A stretch of DNA of 63,673 nt, filler included, from Salisapilia sapeloensis CBS 127946 (Eukaryota > Protista > Oomycota), in assembly GCA_023334545.1 (NCBI GenBank). It is 7 parts of 7 records of this genome, joined end to end, with 100 filler letters (N's around TTAATTAATTAA, not from the genome) between each part and the next. Parts side by side here need not be neighbours in the genome. Positions count along the whole stretch, not along the records: positions 22,229 to 45,655 come from JAADVB010000265.1; 6 more parts are not named here. One strand, written 5' to 3'. The position numbers and the translations under genes were made by a program. This document shows positions 1 through 63,673 of this stretch, piece after piece. Position 1 is the stretch's first letter. Every line of letters starts with the position of its first letter. The notes beneath the pieces are model-generated. The model saw nothing but the letters and a program-made list of their open reading frames with translations. It searched no databases and was not told where the DNA came from.

Positions 1-532
1 ACGAGTTAAAGTGAGACGTAGCACAATCCTCTGCAACAGAACGCAAGACTCGAATGATCATAGCGATTTGTGCATTCGAACCAGACTGCCACAATTGAAT
101 CAAGTCTGGTAGGAAGTTTGGCCATCGCTGAGGGAACTGACGCTTGGCTACTTGGGCGAGAAGAGCAACTTTCTTTTCTTTGAGAAAGTTTGGCTCCTCT
201 GTGCCCGGACAAGTGACGAGAAGCAATTGCACGAGTTCATCTCGCAAACGAGTTTGCTCCTCGGTGCTCAAACTTCGCCATTTATAGACGATATGATCTT
301 CTAGACAGTGTAGCGCAAAGTGCTGGCGAGTGGGTATTTCTAGCGATGCAGTTGTGGTTGGCAATTCGGACTGAGGTCGCTTATAAATGGCGAGTGCATA
401 CAGAGCACAGTCATCTCGAGTCTTGAATTGCTCACAAAAGGCATAGGCTGTCTGGCGTTCATTTGGAGGTGTCTGTGGCGAGTAACTGACTTGCACTGCC
501 AGCAGAACTTGTTCCAACAGTGCTTCATCCAT
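1..532 (-). CDS. XPO5: Exportin-5-like karyopherin, N-terminal part (runs off the window start)
   Basis: Frame open from ATG 532 to the window edge, absent from the ORF track. Translation MDEALLEQVLLAVQVSYSP...AYAFCEQFK...QHFALHCLEDHIVYKW...AKRQFPQRWPNFL...VAEDC matches the recalled exportin-5 IBN_N/Xpo1 region. Confidence 0.85.
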   Translation of the reverse strand, partial: MDEALLEQVLLAVQVSYSPQTPPNERQTAYAFCEQFKTRDDCALYALAIYKRPQSELPTTTASLEIPTRQHFALHCLEDHIVYKWRSLSTEEQTRLRDELVQLLLVTCPGTEEPNFLKEKKVALLAQVAKRQFPQRWPNFLPDLIQLWQSGSNAQIAMIIRVLRSVAEDCATSHFNS

Positions 533-1133
533 GAATAAGCTCAATTGGATTGTTTAACGAAAGTCGGTTTCTTGATACAAATTGCTCGTCCAAATATTTC
601 TCCAATATGCAGTGCAATCCGAGAAAAATTGGGTGTGCCGTATTGCCGAGAAAGGTTTTGACTAACCTTCGTACCTCCGATTACTTATGAAAGTCGAAAT
701 GGATGGATAGATGGTCCGATCGTCTACTTCCGCTGGTCTCGGGCGTGTCAATAACTTCCGCTGGGTACTGGCTGAGACGAACCAACCCGCTGATTGGCGG
801 AAACGGCATACCAAGTGTAGCGAACTTTTCCAAAACTAGGGGCAACTTTACTTATTTAGACAAAAGTGGAGACCGAGCGAGTAGAAACGAGGGTTGCTAC
901 GAATGGCCATCTCGGTCTCCACAATTGGTAAAATTGGCCTGGAAGGTCCCCACTTTTGTCTAAATTCATCTAATTATTCCTACTTTTGGTAAAAGTCTCA
1001 AATGTAGCCACCGCCGGTTGAAGAAGCGGTATACTGAAGGCAAGTTAGAGCGACTCGCTACCTACGGTCGAGGAGAAGCGGTGGGCACTGCCGTCCGACT
1101 GCTGTCACGACGTTTGCACCCGTACAAGACTGG

Positions 1134-2832
1134 ATGCTGCGCTCGAGTTCGAAAGCACCATCCAAGCCCAGGAAGGGCGAGTCATCTGGCAAAGGACCGG
1201 CGAAATCGACGTCGTCATCCACGAAACAACGGCCGAAGCGAAAGTATGACCAGTCCTCTCCTTTCACCTCTTCTTCACCTGTATCATTATTCGACCTTGT
1301 AAATCTGACTCTTTCTTGGATTGTCTAGACGCGTGGCAACGAAGAAGAAAGAGGACGATGCTTCTGAAGCCGTCTCATCCCATGGCTCTTCCTCTCGACA
1401 TGGTAAAGCCAAGTCGGACAAGTACGAGTATACGAATAACCTCCAGGCGATGAAACCACCTCCATTGCCATACATCGATGGCGTCCACTCGTTATCTAGT
1501 AGTGAGATCCAGTCGGACTTGCGTCACATCCAAGCGTTTTCCTCGAAAGCTCAGAAACAAACGAAAGCGACCCATGTGCATTATGACACGACGCCGACGA
1601 CCGTGCATGTCACGACAGCAGTGCATCCAGGCAGTGTCTTTCATCATGAGATCCCTGCAGCAATGGTAGAATCCCGTCGATCCAGAGCTTCTCGTGTGAT
1701 CACGCCAGAAGAGGTCGTCGCGACACTGCCGGCAGCACGACAAGCAGTGCGCTTAACCCAGCGAGAGCTCTTGTCTCTCAAGCGCGAACGAGATGACTTG
1801 GAACGATCGTACATGCAGCTCCGTACGACATATATATCTCAGCTCTCGGACATGCGTACGAAGCAAAAGCAGCAGAAGCGTGCATGTCAGAAACTATATC
1901 GAGAGCTTAAGGACAAGGCGAGTGAGTTAGAGACAAGTCGACGTCGAACGACAGCGTTGCAGGATATCATGACGGAGCTAGAGGCTAGAGGGAACACGAT
2001 TCTATCGTTACGTAGAGACAATAATCGGTTGGAGGCGATGCTAAAGAGAGGTGGGATGGCCGTCCCGGATGCGAATCAACTGTGCATAAACGACTGGGTG
2101 CACACTCCGTTCGGGCGTGGTATCGTCCACGACATGAACGACCACGATCGCACAGTGCATGTCCGATTAGAGAATGGAGAAGACGCGTTTGTGCAGGAAG
2201 AGGATGTGGAAGTATTGAATATGGAAGTAGGGTATGACCGACGAGAGCAGGAGCTTCGACAGCAGTTGTTTGATAAACTCGGAGCATTATATCCAGACGA
2301 GAAGCAAGAAGAGAGCGAGTCGAGTGAGTCGAGTGAAGATTCCGAGTCGGAGGAAGAGCGGATGATCCAGTTCCAGAGTCGAAAGCGCAAGTTTGACATG
2401 TTCGGCGTCAAGAAGAAGAAGATAAAGGTCGAGTATCGTGCGTGTAGCCTCCCGACGACGCCGTACGATACGAATTTATTGCTGAGTCCGTTGAGTGAGT
2501 TACCAGACTGGGCTGTCGGGATGGGAAAGACGGTGGGAGACGTCCAGTGGCTACGTCAGCAGCGTCCGGAGGAGATGGGCGAGCTGGAGAAGGAGAGGAT
2601 GGAGAAGAGACAGCTGCAAGGAGAGCTGGAGAGGATGCAGTATCAGCTAGAGCAGGCCGAAAAGGACAAGGAAGCTGCGCAGGAGCACGCGAGTGAACAG
2701 AAGGCGTCGATAGATACGTTGGTGACGAAGATGAAGAAGCTCCAACGCAAAGTGTCGGACTATCAGAGCAGTTCGTCGCCGTCACGAGGAAAGAGCAAGT
2801 CTGGTTCGACTCGAAGCACTCGGCGCTCGTAA
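1134..2832 (+). CDS. Uncharacterised coiled-coil protein with a central SH3/KOW-like barrel; probably 2 exons (1134-1243, 1329-2832)
   Basis: 503-codon ORF without an ATG start. A GTATGA donor at 1244, CTGAC branch site and AG at 1328 join it in frame to ATG 1134. Heptad-rich segments flank DWVHTPFGRGIV...VHVRLENG. Confidence 0.7.
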
Positions 2833-2913
2833 CGATACATACATGTAGTTCCAAAAGAGAAAGGGTTTATCGATTCGTGGTTTGTGCCTTCTGTGGAAGC
2901 ACGTCGTGCGGAT

Positions 2914-3803
2914 TTACATGACGACGCAGCACGAGTTGGTCTTGCGCGCTTGCTTGTAAAAGACCTTGGACTGGCTGCTGAGATCCTGTGATTTAGACAC
3001 GAGGTCGTCCAGTTTCTCTCCACGCTCGAGCACATTGTCAATCGTTTTCGTCTACTCGTGAGTCAGCACGTGCGGTCGTTCTATGGATGATGCGCTACGT
3101 ACGAGGACAGCGGTGGTTTCGTCCAATTCCTTCTGGATAGCAGAGATCTTGTCTGCCTTGGTTGGGTCCTGGTACTCGACAACTGCCGTGTTCAGCGGCT
3201 CAAACTCTTCCTTGGTCGACTGGTTCTTCCAGGACCCTCTACGCAGATGACGTTAATAGATTTACTTGATATAAAATGAAAAATGTCCTATACGCTTTTG
3301 CTTTTTCGTATTCGTCAAAGATTTTGTTGAGAAGAGCAAAGGCGACACGGGGGGGATACTCTTGGTCGCACACGACGATACCAGCGAGACCGTCGCGACG
3401 GACGTGAACGTGGCAATAGTAGTCTGATATGGTGCCTTAAGATATCTTTTGATGATAATACCAAGGTAGAAGCATACCTTCATGCTGGACGGACTGACGC
3501 TGACCAAGTGGCGTGCGTTTGACAAAGGTTTTACTGAAAAAGTTGATCATCTCTCGAATGCTACGGCGACGAGTATTCGGCATGAGCATCGGTTTTACTT
3601 ATAAGGTTGCAAGTGCGTCGTACCCACTCCGTTGAAAGTATCCAAAAGACGAGACTTCATATCCGGCGGACAGAATCATCGGGTCCGTGTCTTCCCCGGC
3701 ATGACGAAGTAGTTCTAACGTCCGCCATCGAACAACACGTTCAGATCACATCTTGATACATGCATTCATACAAGTAAAACACACCAATGGCGACAATCTT
3801 CAT
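2914..3803 (-). CDS. YKT6: R-SNARE YKT6 (longin + SNARE motif + CCVVM prenylation signal), multi-exon
   Basis: Spliced translation MKIVAIELLRH...[51 protein letters not shown]/...[17 protein letters not shown]...[14 protein letters not shown], with GT-AG introns. Confidence 0.95.
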
Positions 3804-4029
3804 GGCTAAATACGATGCTCGTCTGTAAAATGAAGAGGAAGGTGATAGAAGATGATGTCGAGCGAGGGATGCGGCCTCAGTACTCTCCCGAAAGTGATTC
3901 TAAGCTTTTCTAATCAGCGACATCACATGCCTGACATGAGATGTCAAAAGCATAAGGCGTTTTGTATGATATATTGTATGTTGGCGTCCATATGGAGATG
4001 GTACAGTTTACACAGCCAAGCGCCAAACC

Positions 4030-4601
4030 ATGAGCGGCCGAGCTTATGCCCGCGACAGTGAGAATACCGGACTGCCTGGTGGCGCTCGGGACCTGAACTC
4101 GATTGTACCACACAAGTTTGTCGTTCCAGTTGCCACGACGAAGCGTACACCAAAGGAACTGGCAATTAGACGGTACAGCTACGTATCTAAGGACCGCCGT
4201 CGTGACCTTATCATTTCGTCTTTCATAGAGCAATACGGAAACGATGCAAGGAAAAGAACTGGAAAAAGCTCATTGCTCTCAAGTACAGGCGACATTCTTC
4301 AGACGATCCGTCAGCTCAAGAACCTGTGAGCATTGCCCCGATTGGAATTAACCAGGAAAACCTTAGTGGAAAGCAGCAAACTGGCACTGGAAACGGTGCA
4401 TCGGCCACGGAGAAGCGAGAAATTGAGGAAATGAAATTGCAGGTATCGACTTGTGCAGCTAAATCTATCATTGCACGGATTTATAATGTGAACGAATAGG
4501 AACTTGAAGCGAGACTGCAAGAGATCGACGATCGGAAAACCGCCAAGTTTGTCGAACTGAAAGAGCTGCTTGCAGCTGAAGCCAAGTCCAAGGCAACGTA
4601 A
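4030..4601 (+). CDS. Hypothetical small multi-exon protein with a C-terminal coiled coil
   Basis: ORF 4030-4329 plus downstream splice-compatible segments ending ELEARLQEIDDRKTAKFVELKELLAAEAKSKAT*. Start codon and first intron uncertain. Confidence 0.4.
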
Positions 4602-4683
4602 ACTATCCTCACATCTTTTTATCCACATGCAACACGAGGCATTTGTCTGTCATATTTGTTTATTCTTATCTCCAAAAAACTTT

Positions 4684-6693
4684 TTATTCCTTCAGCTTGA
4701 CAGAGCAAGCTTCCACGTGCCTCATACCATCTTCCTTTTCGTTACTCTTACCAATGCTTAGCTTGTGTATCTGTCGATAGATTCCACTCGTCTGTCCCAC
4801 TTCTTCTGACTTGGGAGCACTTGGTCGAGTCGGAACTGCATGCGTTGGTCTTTGACTAGAAGGCGGTCGAGACGAATGGTTCGTATTTCGCGAAATAACC
4901 AATCCTCTCGAGGTAGTGAATGGCGACAGTCCATACGTATGACGCCTTACTTTGGATGCATCCAGTGGCTTAGACTCTGTTTCCACAGGTTTGCTTAGCG
5001 GTGCTAATGAAACTCCGTTCGCTCTTCTCGTCTGTAATACCGATGTCGGTCGACTGCTGCCTGAAGATGACGGCGGGCGTGGTGCTTGACTTCGAGGTGT
5101 CTTTGTAGCGTATTCAGCAGCGTTCGGGACAGCGGAAGTGAGGGTTCTACCTCCTCGCACTGAAACTGGTCGATGACTAGAACCGTTCTTCGAAAGGTAG
5201 GAATATCGAGGTACGATTCTTTCTGTAGCTCTTCGGGATGAGTTTTGGCTTTTACTATAGTCCGCACTACGCACAGCTCGTGTGACAGGTCTAGTCGCTG
5301 TCCGAGACTCGACTTCCTTGCTCGCAAATGGTACGCGTGGGGTAGATCCACGTGCCTTCGTTGTCTTTTGATCCTGATGTCGAAGAATACGTTGCAACTT
5401 GTTATATATAAGATAGTACGCGGACGTAAGTCGGTTGTGGGCGTTCGCCTGTAGCTGGTCTTGAATACCACTCAAGTCGACATTTAGAGATGAAAGATGC
5501 TCCAATACCATCTCATGCAATACGGTAGCGTTCGCTGTTTGCAGCATTGTCTCGTAAGCATAGCTTTGTGTCGGACGCATGGACTGAAGCCAAAAGTGAC
5601 TTTGGATGTCTTCGACGCTATATCGCTTGGTCGGATCTGTCTCTAGTATCCTCTTGATTAAATCTTGCAAGGGCTTCAAGGAACAATTAGGTATGCATGA
5701 AGCGACAAATAGACTAGCTGGAAACTTACAGTGGACAGGAAAGATGGCATCTTGTACTCTGCGTTTAGAATCTTTTTATACAGCGTGCTTGTGTTCCCAT
5801 CCTCGAAAGGGAGATACCCGCATACCATTGCGAAGAGTACCACACCAAGACTCCACATATCCGCCACTGGACCGATGTACTTTTTACCCTGGATCATTTC
5901 TGGTGCGGCGTAACACGGGGAGCCGCAAGCCGTTTTCAATAGCCTTCCTCCATCATGGATGTTACTAAGGCCAAAGTCAGCAATCTTGACCATCTTCTCA
6001 TTGGAGCCTTCAATGGTCTGCAAAAGGACGTTCTCCGGTTTCAAATCGCGGTGGGTGACTCCATTGGCATGCAGATAGCCTAATCCGTCGAGGATCTGTC
6101 GAAATAGACCGCAAGCTTCCACCTCTCGAAGTCGATGGTGGGATACAATATACTCGAACATTTCTCCTGCGTCGACGTACTCTGTGATGAGAAATATTCT
6201 CTCAGGGGCGTCTAGCACTTCATATAACTGCCGATAGTGAGATTAATCTTGTGATAGATGGTAGGAACATGAAAGCAGATACCTGAATGACGTTAGGATG
6301 GCGATTTCGTTTTAAAATTTTGATCTCTCGGGCGACACGCGCAACGTCCGCTGCTTGGACGATTCGACTCTTTTCTAAGATCTTTACAGCAACTCGTTCT
6401 CCAGTTGGAAGATGAAGACCCATCTTCACCTTACCAAACGTTCCTTTCCCAAGTGTATCTCCTAGCGCATAGTCTCCAACAGTCGTGCCACTTGCCCCAG
6501 ATAATTCACCATGCAGTCTTGAAATGTCCGATCGTTCTATGGACGAAGCATTGTCGCCGAAGCATCCGAATGCACTGGTAGATAGATTGGGAGCAGTAGA
6601 CTCCTGGTCATTTGCTATGCGAGCTGGTTGACCTGACACGAACGTCTCCTCTGTCGGAAGTCGAGTCCCATTCTTCGCGTCCGACAGCGTCAT
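4684..6693 (-). CDS. SNF1/AMPK-related (CAMKL) Ser/Thr kinase with a UBA-like region and Ser/Arg-rich tail; exons 6693-6283, 6227-5730, 5673-4684
   Basis: LGKGTFGKV, VAVK, HRDLKPEN, DFG and CGSPCYAAPE motifs. Two phase-0 GT-AG introns of 55 and 56 nt join three ORFs. Confidence 0.93.
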
Positions 6694-7638
6694 TGCTAGC
6701 GTGAGAAGACGTGTATGCGACTATGTGCTCGGTACAGGATAGAAAACAATAACTAGAGATTGTGCTCGCCAAGCTCAATCTCTTCATATTCTCTATTAAT
6801 AGGTTTCATCTACTCTTGCTCGTGGATAGACTTGGTATTTAGGCGCTTTAGCCTTACCATCGCACCATAAACTTACTGTTCATCTCGCAATTGTATCATT
6901 GTCACATTAACCCCAGTATGATGCAGGCATACAGGAGCAATGTTCTAGTGGAAACTTGTTGCGTTGAGTTTGATTGTTCTGTCAGGAAACTTGGACACTG
7001 CCTTCACACTACAGCAAAAGAGACCTCAACGTGGATCATTTGATATTAATTGCCTTCGATAGAGAACGCAAGACATGAATATAGTCTGCATGTCAAGATA
7101 TAATTTGTTGCATCCATGTCATAGCATTCATTGGTAGTCAAAGTCTTCTTATTCGTGAGCTTACCAGTAGTCAATAACTCACTAGCGGCGGATACATCAT
7201 CGATATTAAGATCTATGATTGAGTCGTCCACGCTTTAGTCCAAGCAGCCAATGCGCCGACCAATGATTCTTTATCCACGCCTAGACTTACATCATACATG
7301 CCTGCTTGTAAATAACTATAGCATGCGAATATGAGCTCGATAGTGGATAAGCAATACATTCAAGTACAAAACATCGAAATCTTATTAGCATCTACTAGCT
7401 GGTCTTAGAAACTATTGGCATTATCGCGAGAAGAGAGTAAAATTGCATCATTAGCATGCGCTCGACCGTGTCTCCTTCTATAAAACGTTTCAAGATAATA
7501 GCTGCTTCGATTCTCGCGACACTTTGTTTTGGTATGCGTGTCCTAGAAAACGACTGGTTTCATACGACGTTTTGAGCTGCGCCCAAACGCGTCGAACATT
7601 GTGATACCCAGTACAAGAGGCATAGTCCGAGTCTTTTC

Positions 7639-8316
7639 ATGGCTGCTCGCGGACGGAAGCGGCAGAAGCCGGATGGCGGTCGGAAAGAATCCAAGAACAC
7701 GAGGACACTACTCTCCTACGCCAAGAAGCGCGAGATCTTGCAGCACTACCATGAGCACGGCATGCCGGACACGCTCCAGACCTTCTTCCCAGAGGCGAAA
7801 GTCTCCGATCGCGAAAGCAAGCGGAAGCTGGTGTACACGTGGCTGCATAATGAGCAGGAGATCGAGCGGGAGTGCTCCATGCCTTCCGGTTCAGACCGCA
7901 AACGTATGCGTCGAATGGGTTCTGCCACGGTGCTCCCAGTCGAGGCGGAGCTGCAGATCGTTGGGTGGATGAAAGAGCAGCAGCAGCATGGAAAAGAGCC
8001 TGTGCGATGCCAAATGCTCGAGTCGAAGGCGAAGGAAGTGGCTTTGTCCTTTGGCATCTCTTCGGATGTCTTTGTGGCGTCCTCGAGCTGGCGACGTTCG
8101 TTTTTAAATCGTCATAAGACGGCGTTAAACAGCTCACTGGATGCTAGTGTCGAGATTGCGGCCGGAGAACCGCCTCTAGCATACTCTGGAGAGTCATTGG
8201 TGGAGGTGGCAGCGGCGGATCTTCCGGCAGAGAATAAATTGGACGCGATGCAAGGACTCGAGACCAATGGTGTGGAAGAAGATCATGGAAAAGTCGAGGA
8301 GATGGCTCTAGTCTAA
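7639..8316 (+). CDS. CENP-B/Tc5(pogo)-type HTH DNA-binding protein with no DDE domain
   Basis: Tandem HTH pattern (YAKKREIL...; ELQIVGWM...MLESKAKEVA...FVASSSWRRSFLNRH) typical of pogo transposase N-termini, followed by a short acidic tail and a stop. Confidence 0.75.
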   Translation: MAARGRKRQKPDGGRKESKNTRTLLSYAKKREILQHYHEHGMPDTLQTFFPEAKVSDRESKRKLVYTWLHNEQEIERECSMPSGSDRKRMRRMGSATVLPVEAELQIVGWMKEQQQHGKEPVRCQMLESKAKEVALSFGISSDVFVASSSWRRSFLNRHKTALNSSLDASVEIAAGEPPLAYSGESLVEVAAADLPAENKLDAMQGLETNGVEEDHGKVEEMALV

Positions 8317-8917
8317 CGCACGAATACATGGATTTACTTTGTGATTTCTTTTATGTGTATGACTCTCTAGTAGTGGGAGCATGTTGATATGAACTTTAGG
8401 GTATGAGGTTGGAACAGGAGAAAGAATGAAATCAGAGATGTAGTAAACAGTATCTACTGGATAGCCGCTTGCTCCATCCGAATAGAATCTTAAGCACAGC
8501 GATTGATGCGTCTAGTACTAAAGGGATGGTCTATGAATTGTACATTGCTCTTCAAGTGAAGATGATATCAAGCTTTTAAGCCAGGTTGCCAACACAAGTT
8601 CCTCCACTTCCGTTGGAGCATTTCAACATGACTCTAATTATATCGATTGAGCTTTTTGTCACTACACAATATTGTTTGTATGAACCATTTAAAGAGTATA
8701 AATTCAAAGAACTGACTATCTCTATTCACCTACTTGCATGATCATAAGGAATAGAAGCATGAGCTCATCCGAGTACTCGTAGACCTCTCTTGGAGCAACA
8801 TGCAGCGCGAGTACAACCAAAGTTATTATATGAAGTAGCTATAAAGCATACTTTATACCAGTATAACTGAACGCAGCACAAACCGGCACAAAAAGATCGA
8901 CAGGAGGACCGAGAAGA

Positions 8918-9908
8918 ATGAGCAACCTTCAGCAGCTTGAAAAGGATGCACAGGCATTGCGGACGGCCGTGAATAACAACAACACTTCCCAAGCCCAGCA
9001 GCTACTTCCCAAGCTCAAGGTTTGTGCTTTATTTGTTGTCATTTTGTCCAACACAGACCGATAGAAGCTCATGTCGACTCGATCTCCTCTAGATTGCCTT
9101 GACTTCGCTCCCGTCTTTACCGCCGTATGGACAGGAAAGTAGCAGCGCACAGCAGGAACGGACGGTTGCACGTATATGCTTTTTTATTAAACATTATCGT
9201 TACAATCACCCGTCTGACGTGGGAATGAAGGCCATATACTCGAAAGTGCGACCTTGCTCAGCGTCTTGGAGGAGAACATGACGTCTTTCGAACGTCATAT
9301 GACGCAGCTAAAGGTTTACTACAGCGGCCTTGTCACAGACCTGCCTCCTTCCGACCTGCACTACCCGATCCTTGGCACGCGTCTCCTCCAACTTCTCGTC
9401 GAGAACCGTATGGCCGAGTTCCACAATGAAGTAACTATTCCATCGTGTCTATAAGGCTGACAGAGCTAACTGAATGTGATAAAATTAGTTGGAATTGATC
9501 CCTGAAGCAGGTCGAGAGGACGCAAACATCGCCTTTGCCATTAAGTTGGAGCAATACTTGATGGAAGGCAGCTACAAGAACGTCTTGGACGCTCGATCTC
9601 ACACTCCAAACCCATTCTACAAGTTCTTCATGACCCAGTTGCTCCAGACGGTACGTGAAAACCTGGCGGACTGTGCTGAAGTAGCCTATCCGTCGCTATC
9701 GATCCAAGATGCCCAGCACATGTTCATCTTCGACTCAGCTTCGGACCTGAAAAAGTATATTGAAGAGAGCAGGCCAGAATGGACCATCCGAGACGATAGC
9801 GTATGCTTCAAAGCGCCGGAAAAGAGTTTGGGTGCAAGTGACATTCCATCGCTAAAGCTGGTTGGAGAGACTTTGTCGTACGCGACGGAACTGGATCGAA
9901 TCGTCTAG
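8918..9908 (+). CDS. RPN12: 26S proteasome lid subunit RPN12/PSMD8, 4 exons
   Basis: ARHILESA...SFERHMTQLKVYY...LVENRMAEFHNELELIP...LEQYLMEGSY...YATELDRIV*, with GT-AG introns. Confidence 0.95.
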
Positions 9909-10294
9909 AGTTGGTGTCATGCCTTCCACATACGTAACCACCTTGTTGATGGAGAAAGATCGGAATACAGACACTTTTCAACCTTGCATTTCTGTCTTAT
10001 ATCTTTTACTGGACTGATTCGAAGGAGGTAGCTAGATAGATCCAGTACGAAACGCCTGCAAGATACATCCAACCGTCGGCCACTCTCATAAGCGACGCTT
10101 CCATTTTGCAATCCTTCACGACCGACTCAGTTCTCTCATGTAAGACTTGTCTTCTCCGCATTACCTTCCTTTTCTAACTTTCAATGATGTTTATGGCAGA
10201 ATAAATGCATGACATGAGGATCCTAGACTCTGCGCAATGGATGCTGGACTTCGTAACAAGATTTTCAGTCTTTCGGGAAGAAACACCATTGTCT

Positions 10295-11191
10295 ATGTCG
10301 ATTCTATGGGGTCTTCCGGACGAAATTACGCGACAGATTGGCTCGTATCTTGATGGATACGAGCTTTTGAGACTATCTCATACGAATCGACGTGCTTTCC
10401 ACTTACTTCAACACGATCACAATTGGTCTGGTCGACTATTGACGTCAAGTCATAACAGCTACAAGACTGCGAAAGAAAGATACTTGAGATCAAAGGTATT
10501 TTTATTCACTTGTAAAGATGGCGGATCGGCCATTGGTACGCCATCGCTTGGATTTACGTCTCGAAACTATTTGGTCGATCAAAAGTATGCGTTTTCCTTT
10601 GATATGTGGTTCAGTCTTACGGATTCGAATCCAAATGACCATGGTGGTGTACTACTTGGTGCACAAGATACCGACTTTCGTGATCCAATGCTACCGGATA
10701 GCTATGCTATATTTGCTCATATAGATAGTCATCTCCAGCTTCATTGCAGTTGCCTAGACCAGGAAGCAAATGCGATGATTACAAAGTCGCCTCTAGCTCC
10801 AGGTGTCTGGTACCACGTAACACTAACTTACTTTAACGGCAAGCAGTGTGTCTATTTGAATGGAAACTTGGTCAAAACAAACACTGGCAAGTTGAATCCT
10901 GCATGGGCATCGTTATACTACATGCAGCTTGGTCAAGGGTGCCGATTGGACATGAACGATCAAGAAGGTCGACCGAAATGGCACAGGTTTGGCGGTCTGC
11001 TGAATGACTTTCGCATTTGGACTGTGGAGCTAACGGCAGATAATGCCCAAAAGCTGTATCTCGGTGACGACAAGATTAATGTGGCTCCCCGCTTCCAGCT
11101 GCAGCCACAGTGCACACAATACTGGAAGTTTAACGTTAGTCAGACGTCTAGCACTCGACCTCTTGAAAAGTTAGCCAAGCGAGCTGTCTAA
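10295..11191 (+). CDS. F-box + concanavalin A-like/LamG domain protein
   Basis: LPDEITRQIGSYLDGYELLRLSHTNR (F-box), then FSFDMWF...WYHVTLTY...VYLNG...FGGLLNDFRIW (LamG). ATG 10295 preferred over 10205. Confidence 0.8.
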   Translation: MSILWGLPDEITRQIGSYLDGYELLRLSHTNRRAFHLLQHDHNWSGRLLTSSHNSYKTAKERYLRSKVFLFTCKDGGSAIGTPSLGFTSRNYLVDQKYAFSFDMWFSLTDSNPNDHGGVLLGAQDTDFRDPMLPDSYAIFAHIDSHLQLHCSCLDQEANAMITKSPLAPGVWYHVTLTYFNGKQCVYLNGNLVKTNTGKLNPAWASLYYMQLGQGCRLDMNDQEGRPKWHRFGGLLNDFRIWTVELTADNAQKLYLGDDKINVAPRFQLQPQCTQYWKFNVSQTSSTRPLEKLAKRAV

Positions 11192-12007
11192 ATCCACCAA
11201 AGTCTTATTTGATTGATTCGAAAGCAGCTTGAGCTGCTACGACAGATAACCTCAATGAATCCAGTATCAACTACTAGCGCATTCTGCGACGAATATGTAG
11301 ATAGCTATTGAAACTTATAAACAAATACAAATAAAGGAATCCTATTCCTTGTAGAAATTTTATAGTTATTCGACTCCTCGATGACTATAGTAGGATTCGT
11401 GCATTGATGTTGGACCATGGTCAAACACAGTCACGTCGATTTCTTGTCGGGTAAATGCTACCTTAGATCAAAATTCTATAGTCGAAAATGGAGTATCAAG
11501 AAAACGACTCGCGACATTTTTCTTTGTGAAACTAGAGTTGGAGATAGTGGTGTGGAATTTGCTACGCTAAATGCGGGGCTAGTATCCAGGAATTACGTCG
11601 ATGCAAGCCATGGAGTGGCTAGCGAATGATCTATGCAGCATCGTACACAACGAGCGAGGAATTAAATCGCACAAATGGAGAAAAAACTATTTTATTGATA
11701 TAGCATTCGGAGAAGTAGACGAACGCGCGTAACTATATACACAGATATAGTTTGCTGTATAGTGCAGTTTTCTTGTCCTGGATCGCGTCAATGATGTCGT
11801 ACTCGTATTTAAGAAATGCGCTTCCAATTGTAATTCGTATACAAATAAATGTAATAAATTTGCGTGCGGTAAGCTGGCGACTCTACGTGGCATGGCAAAA
11901 TTCATTCCGATCACAAGGAATTCCCATGACTACTTGTACGTCTACACGAACAGCTACGCTGAAATTCAAAAGAAAGTAAATGAAGAAAACGATTCGCCAT
12001 CGCGATT

Positions 12008-12808
12008 TCACTTGGGGGCTTTGCGCCGCCGAAGCAAGTGGGAACTCTCCTCATCTTCGTCCTCATCCACCTCATAGGCAAATGTGGCAAGGATTGACTC
12101 GGGATGAGTTACGGCGTGTGCGTCAACCGTTTTGCCCTGGAGGTCGTCTCCTGTTAGCTGGGTATCGCAACTGCTCCGTTCCTCTCCCATGCTATTCCTT
12201 TTTGCTTCCGACATAGTAGTAGCGTGGGGTTGGCAGTAAAACATGACGCCGAGGAACTGGCCAAACACCGTCGCACAGGCCGCTTTCCCTTCTTCGCACC
12301 CGTCCCATCGTTTGAGGCACTGGACGCAGGTATGGAGAAAAGTTTGGAGGGCTTCTGCTCGATCGCACAAATCTTCCATGCCGACGTACAACAGCTTTCT
12401 TTTGGGAAAAGGGGCTTCCTTAATCGCATTTTTCATCCTACTACAACCTTCACAAGGTTTTGTCGAGGAGAAAAATGTCGAGGACGAGGTGAGATGACTG
12501 GTTTTAAAAGCCTTGAGGAGGTTCGTTCGTAGGTCAATGTAGTGGTGGAATCGTTTCATCGACCGTGTCTGCAGACTCTTCGATGACGGGAGCGTCACAT
12601 CCATGGCAAAGCGTACATGCCGCGGCTCCTCCGGCGTCTCGACGAGAAAGAAGCCTTGAAAGCGACCATAGAGGTGTGATGTGTTCTGGTCGGAGAATTG
12701 GCGCTGTCGAGCGGGCGGGAGCTGGTCCATCGGTACACCCGCCACCTTTGTCGTCGGTTGATTCGCGGCATTCGCAGGCTTTTCAATGGAGAAACCTGGC
12801 GGTATCAT
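12008..12808 (-). CDS. Putative PX-domain protein
   Basis: 266-aa ORF with KRFHHYIDLR...APFPKRKL...RAEALQTFL, a PX-like R(Y/F)xxF, FPxK, R..L..FL pattern. Confidence 0.55.
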   Translation of the reverse strand: MIPPGFSIEKPANAANQPTTKVAGVPMDQLPPARQRQFSDQNTSHLYGRFQGFFLVETPEEPRHVRFAMDVTLPSSKSLQTRSMKRFHHYIDLRTNLLKAFKTSHLTSSSTFFSSTKPCEGCSRMKNAIKEAPFPKRKLLYVGMEDLCDRAEALQTFLHTCVQCLKRWDGCEEGKAACATVFGQFLGVMFYCQPHATTMSEAKRNSMGEERSSCDTQLTGDDLQGKTVDAHAVTHPESILATFAYEVDEDEDEESSHLLRRRKAPK

Positions 12809-13072
12809 CCTCTTCGCTATTTACGTCTTGTGCGTGTTCGACTGAGCTTAACCGTCCGAAGCGACATAAACGAGCCAGTACAAGGTCTTTACATCTAGAA
12901 ATATAAGCCAATCAACGATGGGTATTTGAGCAATTTTTTTTACTAAAAGGCCAGATGGGTAGGTGAAAAATGGAACATTAAAGGTAAAAGACTGCCGTAA
13001 AAGCCAATCGATATCGCTTTTTTTGAAACGTTTCTGTCTGATACTTTCTTCAATAGCACTTCAACTCTCAAT

Positions 13073-14437
13073 TTACTCGGCATTGGGCGCTCGGAACCAG
13101 TACACTTCAGCTAGCTCTTGCTTGCCAGAGATCTTCTTTGGCTCACCCGCCTTCTTCGCGTGTGCTTCAAGCTCTTCCAAAGTGCACTCTCCCTTCTCGA
13201 CCTTCTGGCCAAGCTCTGACTTCCACGAAGCGTATCGGTCGTCCAGCAGCTTCTGGAGCTTTCCGTCCTCGATGACTTTTACGGCGAGACGCAGGCCACG
13301 AGCGAAGCAGTCCATCGCACCGACGTGAGCGATGAACAAGTCAGACGGGTCAGTCGATTCCCGACGGACCTTGCAGTCAAAGTTGAGTCCACCAGGAGCC
13401 AAGCCGCCGATCTCAATCAGCTTCTTCATCACGAGCATGGCTTTACGGTCATCCATCAAGAACTGGTCCGTGTCCCAGCCGACGAGAGTGTCACCCGTGT
13501 TGCAATCAATTGATCCCAAGTAACCATAGTTGGCGGCGTGGTAGATGTCGAACTCGTAGTCGTGTCCGGCCAAAGTCGTGTGGTTGGGCTCAATGTTCAG
13601 CTTGAAGTCGTTCTGCAGGCCGTACGTCTGGAGGAAGGACATGCACGTGGCAGCATCATAGTCGTACTGGTGCTTCATCGGCTCACGCGGCTTGGGCTCC
13701 AAGAGGAACTGGAAGTTGGCTCCAATCTTCTTCTTGTAGGCCACGACCATCTTGAAGAATGCAGCCATGTGATCAAGTTCCTTCTTCGTGTCCGTGTTCA
13801 GGACGCTCTGGAAGCCTTCACGACCGCCCCAGAAGACAAAGTTCTCAGCTCCGAGCTTTAGTCCGATCTCCATCGTCTTCTTCACGTTGGCGGCAGCACG
13901 AGCGTAGACGTCAATGTCTGGGTTCGTGGAACCTCCGTTCATGAAGCGGACGTTACTGAAGAGGTTGGCAGTGGCCCAGAGGCACTTGACACCCGTCTCC
14001 TGCATCTTCTTCTGGATGTACTCGACGATCTCGTCCAGACGCTCCTGAGTGTCTGCCAAGTTCTCGCCTTCGTTCACGAGGTCGACGTCGTGGAATGTAA
14101 AGTATGGAACACCGAGCTTTTTGAAGAGCTCGAACGCCGCGTCGGCTTTGCACTTGGCAGCTTCCATGGCACGGTCCTTGTTCGAGCCGAGGGAGTTGTT
14201 CTCGAGCGGATGGTTCCATGAACGATCAAAGGTGCCAGGACCGAACGGGTCGGCACCAGTTCCGCAGAACGTGTGCCAGTAGCAGACCGAGAAGCGCATC
14301 CAGTCTTTCATGGACTTGCCCATGATGACTTCTTCCGGGTTGTACTCGTGGTACGCGAGGACGTTCTGGGAGGAACGGCCCTCGTACTTGATGGGCGAGA
14401 CGTCCGGGAAGTATTCTTTCACTTGGTGCTCAGGCAT
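13073..14437 (-). CDS. xylA: Xylose isomerase (class II), intronless
   Basis: FHD, VFWGGREG, EPKPREP, NIEPNH, DCNTGD, WDTDQF and GGLNFD metal-binding motifs; strong GC3 bias. ATG 14437 lies just downstream of an Inr-FPR element. Confidence 0.97.
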   Translation of the reverse strand: MPEHQVKEYFPDVSPIKYEGRSSQNVLAYHEYNPEEVIMGKSMKDWMRFSVCYWHTFCGTGADPFGPGTFDRSWNHPLENNSLGSNKDRAMEAAKCKADAAFELFKKLGVPYFTFHDVDLVNEGENLADTQERLDEIVEYIQKKMQETGVKCLWATANLFSNVRFMNGGSTNPDIDVYARAAANVKKTMEIGLKLGAENFVFWGGREGFQSVLNTDTKKELDHMAAFFKMVVAYKKKIGANFQFLLEPKPREPMKHQYDYDAATCMSFLQTYGLQNDFKLNIEPNHTTLAGHDYEFDIYHAANYGYLGSIDCNTGDTLVGWDTDQFLMDDRKAMLVMKKLIEIGGLAPGGLNFDCKVRRESTDPSDLFIAHVGAMDCFARGLRLAVKVIEDGKLQKLLDDRYASWKSELGQKVEKGECTLEELEAHAKKAGEPKKISGKQELAEVYWFRAPNAE

Positions 14438-14460
14438 CTTGTCTTTTTGTTGCTTGGGAA

Positions 14461-14476
14461 GCAAATTCAGAAATGA
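14461..14476 (-). promoter_or_regulatory. Oomycete core promoter Inr+FPR of the xylose isomerase gene
   Basis: Minus strand TCATTTC-TG-AATTTGC matches YCATTYY + MWTTTNC, ending 24 nt upstream of the ATG. Confidence 0.65.
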
Positions 14477-15235
14477 TAGATGTCCAGCCCGCCGTGCTCA
14501 TCGTTCAACCATACTTCAAGGTCGTGACTTGATCACTCTATGTCTGATAGAAGAAGGAGCTTGAAGTGTGCATAAACCACGATGGCAACGCGGCAGCTTT
14601 GATTGCAGACCACGGTCACCGTATCTTTAGTGGGAACACCTTAGTAGGTACCGCTTTCTCCATAGGTGAAGATACATGGTTGACGTAGTGCTAGACGCTG
14701 GAAGGATATCGACAATGAACAGGAAAGGCATTAAATACGTCGTTGTCCCGTCTCAATATTGGCGTTTGTGTGGTGCCTTCGACTATCTTGAAGTCGGATC
14801 GGCAATCAGCCGGCCTAAACGTTGTTCGAGAGAGGCTGCGTAGACCTTGCATTTCAAGCGATAGCACGCGTCGAAACTGAGTTGGTGCACACGAGTGAAG
14901 GTGCTCGAAAAATTAAGTTTATCACGAAACAAGAGAAGCTTACGCTGCTACAACTCCACCTTTCTGCACGAGCAATCGAGGATTTTCAAAATGTATTTAT
15001 GTACTTGGAAAGTATCTTCGTCCTACCGAAATGAAGTAGATCTTGCTGTAAAGCAAAGGTCATCAATTCAAGCCACCGACAACCAGCTGGAAATGTTATC
15101 TATTTTCGAGCTTTGAAGTTCAATAAAACTATTAATATTAGCTGTTGCGGGTAAAATCTCTTTATAATCATGGCCCTATATAATGACGACTGATGGCAAC
15201 CCAAAAGACCTGTTTGAAATGTACCCATCAACTCG

Positions 15236-16438
15236 TCAAACACGTCGATAAGATGCCTCTCGCGGAGACCTTGCTTCCTCCACTTCGTTCGTCGATCCAC
15301 GGATATTTGCCGGCCCACGTCGGTTCATTTCACTTGGTGACGTCGGTCGATACCCAGATCCTTCTTCAACTACGACACCGGGTGCATACATCGCACTAGC
15401 TGGCGGTGCAGTCGCTTGTCCGTACCTTAATTGGTCTTGTTCATTGCCAACAAGCTCATCCATGTGGGACTTCCACCCTTCGAGGTTCAATGGTGGTGCA
15501 GTCTCATCTCGACTGTTTCTTTGTGTGGTCTGGATACGGTGAATGTCCGCCTCGGAAACGCTATGGTTGGAATCCCTTTGACTGTTGCTCGTCGTGTGAT
15601 TTCTCTTCGACTTGCGATAAAGAATAACAACGATACAAGCCACAATAACTATTAATATCGGCAGACCAACTGCAACCAGAATTATCATGCCTTCAGAAAG
15701 AGCAAGCCCATCATCGCAATAGTTGTCTACGACGTTTTCCTCCCAACGCCCTTCCTCGCATGCTCGAATGCACAAGCAGTGTCCATCCTCTCCCACGACA
15801 AACGAAGGAATGTCGCTGTCTCCTGGCAGTTTGTCTACGGTATTCCCTATGCGCCAATGATCATCATCGTCCAGGTGATATACGCTTGTAAAAAACGTGG
15901 ACGATGCAGTTCGCCATCGTTGTCTCCAGTCCGCACAAATAGCATCATCCTGATCGCAGTATTTGAATAATCCCGATTCGTAATAGTTATCTTCGCTTTC
16001 TTTATAGCGAGCTGATTTTATTTCCGGTATAAATCTCAGCGTCTCTTCTGCAACGCAAGCGCCCTTGGGATCCACCACACACTATAAACCAGAAGATGAG
16101 CGTTGAATATAATTACTGGGCATGTACCATACTTTGTTGTTGTCATCGATTAATACACCAAGACATTCTCGACACGTCCGCGGTTGGTCGCATTTTTCAT
16201 CTCCATGCCAAAGGCACGCCTCAACTGTAGACACATCATCTACTGTAGAGCTCTCGTTCGATGAGTTGGGCACAGAAATAATGCCACCTGGAATAGCACC
16301 TAAAGTGCCGCCCGATCCCGCCTGAACGATTATATCGTTCATGTAAACTGGTGAAGGACTTATATATGTGATGTTGCTCGCTGTTGCGGATGGTCTAGGC
16401 AAAGCCTCATTAGCATGGGTAGAGTCTCGACGTGACAT
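15236..16438 (-). CDS. Single-pass membrane protein with a Cys-rich PSI-like ectodomain; intron 16082-16132
   Basis: CDQPRTCRECL/CVVDPKGAC...CDQDDAICADW...CLCIRACE, a TM helix (GMIILVAVGLPILIVIVACIVVILY) and a basic stop-transfer stretch. Confidence 0.75.
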
Positions 16439-17656
16439 GATGGGGTTAGAAGGAGAGTGGATATTCTAAAATACTCTCGTAGGCACAGTGCCTTGGACCT
16501 CGTATGGTGCAAAGGATAGTCATTTCGATAGAGCTCTCCTGTCCACATTTTAAATACCCATCCTTGACAAAGAAAGGGATTTCTCTATTCAAAACTAAGG
16601 AATGAACCCGCCAAGATGAGACATATTTGCAAGCCTCATAAGCCCGATAAGTCAAAAGTTGCATCGATGCAATTGACTGACAACCTTTGATAACTCGAGC
16701 ATACTTTCGTATTCAAGGTTCCTGAAAATACCTTCATCTGATTCAAAATTACTCGGGTAAGTTTCAAGTACAAGTACGTTTCTGTCATACTCGACACACA
16801 TCACGCCTACTGCGCAGGACGAGGCGTCGAATCCAGTCAGTCAAGACCAGCTGTAGTAATGCACTTCGTGTTGGTAACTTGTGCTTTTGATACAACTTTC
16901 GATATCTGCTGCACTTGGATCGTAAAAGTTTTGAAGATTTTCTTGCTTGTCCTGGCCAGACGGCTTAAGCGATGGTGTACATCATTGTCTGTGGAGCCTT
17001 TGTGTAGCTTCAAAGAAGACTGTAGCTGTAAAAACGTAAGTCTTTTGACAAAAAATGACATAAGTATCGTCTAACTGAAGTGTTCCGCAGCCGCCTATCA
17101 ATTGATAGTCGATGGCATTCTGGTTGAAGACTCTTAAGAGCTTTCTGTGGGTGATTGAACTGTATCGTTCAAGATATATTTCTTGAAAGTACAATTATTT
17201 ATAAATAGCTCATCGTGATCTATTCACTTGCTTTTACAAATAAAAGCTTTCGTCATGAACCGATGCATCCACGACTGAATACGATTTTAAGATCTTGGCA
17301 TGGAATATTCTATGCGCATGTATTATTTGAAACAAAATATGTTCGGTATATGCGCCAACGGTTGGAGGAATATACGATGGAGTGGGTTCGCGCGTCCGTG
17401 CTAGCGTAAGCTTTTCACTCTTTTGAAATCCGAATTTTGTAGCCCAGCGCTTCACGCTCGGGGAGCATCTTTAGCAGCGAGTATTAGAGATCTCTGACCG
17501 AACATGAACCGAAGATATTCCGTACAATTCATTTTATCGTGAGAGTTGCCAGGATTCCCTTTGATGCTTCGATCTATTCTGAACGGTGCTTTCGTCCACT
17601 TCGAGGTCCTCATACCAAAACTTGTAACGAGCAACTAGTGAAATCTATCAGCAACA

Positions 17657-18403
17657 ATGAACTTCGTCGGCCTAGAAATCTTTCTAGCGTTTTTTGTGCT
17701 TTTGACATTGGCAGGCACGTATACCAAGAGCATCCGTATTGACCGTCGCGAGTATAAGTCCACAGGCATCGATCATGAAAAGCTGTCCACCATATTCTTT
17801 CTACCCGAGGTAAAAGAAGTGCAAGTAAATCGATGCAAGTTTCACCAACACAGACAGCTTATGTTTCCTGTATTGTAGCGACCTGATGGACAATCAGATC
17901 ACAAAGCTCAACGCAACCCAGTTTCAGCACGTCAATGTTCTGTACAGTAACTTGGAATATACACATCATAAATGAACATCGACTTATGATGCAAATGCAG
18001 CTGGCTGAGTGGTAATCCGATCGCAGAAATATCGGGAACATTTCCGGAACTAAAAGAATTGTAAGTTTGACGTGGCACCGAATTCTGATAAGTAGTGCGC
18101 TTACATAAATTGATGATGAACAGGTACATGAAAGAAACATTTTTTGCACGGCTCGGACGAGCAGAGTGGAAGCCGCGCTCGGTCATTACTTGCGCTCGTC
18201 TAAATCGAAGGAGCATCTGCTCACTCATTTTAGAAGAAACAGAGCAAGCTTTGCTCATGTACGAGCAATTTTTAGGTACAGCGAGCAACTCGCCCTCGCT
18301 CGCCTTTTTACGTTTCCATCGGGTGAAAATAGAAGATAAAAATCTATCCTTCGCAACTTTCTATAGTCTACCCTCGTACCAAAATACCTCCATCATATCA
18401 TAA
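17657..18403 (+). CDS. Secreted leucine-rich-repeat protein with micro-exons; 3' end uncertain
   Basis: Signal peptide MNFVGLEIFLAFFVLLTLAG, then LRRs rebuilt across three phase-2 introns (17821-17878 GC-AG, 17942-18000, 18061-18123): LPEVKEVDLMDNQITKL / FQHVNVLWLSGNPIAEI / FPELKELYM. Confidence 0.65.
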
Positions 18404-19057
18404 ACAAACATAAATGATAAACGGTATGTATTTCGTTGATTCCCTTTGTAGTGGCATTATTTGTTTCTGTCATATCGAAAATATGTACATCTGTATCTTT
18501 GAAAACATATCGATTGCCTCGTCGCCTCTAAACGGCGAGTACGCTGCAGGTATGCGATTTTATCGGATTACTAAAATTGCAGAAATTGTCTTAAAGTATA
18601 AATATATATCCTAATACGTAATAAGCCAATATGTGGGCAAAACCACAAAACGCTTGTTCATATGTCAACCAATCAAATGCTAGAAAAGCGATCAAACAGC
18701 TGCGAACAGCTCCCAAGTGCTCCTATTTTACGAGCAACATTGCTACAACCTTTAAGTGAGACGCGAGCTTTGGGCGAGCAGTTGCTCGTCCCATTTATAT
18801 TGCTCATTGCTTTAACGAGAGCAGAAAATTAGCGATATGGCTGCTCTTTTTCTCTCAATAAAAGAACGGGAGGTAACATTTGGACGAAACGACGCTCGGT
18901 GACAGATTGCTCGTCCGAGGTGCGTCATATGCATGCACGCAACCTTAGGATAGCATATATAATTAAATTTGGTGAAATGAAACGGATGATTTTTGATACG
19001 GACAGGACACTTCCCATTCTCCAAAAGTATGTGGTGTTTGTCTTTACGATCGAAAGT

Positions 19058-20709
19058 CTAGTGATACCTCGAGTCTAGTTGGTTGTAGAGTTCATCAAGT
19101 AGCTTATGATGGAAGAGTATTTTCTTGAACAAGAGCTTTTGGAGTATGAAAGATGGCGCTCCTCGTAGCTTCCTCTCCGACAGCCATTCTTCCAACTTCC
19201 TTCGCTCCATGGGTTTGTAGCAAATCGAGTCAGATTCAAACGGATTGAACTCGCTCTGATAAGCCTTCAAGCACTTCATCTCTCGGTTCCGAGCGTAGAC
19301 ATCATCCCAGAAGATGTACCAGTATGCTCGAACAGGATTCGACAAGAAGAAATTCATTCGAGCATAAAGTGAATCGAGCAACTGAGGGCTTGTGTTGAGA
19401 AGACGAGACAATGTTTGGTTTTGTTCATGCGAGGACAAGTAGAGCAGTAGCTCGTGGCATGGTAACTGCGAGTTGTTGTAGATATAGTACCAGAACCCGT
19501 GTCCCAGCAGCTCTTGCTCTTTTGCATGCTTTGCAAGCAATCCTTTCCGATACTCTTGACACTTGTCAACGTATTGACTCAGGCTTGACTCCCATGCAAG
19601 CCTAGCGTTTTCAAAGAACCGAGTGAGGTTCTGTGTTTCTTTCATATCATTCTTCAAACCGATGTGGCTAGGAGGTTTCATCGTGCGTTGGTTCGTGATC
19701 TGATGCACTTGCCCCGTAGAAGGTGCAACGGCCCGACCATATCCATCTTGGTACGGCATTGAGATCTCAAATCCTGGTACCATGACTTTCTCATTGTCAT
19801 TCGTCTTCAGCTGAAGGAAACCGTTCGTGTAGTAGCACTCGAAGCGTACAATTGCATACTTTTGTTTCTCGACTCCCTCACGCCTTGTGAATTTGTATAC
19901 CAGACCGTCTTGAACCCATCTTCCACTTGAATGAACTCCATTTGACTAAATCGCCAATGGATACGGCTGTTGGAAGCAGCGATGGACCGAAGTTTCTGTC
20001 GAACTAGTCTCTTCTGTTTGATGCTTGGAGAATCGTTTAGGCTGAGCAGTTGCTCCAGCCGATCGGACTTGAGGTAGGACACGTCGTCACTGTCGTCATA
20101 GACCATGACGCAGTAAAAGAGATGTGGATGGATATAGAGCTTCTCGAAACACGTATTCGAGTTCAACTCCCCATCTCGTGTGCTAGTCCTGTCGTTCCAG
20201 TACACATCAACCCCTTCCACATCCCTCGCTTTTATTCGACGATATGCTGTTAGACTATGTGCTTCACCTTGCCAATGGTCGACAACGTTGGCCATCCCAC
20301 GCTCTCGCACCGCATCTTCGAGTTTCTTCAGACGTTCAACCACACCAGCATTCTCTTTTTCCACAGACAGCAAGACAGCTTTCTAAAAGCTTTGCCACAC
20401 ACGACGTTTGATCTCCAGCTTCACGTCCCAATGAGGCAAGATCGTGTCGTGTGTCGCATCGACGATCCGATTTGTCGTCTCACTGAACGTAAGCCATCCG
20501 TAGACGTTTCTCACCGCGACACGAAACTTTGGCATCCCAAAGATCAGGAGACATAGCATGAATAGTAGTGTGATGAGGTTTAGAACGTAGCCGATGAAGC
20601 CAAATGGTGTCACGGTGCTCAAGTTCTCTGTATTGTCAGAAGCCGAGAAAGCGAGAATGACACCACCAATGGCTGTTATGAGGGCAGAGAATTTCCCACT
20701 CATCTTCAT
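19058..20709 (-). pseudogene. Disabled C-terminal part of a large oomycete multi-TM protein family
   Basis: Three ORF pieces read as one protein once an in-frame TAG (20383-20385, WQSF*KAVLL, probably from TGG) and a 1-nt frameshift in an A-run (about 19860-19863) are corrected. No 5' part is present. Confidence 0.7.
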
Positions 20710-20782
20710 CTGGCCAGCTTACGACCGTCGACTCCAGTCAAAGCAAGGCGGACGTCGCACGATAAAGATAATTCCCTATACT

Positions 20783-21388
20783 TCATTTTCCTAAACCAAG
20801 AAATAACGCTTGTTTAGACCACGTGCTATCGTTACCGAAGCTTCCGAGACACTTCAGCACCACCATCATGTGAAGTTCCGTTCCTCCAAGAAAAAGGCAC
20901 TTTCCTTTTGACTTCAATGCAGGATCACTCTTGATCATAGCGACGAGATGAAAGAATGCGCCTCTGTCCATGCGGCAATGTTCTAGGAACTCAATCTTAT
21001 TCAATACAGTCTCGTCATACAATAGTTGTTGCCATCGATCTTTACGTCTTCGATATGACACTGACCTTTTAATAAATGGGTTTCCAAGCACTCGCTCAAA
21101 CGCAGCTGCACATATGATGTCCATGTCGTCCTCACTCTCATCCGTGTCGTCGAATAGACATCGAATTAATGCAGCTTCTCTACGGAGCTCATGAGTGGCC
21201 TGTTGATATCGAAGAAGCGCTTGACGCGCGGATGGACGTGGCATGGCGATTTTATCAACAAAAAGCCGAGTTGCTGCTGCAACGGTCGTTTGGATGGTTC
21301 AATCTTTCGTTCGTCTATTGGTTTAATATAAATATATTGATTTATAAATAAAAATAATTTCTTTGCTGCTGTGAGCATTGTCAACCCC
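20783..21388 (-). mobile_element. Truncated PIF/Harbinger DNA transposon (candidate left end + transposase N-terminus)
   Basis: ORF 21244-20783 (EFLEHCRMDRGAFFHLV...ELHMMVVLKCLGSFGN...LFLGLGK*) resembles the HARBI1/DDE_Tnp_4 N-terminus. On the minus strand TTA followed by GGGGTTGACAATG at 21391-21376 fits a TSD plus TIR start. Confidence 0.65.
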
Positions 21389-22008
21389 TAATTTTAACAA
21401 ATACAGTATTTGCTTCTTTTTATGTGGATAAATTAATAGTAACAGATAGCTTTAAAGCCAAAATATATCTATGGAAGTAGCTTCATTACTTCTTAATATT
21501 CACGCCAGCTCATTGCTATTGATTTTTCGTGTCTGAATTTTTGCATGGGATTTCTGTTGCTAATCTTGAGGTGTCCGTTGTCGAGCTTTTCGTCTAGACA
21601 CCATTTCAGGCTGTGATAAGCCCTCCACGGTTAGCGTACTTCTTTCAGATATTCGCATAAAGATATTTTTCCTTGGAAGGCTAACATAAATTGAATTTGA
21701 AGACGATCTTAGGGTCCAAGCTCTCGACGTAAAACTTTTGGATGTGATACTAAAATCTTAAAGTTCTTGTGCCACCTAACACGTCTACTATACATAACGT
21801 CCGCGTGGAGCGGTGTCAATATCTAAGTGTCTGGATCGAAAGCAAGGCACATATCGCAAGTAGCTCAAGAGCAACGCATTTTACTAGAAATTAGATAAAT
21901 AAATAGAGTAAATAGTAAAAACCAAGCTAGAAGTAGAGTGCTCACGCCATTTATTTTTGCCTTATGACTCTCTTCATCATGTAGTCGAAAATACCAAGAC
22001 GCCACAGC

Positions 22009-22128
22009 CTAGCAGTAGTAATAGCCACCGATCACGCGACCGAAGGGGCAATTGTTGCCATAAAAGTTCTGGCCAACATTGTACCAGAAGGCCACAGGGT
22101 AGCGATAGCCCGTGAAGAACTGACCTCC
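22009..22128 (-). CDS. C-terminal 39 aa of a Gly/Tyr-rich small protein (5' part lost in the gap)
   Basis: GGQFFTGYRYPVAFWYNVGQNFYGNNCPFGRVIGGYYYC*. The pattern YP..YW...G...YG..C.LG...GG.YYC is recalled from small secreted oomycete proteins. Confidence 0.55.
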   Translation of the reverse strand, partial: GGQFFTGYRYPVAFWYNVGQNFYGNNCPFGRVIGGYYYC

Positions 22129-22228
22129 NNNNNNNNNNNNNNNNNNNNNNNNNNNNNNNNNNNNNNNNNNNNTTAATTAATTAANNNNNNNNNNNNNNNN
22201 NNNNNNNNNNNNNNNNNNNNNNNNNNNN
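22129..22228. other. Artificial 100-nt contig spacer
   Basis: N44-TTAATTAATTAA-N44; the 12-mer carries stops in all six frames. Confidence 0.97.
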
Positions 22229-22915
22229 ATGGATAGAGCTGTAGACGGCAGCTAACTGAGGCGGATACACGACCATGACAATTCCTCTGGAGTCGTTCGC
22301 AGCGTGGTTACTCCTATCTAAACTTTCTACTCGCGACCGTGCTTTCTGAATCAGGCGCTCTGATTGTGGGGCCAACTTGATGTACTCGACTGCGTCTTCG
22401 CACTTGAAGCGGACATCCACGGGCGTCGCTTCGCAGGTTTCGGACGTGAGGAAGTGCACATCTTTTTTGTTCACAGTGTCGTATAAATGGCAATAGCCCA
22501 TAGAGTTCCCTCTTATAACACGGTCACAAGTTCGATCGATCTGATTACGGCCTGGACACTTGCCAGTGCCCCTCCATTCTCTGCATTCGTAGTTGGTTTC
22601 ATAGTCTACATCCTCCTCCTCCGTTTCATTGAGCACAGGTGCCAAAGGAATCGAAGATATGTTCGATACAGCAACCTCGACGCTATGAACAGGAAGCGAT
22701 ACAGCCTCTTCTGTTGATACGGTGGAAACCGTTGGAGGACAGTACGAAAGCAAGCAGAACAGATTCACAATTACAGTCATGAATACGATAGCCAGCATAC
22801 TCATAAACATTTTCCGCCTCTTGGACACTACATTCGAAGCCACTAACGAAAGTTTGTGCTCAGCGGGTTTGGAAGGCAATTCGATCGTTTCGACAACGTG
22901 CTTCATCATGTTCAT
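22229..22915 (-). CDS. GT71 (MNN-type alpha-mannosyltransferase)-like protein, N-terminal half, cut by the gap
   Basis: Type II TM anchor, Cys-rich CREWRGTG..C..GYC..C..FKC domain, then RGIVMVVYP as in the copy at 33856. An Inr-FPR-like CCATTCA-GC-ATTTTAC upstream supports ATG 22915. Confidence 0.8.
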
Positions 22916-23367
22916 GTGAGACTCTTGTATGCCTGCACGAACAATGGACGGTAAAATGCTGAATGGCTTCTGCTGTGTACGAGTAAAAGCATGCGTGAAG
23001 CATATGCTTTCAACCAACGTGTCGGAGGGAAGGTACAGCGTAAAGGTGTGCGGGATGGATATTCCAGGTAAATCATGAACATTCCTCATCGCTCTTCTTG
23101 GCGTACAAAGCCGTTCAATTCACGCCATTTATACTTCAGGCACTTTTATGAGCTCATTAACAAGACCGAAGGATATGTCTCGCCTTCGCGTTAGCACAGT
23201 GTGCACCTAGTAAGAGTCGGATGCACCTGCTCAAAGGATACGAGTCGCAAAAGGGTAAACTGAAACATGTGACAGACCACCGAGTTTAGGTTGCACAAAC
23301 GGACCATACCTTCTTGCAACCTCCGACCAAGTAATTTGACACGAAAAGCGCGCCGATCGCAGTGATC

Positions 23368-24573
23368 ATGGCATCACTTTCCAGACGCGTTTTCAAGCTT
23401 CTATTGCTCCTTTGCACGTGGGAAGTAGGTGCCACTGAGCCATGCGAAGCGCTTTTTTCTGGAGACAAGTTCCTGCAACGTCTCGACCACCGCCTTCGTA
23501 CGATACCTCCATCATGCATTTCTTTCTACCTACCGACTCACGCTGTGTAGACGAAAGCCTTGACGTAGAAAATCCAGACTTTTACTCTGCACGTGAGAAC
23601 ATTGAAGGTGCCTTTGTGGCGAACGAGTAATGTATTATCTTTTCCACGCAACTACCACGACACTAAACACGAAAGAATAGATTTGACCGAGGCCGGCCTC
23701 TGTCCATCGTCCTGTTTTCCAACTCTACAGAGGTCGATTTATACCAATATCTCTACATTGACATGACTGTAACAAGCTGATAGGCGCTGAAAGCCATGAG
23801 CTCTGCTGTCGCTTCGTCCATCTTTGGAGAGAAGCCACCAAAGCACAGTGTTTCCACCATCGACTTTCAGCAGGTACCATGACTTTTCCTCCTATGAAAT
23901 GTACCTGGACTAACTCGTTTGAGCTCAGCTCTTGTCAGATGATTCGGAGGCGTCCGTTAGCAGCACACGCATCCATCTTCGCTCGTCTTTGGCTCTACAG
24001 CTATTTGAATGCCCATCGCGTAGTTTACACGTCTTTGAGAACGTGCAGGTGGTCTCCGATGCGTCCCTCCCCATTCTTGACACGTTTCTGGACCCGCTCA
24101 ATGGCAAGCGAGCTCAATTTTATCATGAGTCTACGTCTTTCGACTGCACCAATGCCATCTTTTTGTTTCTCTTCCACACCAACACACGTCCCGATCCGTC
24201 TTGGCGAGACTTTTTGCTCCACCACTGGACGAGAGAACAATTCGATGGAGACACGGACGACGCATTCACTCCGCAGGCACTCGTCGGAAGACTATCAGAA
24301 GGCGTTTCTTTCTTTGGAAACGTGTCTAAGGAGACGGAACCTTATACAGATAGTATCCTAAGTGGTGAATGGCGCTTCCTACTGGAAGAGAAACCAAAAG
24401 CTCGTAAGGAAGTCGGGCTGTTCGTTTTCGTCGGACTTGTCTTTGGGTGTGCTGCTGGTCTGTGGACAGAAGACCAGTCCGATGCAGACGCCAAAAAGCC
24501 AAAGCCGAAGGCAAACCGAAAGCGAGGGAAGACCGGAAAGAAGTCGAGCCAGAAGAAAAGAAGGAGAGCGTAG
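23368..24573 (+). CDS. Torsin/LAP1/LULL1-like degenerate AAA+ membrane protein, 5 exons (23368-23497, 23551-23626, 23681-23732, 23784-23873, 23929-24573), 330 aa
   Basis: Four GT-AG introns of 51-55 nt give a continuous 993-nt CDS with a signal peptide, an AAA-like core without Walker A/B, a C-terminal TM and a basic tail. The family call is by recalled-sequence comparison only. Confidence 0.6.
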
Positions 24574-25078
24574 AGTAAGAGTGAATGAATATCTTTTCTT
24601 TGAAGCGTACCGCGGCTGTATCACACGCAACAACAACACAGTTGCAATTGACACGACTTTGCCGCGAGCTCTGGAACATGCTAGCCCTCCACCTCCATTG
24701 TGGTCTCCCTCATGGCGCCAAGCTAAACGCCTGCCATTGCGCGGAATGGACGCTCCTACAAGAGGTTGCCTCGAAGACAGACGTAAATCGCGAAAATCTA
24801 AATGTACCTAAACCTCGACTACAGCAACGACATGTCTCCGGCTGGTCGTTCAATGTGTCGCCGTCGCGAGTGGCATCTCGTCTCTCTTTATACTGTGGCG
24901 AAAGAACTGCAGAATTTCTATCCAGTACCTGCTCTATATGAAATGCATGGAACTATATTTTTGTGCGTGACAGCCACCTGGTCTATCCTAGCGTACCTTT
25001 GTGGGGTTCAGTAGCGGGCTCTCCGGCCTGTGATGCTGCTTGGCGAACCTACCAATTTAAGTTTCTTAACGATACGAT

Positions 25079-27091
25079 ATGTCTTCCGATGGAGGATCCA
25101 CAGCGTCCTCAGTCTCCCAGCGACCACAGGACGCGCCCACCTTTGCTCCGAACCTACTGTCTTTCTTCCCACCGGAAGAAGTTTGTCGAGATGCTACCAC
25201 GCCACTCAGAAAACTACAAAGTCTTCACCAGGATAAATGGACCAAAGGTAAGATACTGGGTAAGATGCAGACGTTTGAGCTTCAGAAATCGGACTTGGAT
25301 CTAGCCCATGCCATCGCTGCCAGCGTCCGTGTTCCATGTCGTCTGGACGAAGCTCTCCGAGCGCTCGTCGCGTCCTCCCCACAAGCGTTCGAGAGCAACA
25401 TGCGAGCCCTGTACGGGAACTGCTACAAGGGCGGCTGCATTCTGCTGCCGCCGAGAGCGATTGCTCTCGAGACTCATCCTTCGGGGCCTTCTCCCGCGTC
25501 TCACTCTGCTAGTGGATTCTACGACAATGATTCTTCTTTTACCATACCTGCCCATGTAGGCGCTCAAATGGTGGTCGTATCTCCCTACAGAAAAGCAAAA
25601 TCAGGCTTGCATTCTACGCCCAAGCGACAGCAGCTGGGCATGACCACACTCATCCGCCACGACTCACCTTCCAGAGCACTCATCCTGACCAAAACCCTGC
25701 CTCGTCAAGTCTTGCGCAACCTCGTCGCGGCGTCCGATTGTTCTGCACTGACGCACTCGATCGACCACATTGCTGCCTGCTTTGAATTGGACTGTCGAGA
25801 GGAAAAGGATGGGAGACCGCACACGGTCATCCAAGCCTACGTCTATGCCTCCATGGTCCCTCCACACCAGTACGGACTGCTACAACAGAAGAAACTTGCT
25901 GGAGACGCAGACGTCCACTGGAATGCACGCTTCCTCAAGGTCGCCGATACGGAGGCGGAGGGACTGCTCCAGCTCTTTCTCCACTCCATCTCCATGATCG
26001 CGCCCATCACACGCAGACGCCGTCTCGGGACCTTGGATTTCCGTCCGCAGCCAAAAGGAAAGCAGTCGAAAGACGTCGGTTGTATGGTCTGCATGAAGAC
26101 CTTTACGATGCTTCGGTCCCAACGCTTCTGTCAGTTGTGCGACCGAAGCGTCTGTAAGGCATGTGCCGAGGTCTACGCCGTCGAGTATGAAAGCGATGCT
26201 CGACTCAGTCAAAAGCGCATTTGTGCCAATTGCATCTCTTACTTCGAAGCCGACATCCTGCGTCCGTCAGGACAGAAGACATCTTCGGAAGGCTCGGATG
26301 GACGAAGTGACCGGACGTCCAGTGGAAGAGGAGAGGATCCGTCGTTAGGATTGACCATCGCATTATACAGCCGGGACATCAAGGAGCGGAAGAGGGCGGT
26401 GGCAGATCTGACAAGGCTGACAGCTACGTGCAGAAGTGATAATATATTACAGATGGTCACCAAACGGCGTGAGCATCAGTACGGCGTCGTCTCTCCTCAC
26501 CAGATCTTGGAAGCCATTGATGAAGTCATGGAAACCCAACTGACTGCCACTAGGAAGCAGATCGTTGGATCCATGACGCACGTGTCAACAGAAAAGGCTC
26601 TGCGTCGATGGCCTCCTAGGCCAAGTGACGAGAAAGAGGATGCTCGGCTCTGGTGCATTGAACGCACACGGATGCTGGATGTCGACTACGACCGAATGCT
26701 CCTGGACCTCATTTCCGAAGTGGCTGCCACAAAGCTGCAATGTGCCACTGCCTATATCGCAGCAACAGACGACACGATGACGACTGTCTTGGGCACGTAC
26801 GATCTTCCTCCCTCGGCGTTTAATTTGCCGAGAGACCAAACGCTGTGTGCACATGTGCTATATCGAGAGGCGCCAGTGGTCATGGATGTGCTACCAGACT
26901 ACGCCTCTGACGCCGGTGTCGATGGCTCCACTTTCTTTGCTGGGTTTCCAGTACTGACATCCGATGGCGACGTCATTGCCCAACTTTGCGTATTGGACGT
27001 GAGCCCGAGAGAAGGGCTCAGTGCGTTCGAATGGGCCGCCATGGTCCTCCTATGTCACTTAACAGCAGAGTTTCTATCCAAACCTCAATGA
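25079..27091 (+). CDS. START-like + FYVE + GAF domain protein (oomycete-type architecture)
   Basis: CMVCMKTF...RFCQLCDRSVCKAC...RICANC (FYVE); TLCAHVL...FFAGFPV...QLCVLD..PR (GAF). Confidence 0.85.
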   Translation: MSSDGGSTASSVSQRPQDAPTFAPNLLSFFPPEEVCRDATTPLRKLQSLHQDKWTKGKILGKMQTFELQKSDLDLAHAIAASVRVPCRLDEALRALVASSPQAFESNMRALYGNCYKGGCILLPPRAIALETHPSGPSPASHSASGFYDNDSSFTIPAHVGAQMVVVSPYRKAKSGLHSTPKRQQLGMTTLIRHDSPSRALILTKTLPRQVLRNLVAASDCSALTHSIDHIAACFELDCREEKDGRPHTVIQAYVYASMVPPHQYGLLQQKKLAGDADVHWNARFLKVADTEAEGLLQLFLHSISMIAPITRRRRLGTLDFRPQPKGKQSKDVGCMVCMKTFTMLRSQRFCQLCDRSVCKACAEVYAVEYESDARLSQKRICANCISYFEADILRPSGQKTSSEGSDGRSDRTSSGRGEDPSLGLTIALYSRDIKERKRAVADLTRLTATCRSDNILQMVTKRREHQYGVVSPHQILEAIDEVMETQLTATRKQIVGSMTHVSTEKALRRWPPRPSDEKEDARLWCIERTRMLDVDYDRMLLDLISEVAATKLQCATAYIAATDDTMTTVLGTYDLPPSAFNLPRDQTLCAHVLYREAPVVMDVLPDYASDAGVDGSTFFAGFPVLTSDGDVIAQLCVLDVSPREGLSAFEWAAMVLLCHLTAEFLSKPQ

Positions 27092-27788
27092 ACAAATACT
27101 GTACCTACTTATTATCCTTGCCTTTTTCGCGTCCTTTGCACAGGACACCAAGCTTTCCACGTAAAGCAAACGCACATCACTTTTTGCGACACACTTGTCG
27201 ATTTCTAATACGTAGCCACACAAAAGCAACGGACGACAGAAACTTGTCCGATCTCACGGCATGACGAGCTTCGTTCTCTGTATTTCTACTCATGTTAGCG
27301 CGCCGTTACATCAGCAGCTATCGGTCGCCGAGTGTAATGGTAGGGAAGGGAATAAGAGACTGCAGAGGTAGCTCCATCTAAACTAGGTAGCGATGACTCA
27401 GCTGTAAAATCAAAGCAACGAATCTACTAGTGGAGTAAACGCATGCAGGTTCATGTTGATCATGTGCTTAACTTGGATATCCTCCTCGCGGTGCACTTGT
27501 GTCGGTTTCCACTTTGGCCATCAATCTCGCTTTTCTATTGTAAATTGCGATCCTGTAGCCCTCCAGGTTTTTCAAAAGATCGAGTATTCTACTGTGCACA
27601 TTTTTTACTAGTGCTGGTAGTTAGCAAACATGATTTTCGGAATAGATCCGGTCAAGATGGATGTTCAGCAGCTATGAACCCATATTTGAAGCTGAGGTGA
27701 AGCACCGCCTGATTCGTGGAAAATGGGATTTTGACGTGGCAATTGGACGAAAACGTGTCAAAGCCGTTTGCGAAAGAACGCGAGCGCG

Positions 27789-30700
27789 ATGAGTACAAGA
27801 GTCCTGTGCGTCGTACTCGCGGTATGCGTTCTCAACAGTACCAAGGCGGCGGTCATGGACTCTGCAGGGATGCATTTCACCACATCGGAAAGTCTATGCG
27901 CCTACCACTGCAGTCGACACATGTTGCAACGAAGCTCGGACTGTGCATCCAGCGACTGCATGTCCAATCGCCGGTGGCTCCAGCCAGAGGAGGAAGCCGA
28001 TACGAATGTGACGACCATTGGGCTCATGCAGTGCGCGAGCATCCCGCAAGCTTCGTCCACTCTAGACTTCGAGTGGGTTTCCTTCTCACCCGATAACGCT
28101 CGAAACGCCTTTCGGACGTTCGCTACCTCCTTCTTCCAGGCGTATGATGCGCTATCGACTAGTCCGAACGCTACGTTTGATGCATGTCAGCTCCAGTTTC
28201 TACAGTCAAAATTGCTTCCTGAAGTCACTTCGGACAGCACGTCGCATGTTGTCGATGTCATGCTTGTCCAGTTGGAGCGCGAAGACATCGATGAACAAGA
28301 GTGCGTTCAGTCGATAAAAGACATCTCTTCCAACGACAAGTTCACGCCGTTTGTTACTCGACGAGATGACGTGAATGACCAAGACACGGTCTTACTGGTG
28401 CGACTGACAGGTCCCGAAGCAGAAGAGATCAACGATCTGTCGTGCGTTGCCAGTGTTCTGCAGCTGCCTCCGATTCTAAAACTAGTTCCTTTCGCACGCA
28501 GTTGTCTTCAGTCGCAACAGTCCGACTCTGCTCCACCACTAGAAATTCGACTGGCAAACGAGGCCAACAAGACTTTTGTCCTATCTTCCTTCCAGTCCCA
28601 ACTCGAAACGCAGTTCGGAATCTCTAACGTCTTTACCATCAACAGCAAGAGCAAAGCCAACTCTCTATTCACAAGGTCACTTGCCAACATGCAGACGTGG
28701 ACGTACGTCGTGGCCCTTGCCATTTCCTCTTCGTCCGTCGAGTGGATCGACGTGAAGCTCGAGATGAGTCAGAACTCTCTTTCGCCAGAGCATCCGCTCT
28801 TGATACAAACCGAGAGACGTCTGGATGAGTTCGCGATGCCTCTTGTCGGCGTGGAGAGCGTGAGGGAAAAAGGGCTCACTGGCACAGACGTTATCGTTGG
28901 CGTCACGGACTCTGGGCTCTATCTAGACCACGACCAGTTCGACCAAAAGTCTCGTAAGATCTATGACGACCCAGACCAGGACGCCCGCAAAGTTGTATAC
29001 TACAACGCGTGGGCAAACAGGCAGGACGAGAGCAACCAGGGCACTTGTGGGCATGGCACCCACGTCTCTGGACTGCTGGCTGGAAGTTCTTACAGCGGCA
29101 AGTTTGACGACCTGGGCATCGCGTCGTCTGCCAAAATCGCCTTCATGGACATTGGCGAGCTGGACTCTTCCTGCACCACTTTGTCGGACAAGTGTCCTGT
29201 CCATTTGTCTACGCCAGCAGACGCTGGCGACTTGCTCGAGTCTCAGATGAAGGTTGGTGCCAAGATCTTCTCCTTCTCATGGGGAACGCCAGGGAGCGAC
29301 TACAGCGACCAAGCGAGAGACCTGGACGACTTCATCTACAACAACCCTGGCATCTTGCTCGTAGTGGCAGCAGGCAACGGCGGTGACAACGTTCAGTCGA
29401 GCAATCCGGACGGAGCCATCTCGTCTCCGTCTGGTGCCAAGAACGTCATTTCGGTCGGAGCTTCCCTCAACTCGGTCAATTCCTTCATCGTGTCGGACGG
29501 AATCCAGTGTCAGGACGTGTACAACCAGTACGCCATCGCGTCCTTCTCGTCTCCTGGACCCACGTCCGACGGTCGGATGAAACCGGATGTGGTGGCTCCC
29601 GGACTGAGTCTCGTGTCGGCTGAATCCATGCGTCCTGGCGTCCGGACCAAGACAGGAGACTTGTGTTCCCTCCAAGGCACTTCCCAAGCCACACCCATGG
29701 TCGCTGGCATAGCAGTCTTACTGTACGAGTGGCTGCGAGACGGATGGTGGAAGGCTGGCGTCAAGGACGAGGCGTACGGCATGAAGAACGTCCCGGCGTC
29801 TTTACTCAAAGCGCTTGTGGTTCACAGTGGAGAGTCTCTCAACCGCCGACTAGGTCCGATGACAGAGAACACCGTCATCAGCTGCACTGGTCTTAAGCAG
29901 TCGTCGACAAATCTAAAGTTCCCCGATAGGTTCCAAGGGTACGGACGCCCGAATGTGTCGAGTGTCATTGACTTTGCCACCGACCAGCCGTCTCTCGTCT
30001 TTCTACCGAACTCGTCCGACCTAGGTCCTCCACGCGTGTCGCACGGAGAAAGCGTCTACATTACGTTTACAGTGCCGAAGAACGTGACCTTGCGAGCAAC
30101 TTTGGTGTGGACGGATCCTCCTGGGTCAGTCCATGCAACGTCGCAACTCCAGCACGACTTGGACTTGGCTGTGTCTGTTAGAAACGCCTCGTCCAAGACG
30201 TTCGTACCTGCCACGGCTGAAGAAGGCATTCGTAGAGACAGAAGGAATAATGTCGAGATGGTCCTCGTCAGCTACGACGATCTCCTCGCTGCAGCAAAGG
30301 ATGCATCGAACGGAAGCTTTTCTGCAGTCGGACCGAACGGAGAGATCGAGGTGGATGCAGTCGTCTACGGTCGGAGCGTGCTGCAGAATGCTACTCAAGA
30401 ATTTTCCTTTGTGGCGTCCAGCAGCTCCATCAAAGTGGCTGCGAATGGAAATGGAGGACCAGAGTCTGATGGATGGAGTGCATGGATGACTGTCGCCATC
30501 GCCGTCGGGTGTGTCCTACTCTTGCTTGTAGGCTTGTTCATCCTGGGCGCCTGTTTGAAGCGAAAGAGAAGGAAATTGCCAGTGCATGCACGAGGAGTTC
30601 AGAACCTGTCGAACGAGAACAGGTACACGCATGGGCCACCAGAGTACTACGTCGACACTTCCGACCCGGTGCATGCCCACATTGGCTCACAAGGCGGACA

Positions 30701-30923
30701 CCAGTGTCCGTTCTGCCAGTACCGAGTGGGTGACGCCGTGATATTGGTGAACCACGTAGAGGTCATGCACGCCGACCCGACGATCTATCGAGGGAACGGC
30801 AGATCTGCAGGACAGAACGCGAATGGAGATGCTAGCGTCAACCACTGTCCGTTCTGCTCCTTCCAGTCACCAGACGCAGTGATATTAGTAAATCACGTGG
30901 AGCACATGCACAAAGAGCAGTGA
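27789..30923 (+). CDS. Type I membrane subtilisin-like serine protease (S8) with two C-terminal C2H2 zinc fingers
   Basis: Signal peptide; catalytic GVTDSG, HGTHVSG and GTSQATP motifs; LVWTDPPG jelly-roll domain; TM helix; two CPFC-X11-12-HVExMH repeats. Confidence 0.92.
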   Translation: MSTRVLCVVLAVCVLNSTKAAVMDSAGMHFTTSESLCAYHCSRHMLQRSSDCASSDCMSNRRWLQPEEEADTNVTTIGLMQCASIPQASSTLDFEWVSFSPDNARNAFRTFATSFFQAYDALSTSPNATFDACQLQFLQSKLLPEVTSDSTSHVVDVMLVQLEREDIDEQECVQSIKDISSNDKFTPFVTRRDDVNDQDTVLLVRLTGPEAEEINDLSCVASVLQLPPILKLVPFARSCLQSQQSDSAPPLEIRLANEANKTFVLSSFQSQLETQFGISNVFTINSKSKANSLFTRSLANMQTWTYVVALAISSSSVEWIDVKLEMSQNSLSPEHPLLIQTERRLDEFAMPLVGVESVREKGLTGTDVIVGVTDSGLYLDHDQFDQKSRKIYDDPDQDARKVVYYNAWANRQDESNQGTCGHGTHVSGLLAGSSYSGKFDDLGIASSAKIAFMDIGELDSSCTTLSDKCPVHLSTPADAGDLLESQMKVGAKIFSFSWGTPGSDYSDQARDLDDFIYNNPGILLVVAAGNGGDNVQSSNPDGAISSPSGAKNVISVGASLNSVNSFIVSDGIQCQDVYNQYAIASFSSPGPTSDGRMKPDVVAPGLSLVSAESMRPGVRTKTGDLCSLQGTSQATPMVAGIAVLLYEWLRDGWWKAGVKDEAYGMKNVPASLLKALVVHSGESLNRRLGPMTENTVISCTGLKQSSTNLKFPDRFQGYGRPNVSSVIDFATDQPSLVFLPNSSDLGPPRVSHGESVYITFTVPKNVTLRATLVWTDPPGSVHATSQLQHDLDLAVSVRNASSKTFVPATAEEGIRRDRRNNVEMVLVSYDDLLAAAKDASNGSFSAVGPNGEIEVDAVVYGRSVLQNATQEFSFVASSSSIKVAANGNGGPESDGWSAWMTVAIAVGCVLLLLVGLFILGACLKRKRRKLPVHARGVQNLSNENRYTHGPPEYYVDTSDPVHAHIGSQGGHQCPFCQYRVGDAVILVNHVEVMHADPTIYRGNGRSAGQNANGDASVNHCPFCSFQSPDAVILVNHVEHMHKEQ

Positions 30924-31055
30924 GGCTCCACTGGAATAGCAGGACTAGTGCTATAGGAAGAAAAAGTAAGCGTACCATGAATATATCCTAAGCTCGACCA
31001 TTTCGATTGATACAAAGACCTTGTTTAATAGCACTCGACTACCTACAAGAGCAGA

Positions 31056-32619
31056 TCAGTGATCGAAGAAGCCGAGCGTGTCCTTGATGAGCATGTCCCA
31101 CACCACGTCCAGGAACAACTGTCCCGCCAGCAGCCAGATGATGATCCACTCGAGTTGGGAAAAGTTGTAGTGCCCTAGCTCCTGGTTCAGCACCTCGACG
31201 AGGTCTCTCAGGATCTCCAGACGCTTGTTCAAGACTTCCACTCGCTTCGACACCTCCAAGTACTTTAGCATGCGTCGGTACAAGGGCTGGAACGAGTCGT
31301 CTTCCCAGAAAAAGGCAGGCTCGTCCAAAACGTCCGAGTGGAGGTTGACGTCAGCGAGCTCGATGAAGAGCTGGCCAATCAGCTTCGAAAGGCTCTTGCG
31401 AGAGTATTGGAGAGACCCGGTGGTTGATAGACGCGCCGGAAGCTGCTGCGTGTGCTGGATGCGAGACTCCACTCGATCTTCGAACACGTCCAGCTTGGCC
31501 GACTGAGCCAGCGCAAAGGAGACTGCGAGCTTCTCCTCCGCCTTGTACGACGTTAGAGTGATGGCGTCATGTACCACTCGACTGCGCTCTCCGTATCCAA
31601 ACGCCAGGTTCTCGGCCTCTGTCTCGGCCACCGTGTCGGACGTGGAGAACTGCCGAACGACTTCCAAGTGCCGACGCTCCTCTTGTCTCGACAGTCCCCA
31701 GAACACACACGCTCCCGTTCTATTCAGGTATAATTAAATACATCAACTGCTTGTATTGCTGTCGTCAGACGTACGCAAAGTAGAAGGCGTCCTTGACGTG
31801 CGTTTTTTCATCTCCAAGAGGAATGCGGCAGCTCGAGTGGATGACGCCAGTGTACATCTCGTGCGTCCAACGACTTTGATTGGCAAATGCAAAGTTCTTC
31901 TCCTCTGCGAGCTGAGTAATGGAGGAGAATTGGGACGCACATTTATTCAGCCACTTGATAAGAGAGAAGAGTGCTAGTTGCTCATACACGCAGTAGCCAG
32001 CCACACGATTGCTATTGTCCCAATCCTCCACGCGTGTTGGCGATAGATTCCGCTCCTTTTCCCGAGAAGCCACGACTGCTCGACTGTACTTCTGGACATC
32101 CGACGGACGGAATCGGTCTCGACGTCCATCGAATCGAGGCAGCAAGTCCCAATTCTTCCCTTGCTGCGTTTCGGCCAACTATCTTTTTCGTCAGACATTA
32201 GAAACGACATGCAATAGAATAGAATGTACGTTGACGGACTGAGATCGGAAGCGCGCCCATTGTTTATGAGCAGCTCCGTGGCGCTTGGGCTTGGGGACGT
32301 GATGGTGGGATTGCACCGCTGGTACGATCGGATTCGGGTTTGTAGTGTTGCTTGTAGAAGAGTGGTTGGTCTCATCCGCTGGTCCACTCCCGTCGCTGTG
32401 TCTGGACGGATGGAGTCTCGTGAGTCGACGTAGTGGTCGTGGCGAATCCAATGCCTCCGAATTGGACGAATCGCTGTCAGAGCTCGAGGCGGACGATGAG
32501 CTGCTGCGTTCTTGGGACGAACCTGAGGACGCACGATTCGTACGCCTGCGGCGGTGACGAATGGGAGATATGCTCTCAGCCTGTGGGGATGGAGTTGCAG
32601 GCAAGCCGTCGCTACTCAT
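31056..32619 (-). CDS. RMD1/RMND1 (DUF155) family protein, 3 exons
   Basis: RVAGYC...DAFYFA/TGACVFWGL...SFALAQSAKLDVFE...YLEVSKRVEVLNKRL...LEWIIIWL. GT-AG introns join three ORFs. Confidence 0.88.
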
Positions 32620-32830
32620 GTCCTGCGGATTAATGGAAAATTTGTGCTTTACTGATAATTCCCAAGTAGAGTTGGCTGCATTTATGTAATTTAAGATAAA
32701 TGTTTGGTCATGTATAGAAAATAGATACGACCTTCAAGAGGCACATGGGCATATGCAACGAAATGTGACTATTTACGATAAATACTTTACCAAAGTGGAT
32801 CATATTGTATAATACTACCGCCAAAACTGA

Positions 32831-33706
32831 ATGCACGGTAGAACGGGGTGGGGACCAGCTTCCTTTGAGAGCAAGTATGCCGTCGAGCAGCAAGGACTGC
32901 GCCATCGAAAACACACTTCTCGAAACTCTTCCGTCTCCCTGCGCAGTAGCGGGAAGTCCCATCGACTGAGCACTCCACAGCTCGCACTATGCCTCACACT
33001 GTGCGTCGTCGTCTACCTCACCGTCCTCTACTTTTCGCAAGACATTACCGAGTTTGCCGACATGGCACAGACCCACTGGCCATCCCATTCACCATCTTAT
33101 CTTCGGTCCTATCTGTCGAAAGCGAAGCCCACCTCAGCTCCTGTGGTAGAGAAAGGCGTGGGCAACAAGACCGTTCACGGAGCGGCACAGGCGCATCAGA
33201 CCAACGAGTCTCTAAGCTTTGATGCAGTCAATGGCACTGACGACGAAATAGCTTATAGCAAGCTGCCTCCAGAAGCCATGCACCAGGAATTAACAGATCA
33301 AGCAGATACGCAGGAGACCGCGTATATTGTGAATGGAACGGAGCTTCTTGCAGACCAGGCGAATCATGTAGCAGATAATGGTACGGCAAAGATAGTCGAT
33401 CAGCATCCTAATCAGATTCCTCTGGGGGCAAATGCTGTACCCGATCTACGTCACGATGATCCTGTCGATGAAAACGATCCAGCGTATATTCCAGACCACC
33501 GAGAGCAGGAACATGAGACGTTGGATGCAAATGATACTGCATTCGATGCAAACGTGCATGGCGTGGACCATGCAAAACCAGAAGATAGCACTGAGATCAT
33601 GTTAAGTGAGCCAGTCGATGGCTATCACGAGGAAGCTCTGTCCGACTCCTCTACTCTCTATCCTAGGCCAACAGCCCCTCACTATCCAAAGGACGAGACC
33701 AGATAA
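32831..33706 (+). CDS. Type II membrane protein: TM anchor plus acidic low-complexity stem, no catalytic domain
   Basis: 291-aa ORF with LALCLTLCVVVYLTVLYF followed by a Asp/Glu/Ala/His-rich region; ends 150 nt before the GT71 ATG. Confidence 0.6.
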   Translation: MHGRTGWGPASFESKYAVEQQGLRHRKHTSRNSSVSLRSSGKSHRLSTPQLALCLTLCVVVYLTVLYFSQDITEFADMAQTHWPSHSPSYLRSYLSKAKPTSAPVVEKGVGNKTVHGAAQAHQTNESLSFDAVNGTDDEIAYSKLPPEAMHQELTDQADTQETAYIVNGTELLADQANHVADNGTAKIVDQHPNQIPLGANAVPDLRHDDPVDENDPAYIPDHREQEHETLDANDTAFDANVHGVDHAKPEDSTEIMLSEPVDGYHEEALSDSSTLYPRPTAPHYPKDETR

Positions 33707-33855
33707 AGAGCTTAATTTTGTAACAATTCTATCGATCTGCATTCCCTTGAGACGTCATCGTTTGTACCTGTCCTCTACAGTACGTTTCTAATTTTACAGA
33801 TGTGCCAACGACTGCACAGGATAGCACACGATCGCAGCACTCATCAAGTCAAACG

Positions 33856-35874
33856 ATGACGAGGAGCTTTCGACGGCCTGTCTTTCCAGTAGCTCTAGCT
33901 GCCCTCCTCGGGTGCTACCTGCTCTTCGTCTTCTACGCATACCCTTCCATCTCCAGCATGAGCCTCGCGTCGGAACACCTACGAGGCGTCGTGTCGAGCT
34001 CGAAGCAGCCACCACCTGACACTCAAGTCGAGAAGACGCTAGACGACGCGCAAGAGGCATTCGAGGCTGACCCGTTCAATGTGCACGGTGATGTTGGGAG
34101 CACACGTGATGATACTGGTGAACTTTCGGAAGCTCCGAATGCCGTACAAATGACAATGATGCCTCCGTCGGAGAAGCACCAATCGGTAGTGGACGTCGAT
34201 GAAAAGAGGGAGGAGGATTTGGAACGGAATATAGATCTTTCTATTGCCCATGGGGCACCTTCTTTCTATCCTTCATCTTCCCCCGTTCCGTCCTCGTCGC
34301 CCGTGATCTCAGGAACGATCGAAGAGCATGAAGAACTACTCGAAAAGCGACGGCAAGTGCTGGCTGAACGCAAGGCAGCTTTGGCAAAGATCGAAGAAGA
34401 AATCGCCTTGGCTCAAAAAGCCTTCGACAAAGAGAATGAAAAGGTAGAGACTCTCAAACTGGCCGAGATGCTGGACATCCGTACTCAACCAAAGCGACTG
34501 AGGAATTTTAAATGTCTCGGATGGCGTCAGACCGGTGGATGTAGTGCCTTTGGTGATCGTGAACCGCAACAAGATGCAGACTGTGAGACAGAAATCCACG
34601 CTGGCAGCTCTGGCTTTTGTGAGCTCCTGGACACGGACACGAACGAAAGGTTCCGTGCCATGCAAATCAACTGCGACAGTTTGAAAGACGAGGTCATCTT
34701 CCAATGTTCCCAAGCAACGGACTTTGCGAACTTTGCTGTGCGCAGTGAAATGATGATCTCAAGTGTCGAAACGCAGGTTGGCCAGGGGAAGTTGCAAGGA
34801 GAGAAAGGAAACGGTCGCGGCATCGTTATGGTAGTTTACCCTCGCTTAATGACGAGTGCATACGCAACGATCAAAGCTCTGAGAGATCTACAGAAGTGTA
34901 CGCTACCAATCGAACTATGGTATCGACCAACGGAGATGAGTCGAAGTCCGACGAAAAGGAGAATCTTGCAAGCGATTGCGGATAAAATTGACAACATCGA
35001 GCTGCGTCCGATCGATCAGCTGCATGTGAGTGGCTTCAACAGCAAGATCCACGCCATTTACTTTAGCAACTTTCGTCACGTCTTGTTCCTCGACTCGGAC
35101 AACACTCCTCTTCACGACCCTGCTTTTCTATTCGACACGCCGCAGTACCAAGACACGGGTGCGCTCTTCTGGCCAGACTTTTGGCACCCGAATAACACTA
35201 TCTTTAACATCCACGAACGATCACTCTTGTGGCAACTAGTCGACATGGAATACGTTGACATGTTCGAACAGGAGAGTGGACAGCTCGTCATTGACCGCTA
35301 TCGATCTGCAGTACCACTGGAGCTCGTTCAGTTTTACGCTTCTCACGTACCCAGTCATTTCGATCATATGAAACTAGCTCATGGAGACAAAGACTTGTTC
35401 CGCTTGGCATGGCTTAAGACCAATCGGTCATACACGATGGTGCCTTTCCCTCCAGCATCCGTAGGTACCGTCCGCCATGACGTGTACTGCGGGATGACGA
35501 TGGTTCAGTATGATCTTGACGGACAGATTTTATTCCTCCATAGGAACAACAAGAAGCTAAACGGCCGTCCTTTTGCGAAAGATCATGCGTATTGGCGCGC
35601 TGTACAGAGCTTTGACTGGAAAGGAAAGAGATTGGAAAACGTCGAGCTGGAGAATGGAATGATGACATACAAAAGTATAAAGGAACACTATCAAGTGGCT
35701 ATCCACAACAGCGCTCCACTTTTCCGAGAGTTCCAGTCTTGCTACGGGGCAAAAGTATCATTTGCAGAGGATTCTTTTAACTTGACCTATGTGGCGAACG
35801 AAGAAATTGGCAGACTTGAAGATCAGATTATCGACTTTGCTCATGAAGCGGCGTTGATGCAACGCCCCTCCTAG
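33856..35874 (+). CDS. GT71 family alpha-mannosyltransferase-like glycosyltransferase
   Basis: TM anchor, Cys-rich domain, RGIVMVVYP, LPIELW, LFLDSDN (DxD), FWPDFW, QESGQLVID, GDKDLFRLAW. Confidence 0.9.
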   Translation: MTRSFRRPVFPVALAALLGCYLLFVFYAYPSISSMSLASEHLRGVVSSSKQPPPDTQVEKTLDDAQEAFEADPFNVHGDVGSTRDDTGELSEAPNAVQMTMMPPSEKHQSVVDVDEKREEDLERNIDLSIAHGAPSFYPSSSPVPSSSPVISGTIEEHEELLEKRRQVLAERKAALAKIEEEIALAQKAFDKENEKVETLKLAEMLDIRTQPKRLRNFKCLGWRQTGGCSAFGDREPQQDADCETEIHAGSSGFCELLDTDTNERFRAMQINCDSLKDEVIFQCSQATDFANFAVRSEMMISSVETQVGQGKLQGEKGNGRGIVMVVYPRLMTSAYATIKALRDLQKCTLPIELWYRPTEMSRSPTKRRILQAIADKIDNIELRPIDQLHVSGFNSKIHAIYFSNFRHVLFLDSDNTPLHDPAFLFDTPQYQDTGALFWPDFWHPNNTIFNIHERSLLWQLVDMEYVDMFEQESGQLVIDRYRSAVPLELVQFYASHVPSHFDHMKLAHGDKDLFRLAWLKTNRSYTMVPFPPASVGTVRHDVYCGMTMVQYDLDGQILFLHRNNKKLNGRPFAKDHAYWRAVQSFDWKGKRLENVELENGMMTYKSIKEHYQVAIHNSAPLFREFQSCYGAKVSFAEDSFNLTYVANEEIGRLEDQIIDFAHEAALMQRPS

Positions 35875-36476
35875 TTTTTGTGGACGTAGAGCTCCACCGG
35901 GATAGACTTTTTGCTTGTTGGAAGTATCAATAGAATACAGTGCTACATGGGTAAGTTCGAGACGTTGTATCTTGCATCACTTGCTCTCAATGACCGAAGT
36001 CTTTGGTTGATGATGCGTGAGATGTGTTTGAGCAATTGTGTGTGACTAGTGGAATACAAATATTGTAAATGGCTTTTATCTCTCTGGTCATTCCGAAACA
36101 ATATTGGTGTCCTGGTGTGATAAGGAAAGTCTACTCAACACTTTATTATGTTCAAATCAGGCACCTATCCAAGATCATTGCATTGGTGACAGTCATAGCA
36201 AGAGCCTACACTAAGATTTCTGTCTGCGTAGCCCAACTATCCTTTACTCTAAATCACCGAGTACAAATTGATTTGATTGCTATTAATTCGTTTCTAAAGT
36301 AAAGGCTTCCGTCAAGCTAGCTATACCTCTTCATTTCATAACTCCCATAGTGCATTAGCAGACAAGTATCTTTCATCCGCGCCCATTTCGCCATCAATAC
36401 CTATCTCCTCATCACGAACACGAAAGCAACCTGCACGTACAAGTCAAGTGCATATATTTACTTATTCGCAACAAAG

Positions 36477-37959
36477 TCAAAGTACACATTGAAATAGAAT
36501 GCCTTCCGGTGCCTCCAGCTTCTCTTCAGCGTCGCCTTTATCGCTATCCTCGCCATCATATCCATGCCTCACTTGCTCTTGCCAAACTTTTCCTCCTCTC
36601 TCCAGCATCTCTCGCTCACTCTCAATCTCCTGTGCATTCTTCGCTCGAGCGAGCTGCATCTGTCGGTGAAACCTCTCTGTTCGCTCCATCTGCATCTGCC
36701 GGTGTTTCTCCATCGCGTCCAATCGACTGCGAATGGTACCTGGATCCATCTGCGCACCATGCATCTCAGTCGGCATCATGACGCCAAAGCCGGGATGGTT
36801 TATGCTTATCATCGGATGTGCATTGGAGGCAGCAGTCGCCGCGATTGGGCTCGACGTTAAGAGCGCTGAAGCGTTGGCTTCACTCAATGCTGGACTTTCG
36901 AACTGCGTCATTGCATCGTCCGAAGACGACGGTGCCGTCATGTTTCCAATATCGAGCGCTTCCTGCTGACGCTGATGAAGACGCAGGCGGAATATGGCAG
37001 CCAATCGCTCTTTGGTCGCATAGCGTGCAGCTTGCGTTGACTCTGACTGATCTCCCGCCGCCTCCATCGAAAGAGGGTCCGCAGCCAGTTGAGAGGCCAG
37101 CGGAGGTTGGCAGTCGGTCGAATCGTCTACTGGCACCACGTCTTCAGTCGCAGTACAGACTTGACTTTGAGATACAGGCTTTGCTTGGATAGGCTTCGTT
37201 TTATCATCCCCGCTCTTTTCTACGTCTTTCTCCATTTCTTTATCGACTTCTTCCTCTGCCCCTTTCCTTTCATTTGCATTTGACCCGCCCTCTTCTACTT
37301 GGACACTTGGTTCGGTCTTTGCCTTTTTTGTTGGCTTCCGCTCCATTTTTTCTCTTTGCTCTCGTTTGACGCCAGCTTTTGCTTTCTCCTCTAGTTCAGT
37401 CATTTTGTTGCCTTTCACCCTTCCTTTTGGTGCTTTCTTCCGATCTTTACCAGAGCTCACGATCAAATCCAGTAGAGTTTTATCCAGTTTGGCTCGAGCT
37501 ACTTTCGGCAGTTTCTTCATGTGCTTCAGTCGGCGCTGCGTAGATGGGTCGTCCAAGCACACTGGATCGAAGAGAGACGATTTGCCATCCCAACTCATGT
37601 CCTTCTTCTTTACACCGTCTTTGCAATGTCAATTACACTGACTAGAGTTCAGGCCATGAAACAAGCTTACCTGTGTGTGTCGCATGTGCCGCGAGAGATT
37701 TGACAGACACCCATGCGTCAAACCTCGTGTTCCAGCCGACGTAGTGCAAAAACACGCGTTCTTTCGACGGATCCACCTCCATGATTTTTGCCTCGCTCCA
37801 CTCCTTCTCCACGTCTCGAGCGTCGACGAACAGACCTAGACCATTGCTCCACCCTGCTTTATCATTAATATCCTTCTCTTTCGGCTTGACTGCTTCCTTG
37901 GACAACGAACTGCCTTCTGGAAGCATAGTCGACCGCAGCAGTCTCCTCGTCACGTACAT
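36477..37959 (-). CDS. Tudor-knot/chromo-barrel protein with a long low-complexity and coiled-coil tail, 2 exons
   Basis: VDARDVEKEWSEAKIMEVD...VFLHYVGWNTRFDAWV. A GTAAGC donor and AG acceptor join it to the 373-aa ORF. Confidence 0.75.
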
Positions 37960-39360
37960 TGGGTTCGATTGCAGGAGTGGATGGAGGATCGTTTTATCTA
38001 CTCGTTTGTATACTGCGGAGCGACAGGGTTTCTGCCCCTCGCAACTTGAAGTGAAGGCGACTCCTCAGGATCGAAAAGCTATGTTTGACTTGACAGAAAG
38101 GATGCTAGGTTTCCAGTAATATAGCAATGCCTAGCAATACAGCGGCTGATCTGTTGATATCTACCCACATAACTACATGGATAGCTAGATTAGTGCACTG
38201 GTAAGCACACATGCCAATGAGGCTACGAACGGCAAAAATACTTGGATGCTAGTCTTGCTGCTATTGTAAATGCCAAGTAGCTCGTGTTGGTTTGAAATCC
38301 ACGTCGAATGAAGCCTACCTGAAACTAGGCAAGTATGATATCGTCGACCAGTTTTAGTTCTTTGCTTGCTTGGTCAACTGATCGAAAATATTTACCCGTC
38401 TCTATCTTGAAATGTAAAGATCAAAGCAGTAGCTATAGTGATAAGATGTACAAGGGATCGCTGGCGGAAAGGAAGATAATTACCTACTTGGATTCCACAA
38501 TTTTAATGCAGGTTAGTCTGGTCTGAGCTATCCGACCGAGGCAATCAGAGCGTGAGTACATGCAGTATTTTTGGCAGTGCCTACAACCAACGATTTTGCC
38601 GGTGTTGAGTAGGATGTGGGATCCGGATTTAAATGCCAGCTGCGCTTTAAATCTTCCAATTGCAATTTGAGTCCAAAGGAGCCTGCAATCACGTGTGCAC
38701 GTTTCAGGCAGGCCGTATCATAGTTTGTCTTCCAATCACCGCCTACCAGTAACGATGCAATCTGCTTCACGATGAGCGATGATGCACATCTAAATTAAGT
38801 CGTACTTGTCAGCCCGATTAATGTCCACGTTCAGAACATTTTTCTACCGCGTTTTGAGACCCGTACGCTGCTTGGTAATATATTCGAAGATTTATCCTTA
38901 TCCGTGTTGCTTTCACGTGTTAAATACGACGCTTCTACTTGTGTACCCACCGTTAAGGACGCCTGGTCTTTTTCTACCTACTTTCTGATCGCATGCAAAG
39001 ACGACGTCGAATTGCTGAGCAACACGGACGAAAGGAAGGCACAGCCTTGGCCCGACACTTGTGACAAACCCTATACGAGGAAGCGAGCAGACTGGACAAT
39101 ATACGATTGAAACGCAAGATACGCAACGAAGAGGTACATCTCACCTAATTTTTCGTAGCCCATCCTCACTTTCATCATGATTGCACTCAGCTCTGCTTTA
39201 CACCGACAGGCGCGCTTAATTAGGGATAAAAGACCAGAGTTTGTACACCCTCCTATCCATCTCGCTAGCTGATGTGAACTATCCGTGCAAATTACCATGT
39301 ATTTCGAAATAAAGATTAAAATAAAAGTGGTTGACACGCTGCATCCACCCCTTCTCTTCA

Positions 39361-39998
39361 TCAATTGCCCTTTGCATCCAACGCCAGACTGTCGGCATGA
39401 TGCTTGCAGTAATACTCGTGCTTTTGATACGATCGACGGTTGCACCCGTCCATTCGGCACCGGTTGCCGCCACCGTGGGCCCAGCACTTTCCTCCTGGAG
39501 CTGCTACCTTGATACATCCTTCCACGTCACAAATGTGGCCGCCTCCGTGAGACCAGCAGTAGCCATAACGCTTCGCTTTCGAAGTACATCCGTCTACTGT
39601 GCATAGTTTATAGCCGCCATGGTGGAAGCACCGGTTGTACAGTCGAGCTCCGTGCGTGCAGTTCGGATAGGTGCATCGAGATCCGCCCTAGGAGGCACAT
39701 AATGTCAGAAATAGGGAAGATGTAGAGAAGCTCAAGGCAGACGTACCCCGTGTCGAACACAACGATTCCGCGAAACTGCTGCACGAGGGCAGTTGGGGTG
39801 TGTACAAGCACCAGCCTTCCGAGCTCTCATCTTTCCTCGATGATTGCCGCCCGCTAGTAGCTGCTTAACTCGCGTTTGCATGAGCTTCTGTTCATCGACT
39901 GTCATCTTTTGCTCTTCTTCACTCGAGGTAGCATCCATCTCGACATCCGGTTCTCCGTCGCTCGGATTCAGGATGTAGGCGACTCTAGACTTGTCCAT
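39361..39998 (-). CDS. Protein with five CX4C-X9/10-CX2H(GG) repeats (often annotated WRKY19-like); intron 39688-39746
   Basis: CTHPNC..CVRHGG / CTYPNC..CFHHGG / CTVDGC..CWSHGG / CDVEGC..CWAHGG / CRMDGC..CKHH. Confidence 0.85.
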
Positions 39999-41039
39999 TC
40001 TGATAATAAAATATTTGTCTTGTGTCGTTAGGAGCAACTTGGCGAGTGACACAGGCAGGAGAGCAAGTGGTGCTATTGCATAGATGTATATAAGCATTTG
40101 CTAACGCAATCTTGGCGAGAACTGAAAAGTGACAAGCTTTCTCATTGCTGCGTCACTGCTCGCTGATTGGCACGACCGACCTCACAGCCTTTTCCGGTGA
40201 AGCGATACCCCTCCCCTCTTCGTGACGCGCTCAATTAGCTCATGCGCGCCCAATTTTCTTCCTGCTGCCTACGCCAAGGCCAGAGGTACGGCCTACCATG
40301 AGACTACCTTCACATCATCATCCGAGCACTACCTATTCTAGTCCTGAGAAAATGGAAGAGGATCAGCATCTCCGTGGAAGCTTCCACGCTTCAAAAGATG
40401 TGCTGGTGCTTGGCACAAGCTGAAGATACAAGGGTTGCACACCCTTCACCTCGCTCTGCCACCTGCTCGTTTCGACATTCGTACGGTCGTGTCTCGAAAG
40501 TAAATGTGGAGCAGCCATCGACTAGGTATGCGTTAGTATGCGATCCTAACGTCAATACTGGCGTGGAGAATTCCACAGTACATGTTGAGCAAGCATCATC
40601 CGCTCTTGTCAGCTCTATCCTGATTCTGCACTGGCATCTTATTCGAGTTGAAAGAAACTTGGCTGTCAGCAAGATCCAATGCTTGGATACAAGCCGTGGT
40701 GTCTTTATCCAGTACCAGCGTGCGCCATATCACAGCACAAACTGGAGAGAGCAGACTGGATTATGCGCCAAGACGAATCAGGTTGGCTCGACAGATATAG
40801 TATAGCCGTGGTCAGTATGAAGTTGGATGATGTGAAGCCCATCTCTGGCGCGAAGACGTCTCGAAATTCGCTTAATGGAATCTTTCTGCATTTCTCCATT
40901 TGCTTTCATGACTCGATCTCGTTGTTCCATCAGACAAATTCGAATGGAAACACGCACTTGTCATCCCCCACATCGCATCTACTTGCAATCGCTCTGTTTC
41001 TCACACGCATCCAGTGACTGAAATCGACGATCGAAAGTC

Positions 41040-41210
41040 ACTCGGCTTGGACTAGATTTACGCATCGTCAAGGAGCAGGTCATCCCAGCTTAGTGGGCTG
41101 ATCAAAATGAAGCCTAGAGTCCCCCATTGGATGCGCTGACCGTTTCGTTCGCCTATTAAAGCCAAGAACGTGGTAGGGAATGCTTATGAACTCGATTGCA
41201 CGTACACGGA
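41040..41210 (+). mobile_element. Possible degraded Ty3/gypsy integrase C-terminal remnant
   Basis: One frame reads ...GLIKMKPR...*PFR...VVGNAYELD, resembling the KLxPRxxGPFxV...GNAYxLxL motif, with stops. Confidence 0.3.
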
Positions 41211-41757
41211 TACGAGACAAATTTGCTGCTGTTTGAAGGGTACCACGAATGCTGGTGTTCTAGTAGTGAAACATGAGGACTTTAACATCCAAGTGACATC
41301 TTACTGAGTTCGATGTCAGCATCCCTCGATCGCTTACCAATCTTTTGCCACGCTACATTGTTCATAACGTAAAACCTGGTGTCTCCATCCAAGCAACTCC
41401 ACCTATTAAACGAATGCCTTATCTGCGTATCATGAACGATCCAAATGGCGATCTTGCTACATGCAGCATGCATCGCACCGAACAAGACTAGCCAATGCAC
41501 AGAGTCCCTTTCGTCTGTATTGCGTACCTTGCTTGCTCATCACTATTAAGAGACGTCCCTTCCAACGTGTCTCGCTTCCAACCTGCGAGAACCGCTCTCC
41601 GCCTCACTGCGATATTCGGAATGAGCAAAAGGTCTAAAAAAAGCGATAAACGCGTACTTCAAGTTGAACTGCATCCACTCGACCATCGAAACAAATCTCA
41701 AAACGACGTACAGACCACTTCAACCGAAAGCAGTGTATGTGGACCCTTACGTCTCTC

Positions 41758-43637
41758 CTACTCTACGTCTTCATGTCTGCTCGAGCGTGGCGTGTACCCA
41801 GACGACTCAAAATCGAAGCGCATCTCCTTTCGCATGTGCGCATCCTTGGCAGAGTGGCTTGGCGTCGTCATGCCCGTCATGACGGGACTCATACCGCCCA
41901 TAGATGGAGTCGAAAAGCCCATGTATGTCGACCGCATGGCAACATCCATTTCAATCTCTTCCCGATTCAACACCTCTCCCTCGGACTGCTTGACTGCCCG
42001 CCGAGCGATGCGCGCCCAGTCGACGAGATAAAGTGCGAGCGAGATGAGACCGAACTTGGCTCCTTCTCCAACGACACTTCCCCACCAGAGGCCGATGAGC
42101 CCTCCGTCCATCTGAATCCCCAGAACGTACGACGCAGGCATCATGATTACCCAAGATCCAACAACTGTGATCGCCACAAGCGTCGTTGCTAAAGACATTG
42201 CTTCGAAGACGGCCGCCAGGATGACGTGGAGGCCGGACACGAAGACCGCCAGGCAGAACACTGGCATCACTTGATTCAGCACTTGCGTAATCTCTTGGTC
42301 GTTTGTAAATAACTGGATGATGTACGTTCGGAAGATAAGGACACCAAAGGAGGAGATCGCAGCCGCCAAGCCTCCTAGCACAAATCCTACCTCCGCTACG
42401 CGCTTAGCAGCCCGCGGACGGTATGCTCCGAGATAGTTGGCGCACCTAACCTGACAGGGCAGTGCGAAGCCCCAATAGAGTCCAAAGATGAGACCCCAGA
42501 GACTGAATAGGACACTGTTGGCTGCCAAATTGACAGCCCCGAAAGTCCCGGCGATGGCCGACAGCGCGTTGTACACCCACTCGTCCAAGGCAAGGTTGAG
42601 GGTCATGGCAACAGACAAGGAGATGAAAGACCGAACGCGAGACCACTGGAGACACGCGCCGATATCCCATCCGTACCATGTCTTGCGATGGTACCCTTTG
42701 TAAGCAAAGGCGTAGCCCCACAGCGCGATTGGCTGGAAGTAGGAGGCAACAATCTGAGCGATGGCAGACCCGATGAAATGAAAGCCTGGGATTGGTCCTA
42801 CGCCGTAGATGAAGACATAGTTAGAGATGAGGCAGACGCCAACACTCAGGACACTGATGATTGTGGGAGGATCAACGATCTCCTGTGCCATGAGGTATTG
42901 CCGCATCGCACAGTAGTAGGCTTGAGCTAGGACAGTAGGAGAGATGAGACGGGCGTAGACGTCAGCTAGACGCAGGACTTCGGCATCGTCTGTGACGAAC
43001 GCTAGGATCTTGTCGACGTAAAAGAACGACACGATGGCTGGGATGCTAAAGATGGTCACGAAGATCAGCCCTAGCTGCAGCCAGATGCCTACGAGCTCGT
43101 AGTTCCGAGCACCACAGGCTTGACCGCACAAAGTGTTGAGGGACACAGCAAAACCGAGGATGAGCATCTGTGCCGCATTCGTCCAGATACCTGCGAGTGC
43201 CGAGGCAGCGAGTTCCGTCGGACCCAAGTGGCCAAGAAACGCTGTGGAAATGGTGGAGAGGCTGATACGACAAAAGGTGGTGATGCTGACCCTCCAGGCC
43301 ATGGCAAAGATGGCCGTCGTCTCCTCGTTCCAAGTCGGTGGGTCATCTACGAATGCAAGAGTTATTGACGAAACTTATTGGTACACTAGTGCTCACTAAA
43401 GTGCATCCTGTAGCCTCACAGCAATGCGCAAGGTATAAATACAGTACAATCAGTGCAATGATACACGTGGCTCTCTAGTCATTGTTGGCATTCATGCAGA
43501 AATGCGGCAGACTCACCTTCATGTGGTGCATCGACGCCATTCTTTGTGAGGAGAGAGAGCTCCGTTGCAATTGGTGGTAGTGGTGATAGCAGAGGGGTCG
43601 ATTCAGAGCATCGCTCTTTATCATCTTGACCTGTCAT
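41758..43637 (-). CDS. MATE family efflux transporter; exon 1 43637-43516, intron, exon 2 43348-41758
   Basis: FLGHLGPTELAASALA, LNTLCGQACGARNY, RCANYLGAYRP and about 12 TM helices. The N-terminal ESTPLL exon joins through GTGAGT...AG. Confidence 0.92.
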
Positions 43638-44123
43638 TCTGCTTTAAACAGCGTTCCACTCGCTTATACGTCTGCTTGGATGAGCTTTTGAACAGGCGAC
43701 TATTGGCATTGTGGATGTATACAATTTACAAGTTAATCCTGTATTTAGAGAGTGGTCACAACCCTCTACTTAGCCGTTGCTCTTCCGTGTATAAACTACT
43801 AGTAGAAAATGACGTTTAGATGTAGAGCGTCATTTTTGTTGTCTTGCGTTTATTACGACGTAGTAGAAGGAAATATTGCTGATAGAGACCATGCACATAG
43901 TCATCACCGCACGTGGTCGATTGCAGATTGATAGATATTTGACAAGTTCCACTCACGGTTTAATGCATCCGAGGGTCTACTCACGATGTCGAGGTCAAAG
44001 GCATTGACGACACTAGGCCACTTCCTCTAGACCTTCAACTGACATGGACACTTGCCATGCACTATTTGGCATAAAATTTAATAGCTACTCACTTTCCGTC
44101 AATTCTGGACACACATCTATAAA

Positions 44124-45271
44124 ATGAAGAATCAAGGGCTAGACTCGGCCTTGCGGCAGCTAGGCGAGGATATGCGGGACTTATGGCAGCCTATATGCGA
44201 TGTACCTCGTGAAGACGCTCGCACACTTACTCCACTTCGTTTCTATCGCGATTATGTTGCAAAAAGTATGCCGGTAATCCTAGAGCATGTACTTGAGTCG
44301 GACCAATGGCTCCACGCTCGAGAGCATTGGAAAGATGATGAATATATCATTGGTCGCGTCGGAGAGCAGTCTCAAGTCTCAGTAAATGTGACTCCGTTCG
44401 GCGAAGGTGATGCTATTTTGGAGCTGAGTGAGTCCAAACAACTCTTCGTATTGCCAGAAGAGAGAGCGATGACAATGCGTGAGTTTTACACTGCTTTGAA
44501 GAGTAGGAACGACTTTGACGGCGTTCCTTACCTGTCGCATCAAGTAATGGACTAAAGGAAAATATGGAAGCGCCATACTCATTTGTAAACGTAGAATGAT
44601 AGTTTGCGTACTGAGTTTCCAGACCTGTACGCTCAAATACCCATCTCCCTACCGCTGGCACAAGAAGCGTTTGGAAACAATGCTGAAGCGGTCAACTTGT
44701 GGATCGGAGACGAAAGAGCTGTCTCTACGATGCATAAAGATCACTTTGAAGTACGTATGAATACAATCGACATGACAATAATGCCAACTCCTTACTCGCA
44801 CATTAGAATATGTACTGCGTTGTCGTAGGTAAGAAGCATTTTACACTGCTTCCACCACCCGCTATAGCTTTTCTTTACGAAGAAGAACATGCAGTCGGAT
44901 GTTTCAGTCATTCTGCTTCTTCCGGGATCCTCGATGAAGAAGCTAATCGCTTATTCCATGAAAAATATCCTGAATATACGAGTTGGAGCATTACGAAAGA
45001 AGAAGAAGGAGAGAACAAAACGCCTTGGGTTGCTGTTGATCCTCTTCGTATTGACACGGAAAAGTTTCCTCGGGCGAACGAGCTTTGTCCGATTGAATGC
45101 GTGGTGGAAGAAGGAGAAGTGCTCTACTTGCCAGCACTTTGGTACCATCGCGCAACCCAATTAGAAAAGACCATTTCCGTCAATTACTGGCACGATATGG
45201 ATTTTGACTGTCGATACGTCTATTACAACTTTATACACGAGATTTCCTCCACACTTGGTGCTTCTGCCTAG
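44124..45271 (+). CDS. JMJD7: JmjC/cupin-8 oxygenase JMJD7, 3 exons
   Basis: FYRDYVAKSMPVI, YLSHQ/NDSL, VNLWIGDERAVSTMHKDHFE/NMYCVVVGKKHFTLLPP, LYLPALWYH (HxD...H triad). Confidence 0.9.
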
Positions 45272-45655
45272 CTCGAGAAAGATTGCAATTGGAACCAGCA
45301 GTCTACTACTGTAGGTATTCACAAAGACAATGCACGATTTTGACTATGGTCTCAGTGCATTTTCATTCCATTTGGCTCAAAAAGCACATTGCGTATATTC
45401 TTTAGCCTATTGGGCATGGCAAATACTCTTTTCCAGCTAAAATATCATCAATACTCTGCCAAAGAACTCATATCTCGTTCGATGTTAGCATTTCCTTTCT
45501 CTATCTCGTGGCTAGAAAGTTCACGGCGGAGCCTACTGACAGCAAGAGACGGATCGGTGGTTGAGCGGCTGGAGCGCTCTGGCGTTCGGTGTTGTGATGG
45601 TTTGCCGGAAGGTTTCCAGTTGCTCCAGCGATACCTCTGCTTCCTCCGAAAAGAC

Positions 45656-45755
45656 NNNNNNNNNNNNNNNNNNNNNNNNNNNNNNNNNNNNNNNNNNNNT
45701 TAATTAATTAANNNNNNNNNNNNNNNNNNNNNNNNNNNNNNNNNNNNNNNNNNNN
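45656..45755. other. Artificial 100-nt contig spacer
   Basis: N44-TTAATTAATTAA-N44. Confidence 0.97.
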
Positions 45756-46179
45756 AGCATACTGCATTCGAATCACCTGCTACGCGCTGATGCCGAACGC
45801 GTGGGTGGCCATCCCGTTCGAGTTCCTCCACGGCATGACATTCGGTCTGTCATGGGCGGCCATCATCCAGTACATGTACAAGCGTGCTCCGGTTGGAGCC
45901 GAAGCTACTTTATTAGGAATGACGAATGGTGTCCAAAACGGTCTCGGACGCGCGCTCGGCACACTCCTTGGAGGCTACTTATACGAGAATTATGGTCCGC
46001 GAGTGATGTGGGGAGTCACGGATCTATTTGTTCCATTGGCTTTGTGTACCATCACCCTCTTCGCCTACCTGAAAAAAGATGACAGCACGAAAGAAAATGC
46101 AACATTGGAAGAAGAGGTCGAGTTGTTGTCACCAGTAAATGCAAATGCGTCGGAAGGTGCCTACGGCACTGATGAGTAG
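45756..46179 (+). CDS. MFS transporter (MFS_1-like/MFSD6 type), C-terminal part, copy 1
   Basis: EFLHGMTFGLSWAA...GLGRALGTLLGGYLY; 5' part lost in the gap. Confidence 0.85.
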
Positions 46180-46282
46180 TGTAGCTTGTGCGTAATAGAA
46201 GTCTTTGCCAGTACTTAGTGGATCTATTCCAAGTTACTTCTTGGACACAGCTTTGATCAAATAGCATCGAAAATTAATAACG

Positions 46283-49200
46283 TCACTCAGGAAGCACTTT
46301 GTATTTAGAAGTTTTTGGAGATAGCGGAGACAAATGTCGTCGCTGCGTTCGCTTTTCACAGAGATTTACTCCTTGAACGCTATTGCTGTGTGGTTCCGTA
46401 TCCAAATTAGACAAGCTTTCTTCCTTTTGCCTCCTCTCTGGTTTGAAGCCGTCAATCTCTTGTCGCTTGTCACGCTTCCTCTTCTTTTTGCAGTGATGAT
46501 GCGGCTGAGAATGACTATCATGCTTACATTGATGGTGTCTGCAGTGTCTTCTAGAAACCTTATCCGACGATACTTGCTCCGTGTCCGTTTGCACTTCTTG
46601 ATCGACCATTTTCTTTTCCAGTTGATCAGCAACACCATTATCTTCGGTACCAACAGCCTCGTCCTTTTGATGTATATCCTTTGAAGCACCTAGAAGCGTG
46701 CCTTGGATTGGAGCATCACCGTCCGGAGCGTTGTCATCGGTACTCACGCCTCCCTCTATCTTTTCCTGCACATCATCCGAAGTCGTCGTCTTTCGTTCTA
46801 GCTTTCGTTCCCACATTTGAATTCGTCTGGCATTTGCCAACAGTTTCCGATGCATCCGTCTGCGGTGGATGTATCCTCTTACGACTGACTCCACCAGCAT
46901 CGACGCCACTTTTGCTCGATTCACAAAGATTTGTTTAACACGGTCCCTTTGCTGCTCATAAGGTAAGCTGCGGATACCCAGCCGATGGATGCAGAGTATT
47001 CGAAGTAGCTCATTAAAGAACGGTCGTGTTGGACGAGCGGATGCAGCGTCGTTAAAGTACTGAGCCTGGATTTGAGCTCTCAGCTCCAAAAAGGCTGTCC
47101 GATCATGTCGACGATTGACGCGGAGGCTTGGAGGCAGCTCTTCTAGGAAATTCCCAAATTGCCAGAGTGGGAAAATGTTCTGGTTGTGGATGTCAAAGTG
47201 CTGGAAAACGACACGGTAGGCCTCAAAGTCCTGCAAAGACACGGCGGATCGATCACTGTTCAGATAGCACGTACGAAAATTCTCTAACACCACAGCGATA
47301 AATAGATTGAGGAAGATGAACACCACTAGAAGCACATAAGTGACGAAAAAGACCACCGAACCAGCGCTTGAGCCACAATCCGACGCATCCCCGCTCTTAG
47401 AGACGCAAAATGGTGGCGAAACCATACAATCGGTCATCGTCAAGTGCCAGTCGTCGCCAGCCATGATCTGAAAAAGCAGTTGGAACGAGGAGCCAAACGT
47501 ACGAAAGTTGGAGAATCGAGACAGAGCTTTACCTTCCCGTACGCCTCCGAAGAGCTGTCTCCCGATCACGGCAAAAACAAAGCAGATGAGAAACATGAGA
47601 AAGAATATGTGTCCAAGAGGCCGTAAAGAGGCGTAGAACGTCTGAAAGACCGTCCGTACGCCCTGGTTGAGACGTACAAATCGGAGTACGCGCATCATTC
47701 GAAAGACTCTTCCAGCCTGGATAATTGCTCGATAGTTTGTCGACGATACGTACGCAGACAACGAGCCAGCTAGAATCACGAGCTCAAACGCTCCTGCTTT
47801 TGAAAGGATGTAATGGTGCCTCAGAGCTAGACACTTGATCATCGCTTCGATGGTGAAGACGACTAGAAACAGCACCTCAATGATTTTAAAGGAAGTAGAG
47901 GTAGCAGAGCCTGAATCCGGATTGAGCAGCAGCATAGCAATGTTAAGTAAGATGGCGACGGAAATTGTAACATCGAACGACGGTCGCTGTGTCAGATCAA
48001 AGAGAGCTCCACAAATACGGTCTTTCGGTCGTGGAACCCGCTTCAGTGGTTGTAGCAAAAGCACAATCTTCTCCAAGTCGACCCAAATCTTCTGACTTTC
48101 GGTGAGCATTTGTGTGCCGTTGTTACGCTGAAATTGCTCCACTAGCACACCTACGAATAACCGAATCACAAAGAGTGCTCCGATGTACACGAAGAGAATA
48201 AAGAAGACGGCATAGTATGATGAATAGTTTAGAACGGGCTGCATGTCTGGGGTTGACGGAATGTCCATCGCAGCATGCGTTTTGTCAAGCCACTTGAGCG
48301 AAGTGAGTTCGAGCAACGCGATGAAGGCTGCAGGAATATGATCAAATGAGAATCTCGCATTGGACCACACGCGAGGTATCAATAAGCCACCGCCTTCCAT
48401 GCCATTAATCTCCCACCTGCCATCGGGAAACTGAACAAAAAACCCAACGCACTCGGATTCGTATGCTACGGAGTTGTCGTTGCAAGAGTAGAATCTTTCA
48501 GCAAACATACTCCGTCCTACGACGCCGAAAATGATGTAGACGATGGAGCAAAGCGCGAAAACATTTCCGACCTGAGGCAGAGACTGGGCCACCGCACTAA
48601 GAATGACTTTCATCTCGTGATTGTGATTCAGCAGCCGTAGCGGGCGTAGTACTCGGCCAGCTCGGAATAGCCCTGTGATAGACGTTTGCGCGTCGAGTTG
48701 TTCCATAATCTCATCCACGATTGCGATAATGAGCAAAACAAAGTCCAGTTGGTTCCACTTGTCTTCCAAATACTCCTGTTTGTCAACATAGGAAAGACGG
48801 TCGTCATAATGGAAGATCATGACCCGCAGATAATCGAGCCCAAAGCCATTAGCACTCACCTTGATCACAAACTCAAGAAACACTGTTGCCAAAACGAACC
48901 GATTAGCAATGTTTAAGGCATAGATCGTCGACTCGGACGGCGGAAAGGAGCTCATGTCCGGATGTGGGTCTTCCAACACGAGCGTGCAGCAGCTCACGAG
49001 AATAGCAAGCTGGACGAATCTTGAGAACCAGACTTTCATCGTAACCTGTCGGCATCTGAATCTCCACTTTAACCATATCAGTTGGAAGTATTCCAACGGT
49101 GTGGAAACAGATAGCTGGGCCAAATCTTCCGACGTTATAATTCGCTTAGAGCTTGTGGAATTGAAGAATCTGGCTTTGTCTAGTTGCTGCTCTAGCCCGA

Positions 49201-51913
49201 GAAACATACGCAGCTTGATATTGCCGACATTATCGATTTTATCGAGCTCCCCAAATGCCCGTACCCCGTTCTCACCAACCTGCTCAAAGATGTTCAGCTC
49301 CTTCGGCACGGCTATAATTTGTTCAAGCTGTAGTTGATACGCCTCCTCTTCCGATAGTGCAAAGTTCTCGAGAATGACGGCGATGAACAGGTTGAACAGA
49401 ACGTGCTGACCAATGATAAAGACAACAATCAGAAACGGGACGAGCAAGTAGTTTGGGTTCGCCGCGTCTACGGCATCGTACGTGATGCTCGACCACTGAT
49501 CGGCCGTGATCACTTGAAGTAAGGTAAGAAAGGAGTCTCCGAACGTTGAGAATCCCCATCGTGGTGTCAGTCCGTCCGAACCAGTCAAGTGATCTTGTCC
49601 ACCAAAGAGCTGCATGGCAATGAGACTGCTGACGAATTGGAAAAGCAGCATGAATACCACAACATCGATCACACCTCTTGAAGACTTTACGACCGACTCG
49701 ATCAGCTTCCTCGTGCCATCCCACATGAGCATGAGTCTCCCCACACGAAGCGTTCGCAATGTGGAAATACTGTTCAGACCTTCAAAAGATGCTGCTTCGG
49801 TGTTTTTAAAAACCAAACTCACAAGTGAGCCACAGACAACGATAAAGTCGAAAGCTCTCTCTGTGCTCTTTAGGTACGTCCCCAAGCCTCGAAGCGCAAT
49901 GATTCGGAGCACCAACTCGATCGTAAAAATGGTCGTGAACGCATACTCGGTAATGTCGAGCACCAGTGCCAAGGTGGAGCTCATGCCTGGATACTCTATC
50001 AAGAGAAAAAGTGTATTCACGACAATCGCCGCTGTAATTGAGTTATCGAATTCGCGAGAGAAGACAAACGTTTGGATAGTCTCAAGCCACATCGGAACAT
50101 GCTCTTCTTTCTCTTCAGGAGCGGCGTCAGCAGTTAGCGCAGCCCCTACTTTCATCCGAAGGGTAGGTGCGCTGCGTACAGTCGGCAAAGAAATAGACTT
50201 CTTACCAGTAGTTTCGCCGCTATTTGATAGCTGGAGCAGTGCTTCGGCACTAGAACGATTCATCTTTTTAAAATTGTTGTCGATCAGCATGTCTAACTGC
50301 TTTCCCTTCAGTAATTCCATCGTTGCGTCTACTGTCAAATTACGATAGTTGGACCACTGATGGGCTTGCACCATCAGTTTGGAATAGGCCACTGCATCGA
50401 GCGATCCTCTGTTTCCCTGCTCTTTTTCATTAACGCCTTCCACAGCAGTTTCCCCACCACCAGTATCATCCGAAGGCAAGGGAATGCATTTTCGGTTTGT
50501 ATGCCGTACCATTTCCATAGACTCTTCAATCGCCAAGGTCGCTCCCATAATCAAATTCACGCGTGCTTCTTCTTGCTCCGGCGACATTTTTTTCATATAA
50601 ATTGAATTGTCTGCTGCATACATGCTTTTCACAGACGATTCTCGTTCGCTGGCGTCGTCAAACTCATCGATGCCCTCTGCTGCTTCGGCAGTTAGTGCTT
50701 CACTAAAAGACTCGTCGATCTCCGACCTCGCACCGTCACTCGCGAACGTCATGAAGGACGTGGTGATGACTGCTACGAAGAGATTAACCACTAGAAAGAC
50801 CAAGGTTGCAATGATGGCAGCGTAATAGAGCACACTCCACTCTCCGGTTACTTGCACGACAGGGGCCATGATATCTCCAACCCATCCATCCTGCGAGACG
50901 ACCAAAAACACCAAGTACATGGCCGATAGTCCCGAATCAAAATTGACGTTCGCTGACGGTGGTCCTAGAAGTGCACACATCTGTCCAGCAGAATCGCATG
51001 TGTCCTTCGTGGCACAAAACTTTCGTGGCACGGCAGTTAAGAACGTACTATAGTCTCCGCCCGTATCGATGGATGCATTGACAACGCACTGCCTGTCGTA
51101 GACTCCACTAAAAGCCTCGAATCCAAAGATGGAGAACCCCATCAAGAAGAACAGAGACAAAGTTGCTACGTTGGCTAGAAATGGAATAGCCTGGACTAGC
51201 GACTTGAAAATGCGTCGCAAACCGGACGACATGGTGAGGCATCGGACGGTTTTTAACCCTCTGAGAAATCGCCAGTTAGGACCACCAAGATGCGAAAATA
51301 TACCAGCTACTACGATCAAGGGATGGATAATTCGATGCTTTCTGTGAAAGTACGCTCGCCGTGATCCGTACACACCATGCGCGACACATTTAGTGACCAT
51401 CTCGGTTAATAAAAATATTGAGCAAACGATGTCTAGAACGGATACAATGGTTTCTCGATGCTGGCTATCGTAGTCACTGGCGAGAGCTGCCAAATCCACA
51501 AGGATGATTATAAACAACATTCTATGAAACCAAGTAGACCGGAGGAGACCCCTCGCTTTCATTCTTAAGTGCTTCAGCCACTCTGGGTCGGAGGAAGCTG
51601 TCGACGTTGCGTTACCTGATCCTCTCCTCTCTTTCCGCTTAAATAGTTCAGATCCAGACTTGATGCTGAAAGCGGACGACGGCGTAGAAGAGGTGGTAAC
51701 GCTGCGGCGGCTGTATGACTGTGGCTGATTAAGATATTTGGAGCCGAATCGGCGCAGACGCTCGAGTTCAGCATGCGTCATGAGCGACTCGCACGCATCT
51801 GGATTAGTCAAGAGATACGATGTCCGCTTTACGAGTGCCCTGTCCTGAGTGGATATCCTCCTCGCCAAATGCCGCCGATGTGCTCGCTCCGTCGATGATC
51901 CATGCACAGACAT
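46283..51913 (-). CDS. Four-domain cation channel alpha subunit, NALCN/Cch1-like
   Basis: 1876-aa single ORF with four 6-TM repeats, S4 Arg arrays, pore loops SQDGW, TADQW, SLKW and AGDDW, and an IQ-like LVESVVRGYIHRRR motif. Confidence 0.9.
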   Translation of the reverse strand: MSVHGSSTERAHRRHLARRISTQDRALVKRTSYLLTNPDACESLMTHAELERLRRFGSKYLNQPQSYSRRSVTTSSTPSSAFSIKSGSELFKRKERRGSGNATSTASSDPEWLKHLRMKARGLLRSTWFHRMLFIIILVDLAALASDYDSQHRETIVSVLDIVCSIFLLTEMVTKCVAHGVYGSRRAYFHRKHRIIHPLIVVAGIFSHLGGPNWRFLRGLKTVRCLTMSSGLRRIFKSLVQAIPFLANVATLSLFFLMGFSIFGFEAFSGVYDRQCVVNASIDTGGDYSTFLTAVPRKFCATKDTCDSAGQMCALLGPPSANVNFDSGLSAMYLVFLVVSQDGWVGDIMAPVVQVTGEWSVLYYAAIIATLVFLVVNLFVAVITTSFMTFASDGARSEIDESFSEALTAEAAEGIDEFDDASERESSVKSMYAADNSIYMKKMSPEQEEARVNLIMGATLAIEESMEMVRHTNRKCIPLPSDDTGGGETAVEGVNEKEQGNRGSLDAVAYSKLMVQAHQWSNYRNLTVDATMELLKGKQLDMLIDNNFKKMNRSSAEALLQLSNSGETTGKKSISLPTVRSAPTLRMKVGAALTADAAPEEKEEHVPMWLETIQTFVFSREFDNSITAAIVVNTLFLLIEYPGMSSTLALVLDITEYAFTTIFTIELVLRIIALRGLGTYLKSTERAFDFIVVCGSLVSLVFKNTEAASFEGLNSISTLRTLRVGRLMLMWDGTRKLIESVVKSSRGVIDVVVFMLLFQFVSSLIAMQLFGGQDHLTGSDGLTPRWGFSTFGDSFLTLLQVITADQWSSITYDAVDAANPNYLLVPFLIVVFIIGQHVLFNLFIAVILENFALSEEEAYQLQLEQIIAVPKELNIFEQVGENGVRAFGELDKIDNVGNIKLRMFLGLEQQLDKARFFNSTSSKRIITSEDLAQLSVSTPLEYFQLIWLKWRFRCRQVTMKVWFSRFVQLAILVSCCTLVLEDPHPDMSSFPPSESTIYALNIANRFVLATVFLEFVIKVSANGFGLDYLRVMIFHYDDRLSYVDKQEYLEDKWNQLDFVLLIIAIVDEIMEQLDAQTSITGLFRAGRVLRPLRLLNHNHEMKVILSAVAQSLPQVGNVFALCSIVYIIFGVVGRSMFAERFYSCNDNSVAYESECVGFFVQFPDGRWEINGMEGGGLLIPRVWSNARFSFDHIPAAFIALLELTSLKWLDKTHAAMDIPSTPDMQPVLNYSSYYAVFFILFVYIGALFVIRLFVGVLVEQFQRNNGTQMLTESQKIWVDLEKIVLLLQPLKRVPRPKDRICGALFDLTQRPSFDVTISVAILLNIAMLLLNPDSGSATSTSFKIIEVLFLVVFTIEAMIKCLALRHHYILSKAGAFELVILAGSLSAYVSSTNYRAIIQAGRVFRMMRVLRFVRLNQGVRTVFQTFYASLRPLGHIFFLMFLICFVFAVIGRQLFGGVREGKALSRFSNFRTFGSSFQLLFQIMAGDDWHLTMTDCMVSPPFCVSKSGDASDCGSSAGSVVFFVTYVLLVVFIFLNLFIAVVLENFRTCYLNSDRSAVSLQDFEAYRVVFQHFDIHNQNIFPLWQFGNFLEELPPSLRVNRRHDRTAFLELRAQIQAQYFNDAASARPTRPFFNELLRILCIHRLGIRSLPYEQQRDRVKQIFVNRAKVASMLVESVVRGYIHRRRMHRKLLANARRIQMWERKLERKTTTSDDVQEKIEGGVSTDDNAPDGDAPIQGTLLGASKDIHQKDEAVGTEDNGVADQLEKKMVDQEVQTDTEQVSSDKVSRRHCRHHQCKHDSHSQPHHHCKKKRKRDKRQEIDGFKPERRQKEESLSNLDTEPHSNSVQGVNLCEKRTQRRHLSPLSPKTSKYKVLPE

Positions 51914-52103
51914 AATTTATGCAGAACCGATGCACAGGGGACTAGAGTGATATGGTGTGGCACAAAATGCAGAAGCGGCAGTTTCTTTAGACGGATCAAC
52001 GCTATGGCATTCTTTTCTTAGACCCGTGCTACCAGTAGGTAGAATCTGAAACGCCTGAGCTACGATTGTCCTAAGTCCATGACACGGATGGATGAAGAGT
52101 CGC

Positions 52104-53504
52104 TTAGGGAAGATCACATAGCTTCCCTTGGAGCACCATCGCTGCCTCGCCTTTGATGAATACACTGTCTGGCTTGTCCTCGTTCAGTTCCATAGCGACG
52201 AAGCCCCCCCGCTCAGGACACGCTTGCTGAGCGTACAACTCACTCTTGACTAAGATATCTGACCAGTATGTCGCCAGGGCACAGTGAGCACTTCCTGTGA
52301 CTGCATCTTCTCCGTCCCCGATTTGCGCTCGAAGGAAACGACTCTGGAAATCGACTTCTACTCCAGAGTGGATCGAGGCTTCCGAGGTGACACTGACTCC
52401 ACGACAATTAATGTTATCAATCAGAGTCCAATTCGGCTGAAGACGGTCGAATATGGTTGGTTCTACGTGCACTAGGATGTCATCGACCGACGTGGAAAAC
52501 ATGTTGACGATAGCATTGGGCGAAAGATTTAATGCACGAGCGATTTCATCCCTCGTGATACCTTCCTTTGGATCGGACAAAGTCCCCCGTGGGAAGTCCA
52601 TGCCGACCATATTCCGAGATGGATCGACTGTGGACGGCACAGAGGTGCACTGGAGCAAGCCGCTGAGAGTGTGAAAGTGGATGGGAAGATCACGAGGTGC
52701 ATGTCCAGCGTTGTACAACGCATAGGCAGAGGCCAAAGTCGCATGGCCACATATATCAACTTCTTTGTTTGGTTTGAACCAGCGCAGCTCATAGCTGGAT
52801 GCACCTTCTTTCTGATCATCACTCGGATAAATGAACGCTGTCTCACTCAAGTTGTTTTCGATCGCAACGCGTTGCATCCATTCGCTGGCGTTATCCCGTT
52901 TCGCAATTGCTTTGGGAAGAACGACAACCGCAGCAGGATTTCCCTCAAATGGCTGGGATGTAAACGCGTCTACCTGGTAGAATGGCAGTTTGCGGTATTC
53001 CGCACAGTCAAGCCACATCTCCATCCACGGATCCTGACCATGAGTCACAGGAGAAAGTCTCTTCACGCTGAAGCCACATTTGGTGTACAACTCTACCAAC
53101 TTCGCTTTGGAAAGCAGCACCATATTCTTCACAGTGGGCTGTGTCGCGCAGATATGCTCAATGTACTGCTTGACCATGGAGAGGGCAATCCCCTGGCGAC
53201 GACACTTAGGGCTGACCACCACGGAATGAATGCACAGGGTAGTGCCATTTTTATCATGTACGCTCATACTCTCTTCCTCCAATTCATCTTTCGAGGTCAA
53301 AGTTCCGTTCACAAATCCGACAATGTCTTCAGAGGACGATGCTGACGCAGGATACGCAGCTAGGAAAAAGTCTCGGGCGTTGTTATTTCGAAAGCGCACC
53401 TGCTCTTCACTTGCAGCTTCATCTGCGGGGTAGGAGGCAGTCTCCAGCTCCATCACGCGCTGCAGGAGGGCATTGCTGTGGATCAAAGTGAGGCGGAGCT
53501 GCAT
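52104..53504 (-). CDS. Fusion: AANAT/PAA1-like GNAT acetyltransferase + PhzF family isomerase/epimerase
   Basis: ETASYPADEAAS...IHSVVVSPKCRRQGIA (GNAT), then QVDAFT..PFEGNPAAV, NLSETAF, EVDICGHATLA, EDAVTGSA (PhzF). An FPR-like AATTTGC about 50 nt upstream supports ATG 53504. Confidence 0.9.
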   Translation of the reverse strand: MQLRLTLIHSNALLQRVMELETASYPADEAASEEQVRFRNNNARDFFLAAYPASASSSEDIVGFVNGTLTSKDELEEESMSVHDKNGTTLCIHSVVVSPKCRRQGIALSMVKQYIEHICATQPTVKNMVLLSKAKLVELYTKCGFSVKRLSPVTHGQDPWMEMWLDCAEYRKLPFYQVDAFTSQPFEGNPAAVVVLPKAIAKRDNASEWMQRVAIENNLSETAFIYPSDDQKEGASSYELRWFKPNKEVDICGHATLASAYALYNAGHAPRDLPIHFHTLSGLLQCTSVPSTVDPSRNMVGMDFPRGTLSDPKEGITRDEIARALNLSPNAIVNMFSTSVDDILVHVEPTIFDRLQPNWTLIDNINCRGVSVTSEASIHSGVEVDFQSRFLRAQIGDGEDAVTGSAHCALATYWSDILVKSELYAQQACPERGGFVAMELNEDKPDSVFIKGEAAMVLQGKLCDLP

Positions 53505-53986
53505 GGTTCTTGTTTTATTGCGCCTCGGTTTCGATTGTCGAACGCTTTGACTTGCAAATTGTATGCAAATCTTCGAGGATGTCATTTGGTCTGATATTTC
53601 CTCCATACAGCCTTTTGACACATGTGCGAGATAGATACTTGAAAGGTGCTAATGTGGTCATTGCGCTCTCACTCGTACCGTCAACCTGCTTTGCAGTGCT
53701 ATGCTTCTCTAATGAAGTTCGGCCCAGCCAAAGGTGGAAGTGTTGGACAACAAAGGGAGACTTAGACACTACACTAGACTTGAGAGCAATGGAAACTTGG
53801 TCGGCTCTAGTCATCTTCGACGGCAATTTTAGCTTCTACCAATTCCATGTCGATTCATTTGTGCCAACTGCGTAAGGTAGATATTGTACCAACCGGCGAA
53901 AGACTTCATGCGTATGCTTCAGCGCACGCAAATTACCAGTACGGGCTCCATGTTCGAGCTTGATTGCAGCTCGATCATACCTGTAT

Positions 53987-54422
53987 CTACGACTCATCAC
54001 TGACAGTGCCGTATGAAGACTGTACGAAAGATCTAGTATCACTCGTGGGAGAAAGCAGCGTCCTATCTTCTTCTTTTGTAAGCACTTGACTATCATCCTT
54101 TTTGTCCATCCAAGAGAAAACAATTATGGTACAAAAAGCCAATGGAACAAATAGATCCGTGACTCCCCACATCACTCGCGGACCATAGTTCTCGTATAAG
54201 TAGCCTCCAAAGAGTGAACCGAGCGCGCGTCCGAGACCGTTTTGTATGCCATCCATCAGTCCCAGTAGAGTCGCTTCGGTACCAACCGGAGCACGCTTGT
54301 ACATGTACTGGATGATGGCCGCCCATGACAGACCGAATGTCATGCCGTGGAGGAACTCGAACGGGATGGCCACCCACGCGTTCGGCATCAGCGCGTAGCA
54401 GGTGATTCGAATGCAGTATGCT
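53987..54422 (-). CDS. MFS transporter, C-terminal part, copy 2 (inverted relative to copy 1)
   Basis: First 141 nt identical to 45756-45896, then diverged paralogous sequence. Confidence 0.85.
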
Positions 54423-54522
54423 NNNNNNNNNNNNNNNNNNNNNNNNNNNNNNNNNNNNNNNNNNNNTTAATTAATTAANNNNNNNNNNNNNNNNNNNNNN
54501 NNNNNNNNNNNNNNNNNNNNNN
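54423..54522. other. Artificial 100-nt contig spacer
   Basis: N44-TTAATTAATTAA-N44. Confidence 0.97.
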
Positions 54523-54657
54523 TCGAGCTGGATTCCGGAGACCATCCAGCACACGTACCTCATTCTGCCGCTGTACAACTTGTTCCGGGACGACCAGGGC
54601 AGGCTCCTGGGACCGTACCTCCGAGACTGGCTCGCAGACGCTGTTAAGGCTGAGTAA
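54523..54657 (+). CDS. C-terminal 44 aa of an unidentified protein, copy 1
   Basis: SSWIPETIQHTYLILPLYNLFRDDQGRLLGPYLRDWLADAVKAE*; GC3-biased; identity with copy 2 ends 6 nt after the stop. Confidence 0.6.
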   Translation, partial: SSWIPETIQHTYLILPLYNLFRDDQGRLLGPYLRDWLADAVKAE

Positions 54658-54853
54658 GAGCTTCGTACGGTTAGTTGGGAATGGACATGGTAACCAAATG
54701 AACGTGAGATTTCCAGTGGAAACCTGGGCTTTTAGGATTGACATTTCTTGAATATCCAAATCTGGATAGTCTATCTGATAATCTGATAAAGCATGAAAAT
54801 GCACTTTGTTTAATTTTTGAAGTTGGCGACAACAAATCAATACACGAATCGAC

Positions 54854-56006
54854 ATGAATACTGCCAAGCGACTGGCACTCGTCTTCCCCGGCCAGGGAAG
54901 CCAACGCGTGGGCATGGGGAAAGACCTGCTTACACGATGGCCCCGAACGTTTAACAGGACGATGGAGGAAGCGTCCGAGACGATGCAAATGAACCTCAAG
55001 CGCTTGATACTGGACGGACCGCAGGAGCAGCTCCGACTGACTCAGTACACCCAGCCGGCATTACTAGCACATTCCATCAGCGTCCTGCGCATCCTTCAGG
55101 TACTGGAGCATCCCTTTTTCTGTGATACGTTCATGCTCCCTAAGTCATACTATGCTAGGAGGAAGGAGGGCTGGAAGTAGCCACGCCGCCGTGCTCGTAT
55201 GTGCTCGGGCATTCACTTGGCGAGTACAGTGCTCTAGTAGCTTCTGGAGTCTTCTCGTTCACAGACGCGATTCGACTAGTGGTATGAACACATTCCACGG
55301 ATAGCACAGACAAGATACTCATTCTATTATTATCAGCACTTCCGAGGTCGAGTCATGCAAGAAGCCGTGCCTGCTGAGCTCGCAGCCATGGCTGCCCTCA
55401 TGCCCATGGGTCCAGAGGCTGCAGATGAGCTGTGTAAAGAAGTTGCTGGCTCTGCAGCTGCGCCAGTGTGTCAGGTGGCCAACTACAATTCAAAGAAGCA
55501 GACGGTCATTAGTGGCAACGTCGATGCGGTGGAAGAAGCCATGGCAAAAGCGAAGGCAGAGAAAGGAGTCCGTCGTGCTGTCCGGCTGGATGTGAGCGCT
55601 CCTTTTCACTGTCGCATGATGACCCCTGCAGCTAAGCGCCTTCGGGAAAAGCTTGAAGATATGGAAGACAGCATCAATTCTACTAACGTGCCTATCGTCT
55701 GGAACGTCGAAGGAGCTTCCAGCGACAAGAGTCGAGCTGAGCTGATCGATGCGCTCGTATACCAGGTGACGGAGCCTGTGCGCTGGAGCCAAAGCGTTGA
55801 CTATTGCCTCGACCAGGGTGTTGAGGAGTTTATAGAAATCGGTCCTGGGAATGTGCTCACGTCGCTCATCAAGCAGCACGCCCCCAAAGCTAATGCTAAG
55901 TACGTATATATTTAATATTGTATCGAGCGTGGCTCTATGTGACTTACATGCATTTCTTTATAGGAGCTGCGGCACGGCAGACGAGATAAAGTCTTTCCTT
56001 GGATGA
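54854..56006 (+). CDS. fabD: Malonyl-CoA:ACP transacylase (FabD/MCAT), 4 exons
   Basis: VFPGQGSQRVGMG, TQPAL, GHSLGEY, RGRVMQ, VANYN, VSAPFH, PVRW, EIGPGNVL. Confidence 0.95.
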
Positions 56007-56302
56007 AAATAAGCAAATCAAAAGTGCTTCAACTAGCAACTGTAGAGAAAGTGTCTTAACGTATACTATCTTCATTTCAATCTACCTAAAAGGCTGAGAT
56101 TCGGGCAGCAAATAGAAAGAGTCTTCAGCTATATATTTAGTTGTACAATTCAGCTCAGAAGTGTTTAAAAGCTAAACAACGACAAATCCGTAAAAGGAAA
56201 GTATTCGGTAATGTTTAACGTTCAGTGCTTCATCGACATCACTAGCTTCAACGCTACTTAAAAAACCAGGATTGACAACTGGATTCATAACGACAAAAGC
56301 TC

Positions 56303-56437
56303 TTACTCAGCCTTAACAGCGTCTGCGAGCCAGTCTCGGAGGTACGGTCCCAGGAGCCTGCCCTGGTCGTCCCGGAACAAGTTGTACAGCGGCAGAATGA
56401 GGTACGTGTGCTGGATGGTCTCCGGAATCCAGCTCGA
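56303..56437 (-). CDS. C-terminal 44 aa of the same unidentified protein, inverted copy 2
   Basis: 56297-56437 is the exact reverse complement of 54523-54663. Confidence 0.6.
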   Translation of the reverse strand, partial: SSWIPETIQHTYLILPLYNLFRDDQGRLLGPYLRDWLADAVKAE

Positions 56438-56537
56438 NNNNNNNNNNNNNNNNNNNNNNNNNNNNNNNNNNNNNNNNNNNNTTAATTAATTAANNNNNNN
56501 NNNNNNNNNNNNNNNNNNNNNNNNNNNNNNNNNNNNN
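56438..56537. other. Artificial 100-nt contig spacer
   Basis: N44-TTAATTAATTAA-N44. Confidence 0.97.
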
Positions 56538-57818
56538 GCCAGAAACCATCTTCTGGTTGCCCTCCTTGATGTTTGACTCCAACATCACGCCGATGATGCG
56601 GTCGTCACCGTCACGCAGCTGCTGGGCAATGGCCTCGGCCACCACTGGCTGGTTCTTGTGGTCTTTGCGGGAGTTACCATGGGAGCAGTCGATCATAACA
56701 TTGTCGTATAGCTTCTCCTTGAGCATACGTGCGGACACGTCGTCAATGTACTCCTTCTCGTAGTTCGGGCCCGTCTTGCCGCCACGGAGAATCGTGTGAG
56801 CAGTATCATTTCCTTTTGTGGTGACGATAGAAGCGAGGCCCTGGGAGCTGACACTCAGGAAGCAGTGGGGGCTGTTTGCGGAAACAACGGCGTCGACGGC
56901 CAACTGCAGGTCGCCTCCAGTACCGTTCTTGAAACCAATCGGCATGGACAGACCAGACGTGAGCTCACGGTGGAGCTGGCACTCGGTCGTTCGAGCACCA
57001 ATGGCACCCCAACTGACAAGATCCGAGAGGAACTGCGGGGACATAGTGTCGAGGAACTCGCATCCGGCAGGCATACCCATCTCGTTCAACTGCGCAAGAA
57101 GCTCACGTCCGGTGCGGAGACCCTTGTTAATGTTGAAAGACCCATCAAGGTCCGGATCGTTGATCAGACCCTTCCAGCCAACGGTTGTACGAGGCTTCTC
57201 GAAGTACACACGCATGACAATCAATAGGTCTTGCTCTAATTCCTTACGGATAGTAAGCAGCCTCTTGGCATAATCAATGGCAGCATCCACGTCATGGATG
57301 GAGCACGGGCCAACGACAACGATCTACATGATAACGATCAGTAAGACGGTAGGAAATGGCTATACAATAGTTGACATACCAAGCGGTCGTCGACACGACG
57401 GAGGACGCTTCCAATGCTCTGACGGCCTTGGTACACCTATGGGCGGTCTATGATTCGTATCTTTGCTTTAAGACGGTAAAGATAGCTTTCGTACTGTTTG
57501 AGCCATGGCGGCGGTGAGTGGGATTTCTTCTTGAAGGATGATGGGAGGAATGAGCGGACGGAGGCCAGCAATGCGGACATCGACGATGGATTGGCGGTCC
57601 GTCGTACGCACGTCTTCGCCGGTGGATCCGCTCGGAATGCGATCACGACGTCTCGTATCAAAGTCGTCTTCACGGGATCTAGAAGATTGGTCGTTGCGAG
57701 AGCCGAGGATGTAGCCCAGCAAACCCATGCTGCCAGCAGTTAGCAACGTCATCGTTGCAGCTAGGACACCGAGGCCGATGGTCGTCGAGAGCGGAGCATC
57801 CGCATTCCTGGTCGACAT
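56538..57818 (-). CDS. Class I-alpha DAHP synthase (AroF/G/H type), copy 1, N-terminal TM, two introns (57437-57494, 57324-57379), 3' end in the gap
   Basis: GPCSIHD, RVYFEKPRTTVGWKG, IGARTTE, FKNGT, DCSHGNS. Confidence 0.93.
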
Positions 57819-58193
57819 GGTTGTTTTCGTAGTAGTGGTTCGTCTCCGGTGGTTGCTTGGTCTTGCGCAAACATACGATTTTCCAGTAAAATTCCTTCAT
57901 ACAAAAACGCCTATAATTTTGTAGTAGAACAGCTATAACGCTTGCTGAATAGATCACATAAAACCTATTTACTCATTTGAACGAATGAAAGCGAACTATT
58001 TGTACTTTTAGCCAATACATGGTCGTTGTCACATTGAGACAAATCCGCCGACCAACGGATAATTCCTGTGGCTTTTGGAACTGAAGCTAGGCACATCCAG
58101 TGGCTTACTCAACTTCGACGACACCAAGCAAACGCAGTCGAACTAATCACTTTAGCTTCTACCGTCTGCAGTTCGAACACGTCAAAAGCGACG

Positions 58194-59366
58194 ATGATGA
58201 ACGAAACCTCGAATACGACGACAATTACCATCAGCGTCATTGCCGCGACCATGACGCTCTTGACTGCTGGAAGTGTCGGTGCACTCGGCTACTTCTTGGG
58301 TCAAGCCAGCAACGGGTATGAAGACTTCTACTCGCGTGCTGCCAAGCGCAAGCCACTCATTGGTGGTGAACGACGCACGCGCGCTCCGAGTGGTTCGGCT
58401 GCCGACGACATGCGCAAGGATCGCAGGTCTATCGTTGACGTCCGCATCGCCGGACTGCGTCCATTGATTCCGCCGGTCATTCTCCAGGAAGAGATTCCAA
58501 TCAATGCTGCCATGGCACAGACTGTCTCCATGGGTCGTCAGAGCATGAGCAACATCTTGCGTCGTGTCGATGACCGTCTTGCAGTCATCGTTGGCCCGTG
58601 CTCCATCCACGACGTCGGTGCTGCCATTGACTACTGCCAGCGATTGCTCACCATCCGTAAGGAATTGGAAGATGACCTCCTCATCATCATGCGTGTCTAC
58701 TTCGAGAAGCCGCGTACCACTGTTGGCTGGAAGGGTCTGATCAACGACCCGGACCTCGACGACTCGTTCAACATTAACAAAGGTCTCCGCACCGCTCGTG
58801 AACTGTTGGCGCAGTTGAACGAGATGGGCATGCCTGCTGGATGCGAGTTCCTCGACACGACTTCGCCTCAATTTATCTCTGACCTCGTTAGCTGGGGTGC
58901 CATTGGTGCTCGTACGTCCGAGTGCCAGCTCCACCGTGAGCTCACGTCTGGTTTGTCCATGCCGATTGGTTTCAAGAACGGTACTGGAGGCGACCTGCAG
59001 TTGGCCGTCGACGCCGTTGTCGCTGCAAACAACTCCCACTGCTTCCTCGGTGTTTCGTCCCAAGGTCTCGCTGCCATTGCCACTACTACTGGCAACGACA
59101 CCTGCCACACGATTCTCCGTGGCGGCAAGACGGGCCCGAACTACGAGAAGGAGTACATTGACGACGTGTCCGCACGTATGCTCAAGGAGAAGCTGTACGA
59201 CAACGTGATGTTGGACTGCTCCCACGGTAACTCCCGCAAAGACCACAAGAACCAGCCAGTGGTGGCCGAGGCCATTGCCCAGCAGCTGCGTGACGGTGAC
59301 GACCGCATCATCGGCGTGATGTTGGAGTCAAACATCAAGGAGGGCAACCAGAAGATGGTTTCTGGC
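58194..59366 (+). CDS. Class I-alpha DAHP synthase, copy 2, N-terminal TM, intronless in the visible part, 3' end in the gap
   Basis: Same motifs as copy 1 (IGARTSE variant). An Inr-like TCACTTT at 58147-58153 supports ATG 58194/58197 over the TTG/GTG-extended ORF start. Confidence 0.95.
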
Positions 59367-59466
59367 NNNNNNNNNNNNNNNNNNNNNNNNNNNNNNNNNN
59401 NNNNNNNNNNTTAATTAATTAANNNNNNNNNNNNNNNNNNNNNNNNNNNNNNNNNNNNNNNNNNNN
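59367..59466. other. Artificial 100-nt contig spacer
   Basis: N44-TTAATTAATTAA-N44. Confidence 0.97.
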
Positions 59467-60017
59467 TCTCATTTTTCGGCTCTACTGATCTTATTTACAA
59501 AATAAAACAAACCACCTCCGGAGGTGCTTCATCTTGTTTGAAGGCTGACTGATTCATGAGTTCTCGAAATAAAACTTCTGAGATTTTTAGGAGTTATGTC
59601 CGATTATGTGGCAATCAGACAACTCATTATATTTTGCGATTTTGACAGGTTTGACACCCCCTGTTATAAACCTATTCATTTCTTTTTTAAATTCTTTCAT
59701 GACACCGCGCTGCTTTATCAATCGACCCATCTGAAGTGGATTTTATTTGGTTGCCCTCAGAGGAATATTTGCCATCTCTGTTGAATCATCCAGTGGTAAT
59801 CTCATTTCCCATTTCGACTTTCCAAGCCCAAGTTTCCATTAACTGTAAATCTATTTCTTACCAAAAGGATTGGCTATGACTACGCTTACAAATACGAACG
59901 AAAAGCTGTGAGAGTACGCAAAAGCTGAGAATCAAGTAGGCGTTCGCAAGATACTTTAAGAAGGTGGTGACGTGGACTAGAAGGATGAAGAAATCGACTT
60001 TGGGGTGACCACTAATA

Positions 60018-60853
60018 GTGGCACCGTCCTGGAGTCACATCAAAGTCATCGAGGCTTTATTAAATTATGAAGCGGACGTACATAAGCAGAGTAGGATAGG
60101 TCATATTCCACTTCATTTTGCTACCGACAGAAGACGAGTGGAGGCGTTAAATGTTCGGATAGAAAATGGTGTGGTTGTTCATAAGCAGGATATAAATGGG
60201 AATTTTACACTTCATTGGACTACCAAAAGTGGAAAATTACAGACCATGAGTATGCTACTGCAAAGTGGTACAGACGATAATAAGCACAATGAAGATGGTC
60301 GTACTCCACTTCATATCGCTCTTGTAAAGAGTGATTGGGACACCATGAAGCTTTTGGCCGACTGGGGGTAAATCTGAATGTAAGAGATAAAGATGGATGT
60401 AAGTTTAGTTCATTTGCATCAAGGTAATGTGCAGTCATGTGAAAGCCTTACGCGAGCTACATACAAATATAAAGAAGATATCATCCAAGGCTTCTTGGGT
60501 CGATCGGTCGTTCATACCTAATGGGCTAAGTGATTTCAAATGACGAACGCGTGAAAAACGAGATGGAGATTCTTATTGAGGGCAAGTGGAAACGTACGCT
60601 TGCTTTTGTCCTGCATCATCACAAGATCAAGATGCTGCATTTTGCTTTTCAGACAGACGATACAGATGCGAGCGATGACATCATTGACTGGATTAGCAGC
60701 AAGAAATGGGTTAAAGCAGCCACGTATTTGCATAGCTCGACTTTAATGCAGCATGATGGAATATCCGAAGACCTAGCAGCAGAGGGCGCATGCTATGATA
60801 CGACTTTGACATTTACACAAGCACCAACGACGGAAGGTCGGAGTCGAAAGTAG
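60018..60853 (+). pseudogene. Degenerate ankyrin-repeat gene
   Basis: GHIPLHFA, GNFTLHW and GRTPLHIA repeats. TAA at 60369-60371 follows a G5 run; one more G would read GVNLNVRDKDG (ankyrin consensus). No ATG start and further stops downstream. Confidence 0.6.
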
Positions 60854-61554
60854 TCGACATTGAAAAGCCAAGGAAGAAAACACGACACACAACTATGGAG
60901 ATCCTGAATCCCGAGAAAATAGAGCACGCTAAGAATATGGTCTTGAGCTAGGACGTTTAGGCAGTACGGAGCTAATCAATCTACTTTGCACCCATTTTCC
61001 CAGTGTCCCTGTATTGCGTTCGTCTTATTTTATACTTTTATCACTAAAATCAGTAGAAGGATCGACAGCATCAATTCGAAGAGATTTGGATGTACCAGTT
61101 TGTCGATGCTTCGTCTATGAAGACCACGGCCACCAGCTATTCCGCAAGACAGTTTTAATTTTCAAACTACACAAATATGGGTGGTAAGTTTTTTATGATG
61201 TTAAATGTTCACTCTGACACTCGCTAGTCGCTTACCGTCCTACTTGACCAGTCTTCCTAGAGCATGCTTCTCATGAATTCGAACTGGTGCATACTGGTCT
61301 GCCGATCTTCGTGTGCTCAATCTAGCGACTGCGATTACTAGCTGCAGATTTGATCTCTATACTCTGCCTTTGTGGGGAGCCAAAGGGGTATATTGCTAAT
61401 TTTTGCTGGTACAATTTTGCATCAGCGGCCAACAGTTGTCTGCTTTACCATACATTGGCTCTGCAGTGGTCCATGAGGAGATCTGAAGGGTGTCTACTTA
61501 TATTCACCATATCCGAGTTTGTACAACTAACTTGTCAGAATACTCTTCGTGCCA

Positions 61555-61654
61555 NNNNNNNNNNNNNNNNNNNNNNNNNNNNNNNNNNNNNNNNNNNNTT
61601 AATTAATTAANNNNNNNNNNNNNNNNNNNNNNNNNNNNNNNNNNNNNNNNNNNN
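61555..61654. other. Artificial 100-nt contig spacer
   Basis: N44-TTAATTAATTAA-N44. Confidence 0.97.
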
Positions 61655-61842
61655 CTTTGTGCACTCGTTCGGTCTCAGCAGAGACATGGCTACTTGCTTA
61701 TCCACCTGCCTTCGGTGATGTCCGACTTAATTTTAGAAAATTCTGCCATGATCGAGATAGAAGATACTTTCGCTTCGCTCTCCTTTTTCTCTTCTCCATT
61801 TCTACTTTCGCAAGCTACAAACGAGACGAACCGATTAGAAAC

Positions 61843-62892
61843 ATGACTGCACTACGATGGGGATTCCTGAGCGTCGGTCGCATCACGAGCGACTTTGTGA
61901 ACGCCATGAAGAACATGCCCAAGGACGACGCCGTGCTCCAGGCCTGTGCTGCCCGTAGTCTGGAGCGCTCTCAGGACTTTGCCAAGACGCACGGTATCAC
62001 CAGCGCCTATGGGTCCTACGAGGAGCTGTGCAAGGACCCGAACGTGGACATCGTCTACGTTGGCACGCTGAACACCACGCACCATGAGCACGCGCTGATG
62101 GCGCTCAACCACGGCAAGCACGTCTTGGTGGAGAAGCCAATCGCCCTGAACGCTCGCCAGGCAAAGGAGATGATCTCCGTGGCGCGCCAGAAGAACCTCT
62201 TCTTCATGGAAGGCGAGTGGACGCGCTTCTTCCCTGCCATCCGACATGTCCGCAAGCTCCTCAGCGACGGCGCCATCGGCGACGTCCACCACGTCCAGGT
62301 GAGCAGAGGAGAAGCGATGCCGACGGACAACGAGCGCATCTGGAACCGTCGACAGGGCGGCGGTGGCTGTCTCGACCTCGGTATCTACGTGCTCACTATG
62401 ATTTCCATGGTCTTTGGACCGCACCCGAACAAGGTGACTGCTATTGGTGAGCTGACGGAGGGCGGGGTGGACGCCTACGCGTCGCTCACTCTGCAGTACC
62501 CGGATGGTAAGTTCGCGAGCGGCCAGTACACTTGCAAGGCCAACTTGCCGCAAGTGGCGGAGATCACTGGCAGCAAAGGTCGGATCCACATCCATCACCC
62601 GTACTACGTGGCATCGGACATTACGCTGGAGCAGGTGCAGCCGGATGGGTCTGTCAAGAAGTCTACTCCCGAGTTCCCGATCAAGGAGGAAGCGAAGACG
62701 TCGACCGGCATGAACCATCCTCGGTCGGAAGGATTTATTTATGAGATTCAAGCAGTGACCCAAGCGATCCGAGAAGGCAAGACGGAGATCGAAGAGGTTT
62801 CCCACGCCGAAACGTTGGCCATCGTCAATCTTCTGGACCAAGTGCGCAGTCAGCTCGGCGTCGTCTACGACGAAGATTTAATCCAGGCGTAA
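61843..62892 (+). CDS. Gfo/Idh/MocA oxidoreductase, DHDH-like (dihydrodiol / D-xylose 1-dehydrogenase type)
   Basis: LRWGFLSVGRI, AYGSYEELCKDPNVDIVYVG, GKHVLVEKP, WTRFFP, GGGCLDLGIY; intronless, strong GC3. Confidence 0.9.
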   Translation: MTALRWGFLSVGRITSDFVNAMKNMPKDDAVLQACAARSLERSQDFAKTHGITSAYGSYEELCKDPNVDIVYVGTLNTTHHEHALMALNHGKHVLVEKPIALNARQAKEMISVARQKNLFFMEGEWTRFFPAIRHVRKLLSDGAIGDVHHVQVSRGEAMPTDNERIWNRRQGGGGCLDLGIYVLTMISMVFGPHPNKVTAIGELTEGGVDAYASLTLQYPDGKFASGQYTCKANLPQVAEITGSKGRIHIHHPYYVASDITLEQVQPDGSVKKSTPEFPIKEEAKTSTGMNHPRSEGFIYEIQAVTQAIREGKTEIEEVSHAETLAIVNLLDQVRSQLGVVYDEDLIQA

Positions 62893-63178
62893 TGCCTTGG
62901 AAGGATCGAATAAAGTTGCATGAAGTCAATACCTTTTGTCCATCGTACTCTGCTTGTGAAGATTGAACGACTCGATGCATGTAGAGGTTTCATCCTTAGT
63001 CTAGAACAAAACAACCGACGTACGCTACGAAAGAAGACTTCATTACCATCCAACTTAGTCCTCTCTACATCCAACTCGCTTGCCGATCCGGAGAAGTAGA
63101 AACCAAAGTATGCATTGCGACTGTCGGCAGAGGCGTAAACGCAGTCTTTCACTCTCATCCAGGCTCTTCCGTTGCATC

Positions 63179-63673
63179 TTACGCTGCTGGTGCCACTTCT
63201 GTGCGGCACGCCGGACATAGGAGCTTTCGGTCTTCACCAAGCTGGTCTTCCATCGATGTAAAACAAGAACGATGCAGTTCATGACTACACGGCACCAACG
63301 CCACGGTTTCTTCAGACAGCAAGTCCTTTTGGCAAATTGGACAGTTGGTTTCGTGGATCGGCTTGGTCAATGCCAAACCAGCACGCGTGCTCAGCGACGC
63401 TGAAATCGTATGGAAGGTGGACTTGAGTTCGGATCCTGTCAACGTCGAAAAGTACTGCCCACCAAGCTTTTCAGCCAGGGAACGTAACATAGCCAAGTTG
63501 ACACGTCCGTAGCCAACCACAAAGGACTGCAGTCCATAAACGTTGTAAGTGCTTTCGATATGAGCTGCGAGACTTTCGCCATCGATCGGGTCGCGAGGTT
63601 CTCCGTCGGAGAAGAACACCACAACTGGTTTGTACGACTCAAAGTCAATTCTCGAGATGACTTCGTTTGCCGA
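63179..63673 (-). CDS. VWA domain + C-terminal RING-H2 protein, 3' part (continues beyond the window end)
   Basis: VVFFSDGEP...FVVGYG...LAEKLGGQY (VWA C-terminal half); CPIC...PCSHELHRSC...CPAC (RING-H2). Confidence 0.8.
   Translation of the reverse strand, partial: SANEVISRIDFESYKPVVVFFSDGEPRDPIDGESLAAHIESTYNVYGLQSFVVGYGRVNLAMLRSLAEKLGGQYFSTLTGSELKSTFHTISASLSTRAGLALTKPIHETNCPICQKDLLSEETVALVPCSHELHRSCFTSMEDQLGEDRKLLCPACRTEVAPAA

Follow-up and report, generated by a model that had tools for sequence, protein, structure and literature searches.

A conserved oomycete family of membrane-anchored pseudo-AAA+ proteins resembling LAP1 and LULL1, which activate torsins

A gene of Salisapilia sapeloensis, contained in the window analysed here (the whole stretch of DNA, 63,673 nucleotides with filler included), encodes a membrane-anchored luminal AAA+ domain, which is expressed and conserved, has lost ATP binding, and has kept the arginine of the arginine finger. 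It is a real LAP1/LULL1-like pseudo-ATPase that probably arose independently of the animal proteins, and it may likewise serve as an activator.

Reviews and recent papers describe torsins, and the pseudo-ATPase cofactors that donate an arginine finger to them, as belonging to metazoans and as missing from plants and fungi. The original prediction noted that the system is usually described as metazoan, and the literature searched says the same. A search of the literature on torsin with Phytophthora or oomycete returned nothing relevant. What is new here is a LAP1/LULL1-like pseudo-ATPase, presumed to be an arginine donor, which has an inverted topology and occurs in a distant eukaryotic lineage.

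Gene structure, encoded protein and family

The gene had been predicted from the sequence to be spliced from five exons into a protein of 330 residues. The exons are all on the + strand (Table 1) and join to give a 993-nt ORF, and the 330-residue product includes all of the peptides that had been named beforehand, namely RPLSIVLFSNSTEALKAMSSAVA, CPSRSLHVFENV, WRDFLLHHWT, TPQALVGRLSEGV and the tail KKPKPKANRKRGKTGKKSSQKKRRRA. The G+C content of the piece of the window that bears the gene is 50%. The transcripts bear out the splicing, in that the same four GT..AG introns are skipped, with no mismatches, by the Logan RNA contigs of four runs that represent two samples. The contig from run X2 begins at 23151, and those of the remaining runs begin at 23254 or 23276. 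A nearer GT at 23608 was considered as the donor of exon 2 and was rejected, because it breaks the reading frame; the donor at 23627 restores the frame, and the RNA agrees. In a homologous gene on another Logan contig (L001), introns 1 and 2 are at the same codon positions, and the sites of introns 3 and 4 are read through in frame. The transcripts and the comparison with L001 agree, and the gene model is therefore confirmed.

Table 1. Features of the Salisapilia gene and its product, in positions of the window.
Feature	Position	Strand	Evidence
5' UTR, with optional 5' UTR intron 23210-23275 (GT..AG)	23151..23367	+	RNA contigs; intron spliced out in run X2, one run only
Exon 1 CDS: start codon, signal peptide (~aa 1-22), conserved C26, start of N-terminal helix	23368..23497	+	RNA, sequence, family alignment
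Intron 1, 53 nt, GT..AG	23498..23550	+	4/4 RNA runs; position common to L001 homologue
Exon 2: helices α(-1)/α0 of AAA+-like domain	23551..23626	+	Splicing, RNA, model; donor GA/GTAATG
Intron 2, 54 nt, GT..AG	23627..23680	+	RNA; position kept in L001
Exon 3: strand β1 and degenerate Walker A position	23681..23732	+	hhalign, family alignment, model
FSNST (N-x-S/T sequon, N83) in exon 3	23715-23729	+	Sequence
Intron 3, 51 nt, GT..AG	23733..23783	+	RNA; no intron here in L001 homologue
Exon 4: helix α1 and strand β2	23784..23873	+	Splicing, RNA, model
Intron 4, 55 nt, GT..AG	23874..23928	+	RNA; no intron here in L001 homologue
Exon 5: remainder of luminal domain, TM, basic tail, stop codon	23929..24573	+	Splicing, RNA, fragment model
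Walker B equivalent E153-N154 (ClpB D677-E678)	24037..24042	+	hhalign, ClpB numbering, family column
FTPQALVGRL block, R237 at 24289-24291, putative arginine-finger equivalent	24265..24294	+	Conservation, hhalign to ClpB R756, model
Predicted transmembrane helix, aa 278-296 (VGLFVFVGLVFGCAAGLWT)	24412..24468	+	Hydrophobicity, family comparison
Basic tail, predicted cytoplasmic or nucleoplasmic, aa 297-330	24469..24570	+	Composition, family comparison

The N-terminus (MASLSRRVFKLLLLLCTWEVGA/TE) resembles a signal peptide, as judged from sequence only, having an n-region with RR, a hydrophobic core and the ending VGA/TE. Near the C-terminus is a hydrophobic segment of 19 residues, with a mean Kyte-Doolittle hydropathy of 2.08, and this is followed by a tail of 34 residues, of which 15 are Lys or Arg, against 4 that are Asp or Glu. 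As had been proposed, this tail may be NLS-like. The plan of signal peptide, luminal domain, transmembrane segment and strongly basic tail is common to nearly all complete members of the family. The order and composition of these features agree with the layout that had been claimed, with its single C-terminal transmembrane segment. They also agree with the claimed type I topology, in that the transmembrane segment comes after the luminal domain, which is the opposite of the type II arrangement of LAP1 and LULL1. The encoded product is thus best explained as a type I membrane protein, with its domain predicted to be in the lumen of the ER or perinuclear space and its basic tail in the cytoplasm or nucleoplasm.

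About 60 conserved relatives make up the family. Of these, 27 proteins came from an exhaustive profile search over 1.84 billion representatives, and a word-indexed profile search yielded further members. All of the named members are from oomycetes (Phytophthora, Peronospora, Plasmopara, Bremia, Hyaloperonospora, Pythium, Globisporangium, Aphanomyces, Saprolegnia and Albugo), and in addition there is a handful of divergent metagenomic members with no assigned taxon. The closest full-length relative is from Phytophthora (P0005/P0028), with 43% identity over 262 residues. In P. cactorum the neighbours of the family gene include a subtilase gene and Mannosyl_trans3 genes, as they do in the Salisapilia window. 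Given that they have the same neighbours, the two genes are orthologous.

The alignment of the family shows a conserved N-terminal cysteine (C26 in the Salisapilia protein). A cysteine at the C-terminus and another after helix α(-1) are both present in 31 members and both absent in 3, with only 1 member having just one of them. The Salisapilia protein has neither.

The family is uncharacterised, and exon 5 and its orthologues have no match in Pfam. Database labels of its members include 'hypothetical', 'P-loop containing NTP hydrolase', 'AAA+ ATPase domain-containing', 'RxLR effector candidate' and 'Protein BIG1', which were assigned automatically. The queries for Pfam, phmmer, language-model searches and modelling were exon 5 (214 aa) or orthologues, and the 330-residue protein was used in local alignments.

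Predicted fold and ATPase motifs

AlphaFold was used to model the luminal domain of the Phytophthora orthologue P0005, from an alignment of 27 sequences. The prediction was confident (pLDDT 87.7, pTM 0.88), and exon 5 of the Salisapilia gene, modelled separately, gave the same order of elements (pLDDT 82.4). The elements of the P0005 model are α(-1), α0, β1, α1, β2, α2, β3, α3, a β-hairpin, β4, α4, β5, α5 and α6. It has an α/β core with strand order β5-β1-β4-β3-β2, and a β-hairpin before sensor 1, which are the features of the HCLR clade (Clp-D2 type) of AAA+ proteins. After β5 there are just two short helices, and beyond α6 there is only the transmembrane segment, such that no lid domain is present. 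As modelled, the luminal domain thus corresponds to a large AAA+ subdomain of the Clp-D2/torsin type, without the small lid domain. The LAP1 luminal domain has the same order of elements, and it also lacks the lid (Sosa et al. 2014, PMC4358337).

Comparison of the model with the PDB using Foldseek gave more than 300 matches with E below 0.001. The second nucleotide-binding domains of ClpB, Skd3 and ClpC were at the top (E of approximately 4e-8), and TorsinA was matched at E 3.8e-6. In a structure search independent of Foldseek, human LULL1 was the best PDB match, and LAP1 ranks second once the Foldseek PDB matches are re-ranked. The alignments covered 203 of 235 residues of LULL1 and 208 of 222 residues of LAP1. 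A search of the Swiss-Prot part of the AlphaFold database found Clp proteins only, and its clusters gave an Aphanomyces member of the family itself, unnamed protist AAA+ proteins, Clp proteins and two TOR1AIP entries. The AAA+ fold that had been proposed is thus recovered, in the form of a large subdomain that has no lid, and with LULL1 as its best match among PDB structures in the search independent of Foldseek. For the predicted structure, the animal torsin activators are the best solved look-alikes, although by a small margin over the Clp modules. The fold does not single out LAP1 and LULL1, given that the structural scores of Clp proteins are nearly equal and their identity in the structural alignments is higher (14-20%, compared with 10-12% for LULL1 and LAP1).

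The family profile was aligned with residues 540-857 of E. coli ClpB using hhalign (probability 77%, E 2e-5, 176 aligned columns). The sequence FSNSS is placed opposite the P-loop of ClpB, GPTGVGKT (K611), and reads FSNST in the Salisapilia protein. No member of the family has GK[ST] at this position. In the model only two residues separate β1 from α1, and hence there is no P-loop. N154 is opposite the catalytic glutamate of ClpB, Glu678, and the corresponding family column has the pattern hhhh-x-N/S/H/R/G: at the second of the two Walker B positions, every member has N, S, H, R or G, and none has E. Sensor 1 of ClpB (N719) has no counterpart in the Salisapilia protein, and the column is variable across the family. 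The absence of Walker A and Walker B, which had been noted in this one protein, is therefore a loss common to the whole family. The model and the alignment show a luminal domain that is predicted to be incapable of binding or hydrolysing ATP, since the P-loop, the Walker B glutamate and sensor 1 have been lost and there is no lid.

The arginine behaves differently from these lost motifs. R237, in FTPQALVGRL, is aligned with R756 of ClpB, in FRPEFINRID, and is invariant in all members that cover the column (approximately 60 sequences). Seven columns of the family are invariant, and three of them (F, G and R) fall within the FTPxAxxGR block, as do three of the four that are nearly invariant (T, P and A). 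In the model, the equivalent arginine is located between a short helix and β5. The claim that the arginine of ALVGR is retained was open to the possibility of misalignment, and it stands on this alignment. In ClpB, E678 has a catalytic role and R756 is an arginine finger (PMC6593972), and R563 of LAP1 occupies the canonical arginine-finger position (Sosa et al. 2014, PMC4358337). R237 may thus be equated with LAP1 R563, by transitivity through ClpB R756 rather than by superposition of residues.

Candidate partner and possible role

When the two models are compared with the ESM Atlas, both have as their nearest structure a cluster that comprises 68 eukaryotic proteins, approximately 436 aa in length, in which Oomycota are the commonest group (TM 0.76 and 0.64 against the two models). 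Pfam matches in this cluster are to AAA_5 (69%), Torsin (59%) and AAA_2 (35%). It thus seems that a torsin-like AAA+ protein, in which ATPase domains can be recognised, exists in oomycetes, and in predicted structure it is the protein that the oomycete family most resembles. This cluster is the sole candidate for a partner, and is best regarded as a lead. The exhaustive profile search and the word-indexed search (E up to 10) found members of the family only, and no torsin-like ATPase. In P. cactorum, Aphanomyces invadans, Saprolegnia parasitica and a Logan contig, the family gene has no AAA+ gene less than 10 kb away.

We suggest that in oomycetes the luminal domain docks next to an active AAA+ ATPase of the lumen that is torsin-like, and that R237 is inserted into the nucleotide site of this partner and completes its active site. 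Docking would hold the ATPase at the membrane and turn on its hydrolysis, in the same way as LAP1 and LULL1 do for animal torsins. The origin is probably independent of LAP1 and LULL1, through an oomycete Clp-D2/torsin-like gene that was duplicated and decayed. Taken as a whole, the explanation that this is a luminal type I pseudo-AAA+ protein of independent origin, which activates a torsin-like oomycete ATPase via R237, has in our view a slightly better than even chance of being right. A more speculative extension, which we consider somewhat less likely than not, is that oomycetes run a luminal pair consisting of a fingerless torsin-like ATPase and a dead finger donor, either convergent or ancient, with the basic tail targeting the protein to the inner nuclear membrane.

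The most serious alternative is that the pseudo-AAA+ domain activates nothing and has some other role, for example as a scaffold in the lumen, as an adaptor for substrates or in preventing oligomerisation, with the arginine needed for folding or binding. The loss of every motif required for catalysis of its own is as expected for such a protein, as is the fact that the partner is only a candidate, with no AAA+ neighbour in the four genomes. An invariant arginine could moreover be structural rather than catalytic, which counts against the activator role. However, the arginine-finger motif is the most conserved block of the family. As the protein binds no nucleotide, such conservation is difficult to account for except by an action of the arginine on a neighbour. 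The cluster of torsin-like ATPases is also present in the same phylum. We consider a non-activating role to be rather unlikely, though the likeliest of the alternatives.

If oomycetes do run such a luminal pair, the torsin machinery would not be an innovation of animals. A second lineage with an ATP-binding subunit and a dead membrane-bound arginine donor would make it possible to tell whether this architecture is ancient or has evolved twice. It would also offer a non-animal system, tractable in Phytophthora, for studying the role of a torsin-type ATPase at the ER and nuclear envelope. In addition, a conserved family of 'hypothetical proteins' in major plant and animal pathogens now has an annotation that can be put to the test.

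Origin and relationship to LAP1/LULL1, torsins and Clp proteins

The original prediction was of a homolog of LAP1 and LULL1. The fold, the dead motifs and the arginine uphold this in part, but there is no profile match to LAP1_C or Torsin, and no specific homology could be established. LAP1_C (PF05609) was not matched at E up to 10 by exon 5, by the orthologues P0001, P0009, P0014 and P0028, or by the 28 aligned members. Pfam Torsin was matched by only one of the 28 members, at E 0.18. Searches of PDB sequences with phmmer and with the family HMM found no chain, even at E 10, and LAP1, LULL1 and TorsinA were all unmatched by the HMM. The family is not placed in LAP1_C or Torsin, given that its HMM matches nothing in the PDB and that Torsin is found in a single member at E 0.18. 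With language-model features, the nearest named clusters for two orthologues were LAP1_C and then torsin, and for Salisapilia exon 5 a cluster of torsin C-terminal domains tied with a LAP1_C cluster for first place, at 0.76. For P0001 the two nearest clusters overall were unnamed green-algal ones. These scores (0.76-0.82 overall) are leads only. The kinship to LAP1 and LULL1 is one of resemblance, in predicted fold and in the pattern of motifs that have been lost and kept.

The comparison can be made with each of the known groups. Like LAP1 and LULL1, the oomycete family has an AAA+ large subdomain with no lid, no Walker A or B, and a strictly conserved finger arginine. In LAP1 and LULL1 the nucleotide pocket is closed by an α1 helix extended at its N-terminus, and the pocket of the oomycete proteins may be closed likewise. 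It has no detectable sequence or profile similarity to these proteins (PF05609; 4TVS, 5J1S), and whereas they are type II, the oomycete proteins are predicted to be type I, with a signal peptide and a C-terminal transmembrane segment. LAP1 and LULL1 have a large N-terminal nucleoplasmic or cytosolic domain, in place of which the oomycete proteins have a short basic tail. In LAP1, the disulfide C424-C582 staples the C-terminus to α1, whereas the C-terminal cysteine of the oomycete family co-varies with the cysteine after α(-1). Torsins (PF06309, PF21376; TorsinA in 5J1S/5J1T) keep Walker A and B, the sensors and the lid, and have no arginine finger, and the oomycete family is their opposite in all of these respects. 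At the residue level, the closest proteins are the second AAA+ modules of Clp/Hsp100 proteins (ClpB, ClpC, ClpA and Skd3/CLPB), with 14-20% identity. The β-hairpin before sensor 1 and the motif FxPxxxxR(I/L) are common to both. Unlike Clp proteins, the oomycete family lacks nucleotide motifs, lid and the first AAA module, and is predicted to be luminal and membrane-anchored.

A true orthologue of LAP1 and LULL1 would imply that the activator was already present in a common ancestor of opisthokonts and stramenopiles, and that a reversal of topology followed in one of the lineages. This would account for LULL1 and LAP1 being the top structural matches with nearly end-to-end coverage, for the common secondary structure elements with no lid and a retained arginine, and for the LAP1_C clusters being the nearest named ones, or joint nearest, by language-model features in three queries. 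The sequence data and the inverted topology nevertheless make orthology less likely: no Pfam or profile match to LAP1_C is found, the identity in structural alignments is below that to Clp, the membrane topology is opposite, and the pattern of cysteines is different. Furthermore, the Atlas cluster that is closest in structure consists of an oomycete ATPase. This fits a local origin by duplication and decay, in parallel with the relationship of LAP1 and LULL1 to torsins. Orthology with LAP1 and LULL1 is thus improbable in our estimation, and we prefer the independent origin.

A secreted effector directed at the host, as suggested by the signal peptide and by the label 'RxLR effector candidate' that was given automatically to the orthologue in Hyaloperonospora, was rejected as having scarcely any chance of being correct, given the AAA+ fold, the conserved synteny, a transmembrane segment that would anchor the protein in the membrane, and the occurrence of the family beyond plant pathogens, in animal-pathogenic and mycoparasitic oomycetes (Saprolegnia, Aphanomyces, Pythium insidiosum and P. 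oligandrum). Automatic names of this kind are corrected by the assignment of the family to AAA+ proteins.

Cysteine pair and lost P-loop

The window protein lacks both of the cysteines that are found in almost all of its relatives (see the table). Among 35 full-length rows of the family, 31 have both cysteines, three have neither and one has a single cysteine; the three rows with neither represent at least two independent losses. This pattern suggests that they form a disulfide that staples the C-terminus in the relatives, and that the window species has given it up.

The replacement of the P-loop in the window protein (FSNST, 23715-23729) reads as an N-glycosylation sequon (N-S/T-S/T). Most family members retain a sequon at this position (FSNSS, FSNST, FSNTS, FANTT or FTNAS), and it is missing in some (FSSDS, FSDSA). 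A glycan might occupy, in the ER lumen, the site where nucleotide would bind.

Features of the gene, its protein and its surroundings
Feature	Position	Description	Remark
First near-universal cysteine	aa 46 position	After helix alpha(-1); motif xKCLG	Absent in window protein
Second near-universal cysteine	aa 268 position	C-terminal end of luminal domain; motif WRQMC	Absent in window protein
Optional 5'UTR intron	23210-23275	66 nt, GT..AG, within 23151-23367	Spliced in one of four RNA runs
Downstream gene	25079-27091	670-aa protein	FYVE zinc finger and weak GAF_2 match
Upstream divergent ORF	22229-23089	- strand	Truncated by piece edge
Microsynteny region	27768-30923, 33802-35874		Counterpart L002-L004

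Basic tail

Several long-tailed members (P0014, P0009, P0020, P0025 and P0024) terminate in RRSxR(L/S/P)-like strings, the tail ends being RRSGRS, RRSKRP, RHSTRL, RRSSRL and RRTARP. These tail ends resemble RRSARLSA, the nucleosome-binding core of HMGN proteins. If the likeness is real, the tail would point toward chromatin and the protein would therefore sit at the inner nuclear membrane. Chance alone may account for the match in tails as basic as these. The window tail (24469-24570) is basic, but has no such motif.

Names and reach of the family

The public records of three relatives (P0050, P0051 and P0009) bear doubtful names or models. The Hyaloperonospora arabidopsidis orthologue is labelled 'RxLR effector candidate' and that of Peronospora belbahrii 'Protein BIG1', both of which are likely to be misannotations. 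A Pythium oligandrum entry of 885 aa, in which the family domain is confined to residues 535-715, is probably a fused gene model.

The family may extend past the named oomycetes: a divergent member that lacks both staple cysteines (P0062) is encoded on a metagenome contig (L009). This contig is eukaryotic, compact and apparently intron-poor, and P0062 has a TMTC-like gene and one for RBP_receptor/cytochrome b561 as neighbours.

Transcript and neighbouring genes

RNA contigs of about 3.6 kb extend from the gene across a 505-nt spacer (24574-25078) into the next gene, although a contig that spans two genes is not proof of one shared transcript. The product of the upstream ORF gave no Pfam match; it contains a hydrophobic segment, and its C-terminal part is rich in cysteine. 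The family gene has a subtilase gene (Peptidase_S8) and Mannosyl_trans3 genes in its vicinity both in the window and in Phytophthora cactorum (loci L002-L004); in P. cactorum, Mannosyl_trans3 has expanded to five copies surrounding the family gene.

What the first reader, a model, noticed from the sequence alone, without database searches (positions are those of the whole stretch)
46283..51913. NALCN/Cch1-type four-domain channel with an unusual D/D/K/D selectivity filter
Seen: pore motifs SQDGW (about 50890), TADQW (about 49500), ELTSLKWLD (about 48300) and AGDDW (about 47455). Recalled NALCN loops are SQEGW, TQEGW, SLKGW and TGEDW (E/E/K/E). The III-IV linker LTESQKIWVDLEKIVLLLQPLKRVPRP resembles NALCN LTVDQRRWEDLK...AQPLHLPPRP, and the C-terminal ENF...SLQD...RSLPYEQ region also looks NALCN-like rather than Cav/Nav-like. 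The S4 of domain II has only three Arg. Inference: a member of the leak-channel clade best known from animals and fungi. All three Glu positions are Asp, and domain III lacks the Gly after the Lys, which could change ion selectivity. It is encoded as a single 5.6-kb exon in an intron-rich neighbourhood.
Basis: partly seen in the sequence, partly recalled or inferred. Interest (0 to 1): 0.72.

Follow-up and report, generated by a model that had tools for sequence, protein, structure and literature searches.

The report
Oomycete four-domain channel, D/D/K/D pore
This is an intact gene for a four-domain cation channel whose lysine-containing D/D/K/D pore is real and conserved across oomycetes. 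The pore type was already described in 2018, and the channel is a distant cousin of the animal NALCN and fungal Cch1 channels, not a member of that family.

Summary
A 1876-aa uninterrupted ORF (46283..51913, minus strand) encodes four Ion_trans repeats. The pore motifs are SQDGW, TADQW, TSLKW and AGDDW, at the stated places. The missing Gly after the domain III Lys is not an error: contigs from an independent study are identical there, and all 33 oomycete relatives that cover the region also lack it.

The D/D/K/D filter is not new. Pozdnyakov et al. 2018 described "D/D/K/D(G)" in this same oomycete clade and noted its likeness to NALCN's E/E/K/E. A 2018 review also lists DDKD.

The NALCN/Cch1 reading is partly right:
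- **For:** my tree and the published 2025 tree both put the clade on the Cch1/NALCN side of a strongly supported split from all Nav, Cav1/2 and Cav3. Grouping with Nav is rejected (AU p = 2.7e-5).
- **Against:** it lies outside NALCN/Cch1 proper, among weakly resolved cryptist, green-algal and other protist lineages. All four S4 segments keep 3-5 regularly spaced basic residues. The III-IV linker scores higher against Nav than against NALCN.

I therefore read it as a probably voltage-gated channel, possibly Na+-permeable, and not as a leak channel. Function is untested. It is a new member of a known kind, of modest interest.

The parts
46283..51913 (-). Complete coding sequence of the channel alpha subunit (1876 aa plus stop)
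   Evidence: ORF list and translation. Four Ion_trans stretches, E = 2.9e-156. Aligns end to end with oomycete orthologs at 51-53% identity.
50744..51532 (-). Domain I, S1 to S6 (residues about 128-390). S4 is NWRFLRGLKTVRCL at 51236-51277 (R, R, K, R every third residue). The S3 position that normally holds Asp is His/Pro (HRIIHPLIVV).
   Evidence: Motif positions; alignment with Andalucia WNVLDFTVVV.
50879..50902 (-). Domain I pore loop VVSQDGWV; filter Asp342
   Evidence: Asp is conserved in all oomycete relatives that hold the region.
49358..50050 (-). Domain II, S1 to S6 (residues 622-852). S4 is STLRTLRVGRLMLMW at 49721-49765, with three Arg.
   Evidence: Best Pfam stretch 622-857.
49490..49513 (-). 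Domain II pore loop VITADQWS; filter Asp805
48119..49030 (-). Domain III, S1 to S6 (residues 962-1265). S4 is GLFRAGRVLRPLRLLNH at 48623-48673, with four Arg.
   Evidence: PDB alignments.
48284..48310 (-). Domain III pore loop ELTSLKWLD, one residue shorter than usual. Lys1207 (codon 48293-48295) lies directly before the pore Trp.
   Evidence: Independent contigs are identical here.
48026..48118 (-). III-IV linker core GTQMLTESQKIWVDLEKIVLLLQPLKRVPRP. In the alignment, M-L lies under the F-M of the Nav IFM latch.
   Evidence: PDB search with alignment: Nav 72.9 bits, NALCN 60.9, Cav3 43, Cav1 28.
47273..47977 (-). Domain IV, S1 to S6 (residues 1313-1547). S4 is AGRVFRMMRVLRFVRLNQGVR at 47654-47716, with five Arg at every third position.
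47444..47467 (-). Domain IV pore loop IMAGDDWH; filter Asp1487 and Asp1488 at the next position
   Evidence: GDDW in 31 relatives; GG[ED]W in 4 saprolegnian ones.
46814..47275 (-). Conserved C-terminal domain (residues 1547-1700). It holds an EF-hand-like stretch (SLQDFEAYRVVFQHFD..., 47192-47239), the invariant FFNELLR...RSLPYEQQRDRVKQIF block (46925-47020), and a basic VVRGYIHRRRMHRKLL helix (46838-46885).
   Evidence: Alignment A3. Profile versus PDB: EF-hand proteins about 1e-5, NALCN 4.7e-4, Nav 0.013 or worse. The distal part alone gives no hit.
47468..47532 (-). Optional 65-nt GT-AG intron inside the ORF (GAAG|GTAAAG ... TTTTTCAG|ATC). Removing it shifts the frame just before the domain IV filter and gives a stop at codon 1484.
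   Evidence: Joint in contigs of runs X4 and X5; the unspliced form is also present. Sequence; translation.
50146..50205 (-). Optional 60-nt GT-AG intron in the I-II linker. It is in frame and removes 20 residues (KKSISLPTVRSAPTLRMKVG).
   Evidence: Joint in one contig of run X4. Sequence; translation.

Best explanation
**What it is.** The gene encodes the pore-forming subunit of a four-domain (4 x 6 TM) cation channel. It is the ortholog, in an oomycete that branches below the Phytophthora-Pythium split, of the oomycete-wide clade that Pozdnyakov et al. 2018 called WSC VI.

**Shown**
- The pore ring is Asp/Asp/Lys/Asp, with a further Asp next to the domain IV position. The domain III loop is one residue short.
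- This pattern is fixed across Peronosporales, Pythiales and, with Gly in domain IV, Saprolegniales.
- The clade belongs to the large assemblage of four-domain channels that also holds fungal Cch1, animal NALCN and their apusomonad and CRuMs relatives. It is separate from Nav, Cav1/2 and Cav3.
- It is not a NALCN/Cch1 ortholog. Its published nearest neighbours are cryptist channels.

**Inferred mechanism**
- All four S4 helices keep 3-5 basic residues at every third position, so opening is probably voltage dependent, unlike Cch1.
- The domain III Lys among three carboxylates (net charge -2, as in E/E/K/E NALCN and close to D/E/K/A Nav) should lower Ca2+ affinity and let Na+ or other monovalent cations pass. 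Block or modulation by external Ca2+ is possible.
- The short III-IV linker keeps a hydrophobic pair at the place of the Nav inactivation latch.
- The C-terminal domain keeps an EF-hand-like fold and a basic helix. Inactivation and calmodulin-type regulation are therefore plausible.

No member of the clade has been recorded electrophysiologically in the papers I read.
For: **Family and fold**
- Four Ion_trans stretches.
- PDB hits to Nav and Cav at E about 1e-109.

**Orthology**
- 59-62% identity over the core to Phytophthora, Pythium, Plasmopara, Globisporangium and Nothophytophthora proteins; 38-40% to Saprolegniales.
- The S4 sequences printed for Phytoi3, Phytop4 and Saprod4 in the 2018 supplement match these orthologs.
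- The text of PMC5824947 gives D/D/K/D(G) for that clade.
- Filter survey of 42 relatives.

**Placement**
- IQ-TREE, LG+C20+F+G4, 53 rows x 1184 columns. A split with SH-aLRT 100 and length 0.35 separates 28 rows (all Nav, Cav1/2, Cav3) from 25 rows: the window clade, Thecamonas XP_013757622.1, Rigifila, two fungal Cch1, Mesostigma and others.
- FastTree on 163 rows gives the same 26-row clade at 100.
- AU test rejects window clade + Nav (dlnL 107, p = 2.7e-5).
- In JGP 2025 Data S20, Plasmopara XP_024576343.1 + S. diclina XP_008603782.1 sit next to Palpitomonas (95.3/94.2/1), inside the node that also holds NALCN/Cch1 (76.2/77.6/0.999; with Discoba 92.6/88.5/1).

**Other**
- S4 charges and motif places.
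- III-IV linker alignment.
- C-terminal profile search.
- Contigs from a second study cover most of the gene and carry GT-AG joints. This suggests it is transcribed.
Against: - Function is wholly inferred.
- The register of Lys1207 is ambiguous. HMMER puts it under the Nav DEKA Lys with the gap at Gly, but against Cav3.1 it puts the gap at the filter position and Lys one place later. If the second register is right, the ring would be D/D/-/D with a Lys just above it.
- Domain I lacks the usual S3 Asp, so not every voltage sensor need be functional.
- The trees are unrooted. The 'Cch1 side' is a clade only if the root lies outside it.
- Nodes inside that side are weak (61-87; 9-80 in the published tree).
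- No metazoan NALCN sequence could be brought into my own tree.
- By raw score Nav (370 bits) and Cav (363) exceed NALCN (260). I attribute this to NALCN's long stem branch (1.0 in Data S20).
- The runs taken as RNA are only guessed to be RNA.
Confidence: 0.75

Rival explanations
1. It is the true oomycete counterpart of Cch1/NALCN: direct sister of that family, working as a largely voltage-independent influx or leak channel together with the oomycete Mid1 homolog.
For: - The AU test does not reject the window clade plus Thecamonas, Rigifila and two fungal Cch1 as one clade (dlnL 11, p = 0.295).
- The C-terminal profile hits NALCN best among channels.
- Oomycetes have a Mid1 homolog with a developmental and virulence phenotype but 'no CCH1 homolog' was reported (PMC5395580).
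- In the 2025 tree, a neighbouring cryptist clade (not the one nearest the oomycete pair) holds the channels that those authors co-folded with cryptist Mid1.
- UniRef automatically names the orthologs CCH1.
Against: - Neither my best tree nor the published one makes it sister to NALCN/Cch1.
- All four S4 segments are charge-rich, whereas arginine/lysine-poor S4 segments are the stated hallmark of NALCN and Cch (PMC5824947).
- The 2025 HMM survey, which included Saprolegnia, Plasmopara and Phytopythium, reported FAM155/Mid1 only in animals, fungi, apusomonads and cryptists.
- No Mid1, UNC79 or UNC80 sequence could be examined here.
Confidence: 0.2
2. Same family placement, but the pore is Ca2+-selective or non-selective. 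Because the domain III loop is one residue short, Lys1207 sits one position above the ring and the effective ring is three Asp.
For: - The Cav3.1 alignment places the gap at the filter position and Lys under Gly.
- A gapless reading backwards from the Trp keeps the usual Thr two residues before the filter position (T-S-L-K-W). This is read directly from the sequence.
- Dihydropyridines and other Ca2+-channel blockers affect oomycete Ca2+ signalling (PMC4820453). This evidence is not specific to this gene.
Against: - Anchoring on the P1 helix (FD...LLE/LLQ) puts Lys under the Nav Lys.
- The 2018 authors score the filter as D/D/K/D.
- The Lys is invariant across oomycetes and is also present in Mesostigma with the same short loop, which argues for a role in the pore.
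Confidence: 0.25
3. It is a diverged relative of Nav or Cav that acquired a domain III Lys independently, and the Cch1-side placement is a long-branch artefact.
For: - The highest pairwise scores are to Nav and Cav.
- The III-IV linker is most Nav-like.
- The domain III Lys is shared with Nav.
Against: - A split of SH-aLRT 100 under a mixture model, the same clade at 100 in FastTree, and the independent published tree.
- AU rejection of Nav grouping.
- No Nav- or Cav-specific Pfam domains (Na_trans_assoc, IQ_SCN5A_C, GPHH, Ca_chan_IQ).
- According to PMC5824947, the Nav-like linker is an ancestral feature of four-domain channels.
Confidence: 0.04
4. The ORF is a pseudogene or an assembly artefact.
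For: Some contigs show a frame-shifting 65-nt splice inside domain IV.
Against: - 5.6 kb without a stop.
- Full-length conservation with orthologs, including hundreds of invariant positions.
- Identical sequence in runs of a second study.
- The unspliced form is present in the same data.
Confidence: 0.01

Closest known systems
Oomycete clade 'WSC VI' of four-domain channels (Pozdnyakov et al. 2018, PMC5824947), e.g. P. infestans XP_002897879.1, P. parasitica XP_008902841.1, S. diclina XP_008603782.1
   Same: - Orthologous: the 6-row oomycete clade has support 100.
- The same D/D/K/D filter with Asp next to the domain IV position.
- The same short domain III loop, S4 signatures, III-IV linker and C-terminal block.
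   Different: - Only 51-53% identity overall, and the window protein branches below the Phytophthora-Pythium split.
- Domain II S4 lacks the extra Lys (RLMLMW versus RLMMKYEG).
- Small changes beside the filter (VVSQD for VVAQD, ELTSLKWL for EMTSLKWV/I).
- An acidic insert follows domain I S6.
Animal NALCN (E/E/K/E or E/K/E/E sodium leak channel)
   Same: - One Lys among three acidic ring residues, with an acidic residue next to the domain IV position (PMC5824947).
- The same side of the deep split (published tree).
- Best channel hit of the C-terminal profile.
   Different: - Asp instead of Glu.
- Domain III loop one residue shorter.
- S4 segments fully charged.
- Lower overall score than Nav and Cav (260 versus 370 bits).
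- Separated from NALCN by several nodes.
- Partners FAM155, UNC79 and UNC80 not examined.
[quoted passage not shown]
   Same: - The same side of the split in my tree, with two fungal Cch1 representatives.
- Sisterhood is not rejected.
- Oomycetes have a Mid1 homolog (PMC5395580).
   Different: - The fungal representatives in my alignment carry E/E/E/E.
- Cch1 S4 segments are described as charge-poor (PMC5824947).
- Not sister in either tree.
Animal Nav1 (D/E/K/A)
   Same: - Domain III Lys.
- III-IV linker MTEEQKK...PRP type with a hydrophobic latch position.
- Highest pairwise scores.
   Different: - Grouping rejected by AU test.
- Domain IV has Asp, not Ala.
- No Nav-specific Pfam domains.
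- No Gly after the Lys.
Mesostigma viride EP00899_P003365 (P0233) and cryptist channels (Guillardia 'WSC VIII', Palpitomonas)
   Same: - Mesostigma has D/D/K/D and the same STFKW short loop, and is the best non-oomycete hit (647 bits).
- Guillardia is reported with D/D/K/D(G).
- Palpitomonas is the published sister of the oomycete clade.
   Different: - In my tree Mesostigma pairs with Thecamonas (95), although one clade with the window group is not rejected (p = 0.218).
- The cryptist sequences were not among my retrieved proteins, so their filters rest on the paper.

Membership tests
Four-domain (4 x 6 TM) voltage-gated-like cation channel superfamily | Four tandem Ion_trans repeats, each with an S4 and a pore loop, and a short III-IV linker | tested here: met
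   - Pfam Ion_trans x4, E = 2.9e-156.
- PDB Nav, Cav and NALCN hits.
- Motif map.
Oomycete WSC VI clade (PMC5824947) | D/D/K/D(G) filter and the clade's S4 sequences; monophyly with Phytophthora and Saprolegnia members | tested here: met
   The clade has support 100.
'Clade A' of Senatore-lab tree (NALCN/Cch1 plus related protist channels; PMC12412391) | Falls on the NALCN/Cch1 side of the strongly supported split from the Cav1/2, Cav3 and Nav clades | tested here: met
   - Orthologs located in Data S20.
- Own tree: split at 100, with Thecamonas, Rigifila and fungal Cch1 as markers.
- AU test rejects Nav grouping.
- Caveat: the trees are unrooted.
NALCN/Cch1 proper | Placement within or directly sister to the animal NALCN + fungal Cch1 (+ apusomonad/CRuMs) clade | tested here: inconclusive
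   - Not sister or in Data S20.
- Holding them together costs only dlnL 11, AU p = 0.295.
- No metazoan NALCN in my tree.
NALCN/Cch1 proper | Arginine/lysine-poor S4 segments (criterion used in PMC5824947 for voltage-insensitive NALCN and Cch) | tested here: not met
   S4 basic residues at every third position: domain I 4, II 3, III 4, IV 5.
NALCN/Cch1 proper | Ring E/E/K/E, E/K/E/E or E/E/E/E (NALCN) | tested here: not met
   The ring is D/D/K/D, with the same charge pattern as E/E/K/E but different residues, and the domain III loop is shorter.
NALCN/Cch1 proper | Works with FAM155/Mid1 (and UNC79/UNC80 in animals, fungi and apusomonads) | not testable with these tools
   - Only an 8.7-kb piece of the genome is available, and no Mid1 sequence could be fetched.
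- The literature conflicts: a Mid1 homolog is reported in oomycetes (PMC5395580), but none in stramenopiles by the 2025 HMM survey (PMC12412391).
Nav (voltage-gated sodium channels) | D/E/K/A or D/K/E/A ring, IFM latch, Nav cytoplasmic domains, placement in the Nav clade | tested here: not met
   - The ring differs in domains II and IV.
- QML lies at the latch position.
- No Na_trans_assoc or IQ_SCN5A_C.
- AU p = 2.7e-5 against the grouping.
Cav1/2 and Cav3 | E/E/E/E or E/E/D/D ring, GPHH/Ca_chan_IQ domains (Cav1/2), placement in those clades | tested here: not met
   - Ring with Lys.
- No GPHH or Ca_chan_IQ.
- On the other side of the 100-support split.

The most novel reading that the evidence does not exclude
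The D/D/K/D ring with a one-residue-short domain III loop is an old, shared pore type of a protist lineage of Cch1/NALCN-related channels (oomycetes, cryptists, Mesostigma). In oomycetes this channel would be the missing pore partner of Mid1, while still being voltage-gated and Na+-permeable. That would make it a lysine-based Na+ pathway that arose outside animals.
Probability: 0.15. Interest if true: 0.65.

Novelty: new member of a known kind. Interest (0 to 1): 0.3.

Why it matters
- **Na+ permeation outside animals.** Lysine-containing rings are the known route to Na+ permeation in four-domain channels. According to the papers read here, they have been characterised only in animals. The oomycete D/D/K/D clade is a published but unrecorded candidate for a Na+-permeable channel outside animals.
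- **A candidate partner for Mid1.** Oomycetes include major crop and fish pathogens whose zoospore release, swimming and encystment depend on ion signalling. They have a Mid1 homolog with a developmental and virulence phenotype but no accepted Cch1 partner. This clade is the best-characterised oomycete candidate for that partner. At least two other oomycete lineages also lie in clade A.
- **What this window adds.**
  - A deep-branching ortholog showing that the filter and the short domain III loop are fixed across the group.
  - A Mesostigma protein with the same pore.
  - An explicit link between two published trees.
- **What it does not add.** A new kind of channel.

Tried and rejected
- **Fetching NALCN.** I tried a 994-aa query so that the length window would exclude full-length Nav and Cav. 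Cav2, Cav3 and Nav fragments still filled the list and no NALCN appeared. My tree therefore uses fungal Cch1, Thecamonas and Rigifila as markers of the NALCN/Cch1 group. These were identified only after the representative search.
- **C-terminal domain.** Searched as a single sequence, it gave no channel hit in the PDB. The distal RSLPYEQ block searched as a profile gave nothing at E up to 10. The 'NALCN-like RSLPYEQ' point is therefore not supported on its own.
- **Atlas search by features** was uninformative: oomycete, chlorophyte, haptophyte, NALCN, Cav2 and Nax clusters all scored 0.93-0.96.
I used FFT-NS-2 for the survey and L-INS-i on trimmed sequences for the tree.
- **Ranking by profile score** does not track clade. 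The top non-oomycete hits (Mesostigma, Andalucia, Rigifila, Diphylleia, Stygiella) come from different clades of the published tree.
- **No structure was predicted**, because the tool returns no coordinates, so the position of the Lys could not be measured.
- **No complex job was run**, because no oomycete Mid1 sequence was available by reference. Sequences printed in paper supplements were not typed into tools.
- **Organism.** The placement below the Phytophthora-Pythium split is all I can say.
Full report
**1. Observation**

The piece 45756-54422 holds one long ORF, 46283..51913 on the minus strand, of 1876 codons. Pfam finds four Ion_trans stretches (E = 2.9e-156). Against solved structures the protein matches Nav and Cav1 at E about 1e-109 (370 and 363 bits), Cav3 at about 295-307 bits and NALCN at about 260 bits.

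| Domain | Motif | Residues | Window coordinates |
|---|---|---|---|
| I | VVSQDGWV | 338-345 | 50879-50902 |
| II | VITADQWS | 801-808 | 49490-49513 |
| III | ELTSLKWLD | 1202-1210 | 48284-48310 |
| IV | IMAGDDWH | 1483-1490 | 47444-47467 |

Domain II S4 (STLRTLRVGRLMLMW) has three Arg. The quoted III-IV linker and C-terminal strings are present.

**2. Is the short domain III loop real?**

Between the conserved FD at the start of the pore helix and the pore Trp there are 16 residues here, against 17 in Andalucia in the alignment. By my recollection, Nav and Cav also have 17.

Three lines of evidence say this is not an error:
- Contigs of three runs from a second study lie on the gene, and no differing letters or indels are listed. 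The domain III loop is covered by 47692-48438 and 48188-48517; the second of these listed pieces carries one differing letter.
- In 42 oomycete relatives, every one of the 33 that contain the region has S[LV]KW with no Gly. One Achlya model has a 12-residue insert there, probably a gene-model artefact.
- A Mesostigma viride protein has the same STFKW.

The register remains ambiguous. HMMER aligns Lys1207 with the Lys of the Nav1.6 DEKA ring and puts the gap at Gly. Against Cav3.1 it puts the gap at the filter Asp and the Lys under Gly.

**3. The filter is already published**

Pozdnyakov et al. [quoted passage not shown] They also state that these channels carry D or E next to the domain IV position.

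Their supplementary S4 table for Phytoi3 (XP_002897879.1), Phytop4 (XP_008902841.1) and Saprod4 (XP_008603782.1) prints the same S4 sequences as my orthologs. The window protein is therefore a member of that clade.

My survey reproduces their "(G)": GDDW in 31 peronosporalean and pythialean proteins, GG[ED]W in 4 saprolegnian ones. Fux et al. [quoted passage not shown] 2010.

In the 2018 data set the three Albugo sequences shown had other S4 types. The window protein, which branches below the Phytophthora-Pythium split, extends the sampling.

**4. Where does it belong?**

*Similarity alone is misleading.* Nav and Cav outscore NALCN. The best non-oomycete hits of a family profile search over 1.84 billion representatives are Mesostigma, Andalucia, Rigifila, Diphylleia and Stygiella, which sit in different clades of the published tree.

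*The published tree.* The Newick file of Fig. 2A of the 2025 JGP paper (PMC12412391, Data S20) can be read directly.
- Plasmopara halstedii XP_024576343.1 and S. diclina XP_008603782.1 (the WSC VI member) form a pair (100/100/1).
- That pair is sister to Palpitomonas channels (95.3/94.2/1).
- These join a cryptist clade (80.4/75.8/0.977).
- They then join a green-algal and Rhodelphis clade (45.5/62.7/0.971).
- The whole is joined at 76.2/77.6/0.999 to a group made of three parts:
  - (Thecamonas, Rigifila) + (fungal Cch1 + animal NALCN);
  - a Stygiella-malawimonad pair;
  - a further cryptist clade.
- Discoba follows at 92.6/88.5/1.

This is the authors' "clade A", which they describe as strongly supported and distinct from the Cav1/2, Cav3 and Nav clades.

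*My own tree.* The representative search returned Thecamonas XP_013757622.1 (their apusomonad NALCN/Cch1 homolog), Rigifila P026090, and two fungal proteins of Cch1 size that cluster with them (Syncephalis, Calcarisporiella).
- The IQ-TREE tree (53 rows, 1184 columns, LG+C20+F+G4 by PMSF) has one split with SH-aLRT 100 and length 0.35.
  - One side (28 rows) holds all Nav, Cav1/2 and Cav3, with Andalucia, Stygiella P002857, Diphylleia P014058 and several algal channels.
  - The other side (25 rows) holds the window clade, a group with K or R in domain III, Mesostigma D/D/K/D, Thecamonas, Rigifila, the fungal Cch1 and Platysulcus.
- FastTree on 163 rows gives the same clade at 100.

AU tests:

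| Group held together | dlnL | p-AU | Result |
|---|---|---|---|
| Window clade + Nav | 107 | 2.7e-5 | rejected |
| Window clade + Thecamonas, Rigifila and fungal Cch1 | 11 | 0.295 | not rejected |
| Window clade + Mesostigma | 9.1 | 0.218 | not rejected |

The channel therefore belongs to the broad Cch1/NALCN-related assemblage. Neither tree makes it a NALCN/Cch1 ortholog.

Caveats: the trees are unrooted, inner nodes on that side are weak, and no metazoan NALCN sequence could be obtained.

**5.

- **III-IV linker.** It scores 72.9 bits against Nav, 60.9 against NALCN, 43 against Cav3 (S6 part only) and 28 against Cav1. It is Nav- and NALCN-like rather than Cav-like, and most like Nav. The alignment places M-L under the F-M of the IFM latch. 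Pozdnyakov et al. regard this type of linker as ancestral.
- **C-terminal domain.**
  - As a single sequence it finds nothing.
  - As a profile of nine oomycete sequences it finds EF-hand proteins (about 1e-5). Among channels it finds NALCN first (E = 4.7e-4, one stretch of 132 positions onto NALCN 1462-1589), with Nav only over the EF-hand part (E = 0.013-0.3).
  - The distal block with RSLPYEQ finds nothing alone.
  - The NALCN likeness of the tail is therefore a weak but measurable signal, and it does not reside in the quoted motif.

**6. Likely working**

*Shown:*
- four repeats;
- a ring with one Lys and three Asp, plus Asp1488;
- S4 helices with 4, 3, 4 and 5 basic residues at every third position;
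- a short III-IV linker with a hydrophobic pair;
- an EF-hand-like C-terminal fold followed by a basic helix;
- domain I lacks the usual S3 Asp.

*Inferred:*
- Gating is probably voltage dependent, by the charge criterion the 2018 paper uses to separate voltage-sensitive channels from NALCN and Cch.
- The Lys should disfavour high-affinity Ca2+ binding and allow Na+ or other monovalent flux, as in D/E/K/A and E/E/K/E pores.
- The shorter loop and the Asp for Glu changes could shift this in either direction.
- None of this has been measured for any member.

**7. Transcripts and surroundings**

Runs of a second study, guessed to be RNA, cover most of the gene unevenly. They carry two joints with GT..AG ends on the coding strand.
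- **47468-47532 (65 nt).** The splice sites are good (GAAG|GTAAAG ... TTTTTCAG|A). Removing it shifts the frame immediately before the domain IV filter and stops at codon 1484. The unspliced form is present as well and is the one that matches orthologs.
- **50146-50205 (60 nt).** It is in frame and lies in the variable I-II linker.

"Single exon" is thus true of the functional reading frame, but the transcript pool seems to include spliced variants.

Upstream lies a 505-aa GNAT acetyltransferase fused to a PhzF-like domain (52104-53621, minus strand). Both ends of the piece are a 327-nt inverted repeat (91%) encoding the C-terminal part of an MFS_1_like transporter.

**8. Verdict**

- The "unusual" filter is a published feature of this oomycete clade.
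- The gene is a new, deep-branching member of a known but functionally uncharacterised kind.
- The open questions are its ion selectivity, its gating and whether it partners with oomycete Mid1.

Noticed in passing
window 47468-47532 (minus strand): A 65-nt GT-AG intron with strong splice sites lies inside conserved coding sequence for the domain IV pore helix. Contigs of two runs show it removed, which would truncate the protein at codon 1484. The unspliced form is also present. The 5' site comes from the codons E-G-K, which Phytophthora orthologs do not share, so the intron looks lineage specific. It could be unproductive or regulated splicing.
   Followed up: partly
window 50146-50205 (minus strand): A 60-nt in-frame GT-AG intron in the I-II linker, seen removed in one contig of one run. 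It would delete 20 poorly conserved residues.
   Followed up: partly
window 46291: Contigs of two runs of the second study end at exactly 46291, eight bases before the end of the stop codon (46283-46285). This may be a branch point in the assembly graph (variant, polyadenylation or splice). Contigs cannot show transcript ends.
   Followed up: no
window 45756-46082 and 54096-54422: The two ends of the piece are a 327-nt inverted repeat (91% complementary). Each encodes the same C-terminal part of an MFS_1_like transporter (ORFs 45790-46179 plus strand and 53987-54388 minus strand). The channel and its neighbour therefore sit between inverted copies of a transporter gene.
   Followed up: partly
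window 52104-53621 (minus strand): The upstream ORF of 505 aa is a fusion of a GNAT acetyltransferase domain (about residues 54-186) and a PhzF-like domain (residues 217-499, E = 2.3e-53). A much deeper contig (depth about 60 against about 7) runs from beyond 51913 down to 51549, overlapping the first 365 bases of the channel ORF. This may be this neighbour's transcript tail.
   Followed up: partly
P0233 (Mesostigma viride EP00899_P003365, 2799 aa): A streptophyte alga has a four-domain channel with D/D/K/D (TLSLDGW, VLTGDNW, STFKW, ANGDQW) and the same one-residue-short domain III loop. It is the best non-oomycete hit of the family profile. In my tree it pairs with Thecamonas, but one clade with the oomycete group is not rejected.
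   Followed up: partly
P0252, P0283, P0255, P0268, P0352 (Durusdinium trenchii): This group of channels has Ala/Ser, Gly, Lys or Arg, and Glu/Asp at the four filter positions (e.g. ISARAGL, MFAGGGTW, VTGKGW, AGDDW). It is the nearest, weakly supported neighbour of the window clade in my tree. It recalls the A/G/K/E filters of the 2018 paper's WSC VII.
   Followed up: no
window 51296-51337 (domain I S3) and orthologs: The S3 Asp that is usual in voltage sensors (WNxLDF) is absent from domain I in the whole oomycete clade (HRIIHPL here, RFLQVSL in Phytophthora). Domains II-IV keep an acidic residue at that position.
   Followed up: no
P0032 (Achlya hypogyna) domain III loop: A 12-residue insert (TTHYSDATDVLQ) lies between the filter Lys and the pore Trp. 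It is absent from all other relatives and is probably an unremoved intron in that gene model.
   Followed up: no
JGP 2025 Data S20, part 9: Oomycetes have at least two further lineages inside the same broad clade. One is Phytopythium P008325 + Plasmopara XP_024586153.1 + S. diclina XP_008615525.1, grouped with Hondaea and Cafeteria. The other is the lone S. diclina XP_008607900.1. The D/D/K/D channel is therefore not the only Cch1-side channel of oomycetes.
   Followed up: no
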